A program made the position numbers and the translations under genes. Shown piece after piece: positions 1-44,151 of a DNA stretch of 44,151 nucleotides. The notes under the pieces are model-generated. The model did no database searches, was not told the DNA's origin, and saw only the letters and a list, made by a program, of their open reading frames with translations. The DNA is from a virus (lineage: Duplodnaviria; Caudoviricetes): the IMG/VR virus record IMGVR_UViG_3300032315_000313, positions 1 to 44,151 of that record, one strand, 5' to 3'. Each line of letters starts with the position of its first letter. Positions within the stretch are counted from its first letter, which is position 1.

Positions 1-3000
1 TACCTATACGAGATGATACATATTTGTTAGTTTGGTATAATGGGGCTATTGGCAACCTATATGAATAGTTTACTGTATCTGTTGAATAATTAATAGCCCT
101 AAGTACATTAGCTTTATATATTTCTTCAGCCACTTCTGGAAGTTTACCAAAATCTAAAGGTTCTTTAATAGCTGTTTGTACTTTTATACTAGGGTTACTC
201 ATTACAGCAAGATGAACTCCTAGGTTTTTATTTTGCAATACTCTTTTTTTAGTTTTAGAGTCTTCAATATTTCCATCAGTTATTTTATGTAACCTGCCTT
301 CAGTTAACATGGTACTATACATATATACGTATAGTTTATCTATATCAAAGTCAGACCCCATTTGCACAGTTAAATCTCTAGAAGCTACTACTAAATCTCC
401 CATATATCGTGGAGTAAATCCAACAACTTCTAATAAAGCTTTAGAGTTTGGCCCCTGATTAGGTATTCTGAATCCAAACATTTGTAATATATCTGAGTCT
501 ATTTTAGACATATCTAGGTATTTTACTCCATCTTTTTCTAAAATAAAATTATTTATATCTAATATTTCGCCATCTTTATCTCTAAATCTCCAAGGTACTA
601 TTATTTGAGAACCTAAAACAATAGGTTTAACATTTTCTTTTAAATCATTTTTTACATAAGAATCCATCAATTCATTATGTAATTCATTATCTATATCTAT
701 TAAATTACCATCTACTTCAAATGCTATTCTTTGTGGCTTTAAACCAACTTTAGGATTATATGTAGGATTACTAGTATATGTAATATCTTTAGAAATACCA
801 TTGAATCCAGCTTCAGAAACTAATACACCAGAAAACCCAGGTTGTTTTTTCTTTCTAATTTTATTATCTAAAATAGATATTAGTAATGATTCTATTTTAT
901 CAAAATCTGGTAAAAACTGTAAAGAAACTAATAATCTATTGTAATCACTTCTTTTTCTTAGTAATTCAAATACGTGTGGATTATAGTTTCTAGCTATAGC
1001 TTCTTTTTCAATAAGCTTTATTATCTTAGTTCTATCAACTTCTCCATTAACAAGTATTTCTTTTTTAAAATCTTCTAAAGCTTCTTTAAATATTTCTTCT
1101 TGTATTTCTAAGTATTTTTGTTTTAGTTGGGCTCCAGACCTAGAAGTATTATCGTTCATCCATGCTGGTAACTCAAACCCATCAATATCCATAAACCCAG
1201 TAAATAAGTTATTATCTACTTGAGAAGAACGAGTTATTTCTTTTTTATTTTTATTATAAGGTACTTCTTGTTGTATTCTAGTACCAGACCTATCTAAAGA
1301 AACTACCCAAGGTGATACATCTAAACTAATATCTATAGTACCATCTTGTTTAAATAATTTAGGTAATTTACCATCAACTAACTTAGCTCCAAGCTTTTGC
1401 CCAGATTTAAAGTCTAATGTTTGAATATGCTTTTTAAAATTAGTATCTCTATTAATTTTAGTGGCATCACCTTCTAATATTGTTCTTATGTCATCTAAAG
1501 GTGTGCCTTTTACTAACTCAGGTATTAATGGAAATCTAGAGTTTTTAATATAATTAACTAATTCTGTATTTAATACGTCATCTATTGTATTAGATACATG
1601 AACCGGTTTCATAGGTTGCCCTAACGGTTGAGTTAGCTTAGATAATAATTCTTCTGGTAAGTTTGTATAATTATCTAAAACAGTATAATACTCTTCTTTA
1701 CTAATATATCCATGCATAGCTAACATTCTAGCATGTTCTTCTAATGTAGTTAATCCTTGAGCATCTGCTACGTTGATACCATCTTTTTGATTATACTTGG
1801 TATCTTTACCAAATAATTTTGCTATAAATACTTTGGCTAAAGATGCTGTTTCAAAATCATCAACAGTTAAATGATTGTAAGTTTTAGAATCCTGTGGAGT
1901 TCCATGAAATAAGCTTAAATCTCCTTCATAACCAGGAGCATTTAATAATGCTAATCGTTTACCTAAATTAATTAATGTAGAAGCAATATTATCATCAATA
2001 TTTTGGGAGCTACTCTTTTTAAAGTATAAAGCTGGGTCTCCAGTAACCATATTAAACATGTTAAAATTAGTAATTAACGAATTTAATACATAATCCGCTG
2101 CTGCGTATTGAATAGCTTTACTACTTTTATCTTTATCTTGACCAAATTTAGTTTTTACAAACTCTAAATATTCAGAGTTTAACATCTTATTAGAGTATGA
2201 TACTCCATTTTTTTCTATAAACTCATTTTCTAACCAAGACGCTATAGTAGCTTGATATAAACTATAGAATACACTTTGCATATATTCTTCTAATAGTTGG
2301 TAAGTACCATCAGCTTTAATAGCTTCTAAACTTCGTAACTTATCCCCTATATATAGTCTTTCTCTTAATACAGCAGAAAGCTCATTACCAAAAGTAGATT
2401 CTTTGTTTAGTGCATTAAATACTATAAATTTACTTGCCCCATCTTTATACCCAGAAATATTAATAGATTCTAATTCTTGCGAATAAACTATTCTATTATA
2501 TTCAGATAATACCAATGACATCATAGCTTCTAAACTATTATCATTAGCATCATTAGAAGTACGTAAAGAAACAATATCTGTAGTTGGGTCTATTTGTATT
2601 CGAGTATTATGTAATACTGTTTTAATGCCCATTAATGTCTCTTTATCAGACATAGTAAGCCCAAACATATTTCCTACCCTATATGCTTGGCCACTAATAA
2701 TAAAACTTCTATTTCCATTAAAAAACGAGTTTAGCTTAAAAAACTCTAATTCTCTACTATTTAATTTAGATATATGCTTAGCATATTTACCAGATTCTTT
2801 TATAGAGTCTACATAAAATAACTCAATAGTATTTCTAAACACAATATTATCTCTTATCTTATTTAGAAATATGGATGCATTATTAAATGGAGTTTGTAGC
2901 AGTCTATCTAAATAAGAATTAGAAAAATTTTCATTAGAACTATCAGATTTTAATAATTTATCTAATTTTAAATTAAAATATTTATTTAAAGAGTATGAAA

Positions 3001-6000
3001 ATATAATATCATTATTAGCATTCTTATAGCTATGCGTATATGCTGAATCTATAAATTGAGCATAAAAATCTACAAAATTAGTTATGCCTTTATTATTCCA
3101 TAATGGATTACTAAAAGCAGTAACATCTAATTCTACTTTTTCATCATCAGACTCTTTTTGTTCATCTAGCAATAACTCATATGAAGTTACTAGACTATTT
3201 ATACCACTAATGATATTTTTAAATATACCAGCATTAGAAGTAAATTGTTGTTTAAAATCTAAATATTTATTATTACTACCACTAGTAACATAATATACTT
3301 TGCTATCAGATAGTTTTTGTAATTGATATATTACATCTAATGGTACAACTATACCTATTTTTTCTAATGCTTTATGAATATCTTTTATAGCTTTATTAGT
3401 ATCATTTGACTTAGCATAATTAACAGCTATATCAGACATTTCTTTAGCTATTTCTTTTAGTACTTCTACTCTTTTAGAAACACTTGATTCTAATCCAGCT
3501 GGGCTATTCATCCATTCTTCATTGAATTGATTTATAAGTCTTTTCTGTAAATTAGATTGGTCTAAAGACATAAATCTAGTACTAACATTATCATTATAAT
3601 CAGTACTCCATATAAGCATTTTTAAGTCTATATAATGCCCTGTAGCCCATCTAGTAAACTGCGCTCTTAGTTGACTATTATCTTGTATAACTTTACCATC
3701 TTTATCTTTGCTATCTTTTAATGCATTTATAACCCCTAATAGCCAAGACTTATATTGTATTTGCTCTTGCATTTTTTGTTCTAATGCATTATAGTTATTA
3801 GCTTGACCAGCTAACATTGCTTTAGTACCTTCTAATACAACATGTAATGGTACTATTTTAGGCATACCAATACTATTTTTCTTGGCTTTATACTGACCTT
3901 TATCATTTTTAATAGGCTTACCATCTTCTAATTCATAATCTTTTATAAAAGCTAATTTTGCTTTTAATTTATTCTGAATAGTACTATTAGGATTTTCTTT
4001 ACCTACTTGGTCATTATAATTATTTTTTTCTTTTTCGTCAGAATCTTCTATGCCTTCAACATCATTTATTTCATCAGTTAAATAGGCTTCTATTAAATCT
4101 GAATCAACTAATTCAAATATATCTTTTAAATTCCCTACAAACCCATTAACTAGTTTTTCTGTAATTTCCCAATTATCATATGCTGCTTTTATAGCTGGGT
4201 GTGTATTTATTATCTTAGCTATATATTCTTCTTTTACTTCTTCTAATGGTGTATTTGTAGCGACACTAGCATAAGCTATTAATTGTACTATATCATATTG
4301 CTCTTGAGATTTACCTTCTAACCCAGGTATAATTAAAGCAGTGCTTAAATCTAGTGTCCTAAGGTTATCTAAATCTACTGGTGCATTATTGCTTGCAACA
4401 GGAATATCTTGATTAACAGCTTCAACAGCTCCACTTAAATTAGGTAAATCTTCTGGAAAGAAAGTAGCTCTATTATTTTCTAATTCATCTTCTAATGAAG
4501 GTATATCTGGGTATTCAATATCATCATATGGATTAAAATATATATTAGCACTTTCTAAACCTAACTCATTTGCTATATCATTTAAATCAGGTACTTCTGG
4601 TATTTCAAATACTTCTGGTTTTTCAAAAGGGGTATCTTTTACTGTATTTGTGCCGTTAGAGTAAATATCTCTAATAGCTTGTTTACCTAGTTCATTTATT
4701 TCTCTAGTACCTATACCTGCAAAGTTTTTAGTAAGTGTTGGTGTGGGTATAGAAATAAAATTATTTGCTTCATTATTCCATTGATACCAACCAATAAGGT
4801 AATCTTTTGTTTCTGTTTGATTAAATACATATACAGGTTTATTGTGATTTATACCCATACCAACAGCATAACCAGTACCACCTGTAACTGATGGAGCCAT
4901 TGCTACCCTTGTATCATTTTTTTGATTAGGGAATATTTTTTCCCCAGTGCTTACTATTTTACCTATTGCAAATATAGCATCTGAGTGTTTTACTTGGCTC
5001 CAATTTCTTATTAACCTAGAATCTTTCATTGCAGCATATTGATAGCCAAAATTTCTTTTAGCTGCTTTAGCAGATTCAAATCTACCTTCATTAAAATCTG
5101 TAGTGCTTATCTCTGTATTACCTCTTGGAGTTTTAGTACCAGTCCAATAATGTCTATTATTAACCATACCAAATTCTTTACCAATATCTTCCCATACAGA
5201 ATCAGAGCCAATGGCACCACCAGAATGATTTACATAGTTACTATAGTCTAGTGTAACTACTACAGTCTCATTAGATTCATCTATTGATGGTAATAAGTCG
5301 ATATCATTCAAATTACTATTCGTAATAGTAACTTCATTCCAAGTATTACCATATTCATCTGTTATTTTATTAAATGTTTTAATGTTAGAAATTACAGTAT
5401 CTATATCAGATTTCCAATCTTCAAATCCATAAGTTGCACCTCTTGCATCAAATCTTCTTTTAAATTCATCTTTTGGGATATTAATAATAATATCAAATTG
5501 TTCAGCATTTGATTTTAAAACATTAGTGTTCGATATAAGTAATGGTTTATTTTGGTCTTTTGCTATTTTTTTAACTTTATTAAACAAATTATTCATAAAG
5601 TCATTATATTCTTTAGGCTTTCTACCTTTGTACTCTTGACGAGTTTCTTTACCTCTATTAGAATCTATAAAAGAATTTATTTCATCTGCATAATCATCAT
5701 CTAATGTTATAAAAGATTTATCTTTATTGTTTTTTAAATATGTTTTACCTATTGTAGGATGCCCAAATACTATTTGAAAACCATTTGGTGTAAATACATC
5801 TGACAAAAACTTATCGGTTGTTATCAATTGTGCTCCAAATTGTTTTCTGAGAATATTAGTTACAATATTTTCATAGAATTGAGCAGTTTTTAATAAGTTT
5901 GGGGTACTTGATTGTATTTCTTCTTTATTTTGAATTAAATATTTATTAACTCTTTCTAATTCTTGTTCTTTTGTTAATAACTTATTACCATATTTATATT

Positions 6001-7606
6001 CATTTTTATTAGAATTTTTAATTTCATTTATTTGCTTAATAATATCTTTTTGTTCTTCTTTTAATTCTTTTAATTTTTGTTTCCAATTGGACTCTTTTTC
6101 AAAATAAGCATCAGCTTCTGCATAAGATTTAAATCTACCAGCACTTTCTATTTGTATAATAGTATCGAGTCTAGGAAATAATACTTTCTCATATCCTTTC
6201 TTAGCACTATCTTGTATAATAGATTTAATAAAAAACGTTACCCAATTATTGTCTTTGTTTAGAAGTTGTAGGAATTGATTTTGTGTAGGTTTTTCAAAAG
6301 CTTCAATTACAGCTTTATTTCCTTCTATCTCTTTTTCTCTTTTTTTAATTTCATCTACTTGTTCAGGATATAACCTTTTAAAGTTTTCAAGTGTTTCTAC
6401 TCTATTTTTAAGTAGGGTTTTTAACTCCCACATTTTCTTTTTAGTAGCTTCATTTTCATTTAATATTAATGAATCTTTATCTCTAACCTTTTGAAAAAAA
6501 GATTGTACTTCTAATATTCTACGAGTTTTAGTAGCTATTCCTCCTTTAGTAGCTTTTTTAAAAGTCATAGTTTCATCATCTTCCTCAAAATAAGTTTCTT
6601 GAGTTCCCACAACAGCTTGTTCATCACTTCTAAACCAACCTGCCATATCTCCCCTAGATTGATTAAATTCATTATCATGATACCCACCATTAGCTGATAT
6701 AGAATTAACAATACCTACAGTTCTAATAGCATTTTCTGTGTAATTAGTACCCCCTGCTACTGTTAGGTTAGAGTGATGTTGAGTTGGTTTTCTTTTATTT
6801 TCTTTTTCTTCTATTTGTTTTTTACCTTTTTCAGACAACACCTCTTTCATGCCTATAATATTGCCTTCAGCATCATACTCTTCTACATAATCTGTATCAG
6901 GTATAAATTCTTGGGGTTCAAAATTACCCTCACCAGTAGTATCTACCATGTCATAATTTTGACTTGGTTCTTTAGCAATATTAATCTCAATAGTATAACT
7001 ATAATTAGCTAATATTTCAGTAAGTATGTCATCTTTAGACATACCATCTTTAGCAATAGCTTTAAACAGCTCTAATTGCTCTTTAGGCACGCTTGATTTA
7101 GTAAGGTCATTTAACCATCCTTGTAATTTAGATGATTCAAACTTGTTTCTTTGAAGTTTATTTAATCCATTAACAAGTTTTAGTTGATAATTAACATTAT
7201 TGCTTGGTTGATTTGGATTAATATCTGTAAAAGGCAACAAATCAATATCAAGCTCTTTTGATACTAATTTTTCTACTAGTATTGTATATGAAGTATCATC
7301 AACTTTTACTGCTCTAACTTTAGTACCAAATAGCTCTTTATACCTTTCAACTTCTTTAGTTATAGCATTACCAGTATAGTCTATTCTACCGTTAGTAGTA
7401 AGTTTATTGTAATTAGTATTAAATGCTTCAACAGCTTTTTTACTTCCTATTTTAGGTTTAATAACTAAATCTCTTAGTTTAATAGCTTCTTGTATAGTAT
7501 CTGGTACTTCATAGTTATTAGCTGCCCATACAGAGTATGCTTCGTATTCTCCTAAAGCAGAAACCAGGTCTTTAAACCTAGGGTCATTAGAACAAATGTA
7601 ACTCAT
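1..7606 (-). CDS. Giant virion-packaged RNA polymerase (crAss-like, phi14:2 gp66-type), >2500 aa, truncated by the window edge; carries N-terminal accessory domains
   Basis: Not in the ORF track, consistent with having no stop inside the window. The ATG at 7604-7606 overlaps the upstream TAA (TAATG) and the protein begins MSYICSNDPRFKDLVSALGEYEAYSVW. The same frame gives GFRIPNQGPNS...QMGSDFDIDKLY (DFDID at 338-352), plus ADAQG (~1755-1770) and QPMKPVH (~1600-1620). Frame checked by hand at several points only. Confidence 0.93.
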   Translation of the reverse strand, partial: MSYICSNDPRFKDLVSALGEYEAYSVWAANNYEVPDTIQEAIKLRDLVIKPKIGSKKAVEAFNTNYNKLTTNGRIDYTGNAITKEVERYKELFGTKVRAVKVDDTSYTILVEKLVSKELDIDLLPFTDINPNQPSNNVNYQLKLVNGLNKLQRNKFESSKLQGWLNDLTKSSVPKEQLELFKAIAKDGMSKDDILTEILANYSYTIEINIAKEPSQNYDMVDTTGEGNFEPQEFIPDTDYVEEYDAEGNIIGMKEVLSEKGKKQIEEKENKRKPTQHHSNLTVAGGTNYTENAIRTVGIVNSISANGGYHDNEFNQSRGDMAGWFRSDEQAVVGTQETYFEEDDETMTFKKATKGGIATKTRRILEVQSFFQKVRDKDSLILNENEATKKKMWELKTLLKNRVETLENFKRLYPEQVDEIKKREKEIEGNKAVIEAFEKPTQNQFLQLLNKDNNWVTFFIKSIIQDSAKKGYEKVLFPRLDTIIQIESAGRFKSYAEADAYFEKESNWKQKLKELKEEQKDIIKQINEIKNSNKNEYKYGNKLLTKEQELERVNKYLIQNKEEIQSSTPNLLKTAQFYENIVTNILRKQFGAQLITTDKFLSDVFTPNGFQIVFGHPTIGKTYLKNNKDKSFITLDDDYADEINSFIDSNRGKETRQEYKGRKPKEYNDFMNNLFNKVKKIAKDQNKPLLISNTNVLKSNAEQFDIIINIPKDEFKRRFDARGATYGFEDWKSDIDTVISNIKTFNKITDEYGNTWNEVTITNSNLNDIDLLPSIDESNETVVVTLDYSNYVNHSGGAIGSDSVWEDIGKEFGMVNNRHYWTGTKTPRGNTEISTTDFNEGRFESAKAAKRNFGYQYAAMKDSRLIRNWSQVKHSDAIFAIGKIVSTGEKIFPNQKNDTRVAMAPSVTGGTGYAVGMGINHNKPVYVFNQTETKDYLIGWYQWNNEANNFISIPTPTLTKNFAGIGTREINELGKQAIRDIYSNGTNTVKDTPFEKPEVFEIPEVPDLNDIANELGLESANIYFNPYDDIEYPDIPSLEDELENNRATFFPEDLPNLSGAVEAVNQDIPVASNNAPVDLDNLRTLDLSTALIIPGLEGKSQEQYDIVQLIAYASVATNTPLEEVKEEYIAKIINTHPAIKAAYDNWEITEKLVNGFVGNLKDIFELVDSDLIEAYLTDEINDVEGIEDSDEKEKNNYNDQVGKENPNSTIQNKLKAKLAFIKDYELEDGKPIKNDKGQYKAKKNSIGMPKIVPLHVVLEGTKAMLAGQANNYNALEQKMQEQIQYKSWLLGVINALKDSKDKDGKVIQDNSQLRAQFTRWATGHYIDLKMLIWSTDYNDNVSTRFMSLDQSNLQKRLINQFNEEWMNSPAGLESSVSKRVEVLKEIAKEMSDIAVNYAKSNDTNKAIKDIHKALEKIGIVVPLDVIYQLQKLSDSKVYYVTSGSNNKYLDFKQQFTSNAGIFKNIISGINSLVTSYELLLDEQKESDDEKVELDVTAFSNPLWNNKGITNFVDFYAQFIDSAYTHSYKNANNDIIFSYSLNKYFNLKLDKLLKSDSSNENFSNSYLDRLLQTPFNNASIFLNKIRDNIVFRNTIELFYVDSIKESGKYAKHISKLNSRELEFFKLNSFFNGNRSFIISGQAYRVGNMFGLTMSDKETLMGIKTVLHNTRIQIDPTTDIVSLRTSNDANDNSLEAMMSLVLSEYNRIVYSQELESINISGYKDGASKFIVFNALNKESTFGNELSAVLRERLYIGDKLRSLEAIKADGTYQLLEEYMQSVFYSLYQATIASWLENEFIEKNGVSYSNKMLNSEYLEFVKTKFGQDKDKSSKAIQYAAADYVLNSLITNFNMFNMVTGDPALYFKKSSSQNIDDNIASTLINLGKRLALLNAPGYEGDLSLFHGTPQDSKTYNHLTVDDFETASLAKVFIAKLFGKDTKYNQKDGINVADAQGLTTLEEHARMLAMHGYISKEEYYTVLDNYTNLPEELLSKLTQPLGQPMKPVHVSNTIDDVLNTELVNYIKNSRFPLIPELVKGTPLDDIRTILEGDATKINRDTNFKKHIQTLDFKSGQKLGAKLVDGKLPKLFKQDGTIDISLDVSPWVVSLDRSGTRIQQEVPYNKNKKEITRSSQVDNNLFTGFMDIDGFELPAWMNDNTSRSGAQLKQKYLEIQEEIFKEALEDFKKEILVNGEVDRTKIIKLIEKEAIARNYNPHVFELLRKRSDYNRLLVSLQFLPDFDKIESLLISILDNKIRKKKQPGFSGVLVSEAGFNGISKDITYTSNPTYNPKVGLKPQRIAFEVDGNLIDIDNELHNELMDSYVKNDLKENVKPIVLGSQIIVPWRFRDKDGEILDINNFILEKDGVKYLDMSKIDSDILQMFGFRIPNQGPNSKALLEVVGFTPRYMGDLVVASRDLTVQMGSDFDIDKLYVYMYSTMLTEGRLHKITDGNIEDSKTKKRVLQNKNLGVHLAVMSNPSIKVQTAIKEPLDFGKLPEVAEEIYKANVLRAINYSTDTVNYSYRLPIAPLYQTNKYVSSRIG

Positions 7607-10600
7607 TATTTATTTTTACAAAAATTTATATTTTTAAGAATATCTTTTTCAGTAACGAGATTTATAGTATTTAGTTTTAAATTAGACGTAGTTGGTAAGT
7701 AATCTATATTAGATAAATTTAAACTAGATATTAAATTTAATTCTATACCAGATTCTCCACCTAATTGGTAAAATAGCTCACTATTTTTGGCGTCTTTTTC
7801 AACAAATTCTTTAAATCCTTCTATATCTTGTTTACTTCCTAATATATGTATTTGTTCTGGTTCAAATACTACATAAACATCCGATATAAAAGGGTCTTTG
7901 TAATTATTTAAAATTACCCCATCATTAATAGTTTTTACAGATTTTATGATTTGATTAATGTTACCAGATTTTCCCTTTTTATCTTCTACTTTAGGATTTT
8001 TAATATTTAAAACAACAGTAAATAATTGAAGTTTACTATTTTGTTTTTTTAATAACTCTGCTTTTTTTTCTATAATGTTTAAATCCTCTAATGCTTTTTC
8101 ATGCTCTTCTGTAAAATCTTCAAATTCACCAAAATATAATTCTTTGTTTCTACTTTTTATAAAAACAGAACCTTCTCCGAAAGGATTTCTTTTATCTATA
8201 TAGTCTGATTTTTTTACTAACTCGTAATATAGTTCATTATTATCTTTATTATCTTCATATCTTTCTATTGATTCCTCTAAACTGATTTCTCCCCAATCTT
8301 TTTCTGTTTTTTGTGCATAACTACCTGCTGTAGCTTTATTATTTGAAAAAAAGAAACCTTGTAAAGAACTAGGTGCTTCTGTATTTTTACCCAGTTCATC
8401 TTTACTAAATTTATCAAATTTCCCAAAAGAAGTACCATGATAAACAATATCTTTTACTTTACTATTAGGAAATATAGTATCAAGATATTTAGAGTATAGT
8501 TGTAGAGCTTGTTTTTTTTGTTCTGAGGTTAATTGATTTTGTAATCCTATATATTGATAGGTACCGTATTCTCCAGATTGAGTAGCTAAACCTAAATCAA
8601 GTAATCTTTTCCATATTTGTAAAGCATCATCGCTTAATTGGTCATAATTTACAAGATGTTTTCCTTCTTTTAAAAGTTCTTCCCCTCTAATTATATATAA
8701 ACTAAGCCCTAATCCTTGTTTTCTATATTGTTCAGGTATAAATATTCTATCAAAAGCAACACTTTTTTGAGTTTTGTTTTTAAAATCATTTGTATCTAGT
8801 ACGATAATTTTTTTACCTTCTGCTTTTTCTACCTCTTCAATAGTATCAGCTATACCAATTTGATGTATTTTTTTTAAATCTTGTTCTGCTTTTTTAATTC
8901 TATTTGCGGCTTCTATATTATTTTGTTTAAACCCTAAAGCTTCATCTACTTGATTAGCTAATTCAGGATTAGAATCAAATAGTTCTTGTACCCCTAGTTT
9001 AATATTATCATCAACACTAGGTAAATTATCTATAAAGTCATTACCAAATAGTTTATTATACTTATCAGATATATTATTAGTACTTTCTGATGATACTATG
9101 CCATTATTAGACTCTTCTATTTTTTCATTTACTGAACTACCTTTTTCTTTTTTATTTGAGTCCATATCAAACCTATAAACAGGTTGACGTATGTATGAAT
9201 ATTTACCATTACCCAAATCTACAGGAGCTAAAAATGTTTTAGTTATATTTTTAACATACTCATTATAAGAATTAAATTTTAATTGAACTAAGCTACCATC
9301 TTTAACTACAGTAAATATATATGGAGCTTTACTATTTAATAGTGGTATAGATACGTTAGGGCTAAGATTAGGTAATACATTTGATAAAATTAATCTTAGT
9401 TGTTTTTTATATTCTTCTACAGTAAGCTTTTCAGGAACTGCTTGTTTTCTAGCCCCTATATGTTTATTTCTATTATCTACTGTATCTTCGTTACCTACTA
9501 TATATTGTAAAGCTAAAAACTTATTATTATTTTTATCTTTAAAGGTAGCAAATCCAACATAATATTTAGAATTACCATCTACTTTTAATGGTGCTCTTAG
9601 TCTAAATTGTTGTTTAGAATTAGCTTCTACTTTTTCTAATATACTAGATTCATTTGTAAGATTTTCAGTCATAAAAAAGTTACTGACAAACTTAATTACA
9701 GAGTCTTTATCTTTATCTATACCAAAATCTATGGCACCATCTTCATTAGTAGGAAAATTAACATACGTCAATAGTTCTACTACAGTATTTATAATATCTT
9801 CACTGGTAAAAGAGCTACCATTATTATCAACTACATTTAAAGAGCTTAGCTCCCCAATTGTAGGTAATATTAATGGTAAAGCTGCTTTAGTTTCATTCAT
9901 AGGAATATCTACTACTATATAAGGAATAGCATTATGAATAACATTTGGAGTAGTAATATTTTTAGTTTCAGTTATTATATTCTGTTTCTGTTCACCATAT
10001 ACTAATTGGCCACTATCTCCAATAGCAATTTTAATATTAGTATCTGGTACATTATCACTAGTTTTATTTAATTCGTATTTACCATTTTCACCATCTAATG
10101 TAGTAGCTAATACATTTGAGGTAACCTCAATTATAGTAGTTTTGACTTCACCTTCCTTAATTACTTTATCTCTAAGTTTATTTAAATTTTCAATGGCTGT
10201 AGGTATATCAACACTTCTAGGAACATTACTTAAATTTACCCAACTTGGTAAATGTACATAACCAACTAAAGTTGTACCTTTGTATATACCAATAGGCACT
10301 TCATTATTAGCTTCAGCCTCTTTATAAGAAATTAGTTTATTATTAGAATCATAATATGGTACAAATTCACTTTTTGAAATAAATTTTAATACAACTTCTG
10401 TACCTACTGGCATAAAGTCAGGGTCTAAAAGTTTAATATATAATGAATTAGCTTCTAAAGAAATAGATTTTTTATTACCTTTTGTATCAACTTCATACTG
10501 TTGGTCTAAATAAGCAATAGAGTTTTCTGGACTAGTATTCTTTTTCTGTGGCTCAAATGGGTCTAATTGCTCTTCTATATTATCAACACTAGAAGATATA

Positions 10601-13600
10601 ACTTCTCCATTTACTGGTGTAGAATTTTGAATATCTGTAATATCTAAAGGAATAGTAGCAACAACACTTTTAGTTTTTTTATTCTTTCTAATAGGTTTTT
10701 TTCTAGCTACTTGAACCCCTTCTTCAGATACTTCAAGTGGAATTTCTGTTTCCGTTTCTACTGCTTTTAGTTCTGCATCATATTTAGCATTAATTTCTTT
10801 TTGAACTCGACTTAAAACTTTATTTGAAAATTCTTTTCTCCATTCATTAAATTCTTGTGCTGTTAATAGATTTTTATTATATGCTTTAAAAGTTTTATTA
10901 ACTTCATCTAATTCTTCATTTGTTAATTCTATTTCAGTATTTTTAAATCCTAATGCCGCATTTCCAGTAGTGGCTATTTTATTATTTACTGCTTGTAAAA
11001 GTCCAAATTGTGTATAATTAGATAATCCTCTTTCAATAGGTGTTAATTCTTCTTGTCTTCTTCTTTCTATATCAGTTTTTTTATCTTCCAACGCTTTAGT
11101 CGTGCTTTCTACCGCCAAAGCATCCGGTTGCCCCTGAACTTGTTGGGCTTCAACCCCAGTAGGAGAATCTATTTCAGTTTGGAGTGCTTCAGCTGCTAAC
11201 TCTGTTTCATTATCTAACCTAGTTTGATTAGGACTAGCACTAAATACAGGAGCTTTATTAGTATTATCTATATCTGTTGCTATAGTATTACTAACTGTTT
11301 CTATAGCTTCTGTATTAGTTGCTACATTATTATCAATAGCTGTTTCTATAGCTTGACTAGTAGCAACTGGTACTTTTTCTTTAAAATCAGGTAATTCTTT
11401 AAGTGCATTATCTAACTGCTCTTGTAAAGCAATAATTGTTTCTACATTACTACCTAATCTTTCATTATAAGCTCTTTTTCTTTCTTCTAAACTTTCTAAA
11501 AATTGAGTATATATATTTTCAGGTAATTGTTTTAAATCAGATGCAATAGAGTCTAATCTACCTAACTCATTTTTTATTCTAAGGCTATGACTATCTATAT
11601 CATCAATAATATTTTTTAATAAAGATATTCTAACTATAGGACTTATTAGTTGTGCTCGTTTAGTTTCAGTACTCCATTCTTTATTAGCTGAGTCTAATTC
11701 TTTAGTTACATTATTTATAATACCAGATACAAATTGATATTTATTTGCATCTTCTTCAGCTAATTTATCTAATAAAGATTGAATTAAAACAGGTTTATTA
11801 TGTAACAATAACAATTCAACTATTCTAGATAATTGAGTAGTATCATTACTAGTAATAGCAGGTATAAAATTATCCCCTAAAAAAGAAGTAGTCTTATCTG
11901 ATAAAAATTTTCCATACACTTTATCGTAAGTTGATTCTTTGGATTTTGGTTTAGTTACTTTATTTAATAACTTACCTATTTTAGTATACCATTTAGTACT
12001 ATCAGCTGCTATTTTTGTGTCGTTTTCTGTGTTATTACTTATTGAATATAATAGTTCTTTAGATATTTTTTCTATTTCTGCAATATCTGGAGATTCATAA
12101 AAATTACGTACTTCACTATCATAATCATTTTTTCCAGCTTCATCATCGTCTAAACCACTATCTAAAAACAATTTATTATCTTTATACTTTTCAAATAAAT
12201 TATCAATAGACATATCATGGTTAATATACTTCATTAAAGATGAAGCGTCTTCTTTCGATAATATATTTTTCTTTTTATCAGTATTAAATGCCATTAAGTA
12301 TACAGCATCTAACATTTGTTTTTTACTCAATCCATTAGCTTCTAAATTAGCTAATATATCTCCTACTCTTAATTTTTTAACTAAAGAATTTACAGAATTA
12401 GCTTTTTTAGGGTCACTAAATTTTAAATCAGTTATCCAAGTAGAAGGGTCTATATCACCACTAATTAAATCAGTAGCATAACTAAATCCACCAAAAGCAC
12501 CACCTGATATTAATCCCATTAAACCTTCGTCAACTATTTGGGGGTTTAATTCTTTTATCTCTTTGCCATTTTCATCTAGTTTTACTCCACCAGTATAAAA
12601 ATCTCTAACTGGAGTCAGTACGTGGTCTAGTATAGAATAGTGTTCTCCAACTGCATTGTGCTTTGATTTCTCAGAAGCATACCCTTGATATATTTCTTGT
12701 GCTGCTTCTTCTGGGGCATCAGCTGCTGCTTGTAGACCAAATAATAAATAAGGATTACTAGCTATTTTATTTAGTCCTTCTTTAAATATTAAAACTTGAG
12801 AAACAAATTGGGGTAAAGCCCAAGCTAAGTTAAGCATAGTAGTTTGATACGCAGCATTAGCAGCTTCATCATGAGTTTTACCATCTTGTATCATTTCTGA
12901 ATAAGCCATACCACCTTCTACAAAAGACTCAATAGGTAAACTAAACATTTCTCCAGCTGCCATTTTTGCTGCTGTCGAAGGTCCTAAATCCATACCTATT
13001 TTAGCTAATGCAGCTCTACCTGCTCCACCGAATGCTAAAGAAGCACCACCAATAGCAGCAGCAAATGGTATTAATTGCCCAATCATAGCTCCATACCATT
13101 TAGGGTCTGATACTTTATCTATTAGCTCATTATCATCAGTAGCCCCAGTAGCTTGAGCTATTTGTTCTTGGGCTATTTTATTTTCATAATTTAAGCCATT
13201 ATAAAAATTACCCAAAAACAAAGGTATATTGCTAGTACCAACAAGCATATTAGTTGTAGCACCATAAGCATTTAGAGCAAGTTGACTAAAGAAATCTGTA
13301 TCTTCATACCTTTCTTTTAGTAATTTTTGCTCATTATATTTAATATCTTTACCTACTTGCTCGTAGGTATCTCTTATTTCTTTAACAGAATCTGGGTTAG
13401 CCCAAGGATACTTTTCTAATAAATTCTTTTCTAAAACTAATCTTTTACTTGCATATTCTTTTTGTTTAGTTTCAGCGTATTGCTCTAATAATCTAGTTTT
13501 ACGATCTATATCATTTTGTAGTTCTTCTTGGCTCTTGTAAACATTATTTTTAGTATTACTTTCTAATTGATTTTCTATTTGCTCTTTATATTTAGTTATA

Positions 13601-14208
13601 TCATCATTAATAGAAGTAGATAGTTCAGTATCAAATGTTTCTAATTCTTTATTTCTAGAAAGTATTTCATTTCGTACAGACTTAGTATCTATACCAAACT
13701 TTTGAAATAGAATAGTATCTACTTCTTTATTTACTTTAAATGTATTTAATTTACCTTTTAGTAAATCATAAGACGCAGAATACAAAGATTCTGTATCCTC
13801 AACATTTTGAGCTATATCTGGATTATTTTTTAGAAAAGAATCAACTGTCTGTTCAACTCTATCAGCATAATCAAATGCTAAGTTCACATCATTTATATCC
13901 GATATATGCTCAAATTCTTTTGATAAATCAGAAGATACTCTTTGAGCAATAGCTGATATTAGATTTTGATTACCAGTTTTTGGCTTTTCTTGATATGGAG
14001 TATATTCAGAATCTGTACCAGCACTAGGTATTGGAGCATCAGAATCCTTTTTTTCTATTTTAAAACCATCAGGGGATTGCCAATTAGATAAATCTTGTTC
14101 ATCAGAGCCTGTACCTATATATTCATCGTCCCCTAAAAACTTATTATCACCAAATGCACTTTTTATCTTATCATAAGGTGTACTACTTCCTGAAAATAAA
14201 TCAGCCAT
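7606..14208 (-). CDS. Giant ejection/cargo polyvalent protein (2200 aa) with a membrane-spanning region and C-terminal GNAT and ADP-ribosyltransferase-like domains
   Basis: Lies directly upstream of the virion RNAP. Has Gly/Ala hydrophobic segments (IPFAAAIGGASLAFGGAG; GLISGGAFGGF), GNAT motif A (IFIPEQYRKQGLGLSLY) and ART-like motifs (VYHGT...GFFFS...DG...VVFEPEQI). Confidence 0.8.
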   Translation of the reverse strand: MADLFSGSSTPYDKIKSAFGDNKFLGDDEYIGTGSDEQDLSNWQSPDGFKIEKKDSDAPIPSAGTDSEYTPYQEKPKTGNQNLISAIAQRVSSDLSKEFEHISDINDVNLAFDYADRVEQTVDSFLKNNPDIAQNVEDTESLYSASYDLLKGKLNTFKVNKEVDTILFQKFGIDTKSVRNEILSRNKELETFDTELSTSINDDITKYKEQIENQLESNTKNNVYKSQEELQNDIDRKTRLLEQYAETKQKEYASKRLVLEKNLLEKYPWANPDSVKEIRDTYEQVGKDIKYNEQKLLKERYEDTDFFSQLALNAYGATTNMLVGTSNIPLFLGNFYNGLNYENKIAQEQIAQATGATDDNELIDKVSDPKWYGAMIGQLIPFAAAIGGASLAFGGAGRAALAKIGMDLGPSTAAKMAAGEMFSLPIESFVEGGMAYSEMIQDGKTHDEAANAAYQTTMLNLAWALPQFVSQVLIFKEGLNKIASNPYLLFGLQAAADAPEEAAQEIYQGYASEKSKHNAVGEHYSILDHVLTPVRDFYTGGVKLDENGKEIKELNPQIVDEGLMGLISGGAFGGFSYATDLISGDIDPSTWITDLKFSDPKKANSVNSLVKKLRVGDILANLEANGLSKKQMLDAVYLMAFNTDKKKNILSKEDASSLMKYINHDMSIDNLFEKYKDNKLFLDSGLDDDEAGKNDYDSEVRNFYESPDIAEIEKISKELLYSISNNTENDTKIAADSTKWYTKIGKLLNKVTKPKSKESTYDKVYGKFLSDKTTSFLGDNFIPAITSNDTTQLSRIVELLLLHNKPVLIQSLLDKLAEEDANKYQFVSGIINNVTKELDSANKEWSTETKRAQLISPIVRISLLKNIIDDIDSHSLRIKNELGRLDSIASDLKQLPENIYTQFLESLEERKRAYNERLGSNVETIIALQEQLDNALKELPDFKEKVPVATSQAIETAIDNNVATNTEAIETVSNTIATDIDNTNKAPVFSASPNQTRLDNETELAAEALQTEIDSPTGVEAQQVQGQPDALAVESTTKALEDKKTDIERRRQEELTPIERGLSNYTQFGLLQAVNNKIATTGNAALGFKNTEIELTNEELDEVNKTFKAYNKNLLTAQEFNEWRKEFSNKVLSRVQKEINAKYDAELKAVETETEIPLEVSEEGVQVARKKPIRKNKKTKSVVATIPLDITDIQNSTPVNGEVISSSVDNIEEQLDPFEPQKKNTSPENSIAYLDQQYEVDTKGNKKSISLEANSLYIKLLDPDFMPVGTEVVLKFISKSEFVPYYDSNNKLISYKEAEANNEVPIGIYKGTTLVGYVHLPSWVNLSNVPRSVDIPTAIENLNKLRDKVIKEGEVKTTIIEVTSNVLATTLDGENGKYELNKTSDNVPDTNIKIAIGDSGQLVYGEQKQNIITETKNITTPNVIHNAIPYIVVDIPMNETKAALPLILPTIGELSSLNVVDNNGSSFTSEDIINTVVELLTYVNFPTNEDGAIDFGIDKDKDSVIKFVSNFFMTENLTNESSILEKVEANSKQQFRLRAPLKVDGNSKYYVGFATFKDKNNNKFLALQYIVGNEDTVDNRNKHIGARKQAVPEKLTVEEYKKQLRLILSNVLPNLSPNVSIPLLNSKAPYIFTVVKDGSLVQLKFNSYNEYVKNITKTFLAPVDLGNGKYSYIRQPVYRFDMDSNKKEKGSSVNEKIEESNNGIVSSESTNNISDKYNKLFGNDFIDNLPSVDDNIKLGVQELFDSNPELANQVDEALGFKQNNIEAANRIKKAEQDLKKIHQIGIADTIEEVEKAEGKKIIVLDTNDFKNKTQKSVAFDRIFIPEQYRKQGLGLSLYIIRGEELLKEGKHLVNYDQLSDDALQIWKRLLDLGLATQSGEYGTYQYIGLQNQLTSEQKKQALQLYSKYLDTIFPNSKVKDIVYHGTSFGKFDKFSKDELGKNTEAPSSLQGFFFSNNKATAGSYAQKTEKDWGEISLEESIERYEDNKDNNELYYELVKKSDYIDKRNPFGEGSVFIKSRNKELYFGEFEDFTEEHEKALEDLNIIEKKAELLKKQNSKLQLFTVVLNIKNPKVEDKKGKSGNINQIIKSVKTINDGVILNNYKDPFISDVYVVFEPEQIHILGSKQDIEGFKEFVEKDAKNSELFYQLGGESGIELNLISSLNLSNIDYLPTTSNLKLNTINLVTEKDILKNINFCKNK

Positions 14209-14218
14209 GTTATCATTA

Positions 14219-15802
14219 TTATTTTAATGAATTTAATATTTGATCTAACTGCGCTGTTTGAGACATAGCTTCTTTACCCATACCTTTTAAATCATTACTA
14301 TAGGACTCTACTATTTTTCCTTTATCTATTTTCTTATGCATAATAATAGGTACTTTATATAATTTTTTACCAGTTTCTACAGCTTTTAGTAAAGTTTGTG
14401 TTCCATCTTCATCTATGTTAATATAGTTACTTCTAATCATACTTTTATCAGCTTCTTGATATCTTATTGGGTCTAAGCCTTTTTTGTTTAAAGCGGCTTC
14501 AGTAACAATTGCCCAAGCTGTTGCTCTAACTTCAGAGTTACTTTTATTACCAACTAATGTAAGAGATTTGTCACTATATGGCTCAACTGCAATAATATCA
14601 TTAGCTGATATTTTAGTTGTCATTCCAATTCCTAAATTAGAATTTCCTACTGGAATTTCATACTTATCAGCTGATAATTTACGTTTGTTATCGCCACCTG
14701 CTCCATAAAATATTACACTAAAATTATTACCTAAATCTCCATCAATTCTGACAACTGATTCTTTACCTTCATTATTTAATCTTTGATGCGCTTTAGTTAG
14801 TTCAGTTACAAATGCAGTTGTTTTAGTAGGAGTTAGCATTGATTCTTCTTTGCCATCCAAAGATTTTTTATATGCTTCTAAAGCAAATGCATTTTGTGTC
14901 ATTCCATTTAATTTGGAGTGTACCCTTTCTGTTCCAACAGACATAAGTCTATTGTAAGCATAAGCCCCATACTCACCATAGTTACTGTATTGCTTTTCAA
15001 CAATTCTATTAATTTCATCTTCAGTTAATTTAGGGTTACTAGCTTTAACTAAAGGGTACATATTATTAACAAACTGTTGCTGAATAGCTAATTTACTTTC
15101 TGGATTAGAACTAACAGCTGTATAATCCATTTGTATTTGAGGATTATTAGTATAATCTCCTGATAATATTTCGTTACTTGCTACAGAATGAATATCTTTT
15201 TTAGCTATACTTTCCCAGTTTTGTATTAAAGTACCATCTTCTCTAATATAGCTATTAGGTTCTAAATTATCAAATTTAGGTTCTTCTATTTCTTTACGAG
15301 TGTTTATTGCATTTACAAAAGAATAATTACCCCAATCAGAATTAGTTTTACCTGTTTTAGAATAATTATTTAGTTCTTGTATATAGTCAGCATCATATAC
15401 TCCTGATTTAAAGAATGGATTTTTTCTAGCTTCTTGTAATCTTTTATTAGCTTCTTGAATACCAGCATAATTATACATAATATCTTTTACATCTTTATTA
15501 GATGCTAAAGATTTTACTTTTCTTCTAATTTCTGTACCAATCATAGGGTCAGTTAAATCTTTAGAAGCAAGCTCTTTTGCGTAATTAGTATACTCATCTT
15601 TTATACCAGTCATAGTTTTAGTAGCAGCTTCTCCATATGGAGTTATCTTACCTAAAAACTCTTCTCCAGCATCAACATATTCATTAGCTTTTTCATAGTT
15701 GTCTCTTAAAGCATTAGCTTGAAGCATCATCTCTTGAAAAGGCAATGGTACATAAGTATCTTGTAGCCTTAACTCGGCTGGTTTATCGTATATACTAGCC
15801 AT
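14219..15802 (-). CDS. Putative ejection/cargo protein
   Basis: 527 aa, helical, N-terminal YVPLPF motif; sits between the cargo protein and the giant injected proteins as in crAss-like gene order. Confidence 0.6.
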   Translation of the reverse strand: MASIYDKPAELRLQDTYVPLPFQEMMLQANALRDNYEKANEYVDAGEEFLGKITPYGEAATKTMTGIKDEYTNYAKELASKDLTDPMIGTEIRRKVKSLASNKDVKDIMYNYAGIQEANKRLQEARKNPFFKSGVYDADYIQELNNYSKTGKTNSDWGNYSFVNAINTRKEIEEPKFDNLEPNSYIREDGTLIQNWESIAKKDIHSVASNEILSGDYTNNPQIQMDYTAVSSNPESKLAIQQQFVNNMYPLVKASNPKLTEDEINRIVEKQYSNYGEYGAYAYNRLMSVGTERVHSKLNGMTQNAFALEAYKKSLDGKEESMLTPTKTTAFVTELTKAHQRLNNEGKESVVRIDGDLGNNFSVIFYGAGGDNKRKLSADKYEIPVGNSNLGIGMTTKISANDIIAVEPYSDKSLTLVGNKSNSEVRATAWAIVTEAALNKKGLDPIRYQEADKSMIRSNYINIDEDGTQTLLKAVETGKKLYKVPIIMHKKIDKGKIVESYSNDLKGMGKEAMSQTAQLDQILNSLK

Positions 15803-15803
15803 A

Positions 15804-17759
15804 TTAATCGTTGTAACCTAATTGATTTAACTCTTCTAATAATGTTTGAGCTGCTTTTGAATTACCTACATTAGGTATTATATCTTTATATATCAAAGTT
15901 CTAATCTTATCTATAGACATTTGATTTTTATTTTTAGTGTTTAATTGACCTATGTCAGTTAATTGAGATAGCCCTGTAGATACTAAATTTCTATTAGCTG
16001 ATTTAGCTCTTAGTTTAGCATCTGCATTTTTATAGTTAATCTCTCTATTCATAGCATCTTGTTGATTTATGATTTGATTATTACTATTTTGTGTATTAGC
16101 TTCTGATGCAGCAAAATTACCGTAAATAGATTGTAAATCATTATTGAAATCACTACCAACACTATTTAATATACCCATTCTTTGAGCTACTGTTAAGTTA
16201 CCATTAGCTTGATTTTTAAGCATACTATATTTATTTCTAGCTGCTCTTATTCTAGAAGGTAATAACAATTTTTCAGGATTAGTATTTAATTTAAAAGATA
16301 CATTCTCCATAGTAGGATATTCAGGTTTAGTCATACCTAAAGCTGTATTATACAATGGAGCTGCATATCTAGATAGATTATCCAAATTAAATCTTTCAGA
16401 TTTATTAGTTTTAGTTGATGTAGTATTACTAGGTACCCCACCAGTTTGACTAGCAGCTAAAGCAGAATTAGTATTCATACCTGTATTTCCTGCACCAGGT
16501 CCACCTCCAAATTTTCCACCTTGTTCTGTAGGTGCTATATTGTCATTATTAGCATTTCGTTGCGGTAAAAAACTAGGTTTCATATGTCTAAATTTAAACA
16601 TTCCTGGATTAATATTATTACTACTACCCATTTCAACAGAAGTGTCTACTCTTGCAGGATAAGGGGTACTATTTACTGGACCTATATTGTTATTACTAGC
16701 ATTATCTGAAAATATTGATTTTAATGTTGCATCATTATACCCTACAAAAGAACCACTAGGTCCTCCTGCATATTTAGTATTAGTATTAATACTATCAATA
16801 ACAGGTCCATTTACATTTGTAGATGCATTTAAATTTAAAGGTTCTTGTAGCGCTCTTGTTTGATTAGGTAAAGGTAGCATTCCCCCAACTGCCGGTCCTG
16901 GTTGGTAATTATCAGCTATAAAAGATTCCTTAGGTAAACTTGATAAGTATTGATTTCTTTCTCTATTTCCAGCCGTATTTAAGGGAGACCTCATATATTT
17001 ATTAAAACCAGGTATTTCATCTACACCATTTGCATAAATCGGTCCACCATGGTTATATTGACCTTCTGGGTTACCTTCTCTATCAGCCATAAAATCTAAT
17101 ACTTTAGTAGCTCTTTTTTTAGACATAGAAGACATTGGATATTTTACTTTATTCACGTTTTTAACTATTTGCTCTCTTTCTTTATCACTATATTGAGTAC
17201 TATATACAGTACCCCCTGCAATAGCGTGTGGAGTTTTAGATTTAAACCCCTTGGGATATACTAATAACTTATCACCACCATTAGAATGAGGATTAACACC
17301 GGTATGAGTTATATCATTATCACTATTAGTAATTACTTCTCCTTTTTCTACTTCTATTATAGGAGCATTTATTTGACCACCTAATGCATATATATCAGTT
17401 TGATATGCATCTGGATTTTCAGCCATATACTGAGAATTAGCTTTATTAGCAGCTTTAATATTGTTTTTAACAGCTAAGTTTCTTTTATTTTTATTAGCTG
17501 ATACTACTCCCATAGTTCCACCTATTAAAGCTCCAGCTCCAGCTCCTATAGCTGTACCTATTCCTGGGTTTATAGAAGTACCTAGTTGAGCTCCATACGA
17601 AGCTATATTTAGTCCTTGCTTAAAACCCTGTGTAGTTGGGTTAGTAGCATCATCACCTAAAAAGTTAATAGCTAAAGAAGTAGCTACAGGAGCTAAGGAA
17701 GTTATTTCTTGAGCACCAACCTTATATTTAGGTATATTTATTTTATATGATTTTTTCAT
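15804..17759 (-). CDS. Putative cargo/ejection protein with glycine zipper (crAss001 gp45/C1-like position)
   Basis: GIGTAIGAGAGALIGG glycine zipper, YALGG and EVEKGEV...HSNGG motifs, low-complexity Asn/Gly/Pro middle; follows the muzzle gene. Confidence 0.65.
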   Translation of the reverse strand: MKKSYKINIPKYKVGAQEITSLAPVATSLAINFLGDDATNPTTQGFKQGLNIASYGAQLGTSINPGIGTAIGAGAGALIGGTMGVVSANKNKRNLAVKNNIKAANKANSQYMAENPDAYQTDIYALGGQINAPIIEVEKGEVITNSDNDITHTGVNPHSNGGDKLLVYPKGFKSKTPHAIAGGTVYSTQYSDKEREQIVKNVNKVKYPMSSMSKKRATKVLDFMADREGNPEGQYNHGGPIYANGVDEIPGFNKYMRSPLNTAGNRERNQYLSSLPKESFIADNYQPGPAVGGMLPLPNQTRALQEPLNLNASTNVNGPVIDSINTNTKYAGGPSGSFVGYNDATLKSIFSDNASNNNIGPVNSTPYPARVDTSVEMGSSNNINPGMFKFRHMKPSFLPQRNANNDNIAPTEQGGKFGGGPGAGNTGMNTNSALAASQTGGVPSNTTSTKTNKSERFNLDNLSRYAAPLYNTALGMTKPEYPTMENVSFKLNTNPEKLLLPSRIRAARNKYSMLKNQANGNLTVAQRMGILNSVGSDFNNDLQSIYGNFAASEANTQNSNNQIINQQDAMNREINYKNADAKLRAKSANRNLVSTGLSQLTDIGQLNTKNKNQMSIDKIRTLIYKDIIPNVGNSKAAQTLLEELNQLGYND

Positions 17760-20700
17760 TATCTTACTGATATTCTATAATTCGCACTTATAGCATTAAA
17801 TACGATTTCGTAATCATTAGTGTTATCAAATTCTAGCACAATTATAAAGTACTTACCTCTAATTCTAGCAGATGTTACTGCTTCTCTAGGTATCACTATA
17901 TTGTATTGACTCTCTAAATATCTAAATAAAACGCTATTACTTGGTAATACTGGATTAAATGCTGATTGAAATATTATGTTTGCATTAGCTGATTGATTTA
18001 CATCACTAGATGCTTGTATCTTACTAAAAGTATTAACAACATTAGTGCCATTTCTATTTTTAGTATAATGGTCTAATGACAAACTATCTAAAATTTTAGT
18101 CAATAATGGAGAATCGTTTAAAACGATTTCTATTTTACTGTTATTTGTTGATTCAATATATAAATTCTGAGTAGGGTGTTGTCTAAAATAAACACCTTTT
18201 TTATAACTTCTAATTTTATACAAATCACTATAATTTGTATTTATACTATTTATATAAGGTGCATTTGGATTTTTAACTACATATAAGTTTTCACCTACAG
18301 ATAAATATGCGTCTGGGTAGTAGTCATGGAAACTTATAAACTTTTGTTCATTTAGACTATAAGTTAATGTATAATGCTCAGAATTGTCAGGATTTCTATT
18401 TGGGTCAGATTTCCATAGTTTTCTAGTTAGAAATAACACTTTAGTTTTATAATCATAACCTAATAGTACACCATAGTTATGTGGAGTATCCCACATTGGA
18501 TTATCTAAAGAACCATTAGAATTAGTACTTTGTATATAATCTTGCCCTATTTTAGAGAAATAAGCGGTTAAACCTTTATCTGATATTTCTTCTATACCTG
18601 AACCTAATTTAAATAATTTACCTTGATTAGTATCTAACCATATATACCCAAAAGGTGTATGACAGTTACTCCATTGGCTCAATGAACCTGCATAACCCCC
18701 TAAATCTGTAAATACTTCTTCACTAGGTCTCTGAAATATACCATTAGTACCTAATTGTAAATTAATGCTATCTGTTGATACTAAAGCATTGGTGTCATTT
18801 ACGAATGTTCTCCATAGTGTCTTAGGGGTATGTAAATACAATATGCTGTTGTATACAAATGTATCCCATATTTCTCCTTTGTTTTTAGGAACATCATGGT
18901 AGTTTAATAATGGAAATATACGATAATTATCTGTTACTCCATCAACAGAATCAGGGGTAGAATAAATAGTTCTACACTCAAAATTGTTAGCTGTTGATTG
19001 ATTAGCTATTATAGATGGGGGAAAGAATTTTAAAATAGAATTATCTGCACTATATTGTTTATTATAGTATGGAGTTTGTCCTAAGTAAGTAGGTTGGTCT
19101 AATACAACATATCTTCCTTGCTTAGGTGAAGCTGGGTTATATTCTTTTGGCCAATAAGTTAAACCTCCTTGTATATTATGCCTGTATAATACATTTTTAG
19201 TAGATTCAACTACAAATCCCATTAGAGTACGTAATTCTCCACCATCTCCTTCGTTAGCTCTACCAGAAGGTTTAGAATCTTCTCCCTCCCAACGTATATT
19301 AGTATCAGGAAAGTTTACTATACCAGCTAAATTATCTAACCTAGTTACTGCTAAGTCATACCTTAATTTACCAGTATTAGTAGTAGCAAAATACCCAAGA
19401 TAAGTATCACCACCAAAGAATCTTAAATCAACAGGAGTATAGGGTTGATTATTTTGCTTACTTTTTATATAAGCTGCTTTAACATATTCTGCCTGAGTAT
19501 AATCTCCGTATTGGTCTGGTATATCTCTTAGAATGTTAAATAATCCTCTATAGTGGTTTGAATTTGGGATGAAGTCTTCTTTCGCATAGCCTTCACCATT
19601 ACCAACGCCAAACATATTCCACTGATTATCATTATCGAAAGTAATAGTACCATCATGGGTACCGATGTCATTAATTGATACATTATTGTTTGTTTTTAGT
19701 AAGAAATATCCATTGTTTTCATAACCCCATAAAGGCTCAGCTCCTAATATAGTAGGAAATTGTTGTACAAATCCCCCAACATTATTAGGAATAGTAAATA
19801 AGTTTTGACTAGCTTCTATAGTATATACAGTATTGCTACCAGGTGTCATACCGCCTGTGTAATCGCACTTAGTATTAAGCTTAAATGCTTCTAATACTTT
19901 AGTTGATGCAACTGCAAATAAAGAACCGTAATAAGCTCCTAATGCAGCTACAATAGAAAATGGAGCTGAAATTATACCTCCAGCTAAATTAAAAGCTATT
20001 AGAGCAGCAGCAGAGGCAGCTATTTCGGTAGCATTGGAAGCAAGTTTTAATTTAGTATTATCAAATCTTAATTTCTCTGGTGTACCTTTAATGTAAGCTA
20101 CGTTTTCTAAATACAATAATGTAGGGTCTATGAAATCTTTTCCATTAAGTATAAAGTCTGGGCTAAAAAATCCAAATTTATTAGCTTCATATCCTAAATT
20201 ATCATTTAAATTAATTTGGTTCCATCTTCTACCATATCTTGGAGCTGTTTTACCACCCCATAATATTTCTGTATTTCCTAATAAATAAGATAAATCATAA
20301 AAGTCTTGTGCTACACCAGTACCAGGTATTCCATCAGGAGACCTATCTTTAGGGTTTGTAGCCCATAAGTTATTACCACTAGTCCAATAACCTCCATTAG
20401 GTAATAAGCTATTAGATGAAAATCCTCCTGGAGAAGCTTCACCTCTAATACTAGTCATAGTACCTATATTATATTTTATTAACCTATTTATTATTCCTTG
20501 AGCAGCAATACGCTTATTTTGAGTTTCATTAGAATCTCTTTGTTGTCTAACAATAATAAACCCAGATATTTTATCAAATAAGGTTTGATTATTAGCAATA
20601 GCTACATTTAAACTAGTTGCATCAACTTCTAATCCTAATACTCTATATTTTAGAGAACCATTTACTACTACATAAGTAGGCTCTTGGCTTATAGTAGGCA

Positions 20701-22228
20701 TAACATGGTGTCTAACTTTACCCCCAATAGTATATCCTGATTGATTAGAATATACGTTACTGTTTTGGTAAAAAGTACCTACTCTTTTAGTAATTGGGTT
20801 AGCAGGAGCAACACTATTTGATATAGAACCATATTGTACACTAGGAGCAACAAAATCTCCAGGTATATGATAAGCTGCACCAATAGCCCCAGATTTATAT
20901 ACTGGAACAAAAGCTAAAGATACAACTTCACCCCTTTGATATCCTTTGTATTCAAAAGAAGCTGTAGTACCTTTATAACTATCTAGCCCTTGGTCTGCTA
21001 ATGAACCACTATTAGCATCAATTTCTTTTATATGATAATTTATTTTTAGGTCTTTTACAGCTTTAACCCAATCATCAAGAGTTGGATCTGACTCTAAATT
21101 ACTAAGAAATAAAACACCATCTTTTTGTTCTATACATTTAGCTTTATTATAATCAACAGGCTTTTTTATAATATCACCATCACTAATAATTTCTATAACA
21201 GACTCATTACCTGTATAAGTAAAAGTCATAGTACTACCAGATATAGCTACTCGTTTTACTACTTCACTAATTACTGCGTTAGTTTGACCACTATATCTTA
21301 CTACAACTAAATCAATAAATTGATAAACTGGGTCTATATCTTCTATAGTTATAGTTATAGACTTAGCTGTTGGAGTAGCAACAGGGGCCCCATCGTAATT
21401 TAAATCATTTTGAGTATTAACTCCGGTATTATCAGTAACATATATTGGGTTACTAATAAAACCAAAAGAACCAGCAGCTAAAGTATTAGTTAATAGCCTA
21501 GCTGTAAACATATACGCACCAGTTTCTATTATACCTCCACTATCGTTTACAATTGGGTTAGTAGGATTAGTAATTAAGCTACTAAGAAATAAAGATGTAG
21601 TACTATTAAAAGTACTAGGATTATAAGGTATAGATGCAGAATCATTGTCTAAATCTATTGCCCTAGGTATATTATGGTAATCAGTTAAATATATTATTCT
21701 ATGCCCATTGTATAATTTACGTGCTACAATGTCTATAGGACGATTTACTTTAAAATTTAATACAAAACTACCTGGAGTAGTAAATGTTTGCACTAAAGCG
21801 TTATTAGGGCCTACTATGAAGTTTAAATTATCGTTTAGTAATGTTTTGTATACTAATTGACCATTACTATTGTAAGATACAACCCCTATCTCTGATTCTA
21901 ATAAATTAGGTCCGCTTAAATTAGTATTTTGGTCTTTAGTTAATAATACTATTATTTCATTATTTAATACTGTTTTACCAACTAAAGAAAAATTAGTAGG
22001 ATTTACTTGTAAGCCTGTACCAGAAGCACTAAGCTTAAATTGTAAATCAATATCATAACCTAATATTAATTCATGCTTTAGTCCATCTTCATTTATAATG
22101 GACATAATATTTCCCTCTGTATTGATAGACTCAATATTTATAGCATGCCTATAAGTATTAGGTGGCTGATTCTGAGGATGATAATTTTTAAACATCCCAT
22201 TAGTAAATACACGAGGGCTCTTTTGCAT
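17759..22228 (-). CDS. Tail muzzle / stabilisation protein (P22 gp10-like, crAss001 gp44-like)
   Basis: 1489 aa, beta-rich; N-terminal QPPNTYRHAINI, C-terminal ISFHDYYP and RIRGKYF; follows a ring-protein gene. Confidence 0.8.
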   Translation of the reverse strand: MQKSPRVFTNGMFKNYHPQNQPPNTYRHAINIESINTEGNIMSIINEDGLKHELILGYDIDLQFKLSASGTGLQVNPTNFSLVGKTVLNNEIIVLLTKDQNTNLSGPNLLESEIGVVSYNSNGQLVYKTLLNDNLNFIVGPNNALVQTFTTPGSFVLNFKVNRPIDIVARKLYNGHRIIYLTDYHNIPRAIDLDNDSASIPYNPSTFNSTTSLFLSSLITNPTNPIVNDSGGIIETGAYMFTARLLTNTLAAGSFGFISNPIYVTDNTGVNTQNDLNYDGAPVATPTAKSITITIEDIDPVYQFIDLVVVRYSGQTNAVISEVVKRVAISGSTMTFTYTGNESVIEIISDGDIIKKPVDYNKAKCIEQKDGVLFLSNLESDPTLDDWVKAVKDLKINYHIKEIDANSGSLADQGLDSYKGTTASFEYKGYQRGEVVSLAFVPVYKSGAIGAAYHIPGDFVAPSVQYGSISNSVAPANPITKRVGTFYQNSNVYSNQSGYTIGGKVRHHVMPTISQEPTYVVVNGSLKYRVLGLEVDATSLNVAIANNQTLFDKISGFIIVRQQRDSNETQNKRIAAQGIINRLIKYNIGTMTSIRGEASPGGFSSNSLLPNGGYWTSGNNLWATNPKDRSPDGIPGTGVAQDFYDLSYLLGNTEILWGGKTAPRYGRRWNQINLNDNLGYEANKFGFFSPDFILNGKDFIDPTLLYLENVAYIKGTPEKLRFDNTKLKLASNATEIAASAAALIAFNLAGGIISAPFSIVAALGAYYGSLFAVASTKVLEAFKLNTKCDYTGGMTPGSNTVYTIEASQNLFTIPNNVGGFVQQFPTILGAEPLWGYENNGYFLLKTNNNVSINDIGTHDGTITFDNDNQWNMFGVGNGEGYAKEDFIPNSNHYRGLFNILRDIPDQYGDYTQAEYVKAAYIKSKQNNQPYTPVDLRFFGGDTYLGYFATTNTGKLRYDLAVTRLDNLAGIVNFPDTNIRWEGEDSKPSGRANEGDGGELRTLMGFVVESTKNVLYRHNIQGGLTYWPKEYNPASPKQGRYVVLDQPTYLGQTPYYNKQYSADNSILKFFPPSIIANQSTANNFECRTIYSTPDSVDGVTDNYRIFPLLNYHDVPKNKGEIWDTFVYNSILYLHTPKTLWRTFVNDTNALVSTDSINLQLGTNGIFQRPSEEVFTDLGGYAGSLSQWSNCHTPFGYIWLDTNQGKLFKLGSGIEEISDKGLTAYFSKIGQDYIQSTNSNGSLDNPMWDTPHNYGVLLGYDYKTKVLFLTRKLWKSDPNRNPDNSEHYTLTYSLNEQKFISFHDYYPDAYLSVGENLYVVKNPNAPYINSINTNYSDLYKIRSYKKGVYFRQHPTQNLYIESTNNSKIEIVLNDSPLLTKILDSLSLDHYTKNRNGTNVVNTFSKIQASSDVNQSANANIIFQSAFNPVLPSNSVLFRYLESQYNIVIPREAVTSARIRGKYFIIVLEFDNTNDYEIVFNAISANYRISVR

Positions 22229-23121
22229 TATAAATGTAGTTGCTCTTGACTATTTAAATCGTTAAAGAAAGTGTCGAATTGATTTATATTAGGTATAAGT
22301 CTAACCCATTGATTTTTGATACTTTCTAGCATACCTAAATCAGGCATATTAGAAGTAGCTCTAGCTTGTTTACAATACCAATGCCACTTATTTTCCATGT
22401 CTAAGTATATAGTAGAGTTTATATTTCCTCTTAAATACTCTATATACATCATTTTCATGGTAATATATCTATATATAGCTTCCCTATAGCTAATATCATC
22501 CGGTACTAATGGAAACCCTTCATCATCTGTTGGAATAGCCATATATGCAATAAATACAGTACCATTAGTAAAAGAAGTTTTTATGTAATAGTCTCCTATC
22601 CAATAGGTGCCTCTTTCATCTAAACCTTTTTCTAATAAAGGACTTAAAGTAGAAGTTCTATTTAAAACAGCTAACAACTCTCTTCTTAAATCTTGTAACG
22701 AATTATTTAGAGATTCAATTACTATAACATTAGTAGCTACTGCTAATTGCTGATTAATAGAATTAATTTGTAGTTCTATACGAGCTATAGTAGCTTGCTC
22801 ATATAAACTTAAATCTGTATCTTTGTTATTACTAAAACAAGATGTATGCATTAAATGCATGAAACTCCCAGTTCCAGGGCTTAATGGCTTACCATTATAT
22901 GATACTTGTAATAATTGATGAAAGTCACATGGTAAAATACCTCTATGATTTTGTACATCTATTTTTTCGCACCTTTTTTCAAATTGCCCATAAGCCCCAA
23001 TATGTTGTAGAGCTTCAGCTCCCCATTCAATAGCATTTTGCCAAGGAAAATCTTTGGAGTATTGTAAATCTCTAATTGTTTTAGAAATTATATTCTTTAA
23101 AGATACTGACCCATGAATCAT
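22228..23121 (-). CDS. Tail ring / tubular protein (P22 gp4-like; R1-type)
   Basis: LPCDF and YMAIPTDDEGFPLVPD motifs; immediately upstream of the muzzle gene. Confidence 0.75.
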   Translation of the reverse strand: MIHGSVSLKNIISKTIRDLQYSKDFPWQNAIEWGAEALQHIGAYGQFEKRCEKIDVQNHRGILPCDFHQLLQVSYNGKPLSPGTGSFMHLMHTSCFSNNKDTDLSLYEQATIARIELQINSINQQLAVATNVIVIESLNNSLQDLRRELLAVLNRTSTLSPLLEKGLDERGTYWIGDYYIKTSFTNGTVFIAYMAIPTDDEGFPLVPDDISYREAIYRYITMKMMYIEYLRGNINSTIYLDMENKWHWYCKQARATSNMPDLGMLESIKNQWVRLIPNINQFDTFFNDLNSQEQLHL

Positions 23122-23122
23122 A

Positions 23123-23593
23123 TTATAAGTAATTTAAATCTTTTAGTGGTGTATTTTTAACGTAAGAACTAAGTCTACGTTTAAGAAAAGTTCTATTAGG
23201 AATAAAACTATATAAATTTACGTTTGATATTCTACCTCTATGCCATACATATCTAAAATAAAAACCTCTTGTATGGTCATTTAGAATATATAATTTTTCT
23301 CCTGTTTCTTTATAATGATTATAATCTATTTTTAGATGCTCCATTGATGTTTTTACTCTACGAATACTTAAAACACCTAATCTATTATAGAATTTATAAT
23401 TAGAGCCTTTTTCAATTACATAAGTAGTTACTTTGTCTAAGTATAAGTCAATTATATCCTTATACTCATTACTGGATAAGTCGTACTTAGAACTATATTT
23501 ACTTACGCTTTCTTTATAATATTTATAAAAGTCACGTAAACCTAATTCACATTTATATTTATTGGGCTTATTAGTCCTTGCTGTTATTTGCAT
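23123..23593 (-). CDS. IHF/HU-like DNA-binding protein of the crAss tail module
   Basis: Basic protein with RLGVLSIRRVK arm and NDHTRGFYFRYVW; conserved position between ring genes. Confidence 0.6.
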   Translation of the reverse strand: MQITARTNKPNKYKCELGLRDFYKYYKESVSKYSSKYDLSSNEYKDIIDLYLDKVTTYVIEKGSNYKFYNRLGVLSIRRVKTSMEHLKIDYNHYKETGEKLYILNDHTRGFYFRYVWHRGRISNVNLYSFIPNRTFLKRRLSSYVKNTPLKDLNYL

Positions 23594-24287
23594 TGTTACT
23601 ATTATCTGTTATTGAATTAAAAAATAAAGGAAGTTCTCTAGTACGTATCATATCAGTTATAGTATTTATCATATACCCTGGTACTGGATACAAGCTATTA
23701 TCATCGTAACAGTTAGTACCATTACAATTTTTAAAGTTAGCTAACTCTGTAGGGTCAGCAAATATACCACTAATTGATATGTATTTTAAAGTTGTATTAT
23801 TTAGAATATAAATATGCCCATTATTGTAATACCATTTAGGAAATTTACCTACATATTTATCGTAACCTACAAAAGGCACTTGAGAATTAGTTACTCTTTG
23901 AAAAGGTGGGGTAGCTACAACAGCATGAGGATTCTCATTATCTACTTCATCTGAAAACTGTACTATACTCCCAACGTATTGAATACCATCACTATGAGAT
24001 AGCTCTACTAACTGAGGTATTTTGTTAGTAGTTCTTAATACTTTATGGCATGTAGTTATTTCGCAACATTCAGCTGCATCTACTAAACTAACAGGTAAAC
24101 ACCCTATAGTTTGAAGTAATACACTATCTATAGTATTACCTTTACCATCCTGTTGTTTTATTAATACTTCCCTATAATTGTTAAACCAATAGGTTAATAG
24201 CCTTAAACTAGGAAGAGCGTCATCAGACGCCCTACCTGCTTGAATAAGGTTTAACAAATTATACTGTATTTTCTTTAGTGTTTGCAT
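23571..24287 (-). CDS. Tail ring protein (R2-type)
   Basis: NGHIYI, ISGIFADP and YPVP motifs; tail-module position. Confidence 0.65.
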   Translation of the reverse strand: MQTLKKIQYNLLNLIQAGRASDDALPSLRLLTYWFNNYREVLIKQQDGKGNTIDSVLLQTIGCLPVSLVDAAECCEITTCHKVLRTTNKIPQLVELSHSDGIQYVGSIVQFSDEVDNENPHAVVATPPFQRVTNSQVPFVGYDKYVGKFPKWYYNNGHIYILNNTTLKYISISGIFADPTELANFKNCNGTNCYDDNSLYPVPGYMINTITDMIRTRELPLFFNSITDNSNNANNSKD

Positions 24288-24616
24288 TAAGCAACAATTA
24301 CATTATAAATAAAGCTTAATTGTATTGGCACTGTTGTTGAACTAATTCGTATTAAATCAACTCCATCAGTATCTAAATTAAAAGTACCTGAGTTATCTAA
24401 AGATAGTTCTAAAGTACCTTCTGTACTAGTAAACTGGGATACAGTAGAATTGTTTGTATCAAATTCAACTTGAAAACTATAAATGGAAGCTGTTGGGTTA
24501 ACAATAGTTACATTAAAGCAGTTCTCTGGTAAAACTAATACAAATGGTGACGCTGGCACTATAGTTACTACTCCTGTAGTATTTAATGCATCTTTGAAAG
24601 TTTGTTTTATTTTCAT
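24287..24616 (-). CDS. Hypothetical beta-rich virion protein
   Basis: 109-aa ORF coupled to the next gene by TAATG. Confidence 0.5.
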   Translation of the reverse strand: MKIKQTFKDALNTTGVVTIVPASPFVLVLPENCFNVTIVNPTASIYSFQVEFDTNNSTVSQFTSTEGTLELSLDNSGTFNLDTDGVDLIRISSTTVPIQLSFIYNVIVA

Positions 24617-24617
24617 A

Positions 24618-25508
24618 TTACATAGGGATTACAATAGGTATTTTTCCATTTAGAACTACTCCACAAGATAACACAGAGCGTCTGTTATTTTCTTTTCCAT
24701 ATGCAAAAGCATAAGTATCATCATTTACTAAGCAACCAACTGACATACCGAATATGGTATCTTTTTTAGAAGCTAAGTATTTAGCCCCAGCAACAGTATG
24801 TAAATGCCCTATTACTGTAGATTGTCTATTTTCTTTAGCAATATTTATAGCTGCATTTTCTCCACTATAATTAGTACCATGTTGATACATGACTCCTAAG
24901 TATTCATGAGAAAAACTAAAATTCCAACCATCAGGAGTTTTTAGTATTTGTTTATAGTCTTTTAACCAAGAACTAGGTAAACCAGCTAATGCAGCTTGTC
25001 TGAATATTCTAGCATCGTGATTACCAATAGTTACATCTACTTCTGGGAATAATTGATACCAACTTTTAAGTTTAGCAAGTACTTCTTCATACTCATAAGA
25101 AATAGTTTTTGATGAAGGGTCTTTATCATATCTAGATATTGCATAGTTATCAATTACATCACCAATATGTATTACTTTACCACAATCGAATTTATCTTTA
25201 ACATGCTTTAAAAAAGCTAAAGAATCTTTATGTTCAAAAGGTAAATGAGTATCTGGTATAACTAAAACATTGTTTTTGTTGCCTGTAGTTTTTCTAATAC
25301 TAGGAGCTTCAACAGGTATAGAAGGCTCTGTTTTAGTAGAAGCCTCTTTTAGTATATCTATTAATCTTTTTTTACCACTTCTAGCTGCAATTACTTCATC
25401 TACTGTTAAATTGTACCTTTTAGCTAAATACCTAGAGTTTTCTTTTCTTAACTTTGGATTTGCGTCTAAATCTGCTTTTAGTTTTAAAATTTTACTGTTG
25501 TTATTCAT
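24618..25508 (-). CDS. Calcineurin-like metallophosphoesterase with basic N-terminal (HTH-like) extension
   Basis: Complete motif set: DTH, GDVID, GNHD, HG, GHLH. Confidence 0.9.
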   Translation of the reverse strand: MNNNSKILKLKADLDANPKLRKENSRYLAKRYNLTVDEVIAARSGKKRLIDILKEASTKTEPSIPVEAPSIRKTTGNKNNVLVIPDTHLPFEHKDSLAFLKHVKDKFDCGKVIHIGDVIDNYAISRYDKDPSSKTISYEYEEVLAKLKSWYQLFPEVDVTIGNHDARIFRQAALAGLPSSWLKDYKQILKTPDGWNFSFSHEYLGVMYQHGTNYSGENAAINIAKENRQSTVIGHLHTVAGAKYLASKKDTIFGMSVGCLVNDDTYAFAYGKENNRRSVLSCGVVLNGKIPIVIPM

Positions 25509-25777
25509 TACTCTTCAAATGTTGGTGAATGGTTACAAAAATTACATATATCCTTTATTGCAAAGTATATACTATTATAGTTATCAATAGATACGCAATT
25601 GTTAGGCAGATAGTTACCAAAAGTAGTTGTTAATAAATATAATAATTTAAATTTATACAACTCTTGCTCTGATATATTTAAACCTAACTGTAGTTTACAA
25701 GCTATAGAATACCCTTTAGATGCATAACAGCATTTAGCATTAGTCATAAATATATTATGATATTGTTCTGGTGTCAT
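25508..25777 (-). CDS. Small Cys-rich protein (possible tail hub component)
   Basis: 89 aa, TAATG-coupled on both sides, Cys-rich. Confidence 0.45.
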   Translation of the reverse strand: MTPEQYHNIFMTNAKCCYASKGYSIACKLQLGLNISEQELYKFKLLYLLTTTFGNYLPNNCVSIDNYNSIYFAIKDICNFCNHSPTFEE

Positions 25778-27291
25778 TACAATTCTAAAATAGGTAGAGT
25801 AGTTATAAAAGTTACTTTATATGTTTCTGATAAAGTCGTAGCTAGAGGGCCTAAAGGTATATACACTAAATCATCTCCACTAGCTGTAAATGCTGTTGAA
25901 GAAGCTGGATTACAAGACCCTAATAGAGTAAAATCTATAGAAGCTAAAGAAGGGTTACTTAAATTATTGGTTGCAGCAGCAGTATCTAAAGAACAACTAA
26001 AGCTACCTCTATTGACAGCAAATCTTCTACGACTAGGCATAACAGAAGAAGTACCAGTTAAATATAGTTGGGGTACTTGAAAACATACAAATATATCTCT
26101 TGTTGCTAATTCTCCATTAGTTACTCCTACAGTAAGCTCTCCAACTAGATGAATAGTAGGCCCATCTAATTTATAATTTAGAGTTCCTGAAGCTGAAGTC
26201 AAACTAACTGAAGTAGAGCTACCAGAGCCATCATATGTACCTATTTGTACTTCTATTGAAGTAGGAGTACTAGTAGTTGATAAAGCTATACTTCTCCATG
26301 TATATGCAGGTAAAGCGTTATATACACCCCCTGACCTTTGATATATTTTATTAGATTCTGCGGCTAAGGCAACATCTCCATCAACACCAGTGCTATTAGT
26401 TATAGTAGTAGTAAAAGGTGAACTACCATCAGGTGTAAATTCAGTAATTATACTACCAGGAGTACCAGCTGCACCAGCTGCCCCTGTAGCACCAGTAGCG
26501 CCTGTTGCGCCAGTACTACCTTGTAAAGTACCTTGAGAAGTCCATGTAGTAGCTCCTGTTTTTAGATAAAAAGTATTAGGAGCAACAGTATCAATATATA
26601 CATCACCAACTTTACCTAATCCAGTAGAAGGAACCCCAGACCCAGTTAGTATAATACTTGCAGCTATATTTATTGCTGAACTTAGTATACCATAACCACT
26701 AGAAGTAATATAAGGGTCACTAGGAACACTAGGGGGTGTACCAGTACCTCCAACATAATCTATTATTTTTAGAGCTATATTGGTACCTGTAGCAATTTCT
26801 ATTGAGCCATTATTTCTAACAGGTATAATAAGTGGAGACCAACCTTCGTCTCCTTGTTGGCCTGTAGCTCCAGCGGCTCCAGTGGCCCCTGTATTTCCAG
26901 TTGCCCCTTGTATACCTTGAATCCCTTGTATACCAATACCATATATACCAGCTGGACTTACTTTAGTACCAGATGCTACAGTTTGACCAGTAGTTTTTAA
27001 GCTTTGATTAAACGTATTTAACGCAGAATCATACTGTGCAGTTATACCAGAAGAGTTAGAGCTTAATACTTGGTAATAACCAGCTGCTTCAACAAATATG
27101 TATAAAGATTCAATAAAAGGTTCAAAATTTACAACCTCAATAACAACCGGAGTATTTACAGCTGGTTGAATATAACTAGCAGTAGTTTCTGTATAAGCAT
27201 TTTCACCATTAATACCATTTGTACCATTTGTACCATTGGTACCAGGAGGCCCTTGGGGTATTTCTAAAGCGCTATTTGAGCAATCACACAT
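25777..27291 (-). CDS. Collagen-like tail fibre protein
   Basis: Three Gly-X-Y blocks (GTNGTNGTNGING; GIQGIQGIQGATGNTGATG; GATGATGATGAAG) and GSGVP...GKVGDVYID spacer motifs. Confidence 0.85.
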   Translation of the reverse strand: MCDCSNSALEIPQGPPGTNGTNGTNGINGENAYTETTASYIQPAVNTPVVIEVVNFEPFIESLYIFVEAAGYYQVLSSNSSGITAQYDSALNTFNQSLKTTGQTVASGTKVSPAGIYGIGIQGIQGIQGATGNTGATGAAGATGQQGDEGWSPLIIPVRNNGSIEIATGTNIALKIIDYVGGTGTPPSVPSDPYITSSGYGILSSAINIAASIILTGSGVPSTGLGKVGDVYIDTVAPNTFYLKTGATTWTSQGTLQGSTGATGATGATGAAGAAGTPGSIITEFTPDGSSPFTTTITNSTGVDGDVALAAESNKIYQRSGGVYNALPAYTWRSIALSTTSTPTSIEVQIGTYDGSGSSTSVSLTSASGTLNYKLDGPTIHLVGELTVGVTNGELATRDIFVCFQVPQLYLTGTSSVMPSRRRFAVNRGSFSCSLDTAAATNNLSNPSLASIDFTLLGSCNPASSTAFTASGDDLVYIPLGPLATTLSETYKVTFITTLPILEL

Positions 27292-27304
27292 ATTATATAA
27301 TTAA

Positions 27305-27925
27305 TTAATTACAACCACAATTACAATTACCACCTAGTAAATCAGATAGTAGGGAATACAATTTATCAGCTTTTTTTACATCTCCGCATCTAACAGCATT
27401 ACATAATGCTTGATTATATGCAGCTAACATCATATATTTATCAACTTCTTTTTTACTACATTTAGAAGTTAAACAATAATCATCAGCTAATTTTACTAAT
27501 TCTTGTTTTAGTTTACATTGTAAGTTACAAGTTAAATAAAAATACTGAGTTACAGTATATGTAGTACTTATAGTATTAGCAAAATAAGTTATTTTATACT
27601 TACCATCTTGAATAAGTTTATTAGGGTCATTTTGACCACTTTGAGCTGTTAAGCCACCTGTTAAACTAGGAAATACTTGTAGTCCATTTGTAAATAATAA
27701 ACTACCTGAAAAAGAAGTAGTATATGGACCAATATTAGAAGTTATATTATTAGGGTCTACAATTGTAAATCCCCAGTTATAACCATTAAAGTCTGTTTTA
27801 GCTGGATTAGGTGTACCAAAACCCCCTGGGTTAGTTGATACATTATAATCACCAGTAGCATCAAATAGATAGATTCTATCGCAAGTGCTACTTTCATTTA
27901 GGGAGGATTTTAGTGATAGAGCCAT
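27305..27925 (-). CDS. Putative tail hub / fibre-attachment protein
   Basis: DATGDY...GGFGTPN and DGKYKITY motifs; helical Cys-rich C-terminus ending CNCGCN. Confidence 0.55.
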   Translation of the reverse strand: MALSLKSSLNESSTCDRIYLFDATGDYNVSTNPGGFGTPNPAKTDFNGYNWGFTIVDPNNITSNIGPYTTSFSGSLLFTNGLQVFPSLTGGLTAQSGQNDPNKLIQDGKYKITYFANTISTTYTVTQYFYLTCNLQCKLKQELVKLADDYCLTSKCSKKEVDKYMMLAAYNQALCNAVRCGDVKKADKLYSLLSDLLGGNCNCGCN

Positions 27926-27926
27926 A

Positions 27927-27963
27927 AAATAAAAAGGGTACTAATTATACGTTAGCACCCTTT
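27927..27963 (-). terminator. Intrinsic terminator-like hairpin after the capsid-accessory genes
   Basis: Minus strand AAAGGGUGCUAA-CGUAUAA-UUAGUACCCUUU (12-bp stem with one G-U) followed by UUAUUUU. Confidence 0.65.
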
Positions 27964-27974
27964 ATAAAGTTATT
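27946..27974 (-). promoter_or_regulatory. Putative ECF-like promoter AATAAC-N17-CGTATA
   Basis: The same bipartite motif recurs at 34174-34201 and 44016-44042, all intergenic and sense to the genes. Confidence 0.5.
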
Positions 27975-27983
27975 AGATTTTAA

Positions 27984-28397
27984 TTATTGAGAGATTAAAT
28001 AAGTAACATAAAAAGTTAATACAGCAGCAGTAATATCATTTGTAGTAGCAGTACCTTTAACTGCAAACCTCAAATTACCAGCTGTGGATATAACTTTTGG
28101 AGCTGTTACTGTAACAACACTTCCAGTAGTTACTGCTGTTGGATAGCATGTAGTAGAAATATCAGTATTACTCGCATGAGTAGTACTATTACCTACTTGT
28201 AGTACCATCATTGTATTAGTAGTAGTACCACTCGCTTGAGTTGTACCTTTTACAATTACAGAAGATATAATAGCACCAGCAGGTATTTTAATTCCTAAAT
28301 CATATGCACTTGTAGCACCAGCAGTACCACCATTAGCAGCAACACTATAATCAGCTGTTACTGTCCTTGATTTTAAATTTTGTTTATTAGTAGACAT
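27984..28397 (-). CDS. Putative head decoration / small capsid-associated protein
   Basis: Thr/Ala-rich beta protein (LGIKIPAGAII); follows the auxiliary capsid gene and precedes a terminator. Confidence 0.5.
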   Translation of the reverse strand: MSTNKQNLKSRTVTADYSVAANGGTAGATSAYDLGIKIPAGAIISSVIVKGTTQASGTTTNTMMVLQVGNSTTHASNTDISTTCYPTAVTTGSVVTVTAPKVISTAGNLRFAVKGTATTNDITAAVLTFYVTYLISQ

Positions 28398-28408
28398 CGT
28401 TTTATATA

Positions 28409-29677
28409 TTAAATACCGGTTATAGGAGCAAAGTTAAATGGAGTACTATTCATATAGTTATTCAAACTAGATAACAAGTTAGTTATAAAGTATGCTTGAG
28501 TAGCAGTATCTCTGTAAAAAGGTACAGCAACAATAGTAGTAAGACTAGTAGAGTGACGTTGATTATCAAACATAATTTCTTGTTCTCCTTCATGAACGAT
28601 AGTTACTAAAGAGTAGAAAGCATATTTAATCAAAGTATCTCCTGAACCAACAGCTACACCAAAAGTACCTTCAATACGAATATCAGAGTTAGTTGTATCA
28701 ATTACCTCTATTTTATAGAAATTACCATTGATGCTAATACGCTGACCAACTACTAACCCAGCTACTGAAGTTAAACTGATTACATTATCAGCAGAAGTAG
28801 CAGTACCGTTAGTTGTATGAGTTGTAGCGCTAGCAAATCCAGCTTTTTCTACATAAGTATCAGGATTAGCTGGTAACCAAATTAAGTTTTGAACACCAAG
28901 AGCTTGACCTTTAACCCATTTTTCAAAATAGTCTAGTCCTTCGTAGTCATTTACACTCATATTTCCTACTCCTAAAGTATTCTCTACATGAGTAATATTT
29001 CTAGCAGCAGTCCATCCTAAGTCTAAATGAACACTAAAGAATACATCAGGAAATAAACCAACTAGTTTAATACCATAGTTAGTAGCTCCTGTAAGACCAT
29101 TAAGACCAGTACCATCTCCAATTACTGTAGCTCTAGCTAAACCTGGTTTAGAACCATTAGTTTGTAAATCAGAGTTAATAGCAGTTGCAGCGGCAGTTGC
29201 TATAGATAATTGAGTAGGAGCAGCACCAGTTACAGTTGTATAACGTCTAAAATATGAAAAGAAAGATTTTTTATCTTTAAAATTCAAAGTTAGAGTGTAT
29301 TCAGTATTTGGAGCTACAGGAATAGAACCAGCACCAGTAGACAAAGGTAAATTAGTATTGATAGTAGTATTACCATCATAACCAACTGTTGAAATTTGAT
29401 TTACTGAAGCAGTCCAAGGAGAACCTTCATAACGATAAACTCTATTACCTAATATAGGAGTAGAATTAATGTTACCTGTAGTAGTACCTTGTACTAATGT
29501 TAAAGAAGGAGTAGTTGTAGTAGTTTCAACTGCACCATAAACCTGATTAGTAAGTAGAGCGCTGTCTTTAGTAAAAGCAGCAACTCCTTGATTTTCTACT
29601 GTATTAATAGTAGTACCTGCATAAGTGCCATCTACGTCGTTTCCAACTAAAAGGCGATAAACTGTGTTACGTTCCAT
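28409..29677 (-). CDS. Auxiliary capsid protein (crAss001 gp36-like position)
   Basis: 422 aa, Thr/Gly-rich beta protein; follows the two ring genes. Confidence 0.6.
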   Translation of the reverse strand: MERNTVYRLLVGNDVDGTYAGTTINTVENQGVAAFTKDSALLTNQVYGAVETTTTTPSLTLVQGTTTGNINSTPILGNRVYRYEGSPWTASVNQISTVGYDGNTTINTNLPLSTGAGSIPVAPNTEYTLTLNFKDKKSFFSYFRRYTTVTGAAPTQLSIATAAATAINSDLQTNGSKPGLARATVIGDGTGLNGLTGATNYGIKLVGLFPDVFFSVHLDLGWTAARNITHVENTLGVGNMSVNDYEGLDYFEKWVKGQALGVQNLIWLPANPDTYVEKAGFASATTHTTNGTATSADNVISLTSVAGLVVGQRISINGNFYKIEVIDTTNSDIRIEGTFGVAVGSGDTLIKYAFYSLVTIVHEGEQEIMFDNQRHSTSLTTIVAVPFYRDTATQAYFITNLLSSLNNYMNSTPFNFAPITGI

Positions 29678-29704
29678 ATATGTGAATTTAAATTAAGTTA
29701 CGAA

Positions 29705-30193
29705 TTAATAAGTGAATCCAAAAGCTGTTAATGCATTTTCTAGTATTTTTACTCTATCTTGTATATTTTTTACTACTGACAAAACAGTATTTGCTTTATC
29801 AGCAGAAGAAAATCCAAAAGGAGTAGTATTAGTTATTACAATACTAAAATCATCTGAACCAGGTTCAGAAAAAGTAATATCTACTAGTGGAGCTACTGTT
29901 AACTCTTGTGGACCAACAGGTGTAGAATTAAAAAATCCAATATATCCTTGAAGTTCATTTACTTCAATTATATTTTCATTGGCACCTTCAGCTTTTAAAG
30001 CAAAAGTTCGATTAGCTTTAATCTGAATTGACTCAAGCCCAATCATATTTTCAATGTTTTCTACCGTCCCATTTGTTAAAACAACAGGCGTTTCATTAAT
30101 GTCAAATGCTTTTACATCAAAGTTTTCAAAAGGCTTTAGAAAATCAGGCATTGCTGTTTCTAAATTTTTACCTCTTACACGTATTTTTTTCAT
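29705..30193 (-). CDS. Hypothetical virion protein (possible head fibre)
   Basis: C-terminal amphipathic helix KANTVLSVVKNIQDRVKILENALTAFG. Confidence 0.4.
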   Translation of the reverse strand: MKKIRVRGKNLETAMPDFLKPFENFDVKAFDINETPVVLTNGTVENIENMIGLESIQIKANRTFALKAEGANENIIEVNELQGYIGFFNSTPVGPQELTVAPLVDITFSEPGSDDFSIVITNTTPFGFSSADKANTVLSVVKNIQDRVKILENALTAFGFTY

Positions 30194-30228
30194 TTTATTT
30201 TTTAATAATTAATAGTCAGTTAACTAAA

Positions 30229-30927
30229 TTAATCAATATTTGTTTCATTTATTTTAGTATTGTATCTACTATCTCCTTTAGACTGTAGGCACATTCTTAC
30301 TGCATCAGATAGTATACTAGTGTAGCAATAATCTGGTAATTCTCCATTATTAGTGTATTCTCTCCCTGTAAATTGTTTTTCAGTATTAGGATTATATACA
30401 GTTAATAATTTTATTTTTCTTAGATATGTTGGTATACCTCCTAATAATGTTATAGGTTCATCAGGTAAATATACATTAATATTATTACCTGTTATAGTAT
30501 ATATAGGGTATTCTTGAGTTGGCCAATTAAAAGGGTCATCTAATGCAGTAGATAAGTCATCTAATTGATAGAATTTGCCTTGTGATGCATTGTATTTAAC
30601 TCCATTAACTGTTATTTCTTCCCATTTATACTTACCTACACAACTACCTGTATGATATATACGTAATCTAAGTAAATGCAAATAGTCTAATGGTAAAGGT
30701 ATAGAAGTACCTACAGCAGGTATTAAAAATGGAGTAGTAACTACTAATACTTTTAAATCATCTACTATTTTTTGGCTTTTTTCAAAATTTAAATACGTTG
30801 AAGATACAAAATTATCTTGAGCTTTATTTATAAAAAATAGTATTTCATCAGAACCTATAGATGGTAATTCATAAGCTTGATTAAGCTCTGCATTAAAATT
30901 ACTAATTAACTCTATTGCTGATACCAT
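30229..30927 (-). CDS. Tail ring protein
   Basis: EILFFINKAQ, FEKSQKIVDDL, LPLDY, YLRK and ELPD motifs; paralogue of the adjacent gene. Confidence 0.7.
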   Translation of the reverse strand: MVSAIELISNFNAELNQAYELPSIGSDEILFFINKAQDNFVSSTYLNFEKSQKIVDDLKVLVVTTPFLIPAVGTSIPLPLDYLHLLRLRIYHTGSCVGKYKWEEITVNGVKYNASQGKFYQLDDLSTALDDPFNWPTQEYPIYTITGNNINVYLPDEPITLLGGIPTYLRKIKLLTVYNPNTEKQFTGREYTNNGELPDYCYTSILSDAVRMCLQSKGDSRYNTKINETNID

Positions 30928-31715
30928 TATTCTTGACTATTTAATTGGTTTATGTTAGTATTATATCTAGGGTCTCCTATATTTTCTAATACAGCACTAA
31001 CAGCAATATCTACTACCTCTTGATGTGTACTATCAGGTAGTTCTAAAACACCATTAGGGGTAGTTAATATATTTAATGGTTGCCACTTTCTAATATAGTC
31101 TATACCAATAGCTTCTAATTTATCATAACTAGGCAAAAATGCTTGTATATACCTTGTTGGTGTTTGATTTAGATTTTGATTATTAGTAGGATAAGGGCTA
31201 TTACTAGGATTAGTTAAAATAGGAGTATGCTCATTTTTACCTAATAGTCTATAGTAACCTGGTTGGGTAGTATTAAAATTAGTAATATTATTTAAATTCC
31301 ATATAAATAATCTACTATTATAAACCACTTCATCCATTAACTCTAAATGCCTTTGAAACCTAAGTCCATTATAAGGGTCTTTTGTTCTTAGTACTCCACA
31401 ATATGCAAATACTAAATGAAAAAAGTCTTTAGGCAATGGAGACGTTTGAGTAGCAACATAACTATTAGTATTAGGCTGTGGTTGCCCTAGATTAGGATTA
31501 GATACTAATAGTGTATATAAGTCTTCATATCGTTTATCTGTATTTGGAAATTTTTCTTTTAGGGGATTGTTTCCAGATAACCGTTGTTTAATAAATCTTT
31601 CAACAGAATAATTAAGCCAATAGTCTATTTCGTTTGGTTCAAAAGCAGGCACAGAAGCTGAATTGCTCTTATCTAAACCGAGCTTAAACGCAGTGTGCAT
31701 TTCTGAAACAGTCAT
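30927..31715 (-). CDS. Tail ring protein
   Basis: EIDYWLN, YIRK and ELPDSTHQEVVDIAV motifs; shares the C-terminal GD-x-RYNT with the neighbouring gene. Confidence 0.75.
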   Translation of the reverse strand: MTVSEMHTAFKLGLDKSNSASVPAFEPNEIDYWLNYSVERFIKQRLSGNNPLKEKFPNTDKRYEDLYTLLVSNPNLGQPQPNTNSYVATQTSPLPKDFFHLVFAYCGVLRTKDPYNGLRFQRHLELMDEVVYNSRLFIWNLNNITNFNTTQPGYYRLLGKNEHTPILTNPSNSPYPTNNQNLNQTPTRYIQAFLPSYDKLEAIGIDYIRKWQPLNILTTPNGVLELPDSTHQEVVDIAVSAVLENIGDPRYNTNINQLNSQE

Positions 31716-31736
31716 AAACTATTGGCTTACTAATGA

Positions 31737-32507
31737 TTAATTGAAAGCTTTTCTTTTTTCTACTAATTGTTTTTTTAGAGCTATCAACGTAGGTTGATTC
31801 TTATTTTCTTTTAAATATGCAATTGTTAGTTCTAAATTACCACCAAGTACATCTTCATTGTAAACATAAGCAGCTCCATTCTTACGCAAGATATTGTATG
31901 TTACTAAATCTTCTATAAGAATTTTCATATCTTTATTTTTATCTTCATAAAAAGCACAGAATTTAACTGGGTCTAAATCAGCTAATTCTTTTAGTTTTCC
32001 TTTTACTGAATCGTCTACTAATTCATTTGTTTTAGTAACTCCGAATAGTTTTAAGAAATCACGTCTTTCTGTTACTGACATCTCAGCAATATGTTTGTAT
32101 GCTTCAATAATAGCATCAAAACTTTTAGCTTTTTTCTTAGCTTCTTCAGCTTCATTATCAATAACGTATGAATGGTACCCATTTATTTTATCAAAAGATG
32201 GGGCAACTTCAGGGTGAGTAGATAAAAACTTTATTCTTAGTTCATCATAAGGGTCTTCTAAATCAAATGTAACTTCTTTATCAGACAACCTAATATAGAA
32301 ATCATGCCAAAATGTTGATTTATTACTTACATCTAATCCTAATTCTAAACCTAATCTTTCTTCATCTTCTTTTGTTAAACCGGTTTTGATTTTACCTTCT
32401 TTATTAAATACAGGGCTTAGACACCTACTTACATTTGGATAAACTGATTTATCACTAATATTTGTAAGAGCTGTTTGTTTAGTTAATGGAATTACTTTTA
32501 CTTTCAT
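31737..32507 (-). CDS. Conserved crAss-like protein downstream of the major capsid gene (gene-75-like)
   Basis: Conserved position; FDLEDPYD motif and helical C-terminus. Confidence 0.6.
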   Translation of the reverse strand: MKVKVIPLTKQTALTNISDKSVYPNVSRCLSPVFNKEGKIKTGLTKEDEERLGLELGLDVSNKSTFWHDFYIRLSDKEVTFDLEDPYDELRIKFLSTHPEVAPSFDKINGYHSYVIDNEAEEAKKKAKSFDAIIEAYKHIAEMSVTERRDFLKLFGVTKTNELVDDSVKGKLKELADLDPVKFCAFYEDKNKDMKILIEDLVTYNILRKNGAAYVYNEDVLGGNLELTIAYLKENKNQPTLIALKKQLVEKRKAFN

Positions 32508-32537
32508 GACTTTATTTATAACTATTTATTTTTTTAG

Positions 32538-32611
32538 TAGCGGAAACAGGATTCGAACCTGCGACCTCTTGGTTATGAGCCAAGCGAACTGACCAACTGT
32601 TCCATTCCGCA
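32538..32611 (-). tRNA. tRNA-Met (CAU), initiator-like
   Basis: TGCGGAATGGAACAGTTGGTCAGTTCGCTTGG-CTCATAA-CCAAGAGGTCGCAGG-TTCGAAT-CCTGTTTCCGCTA folds as a full cloverleaf; no encoded CCA. Confidence 0.93.
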
Positions 32612-32625
32612 ATATTTAAACTATA

Positions 32626-32657
32626 CCCCTAGCTTTGACGAATCAGGGAACTAGGGG
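32626..32657 (-). terminator. Stem-loop after the major capsid gene (terminator or stabilising/processing hairpin)
   Basis: Minus strand CCCCUAG...UGA-UUCG-UCA...CUAGGGG; the U-tract after it is weak. Confidence 0.55.
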
Positions 32658-32674
32658 AATTAGTTAAGTTTTAA

Positions 32675-34150
32675 TTATTCAGCAACGCATTCTAACATAC
32701 CACAAGATAATGGATTTATAATCCGAATACCTTTTTCACTCAAGAAGTGGCAAGTCCATCCGTCTAATGCATTAGAACGTAAGGCACTCATGTAACCTTT
32801 AGCTCCAGAATCTCCACCTTGAGGGGTTTGAGAACCAGCATTAAACCATGACATCATAGAGCGGTCAATACCATCAGCGCCTTTGGCAACCATTGCAATA
32901 TTAGATTCTCCACCATAGATACCAAAATCTAAGAAGGTACATTTGTAAGATTCTAATGGTTTACCAGTTCTTGGGTGTAATTTACGATTCTTAACTGGAT
33001 TATCATACAATGGATTATGCACCAAAGTAATTTCGTTACCATTAAGACCTTTATAAGTTACAAACTGACCACCTAAGCCTAATTCTTGACCACTACCAGT
33101 AATAAACTTAGTATCTACTAAAGTATATCGTTGGATTGCAGTTTTCATAGCTCTATCGAATTCATCGAAGAACCACCAGCCACAGAATCCTACCCATTTT
33201 TTAGCTTCAGAGTCATAAGATTGTTCCATCAAATCATTTAAGAACTCTCTAATAACATTTTCAGTTAATACAGTATAGTTACGCTTATTAGATGGGGCAA
33301 TTTGCTCATGAACTCCAGCTCCAATAAGAACAGGGCGCCCATTTTGACCAGGAAGATATACCTGACCTTGAGCATCTCTGTTATATTGAGAATACCACAT
33401 CATCCACTCGCATTGCTCATTCCATTGTAACATGTGTTGATATTCTTGCTCGTACATCCAAAGCATAGAACCACCTTTACGATTGGAATCCCCAATTTTA
33501 AGAACCATTACATCTGTTTGAGCTCCACCAGTCATACCGAAACTAGAACGGACAGTTGTCAATTGATTTTCAAACCAAAAAGGGGTAGCCATAACAAAGC
33601 TTCCTGCTTCATCAGAGAATTCCTCAACAGCTGTAAATCCTTTTGATAATTGTTTTCCAGGTTCAAACTCAGTAGAAGGTATAAACAAAGTAGGGTCTGG
33701 TTTTACCAACTGACCAGTTACTACCCAACCCCCATTAGAACCAGGGCGTAAATCAGATTGCACACGGAACTGATATCCACTATCAGTAACTAAGATGTCT
33801 CCTAAACCAAAATGCTTTTCTGAAATTTCAATTTCAAACATACTTCTGTTAATACCTGGAGTAGAACCCCCTGTAAGTTGAGTAATAACAGGAATAGCTT
33901 TTGCTAGCATCCCCATTAATGGCCAACGGTATTGACGATTAGAAATAGTTTGCTTAACACTAGAACCAGCCATACGACCCATTCCTTGTGTAAGATAGCC
34001 TAAAGCATATTTGCGTGGACCGAAAGCATAAGCTACAGTTTTAGAAATAACCTCAGGTTGCGTTAATAGAGCTTGCGCTAAATGGTTTTGCTCGGTCATA
34101 CCTGCATTCCATTTAGTCTTTGTAAATTGTAGTTGATTAAAACCGGACAT
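32675..34150 (-). CDS. Major capsid protein (crAss-like, HK97 fold)
   Basis: 491 aa; NRQYRWPLMG, NQLTTVR, ITLVHNPLYD and LHPRTGKPLES motifs; lies downstream of the portal and acidic scaffold-like genes. Confidence 0.92.
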   Translation of the reverse strand: MSGFNQLQFTKTKWNAGMTEQNHLAQALLTQPEVISKTVAYAFGPRKYALGYLTQGMGRMAGSSVKQTISNRQYRWPLMGMLAKAIPVITQLTGGSTPGINRSMFEIEISEKHFGLGDILVTDSGYQFRVQSDLRPGSNGGWVVTGQLVKPDPTLFIPSTEFEPGKQLSKGFTAVEEFSDEAGSFVMATPFWFENQLTTVRSSFGMTGGAQTDVMVLKIGDSNRKGGSMLWMYEQEYQHMLQWNEQCEWMMWYSQYNRDAQGQVYLPGQNGRPVLIGAGVHEQIAPSNKRNYTVLTENVIREFLNDLMEQSYDSEAKKWVGFCGWWFFDEFDRAMKTAIQRYTLVDTKFITGSGQELGLGGQFVTYKGLNGNEITLVHNPLYDNPVKNRKLHPRTGKPLESYKCTFLDFGIYGGESNIAMVAKGADGIDRSMMSWFNAGSQTPQGGDSGAKGYMSALRSNALDGWTCHFLSEKGIRIINPLSCGMLECVAE

Positions 34151-34173
34151 TTTATTTTTTTAGATTAATGTTT

Positions 34174-34201
34174 TTTACGAATTAATTTTAATAATGTTAT
34201 T
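34174..34201 (-). promoter_or_regulatory. Putative ECF-like promoter AATAAC-N16-CGTAAA upstream of the major capsid gene
   Basis: Intergenic; the -10-like element ends about 23 nt before the ATG; recurring motif. Confidence 0.55.
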
Positions 34202-34205
34202 AGTA

Positions 34206-35300
34206 TTAAGACCAAGGAAGTTTAAAGTCACTAAAGTTACTAGCAGATTGTTCTCTAACTTCATTAGATTTACCTGACTTGTTTGCAGAATTAAACTTGT
34301 TTAAACTATTTTTTACTTTTTTAACTACATCAGATTCTACTGCATTTTTTAAACTAGCTGTATTAAATTTTTTAAATTGAATATATGCCATTTTAATAGA
34401 TGCTGCTTTATCTTCACTTAGTTCTTTCTGATATTGAGTTACCCCATTTTTATCAGGTTTAGTCAAATAATCAAAAAAGGCACTTTTATCTTTTTCAAGA
34501 ATAGGAAAGTTCCCTACACTATCCCAAGATTTAATTGTTGCTTTAACATCTTCCCAATAAGCTTTAACTTTATTTTTATTTTCTTCGTTTTGCTTTTTTT
34601 GGTTTTCAACAATAGTTTCCTTTTCTTTTTCTTGTATTTTAAATAGTTTCTTTTTAGCTGTTTCTGCTTCTTTTTCTAAAATAGATGCATCCTTATAAGT
34701 AGATATTTTTTCATCTATTTCTTCATTATCATACCCTTGTCGAGATAGTAAATCTCTAATGACTCTTTCTTGTAAATGGTCATCATCAGCTAAGTCTAAA
34801 GCAGAATAATCTAATGGATTATAATACTTTTCCATAAATGCTTTAGGGTCTCCACCTTCAGAAACGAAATCATATAGTTTTTTTAGTGTACCATCTCCAA
34901 TAGATAATTTTTCTTCTAATAGAGAATCCACATTACTTTCTACTATATTAGAAAAGTGATTAATTAAACCATCTAAAGAATTATCTTCTAATGTAGATTC
35001 ATCAAACTCCCATCCAAATTTTTCATGAAAAGCTTGTACAAAAGGTTTAAAGTCTACTTCTTCTGACTCTTCTCCGTTTTCGTTTTCTTCTTTTTCAGTA
35101 TCTTTTTCTTTAGAAGATGATTTACTTTTATCTTCTTTTTTTTCTATAATAGGTTCTGGGTCTGCCTCAGGTTCTATTGTAGGTTCAATTATTTCATCTT
35201 CGATTTCATCTTCAATAGAGTTATTTATAGGATTACCCATAAACATATTTTCTATACTGAAATCATCAAAATTTACTTCGTTACTTTCTTGCTTTGCCAT
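34206..35300 (-). CDS. Acidic protein upstream of the major capsid gene (gene-77-like, putative scaffold)
   Basis: Very acidic disordered N-terminus, coiled-coil middle, conserved position. Confidence 0.7.
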   Translation of the reverse strand: MAKQESNEVNFDDFSIENMFMGNPINNSIEDEIEDEIIEPTIEPEADPEPIIEKKEDKSKSSSKEKDTEKEENENGEESEEVDFKPFVQAFHEKFGWEFDESTLEDNSLDGLINHFSNIVESNVDSLLEEKLSIGDGTLKKLYDFVSEGGDPKAFMEKYYNPLDYSALDLADDDHLQERVIRDLLSRQGYDNEEIDEKISTYKDASILEKEAETAKKKLFKIQEKEKETIVENQKKQNEENKNKVKAYWEDVKATIKSWDSVGNFPILEKDKSAFFDYLTKPDKNGVTQYQKELSEDKAASIKMAYIQFKKFNTASLKNAVESDVVKKVKNSLNKFNSANKSGKSNEVREQSASNFSDFKLPWS

Positions 35301-35337
35301 TTTGTTACTTTTTATTACTTAATTGTTTATTGATTAC

Positions 35338-35562
35338 TTATTGATTATACCAAGTATCCCAGTCAGTAGCTTCGTTATTAGTTGCTACTCTGTCTACTAT
35401 ACTTTCAGTTATTTGTATACCTTGCCCATCTTTAATATTTACAAAGTCAGATAAAGAATACGTACCATAAGGTATATTCTGTGTATCTAATTGTTGCACT
35501 TTTATAATTTTATAATCTGTGCCTACAATTATCCTATAATAATTTCCTATATTTATTTGCAT
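35338..35562 (-). CDS. Hypothetical protein
   Basis: 74-aa ORF in the operon, overlapping the upstream gene. Confidence 0.5.
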   Translation of the reverse strand: MQINIGNYYRIIVGTDYKIIKVQQLDTQNIPYGTYSLSDFVNIKDGQGIQITESIVDRVATNNEATDWDTWYNQ

Positions 35563-36137
35563 AAAGCGAATATTCTAACAATTGTACCAACACCATATCT
35601 CATATTGCCACCATTCGATGTAAATAAAATAGAGGTCAAGTTAGTGCTTGAATCTCTAAATGAACCACCTACATAAGTAGTTACACTTGGCGCCTGTTGA
35701 CTACTTTGTGTGCCATATTGATTTACCATAAAAGTTCTATTTGCTCCAGTTTGTGCATCTATATTCATACTAATTATGTTAACACTAGTCTGAGCAATCG
35801 GAGCAACACTAAATAAAGTAGCAGCTGTAAAAGTAGTGCCTCCACTAACTGTATTAGCGGTAAACTGAGATTGTTGCATGTCGTAAACCGAAGTGCTTAC
35901 ACCATTCCAGCGCATACACCAGTTGTCAGCATTTAGGGTATTAACTAATCTGAGTTCAATTTTATATTTTTTGTGAAGATCACCATTTAGCCCAGATTGA
36001 GTAAAACTAACTTGGTCACCAACAAGTTCAGTAATATAAGAAGGTAGAGGTGTAGGGGATGCTCCACTAACAATTCTAACTTCTTTAATTATCTTATAAT
36101 AATTTTCTGATGGTAATATTAATGAATCTAAAGCCAT
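35553..36137 (-). CDS. Beta-sandwich virion protein (fibre-tip-like)
   Basis: SGLNGDLHKKYKIE...MRWNG...LTSILF...GTIVRIF pattern resembles phage fibre C-terminal domains. Confidence 0.5.
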   Translation of the reverse strand: MALDSLILPSENYYKIIKEVRIVSGASPTPLPSYITELVGDQVSFTQSGLNGDLHKKYKIELRLVNTLNADNWCMRWNGVSTSVYDMQQSQFTANTVSGGTTFTAATLFSVAPIAQTSVNIISMNIDAQTGANRTFMVNQYGTQSSQQAPSVTTYVGGSFRDSSTNLTSILFTSNGGNMRYGVGTIVRIFALCK

Positions 36138-36523
36138 TAAACAGGGGTTTTAGTGTAAACTACTACGGTTCCAGTTGTTATTGTTATTGTTAATGCAGGT
36201 AAAATAGCATTAGGGTGATCTATACAATCTCTCCAAACTACTGTACCTGATGGTAAAGATTGCCCTTCTACAGTTCCGACAAAATCATTAGATGCCAACA
36301 ACATAATCGATGATTTTCCTGATGTTATTGCCACAGGACTTTGAGCACTAGTATAAGTATTAGCAGCTCTTGTATATGATACTAATTCTGTTTCTACTTG
36401 TACAGGATTACTAATGGAGTTTGTTATTTCAACTTCTCCTGTTGTTTTTACTGCTATCTTATTATTACTATCTAAAGTAATATAAGACATTATAGCTATG
36501 TATATTTGTCTTAGAGTATCCAT
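36137..36523 (-). CDS. Hypothetical beta-rich virion protein
   Basis: Thr-rich, TAATG-coupled to the portal gene. Confidence 0.5.
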   Translation of the reverse strand: MDTLRQIYIAIMSYITLDSNNKIAVKTTGEVEITNSISNPVQVETELVSYTRAANTYTSAQSPVAITSGKSSIMLLASNDFVGTVEGQSLPSGTVVWRDCIDHPNAILPALTITITTGTVVVYTKTPV

Positions 36524-39120
36524 TATTTATTACTACTTGGTTTAGGACGCATACGAGTTACTTTTATAGTGGTTTCATTTTTAGCATCATTTATTTCTTT
36601 TTGATTAGCATTATTTTTATCAGCTATTTTTTCATTAGATTTAATAGAGTCTGCATTTTTTTCTAAATCAGCTTTAATCTTATCCTGATTTTGTTTATCT
36701 TGAGCTTTAATTTTTTCTTTTTCTACATTTAAAGCATCATTCTGCATTTTAAGTTTAAGCATTTCTATAACCTTTTTATTTTGTTCTTTAGCTAATTCTA
36801 AATCTGTTTTAAGTTCTATTTCTTTATCTTTTTGTTCTAGTTTTTTCATTTCTATGATATCAGCTACAATGTTAGTTTCTTTTTCTGGAGTTTCTTCTAT
36901 CATACCTTGTTGAATTTTCATTTTTTCAACTAATATTTTAGTTTCATTATCTCTAATATTCATCTCATTTTCTAAGTCTCTATCTGCTTGCTTATCTTGA
37001 GCTTTTATTTGTTCTAGTTTCTGTGCAGCTTCAGCTTCAGCTTGAGCAGCAGCTTGTTCTCTCTGTTCTTGTTTCATCTCAGATTGAACTATTTTATTTT
37101 TTATATCACTAATAGATTCAGTTTCTAATATAGAAATTACATCAGAGAATCTAATTAAATTAGACCTTAATGCATCGTTAGCTAAGTTTTTAAGAGTATC
37201 TACAATTAAATTATCTTTAGCTGAATTAGATACAAACACACTAAATTGAGTATTAGATAACTCTGGGCCATCTATCTCAAATAGAACTCTAGACATATCG
37301 TCTAATATGTATTGAGCTTTTTTGCCATTAACCCATGCTATTTGAGCGCACTCTAATAAATTAGTTAGTACATATCTTTTAACATTATTATGAGTCTCAA
37401 ACATAGGCTCAGTAATATGAGAGGATTGTATTATAGTTCTTTCTACATTACCAACTCTTTCACTAGTACTTACCTCTCCCTGTCTTTGACGGCTAACTCC
37501 TGATATTTCCCCAATTTCTTCTTTTATTCTTTCTAAAGCCATTACGTACTGGTCTATAACTCTAGCTAAAGATAAATCTATTTCTGCAAATTGATTAAAC
37601 CCAGAAGTTCTACCAGCTCCTAATGGTCCATTACCTTCTTCAAAAGAGTTTATAAATGCAATTCCTAATGCATCTAAATAATAAAGCCATTTATCTACAT
37701 CAAACCCCATAGACCTAGGAATCTGAGCAATGTCCATTAAAAATACTTTATCCTTAGCTTTCGCAAAAGTAAGTTCTAAACGATACATTAAAATATTATA
37801 CAAGTACTGCCAAGGTTTCATTACTTCTACTAAAGAAGTACCTTTAGAATTTCTTTTATTATAAACAGTTCCTGTATAAGATAACTTACATTCTGATAAA
37901 TTATCTAAATTCCAATATTGATATGGTTTTTCTTGTACTTTACAAAATACACTAGCCCCTATTTGAGTTCCTTGATATACGCAATTTATCCATTTCCATT
38001 CTAAATCAATGAAGTTATCTGGTTGTAGCTTTTTAAACTCTGAGGCACTAAATTCTTCACTTACTTGTGTTTCTTGAGGTATACCATTTTCATCTAAATA
38101 TGATAGAAACCCTATTTTCTTTAGTCCTTTCCATTCATATTGTAAAACTCTTACTAATTGAGATGCAGTATCATACTTATACGGATATGTTGCTGGCAAA
38201 TACGCCATATCAGTATATCCGTAACTACCTATTGTAGCATTTTGAGATAAAGCCCCATAGTTACCTCTACGAAATTGCTCTATCTTATCTATATCTTCCT
38301 CATTTAAATCATCATAAAACTCATCATATATTTCTGATGGGGTTAAATATCTTTCTTCATATACCCATTGACTATCATGAATATATTTTAAGTCTGGTGA
38401 TAAATCAAATCTAACATAAGCTGGGTTTACTAACCGTAACTTAGGTTCCCCATTAATTATACCAGTCCAATACATTTCTTTACCACATATAAGCAAATCT
38501 TTCCAACCATCGTTGAATTGCTCTTTTATGTTTTCGTATTTAACTAAATAATTTAGAGATTGATTGGCAATCTTTTCTCTTATATGCTTATAATTGTAAG
38601 TAAAGTATTCTTCAATTTGCCTTGGAGTTATGGGCTCTCCTTCAGGAGTTTCTACTGGTAGTCCAGCAGCTTGCATTTCTTGCAATATTAATTGCTCCAA
38701 GTATTGCTTAATACTAAGAGTTTTTTCTTCTAATACTTCACTAATTACTTCTGGATTTTCTGCAACTACCCTAAAATTAAAAGGTCTTTTTATTTCCTCT
38801 CCAACTAACAAATCAACTTTAGGCTTTATTATATTGTAGTTCTGTAATGTTGCTGGAAAGTTACCTACTTTTCTACCATAAGGTTCTATTACATGCTTAA
38901 AATCTTCTTCATGCAATATATCATTATACAAGTCATAATTTACTTGGTCACTATAACCAGTAGTTATCCCATAAGCAGGCCTATTTACAGATATTCGTAG
39001 TATGGATAACATACTTTGTTTACCCCATTCTTCAAATGAGCCAAACTCTTTTATTTTTTCTTTAGTTGTAAGCTTCTGTGTTACAAAAGCATTACTAGTA
39101 TCTTTGTTATTATTACTCAT
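36523..39120 (-). CDS. Portal protein
   Basis: 865 aa; YNIIKPKVDLLVGEE, SLVEVMKPWQYLYNI and GVSRQRQG motifs, long C-terminal coiled coil; follows TerL. Confidence 0.93.
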   Translation of the reverse strand: MSNNNKDTSNAFVTQKLTTKEKIKEFGSFEEWGKQSMLSILRISVNRPAYGITTGYSDQVNYDLYNDILHEEDFKHVIEPYGRKVGNFPATLQNYNIIKPKVDLLVGEEIKRPFNFRVVAENPEVISEVLEEKTLSIKQYLEQLILQEMQAAGLPVETPEGEPITPRQIEEYFTYNYKHIREKIANQSLNYLVKYENIKEQFNDGWKDLLICGKEMYWTGIINGEPKLRLVNPAYVRFDLSPDLKYIHDSQWVYEERYLTPSEIYDEFYDDLNEEDIDKIEQFRRGNYGALSQNATIGSYGYTDMAYLPATYPYKYDTASQLVRVLQYEWKGLKKIGFLSYLDENGIPQETQVSEEFSASEFKKLQPDNFIDLEWKWINCVYQGTQIGASVFCKVQEKPYQYWNLDNLSECKLSYTGTVYNKRNSKGTSLVEVMKPWQYLYNILMYRLELTFAKAKDKVFLMDIAQIPRSMGFDVDKWLYYLDALGIAFINSFEEGNGPLGAGRTSGFNQFAEIDLSLARVIDQYVMALERIKEEIGEISGVSRQRQGEVSTSERVGNVERTIIQSSHITEPMFETHNNVKRYVLTNLLECAQIAWVNGKKAQYILDDMSRVLFEIDGPELSNTQFSVFVSNSAKDNLIVDTLKNLANDALRSNLIRFSDVISILETESISDIKNKIVQSEMKQEQREQAAAQAEAEAAQKLEQIKAQDKQADRDLENEMNIRDNETKILVEKMKIQQGMIEETPEKETNIVADIIEMKKLEQKDKEIELKTDLELAKEQNKKVIEMLKLKMQNDALNVEKEKIKAQDKQNQDKIKADLEKNADSIKSNEKIADKNNANQKEINDAKNETTIKVTRMRPKPSSNK

Positions 39121-41081
39121 TATCTGTCAAATAGTTTTCTAGTAAAAAAATCATCTATATAACTAGCTTCTTCTCGTTTAGCTACTTTTATCTTATGATT
39201 TTCATACCTATGTAAAATACATAGCATAAACGCTATAACTCTATCAAAGTTACCTTCATCATCATAAGCTATTAGTTCTTTTAGTAACGGAGCACTATAA
39301 ATCTTATGCAGATTCAATTTTCCAGGGGCATATTCTTCTAATAACCAATCACATGTTATTCTTTCGCAGTAGTCTTTTATAACTACATTCATATGCACTC
39401 CTTTTTCTCTTTGTACAGTAGAGTTCTTAACTATATCTTTAAGAATAATAGGTTGGTCTTTTAGTAAATAATCACAGTTTTTAAGTTGGCAATACTGGTG
39501 CATCCCTTTAACTTGATTCTCATAAAGACATATAGCATTATAATATTTTAATAACTTAATACAATTTTCATAGAAATCTTGAGCTCTATCAGGTCTACCA
39601 GTATATTCAGCAACAGGCCAATCGTATGTTTCTCCTAAATGATTAATTTGTTTAAATATAAACATAGACCCTAAAGACCCTGTTTCTGATCTATCGTGGT
39701 CATAGGGGTCTTGCCCAGCAATATATAATCCATAAGGGATATCACCCATTGGAGGTTGTTCCCAAATAGTAATGCAACCTTCTTCTTCACCTCTTTTAGT
39801 AGGATAATCAGCTGCTCTACGAGATTCATCTACTTTGAATTGTACTTTACCAGCTTCATCATAAAACATATACCCCCTAACTCCTAACTCATTAGCAGAA
39901 GCTGTAGTTTGTAAATAAGACAGATGCCTATCTAGTTCAGCTACTGGAAATCTCCTACCTTTAGTTATTTGGAATGCTTCTTTAGGGCACCAAGGATTCT
40001 CTGTTATATAAGAATCTAATGCTGACCTACTTTTAGCTGTTAAAGCAATATGGTCTCTTTTTTTAGTTTCCCATTCTTTGGCTTCTTCAATTAAACTATT
40101 ACCATCAGCATCTATAAACCCTGTTTTATTTAAATATGATGGGAAAAAGAATCCAGATTTAGTACCAATTCTATCTAAGTCCCATTCATTTTCTAATGCC
40201 ATAAATCCATACGGCTCTGGGTTATAAAACAACTCATTAAAATCAGCCCAGTCTTCATTATCTGAGCCCCCTGTACCAAATACAACCATTATACCTGTTG
40301 TATAAACCCCATCATTTAGTGTTTCTAGGGTAGCTTTTACAGCTGGTAATAAATTGGGAAATTTACCTGCTTCATCTAAAAAAATAAGCTGAGCATCTTT
40401 ACCCCTACCTACGTCAGGGTTATCTTTAAATGATAAAGATAGTATAGTTGACTTATATCCCGATTCTACAGGTACCCCGTCAATATATTTAATATAAGAA
40501 GCACGTAATTCATCTATTTTATTACTAACCTCTCTTCTTTTAGTCCATGCAGTATGTTCATTTAGGAATTCTAAGTAGTCTTTAGCCATCTTAGTAATCC
40601 CTGCTCCACCAAATAAGAATTTCTTTTCAAATGCCCCTAATATAACCATACTATTTTTAACAGTATTGTAAGTATTAGCTGCAACCCATCCATTCTTATA
40701 TGAAAACCCTTTTCTTCTAGCCTTAGCTATACATAAATGGAGTCCTTTACTTTGGGCTTCTTTTAGTTTTCTAAAATATAGAGCATCTCCATCCCAGAAA
40801 CTAGGAAAAGATAGTACTTTTTTACCACTTCTTCCCCCTATTTCCTTAGATATAGTCTTTCCATTCTCATCATCAATTAATTTAATAAGAGCAAAATTCA
40901 AATAACCATAGTGGTCTCCTGTAATATGCTCTCCACCAACAGAATAGCCTTCTATGCAACGTCTAGTTTGCTCATCCCAATAGTCTTTATAGTCTCTTGT
41001 GCCTTTTGGGGCAGCACAAAAGTAACCATTTCTCTTGAAAAACTGTGCATCTCTGCTATATTCTGCTGTATTAATCCACAT
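39120..41081 (-). CDS. terL: Terminase large subunit
   Basis: Walker A KARRKGFS, Walker B IFLDEAG, motif III GTGG, nuclease motifs GQDPY and NFDRVIA. Confidence 0.95.
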   Translation of the reverse strand: MWINTAEYSRDAQFFKRNGYFCAAPKGTRDYKDYWDEQTRRCIEGYSVGGEHITGDHYGYLNFALIKLIDDENGKTISKEIGGRSGKKVLSFPSFWDGDALYFRKLKEAQSKGLHLCIAKARRKGFSYKNGWVAANTYNTVKNSMVILGAFEKKFLFGGAGITKMAKDYLEFLNEHTAWTKRREVSNKIDELRASYIKYIDGVPVESGYKSTILSLSFKDNPDVGRGKDAQLIFLDEAGKFPNLLPAVKATLETLNDGVYTTGIMVVFGTGGSDNEDWADFNELFYNPEPYGFMALENEWDLDRIGTKSGFFFPSYLNKTGFIDADGNSLIEEAKEWETKKRDHIALTAKSRSALDSYITENPWCPKEAFQITKGRRFPVAELDRHLSYLQTTASANELGVRGYMFYDEAGKVQFKVDESRRAADYPTKRGEEEGCITIWEQPPMGDIPYGLYIAGQDPYDHDRSETGSLGSMFIFKQINHLGETYDWPVAEYTGRPDRAQDFYENCIKLLKYYNAICLYENQVKGMHQYCQLKNCDYLLKDQPIILKDIVKNSTVQREKGVHMNVVIKDYCERITCDWLLEEYAPGKLNLHKIYSAPLLKELIAYDDEGNFDRVIAFMLCILHRYENHKIKVAKREEASYIDDFFTRKLFDR

Positions 41082-41436
41082 GATTAGCTCTTTCTATTAG
41101 CATTGCTCGAATCAACAGCGTATAATTTATAATATCTATACACTTTTCATCAATAATGGGTTTATTAATTTTCTTATGATTACCACAATCAGCATCATAT
41201 ATTAAATCTTTAAATGATTGCAAGTGCTTAACCATAAATTCCCAAGCAACACTCTCCCTAGTTGATAAAAAAGACATATGTGTGCCTTCTTCAAAATTAT
41301 GAAATGGATTATCATGTCTTGCATACTCTTTACCTTTTACTAAAAGTGTACTATTTATTTTTTCTATAGCTTCTACTACTGTAGCCTGAAATTCTTTAGT
41401 CTTCATATATTCCTGTTTGCCTATCCCCACGGACAC
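41071..41436 (-). CDS. All-alpha nucleotide-modification-associated / MazG-like protein (Nmad1/DUF1599-like)
   Basis: KGKEYA...PFHNFE...KH...DIINY pattern. The true start may be the internal MKTKEF. Confidence 0.55.
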   Translation of the reverse strand: MSVGIGKQEYMKTKEFQATVVEAIEKINSTLLVKGKEYARHDNPFHNFEEGTHMSFLSTRESVAWEFMVKHLQSFKDLIYDADCGNHKKINKPIIDEKCIDIINYTLLIRAMLIERANHVD

Positions 41437-41935
41437 GTGTGTTATCTTGTTGCTCTTGTTTAACTATATTTTCTAAAGCTTTCATAGAAACTACTAAATC
41501 TTTTAATTTAGATAAGTTAGCTATCGCATCTTTAGCACTGTATATTGGGTTACCTTGATTATCTATAATATCAAAGTTTATTTTTTTAAAGTAATCTCTT
41601 AATTTCTGTATTACATCTACAGCATCTCTTAATAGACCCAATAATGGAGTTTGAGTTAATTCCTGATATTTACTTTGTGCTTTTAGTATCTTATCATTAG
41701 GCTTCCATTTAGGGTCTTTAATGAAGTCATGAATAACCTTATACTTTCTTTCATCATAAGGGTATATATTATACGGAGAGTTATAATCTTCTAAATAATA
41801 TATATATTCAAACTCCATCATAGCTTTTTCTTTAGTCTTTGATTTATCAGAAGACCATATATCTTTAAATTCAGGTATATTTAGAATCTCTGGAGTTATG
41901 ACTATCTTATAATCTACTAAATCAAATATTTTCAT
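41396..41935 (-). CDS. Conserved protein upstream of TerL (candidate terminase small subunit)
   Basis: Helical 179-aa protein (SDKSKTKEKA...YIYY...SPY; RVRG tail); position next to TerL. Confidence 0.45.
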   Translation of the reverse strand: MKIFDLVDYKIVITPEILNIPEFKDIWSSDKSKTKEKAMMEFEYIYYLEDYNSPYNIYPYDERKYKVIHDFIKDPKWKPNDKILKAQSKYQELTQTPLLGLLRDAVDVIQKLRDYFKKINFDIIDNQGNPIYSAKDAIANLSKLKDLVVSMKALENIVKQEQQDNTRVRGDRQTGIYED

Positions 41936-42339
41936 AAATTCTCTATCTTATAAAGAGTTTTATATACTAAAGAAATAATGGTATCTATCTCATTTTGAAT
42001 ATTACTATCTTCTTTTTTAAAGGCTGTATATCGCATAGAATTTATAGAAGATGCTATATTCTTGAGATAGTTACATATAGTTTCGGGAGACTTATAATTT
42101 ATAATACTTAAAACTCCACTATACTTATCTACAATACCATACATTCCTTGATATACCTCTATTAGATTATCACTAGCCTCTACTACTTCATCATAATACT
42201 CATTTAATGCTTTATGGATAGCATAAGCACTACTAGTAGACTTATTACTGATTTCTAAATGAAAAATATGAGCCTGGGTAGCTGAATGCAATAATAGCAA
42301 AAATAAATCAGAGGGTTTATTAGTTTGGAGCTTGAACAT
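41932..42339 (-). CDS. Ferritin/Dps-like four-helix protein (DUF5856-like)
   Basis: AHIFHL...AIHKALNEYYD...DNLIEVYQG...QNEID...TLYK pattern. Confidence 0.75.
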   Translation of the reverse strand: MFKLQTNKPSDLFLLLLHSATQAHIFHLEISNKSTSSAYAIHKALNEYYDEVVEASDNLIEVYQGMYGIVDKYSGVLSIINYKSPETICNYLKNIASSINSMRYTAFKKEDSNIQNEIDTIISLVYKTLYKIENL

Positions 42340-42547
42340 ATCCTACTTTGTTATTAGTTTCATCATCATCGTCGTCTCGCCTATCTACTGGGTAATCATA
42401 CCCTGCTGATATAATCATAGACCTACTTCTTTGCATCTTTTTTAGCTTCTTTTTTATCATATTACTATGAGTAATACCTATCGGTTTATTCTCATCAAGA
42501 GAATCTAGTATACCACGTAGCCAATAGCAGAATTGTTCACTATTCAT
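42320..42547 (-). CDS. Small hypothetical phage protein
   Basis: N-terminal EQFCYWLRG motif, as recalled from small phage proteins. Confidence 0.55.
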   Translation of the reverse strand: MNSEQFCYWLRGILDSLDENKPIGITHSNMIKKKLKKMQRSRSMIISAGYDYPVDRRDDDDDETNNKVGYVQAPN

Positions 42548-42788
42548 TTTCTTTAGTTTTTTTTCTTTCGTTAAATTTCTTCCAATACTCTAATCTAAAT
42601 GGTTTTACTACAAATTTACCAAACTTCATTATCTGTATATTTTTATAGTCTTCAAATGTAGAATGCTCTATAGTCTCAGTTACTAAATCAGATATAGTTC
42701 TAATAGCTTTTTCTACTACTTCTGGGTCTAATCCTTTTTCTTCTGCTATCTCTTTTACTATTTGGTCGTTAATATTAAACTTTCCCAT
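42540..42788 (-). CDS. HU/IHF-like DNA-binding protein
   Basis: IVKEIAEEKGL...V helices followed by the IQIMKFGKFVVK strand (FGxF signature). Confidence 0.7.
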   Translation of the reverse strand: MGKFNINDQIVKEIAEEKGLDPEVVEKAIRTISDLVTETIEHSTFEDYKNIQIMKFGKFVVKPFRLEYWKKFNERKKTKENE

Positions 42789-43002
42789 ATATACTTAAAT
42801 TTAATTTAAATGGTACTATTGTATTCTTTACTCCTTTAACTTGACTAAATCCATTATATGATGGCATGCATTCGTATTCTGTAGCCATTCTAAATCCATC
42901 AACACTACTTTCATAAGCTAAATAAATAGACTCTTCAAATTCAACTAAATCAAAGAAGTCATCAGCTATAAATGTCATACTAGTTATTAATACTTCGCTC
43001 AT
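42775..43002 (-). CDS. Hypothetical protein
   Basis: 75-aa ORF overlapping both neighbours. Confidence 0.5.
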   Translation of the reverse strand: MSEVLITSMTFIADDFFDLVEFEESIYLAYESSVDGFRMATEYECMPSYNGFSQVKGVKNTIVPFKLNLSIYGKV

Positions 43003-43393
43003 TTATCTCAATATTATATGTAAGTTGCACATTACTGTATGGAATATATAACTTAGAAGTTACTACTCTTGTTACATGATCGTAATGAATAAGTTTCTTA
43101 TTTTCTAATCTACCAAATAATTGACTATAATTAAACTGGGATACACCCATAAGAGTATATATCTCTTTACGAACATCTACATTAAGAACTAAACCAACAT
43201 ACTGCCCCCCAGCTTCTCTACTAGCCAACCAACTAAAGAAAAAAATACAAGCTAATGCGTCAGCTTCTTTATTAGTTAACCCAACTAAACAATGACAATA
43301 AGCTTTATAAAAGTCTAAACCTGATTCACTAGTAACCCTTTTGGTTATTTTAACTGCATTACTCATTATTACTAATATTATAGGTTCTATCAA
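42980..43393 (-). CDS. Winged-HTH-like protein (start probably at the internal MSNAV)
   Basis: LTNKEADAL...RKEIYTLMGVSQFNYSQLFGRLENKKLI fits a wHTH pattern. Confidence 0.55.
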   Translation of the reverse strand: MIEPIILVIMSNAVKITKRVTSESGLDFYKAYCHCLVGLTNKEADALACIFFFSWLASREAGGQYVGLVLNVDVRKEIYTLMGVSQFNYSQLFGRLENKKLIHYDHVTRVVTSKLYIPYSNVQLTYNIEINERSINN

Positions 43394-43658
43394 ACTTAGG
43401 AAATAAATAATCTTCTAATAATAACTTAGCTAAATTATACTCATACTCAGGAATGTATTGAAAAAACTTAATTAAATACTCATTCTTACCTGATACTGGA
43501 TTATTAACTAATTTTCTAAGCAGCCATATGTTAGGCCTAATCTCTCTTAAATCAAAGTTATACTTATTAAATACTCTTTGACCTTCTCTTTTAATAAACC
43601 CGAAATCCTCTGGACTCCATGTTTTAATAACTTCACTACTATTTAACTCTGTTTCCAT
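43359..43658 (-). CDS. Hypothetical protein, first gene of the late block
   Basis: 99-aa ORF preceded by A-rich repeats. Confidence 0.55.
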   Translation of the reverse strand: METELNSSEVIKTWSPEDFGFIKREGQRVFNKYNFDLREIRPNIWLLRKLVNNPVSGKNEYLIKFFQYIPEYEYNLAKLLLEDYLFPKFDRTYNISNNE

Positions 43659-43691
43659 TTTTACTTTAGTTTTTACTTTTAATTTTACTTT
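43659..43691 (-). repeat. Three AAAGTAAAA direct repeats with a 12-nt period
   Basis: ttttacttt at 43659-67, 43671-79 and 43683-91. Confidence 0.7.
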
Positions 43692-43694
43692 TAG

Positions 43695-44010
43695 TTCTAC
43701 TTATTAATAACAAACCCCTTTCGGCACGTATTATTTTGCCTACTCAATAGCTATTGCTGTTCAAAACTATCTTATCTACTTACCGTTTTTAGCCTCCAGT
43801 GGTTATCTCAATCTCACTTATAGTTACTTTTTATCGTAACACCACTCTAAGTATTTAGATAGTTTCTTTTGCTACTATCGGAGAAACCTCATTTCGCGAT
43901 AACAATTAATTTCTTAATTTACGCTACTCTTACTATCCGACTTCTGAGCATCACTTTTACAGGATTATACTATCAGTTGATGCTGTAATACTATGTCTAG
44001 TATGTAACAT
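43695..44010 (-). ncRNA. Candidate structured ncRNA or leader (possibly ROOL-like, compact)
   Basis: No ORF of 60 aa or more, several nested helices, a GAAA tetraloop, a long-range GUCGGA/UCCGAU pairing and a promoter-like motif just upstream. Confidence 0.55.
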
Positions 44011-44015
44011 ATAGA

Positions 44016-44042
44016 TATACGTTATGAGAGATAATAAGTTAC
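44016..44042 (-). promoter_or_regulatory. Putative ECF-like promoter GTAAC-N16-CGTATA with upstream A/T tracts
   Basis: Recurring motif; UP-element-like A/T tracts at 44043-44078. Confidence 0.55.
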
Positions 44043-44151
44043 GTATTTTTGATTTTTTTTAAAAAATTTTTTGGAAAATGTTTATATATGAACCACTCCA
44101 ATATAACACCCCCGGCTAGGTTTGGGCGTGCTCCCATGTATGCCCTTTATA

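Follow-up and report, generated by a model that had tools for sequence, protein, structure and literature searches.

A conserved structured RNA family in crAss-like phages and Bacteroidota islands

The late-gene locus and its predicted RNA

The window, meaning the whole stretch of DNA analysed here, is a single contig of 44,151 nt whose long open reading frames (ORFs) all lie on the minus strand. According to PHROG matches, this gene block encodes a terminase, a portal protein, a major capsid protein and giant virion proteins. The large terminase subunit (39120..41081, minus strand; PHROG 6681) served as the anchor for collecting relatives. Its best named matches belong to the Crassvirales, at about 38 to 41% identity, and the terminases of the closest relatives of the window phage are 75 to 80% identical to it. 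The window comes from a crAss-like phage. Its longest gap between genes (43659-44151) precedes the first gene of the block, and the second-longest measures 167 nt, which bears out an earlier sequence-only reading in which the long non-coding stretch was held to be the only one in the window. The shorter gap (32508-32674), directly behind the major capsid gene, contains a tRNA-Met gene (32537-32611) and a hairpin.

The first ORF on the 3' side of the RNA described below (43359..43658, minus strand) encodes 99 amino acids and has no PHROG match. The same is true of the gene at 42980..43393 (minus strand), a conserved gene of the crAss late module that we used as an orientation marker and that has homologues at 29 of 78 loci and in 47 of 111 clusters. 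A phage GroES co-chaperonin gene often stands behind the RNA in aquatic crAss-like phages (L148, L149, L110, L325, L209 and L381); in the window, a Dps-like gene (PHROG 858) and an HU-like gene take its place. Ahead of the RNA promoter, a G5 block followed by A- and T-tracts (44050-44128, minus strand) is found, and the contig ends about 40 nt past the G5 block. It also occurs in relatives that lack the RNA (L087, 2911-3036; L094, 1741-1895; L148, 4910-5030) and could represent a distinct DNA element where the strands switch, such as an origin, a terminus or a bent segment.

The RNA is predicted to extend over about 303 nt of the minus strand (43706..44008), with its ends placed by helix P1 and by the 3' tail, and to fold into two domains, a four-way junction (P1, P1a, P2 and P3) and a long P4-P6 arm. 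P1 pairs the predicted first transcript bases (44004..44008) with 43875-43871, and this 3' strand (43871..43875) leads into an A-rich linker (43870-43867). The hairpin P1a (43988..44003), taken from the MFE fold, is optional in the family, being present in many homologues and absent from a marine subtype. P2 (43947..43984) was identified by covariation and by RNAalifold, and the P3 core helix with its internal loop and P3b extension (43877..43941) by covariation. Between them lies the junction J2/3 (43942..43946), whose invariant AGA is partly fixed by our copy filter. The core pairing of P3 (43941-36 with 43882-77) is followed by a conserved, asymmetric, S-turn-like internal loop (43935-31 opposite 43890-83). 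The window carries a second S-turn-like loop, a subtype seen in 11 of 111 clusters, while 90 clusters have an A(A/C)AUA loop instead. The 3' arm (43764..43866) comprises P4, a UAA/GAN-like internal loop, P5, P6, P6b and the loop 43822-43804. Its P5 is topped by a GGCUAAA junction motif (43783..43794), which occurs in 15 of 111 clusters and is aligned in L110. The RNA ends in a tail (43706..43726) made up of a hairpin loop, a G-run (43718-43715) and a degenerate URURY copy. S-turn, UAA/GAN and T-loop are, we presume, the proper motif names for the loops of this RNA. The unpaired core of the junction is nearly invariant across the family, in which the internal loops of the arm are also conserved. 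R1, a covariance model of the 5' domain, matched the window at 43864-44003 with 55.2 bits, the window itself being part of its seed.

All eight helices that the sequence-only reading had listed are exact on the minus strand, as are its three copies of GAUAGUA. Three copies of the repeat are specific to the window, occurring in 1 of 111 clusters. In the family numbering, the first, third, fourth and fifth of the listed helices are the conserved helices P2, P3, P4 and P5. The closing helix P1, the hairpin P1a and the GGCUAAA junction motif had been missed. A proposed GGCA/UGCC hairpin near the 3' end is present as written, but in homologues the last hairpin falls on the loop that immediately precedes the G-run. 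On the minus strand, the folding energy was unremarkable relative to dinucleotide shuffles (z = −0.85; 18 of 100 shuffles folded as well), and the plus strand folded better (z = −3.12). Folding energy alone thus provides no support for a minus-strand RNA. The strand was assigned because of the G-U patterns and the upstream promoters, and the RNA family is real despite its chance-level energy because its homologues covary.

Range of the family and covariation among homologues

We gathered 166 terminase-anchored loci and searched them using nhmmer with the window stretch, followed by iteration. The window stretch gave weak but syntenic matches on the same strand, and iteration added copies at E values of 1e-6 to 1e-26. 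A two-block core pattern was found in at least 120, at least 120 and 15 viral-contig stretches (at least 255, the first two counts being estimated at about 130 and 140), as well as in 36 bacterial genome contigs, 32 of which are titled Bacteroidota. Matches were dropped if they lacked the AGA junction or lay too close to the end of a contig. Among the matches listed, 260 copies were kept, which an identity threshold of 80% sorts into 111 clusters and one of 70% into 78. The scan was not exhaustive, given that a core pattern of the cr118_1 type, one base shorter, returned 0 matches although L014 has the variant; an exact 24-nt pattern also had 0 matches in viral contigs. When the window stretch was compared by BLAST with 50,697 named phage records, only chance matches appeared, and two homologues gave chance matches or none against named phages, while two gut-type homologues reached cr118_1.

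Model R1 detected the RNA at 10 of 93 terminase-anchored loci, always on the terminase strand and upstream of the terminase gene. Among loci with at least 5.5 kb upstream of the terminase, 7 of 66 have the RNA, two of them near-identical. One named genome, cr118_1 (Besingivirus coli), carries it at 66587-66705, where it is unannotated; searches of six other Suoliviridae, crAss001 and phi14:2 did not find it, which makes one of nine named Crassvirales genomes. The phage carriers are marine, freshwater and gut phages. In three of them (L176, L366 and L315), the locus does not look crAss-like and the RNA stands ahead of a terminase small subunit or ribonucleotide reductase gene.

Among 150 sampled Bacteroidota genomes, one has the RNA. 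Chromosomal carriers include cultured strains of Maribacter, Belliella, Algoriphagus, Aquirufa and Muricauda, among them Maribacter arcticus DSM 23546, Belliella buryatensis 5C, Algoriphagus confluentis NBRC 111222 and Aquirufa aurantiipilula 15D-MOB, and the islands with the RNA encode integrase, resolvase, excisionase-type HTH, AAA_24, restriction or DISARM-like genes. Each genome has one copy. The RNA is accessory and mobile. A search for plasmid carriage yielded a single weak match, to IncHI2, which the covariance model rejected, and no plasmid copy was found. At three loci (L305, L312 and L475, the last in G001), the RNA-bearing islands begin just behind glmS, whose 3' side we take to be the known insertion site of Tn7-like elements, and other such islands lie near tRNA genes. 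Six loci (L299, L301, L306, L312, L314 and L319), representing one Flavobacteriales island type, have a second conserved, hairpin-rich non-coding stretch about 230 to 330 nt behind the core, followed by an ORF of about 85 amino acids and an HTH_17 gene.

For the pairing test, 50 of the 78 representatives were put into a plain MAFFT alignment. In this alignment 81.4% of the cells were paired, compared to 66.3 ± 1.0% after shuffling and at most 55.5% in slid registers, and the covariation score was 0.48, compared to 0.22 for shuffled alignments. P2 was paired in 88.3% of cells, with both sides changing in 6 of 6 pairs, and P3 was paired in 100% of cells with compensatory changes; as aligned, only 42% of the inner P2 helix and 67% of P3b were paired. 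RNAalifold recovered P2 and P3 unaided. The core helices thus covary strongly among homologues.

P3 was followed in 105 of the 111 clusters, those that have canonical anchors, where counts describe mutually related clusters, not independent events, and where the search patterns permitted the P3 alternatives independently but fixed the invariant core positions in part. One P3 pair was C-G in 75 clusters, U-A in 23 and U-G in 7, and another was A-U in 66, G-C in 29, G-U in 9 and A-C in 1. A G-U wobble shifts between two adjacent positions (104 of 105 clusters), and a U.U/A.G exchange occurs beside the S-turn-like loop (102 of 105). A bulged base tracks an A-U/G-C pair in the manner of a base triple, being U with A-U in 66 clusters and G with G-C in 28 of the 105. 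In two gut copies (L460, 1637-1755, from cr118_1; L014, 2566-2698), both sides of the core internal loop are one base shorter, which is a compensatory deletion.

In the 48 of 111 clusters that have both anchors for P4 and P5, a fixed register was paired in 34 to 43 clusters per position for P5 and in 27 to 43 for P4. A fold like that of the window was predicted for L110, L026, L434, L288 and L457. Nine of 111 clusters (L167, L210, L341 and L457 among them) carry the UAUAA/GAAAU internal loop of the 3' arm in reversed orientation, as expected for a self-contained structural module. No covariation was detected between the tail and the A(A/C)AUA loop, or between the tail G-run and the 3' strand of P3, for which pairing is possible. 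The tail is compatible with the invariant UAUA of the P4/P5 loop in 62 of 66 cases, plus 2 with G-C, and shows no two-sided change there.

Searches of Rfam 15, at the gathering score and at an E value of ≤10, found no family match for the window, including ROOL and GOLLD, which we take to be RF03087 and RF02032, respectively. Fifteen long and 18 short homologue loci matched only tRNAs in Rfam, apart from one chance match to IMES-5 (22.8 bits, with a gathering score of 96.1) on the opposite strand. We found no published description of the RNA; an unnamed candidate is possible in the alignment supplements of Fremin (PMC10690425 and PMC8040213). Term searches showed that it is not described in PMC8375218, PMC7886860, PMC10136315 or PMC10172136, the third of these being a Crassvirales review in which non-coding RNA was not mentioned, and the main text of two 2026 preprints on RNA mining with genome language models has 0 occurrences of "crass". 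These results establish a real, conserved and uncatalogued RNA family, and the earlier proposal of a structured phage RNA that might be a new class has therefore held up.

Transcription unit and orientation

A promoter motif is located at the 5' end of the RNA in 72 of 111 clusters. In 64 of them, TAnnTTTG lies 30 to 130 nt ahead of the core, against a background of 0.07 per 100 nt; this is the Bacteroidetes primary-sigma box (PMC7366714). In these 64 clusters, P1 begins 3 to 8 nt behind TTTG in 54, with 26 different pairings, whereas shuffled partners gave 8.3 ± 2.5 and at most 16 in 1,000 shuffles. With P1 directly behind TTTG, the RNA is predicted to start with P1 at +1, which in the window would be at about 44008. 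A further 8 clusters, the window included, have a GTAAC-N16-CGTA-like site (background, 0.015 per 120 nt), and no cluster has both. We take this site to be of the ECF-sigma type. In the window, it lies at 44018..44042 (minus strand), just upstream of the RNA, where the sequence-only reading had noted a promoter-like motif; a sigma-70 scan did not flag it. A window copy of TAnnTTTG inside the RNA, at 43769, is one of 40 on that strand. A second TAnnTTTG follows the tail within 140 nt in 26 of 88 viral clusters. Two loci, L324 and L352, have promoters of the TTGAC type, hinting at hosts outside the Bacteroidota. Elsewhere in the window, at 27925-27984, a second copy of the AACGTATA half of the promoter motif lies within a gap of 58 nt, inside a small inverted repeat, and this AACGTATA copy is possibly an internal promoter or a terminator of the late block.

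The 3' tail (hairpin, G-run and URURY) ends the RNA in 84 of 111 clusters, compared to 8 of 97 control stretches, and these 84 clusters give RNA lengths of 212 to 392 nt with a median of 266 nt. The window tail is degenerate, without a full URURY match. The tail resembles a Shine-Dalgarno sequence with a start codon, a combination that would be odd in Bacteroidota (PMC7797042). The start-codon reading was rejected: the triplet was AUA in 26, AUG in 22, GUA in 16, GUG in 7, another in 7 and none in 20 of 98 cases, its two purines change independently of each other, and most frames run into a stop codon within 7 codons. We predict from these sequence features that the RNA is a free-standing gene with its own promoter.

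Orientation was counted against the conserved late-module gene in 47 of 111 clusters, representing 172 copies. The RNA is co-oriented with and upstream of that gene in 40 clusters (152 copies) and lies on the opposite strand in 7 (20 copies), where convergent genes follow the RNA. In all four genomes examined from this opposite-strand clade, which are 85 to 100% complete, the RNA faces away from terL, surrounded by 16 to 20 kb of almost only opposite-strand genes, and it retains both domains and a promoter of its own. Relative to a restriction-type operon in five islands, the RNA was co-oriented once, divergent twice and convergent twice, and the first ORF behind the RNA is convergent in 12 of 23 bacterial clusters. 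The genes behind the RNA vary (GroES, terS, endonuclease, integrase, restriction genes and convergent ORFs), and among 675 ORFs from 78 loci no protein family was common to phage and island loci. The opposite-strand copies and the varying orientation in islands argue against a late-operon leader, an antiterminator or a packaging RNA.

Candidate roles of the RNA

An own promoter, free orientation, the lack of a partner gene and an invariant unpaired core are best fitted by a free host-binding or self-acting RNA. We tentatively favour, at a little below an even chance, a decoy or ligand that acts in trans on the gene-expression machinery of the host. Host RNA polymerase would transcribe the RNA from its own promoter during the middle or late phase, and the RNA would fold into a compact particle, present its invariant core as a binding surface and act in trans as a decoy or ligand for a conserved host factor. 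As a first guess, and taken by itself an unlikely one, the partner might be a transcription termination or silencing factor, whose capture would allow long, AT-rich foreign operons to be expressed more easily; the ribosome would be a second guess. Counting against a trans-acting RNA, it heads the late genes on their own strand in 40 of 47 crAss clusters, as it does in all 10 terminase-anchored matches, and a cis role would explain this directly.

Such a cis-acting leader would be a processive antiterminator of the put, EAR or conAn2 type that stays on the polymerase through the 43-kb late operon. The entire coding region of the window does lie on one strand, and in most crAss copies the RNA, like HK022 put, EAR and conAn2, is a structured RNA heading a long operon; conAn2 regions measure 260 to 600 bp (PMC8191782). 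RNA antiterminators act only in cis (PMC8191782), whereas the crAss RNA also lies opposite or convergent to its neighbours, so that the model fails for the family as a whole and could hold for co-oriented copies. It has to contend with the seven clusters in which the RNA points away from terL and the genes after it are convergent, with the convergent first ORFs of 12 of 23 bacterial clusters, with 59 of 66 terminase loci that lack the RNA and with four of five islands in which the cis feature is absent, and thus not family-wide. No catalogued antiterminator RNA in Rfam matched, and there is no shared NusG-like or other partner gene. We consider a cis-acting leader unlikely.

The sequence-only reading had been reminded of ROOL and GOLLD, and the likeness stands insofar as this too is a stand-alone, ornate, accessory phage RNA; there is neither an Rfam match nor a sequence relation. 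ROOL and GOLLD are phage and prophage RNAs that stand alone, fold elaborately, are non-essential, have no known partner protein and form RNA-only cages (PMC12286853). An RNA-only oligomer or cage of this kind would agree with a phage-borne, accessory RNA without a partner protein and with A-rich and T-loop-like elements (26 of 111 clusters in P3b and 39 of 111 in the 3' arm). However, at about 266 nt the crAss RNA is at most half the size of ROOL (659 nt) and far below GOLLD (>800 nt), and it is found in Crassvirales and Bacteroidota islands. ROOL and GOLLD have multiple pseudoknots and intermolecular kissing loops. Among the loops of the crAss RNA that were compared, no covarying partner in a loop or pseudoknot was found either for the tail or for the A(A/C)AUA loop. 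Moreover, tRNA genes lie within the locus in just 5 of 15 loci scanned. A cage is, in our estimate, rather improbable.

The crAss-like phage phi14:2 produces abundant long intergenic non-coding RNAs from g004-g006, whose function is unexplained (10.1101/2020.03.07.982082). Model R1 had no match in that region and a best E value of 1.5 genome-wide, and at that sensitivity they are not homologous. The ncRNAs of UG27 reverse transcriptases, which are structured RNAs in phages of Bacteroidota, form arrays of units of about 150 nt beside the reverse transcriptase (10.64898/2026.09.22.753630; PMC9226505); in contrast, the crAss RNA is single-copy and no reverse transcriptase was among the neighbours scanned.

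ColE1 RNA II forms an R-loop primer that is extended by host enzymes. An origin primer of this sort, forming its R-loop at the G-run, would be consistent with a single copy per genome, sufficiency of host factors and indifference to gene orientation, with a purine content of 57%, a terminal G-run and a frequent location at a strand switch, and with an RNase H gene four genes behind the RNA in cr118_1. That no plasmid carries the RNA, and that it lies away from the strand switch in the opposite-strand clade, makes this a decidedly unlikely role. We give an equally low probability to a new ribozyme class whose active site would be the invariant P3 loop and junction. The near-invariance of the unpaired core, the G-U wobble that shifts yet is conserved and the triple-like covariation are what such an enzyme would lead one to expect, but no Rfam ribozyme matched, there is no interrupted gene or flanking exon, and the 5' end coincides with a promoter rather than a cleavage site. 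A likeness of the core to the conserved regions of RNase P or to the hairpin ribozyme was considered and dropped, as the topology differs and there is no Rfam match.

The position of the RNA ahead of the packaging genes had earlier suggested a packaging or late-regulation role, which is weakened by the 7 of 47 crAss clusters with the RNA on the strand opposite to the late genes, by its presence in bacterial islands without nearby packaging genes and by its occurrence at only 7 of 66 terminase loci. A packaging RNA on the procapsid, of the phi29 pRNA type, would suit a position 2.6 kb ahead of terL in the window; the phi29 pRNA, bound to the procapsid portal, is essential and group-wide, whereas the crAss RNA was found at only those 7 of 66 terminase loci and in one of nine named genomes, is absent from crAss001, phi14:2 and the six Suoliviridae in our searches and occurs in islands that have no packaging genes, so that this role is highly improbable. 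A term search of the crAss001 virion paper found no mention of a pRNA (PMC10172136); the crAss RNA was not found in crAss001 itself. Least credible is a riboswitch operating through alternative GUUUC/GAAAC pairing, the switch hinted at by the sequence-only reading: the complement does exist in the window and the 5' domain is aptamer-sized, but the complement is found in 1 of 111 clusters and no constant gene lies downstream.

We regard a wider picture as possible though doubtful. In it, crAss-like phages and Bacteroidota defence islands would share a new class of protein-free RNA effector, a compact RNA of two domains whose invariant core would either bind a host machine, be it polymerase, termination factor or ribosome, or itself be catalytic; both sides of the conflict between phage and host would use it to reprogram gene expression in trans. 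In guts and oceans, Crassvirales rank among the most abundant phages, and the RNA described here is a broad family with an unusually invariant core that includes a classified genome, cr118_1. With cultured chromosomal carriers, its expression, deletion and pull-down are testable without isolating a phage. A length of about 270 to 300 nt suits cryo-electron microscopy, which could tell cages, decoys or enzymes apart among the mid-sized RNAs of phages.
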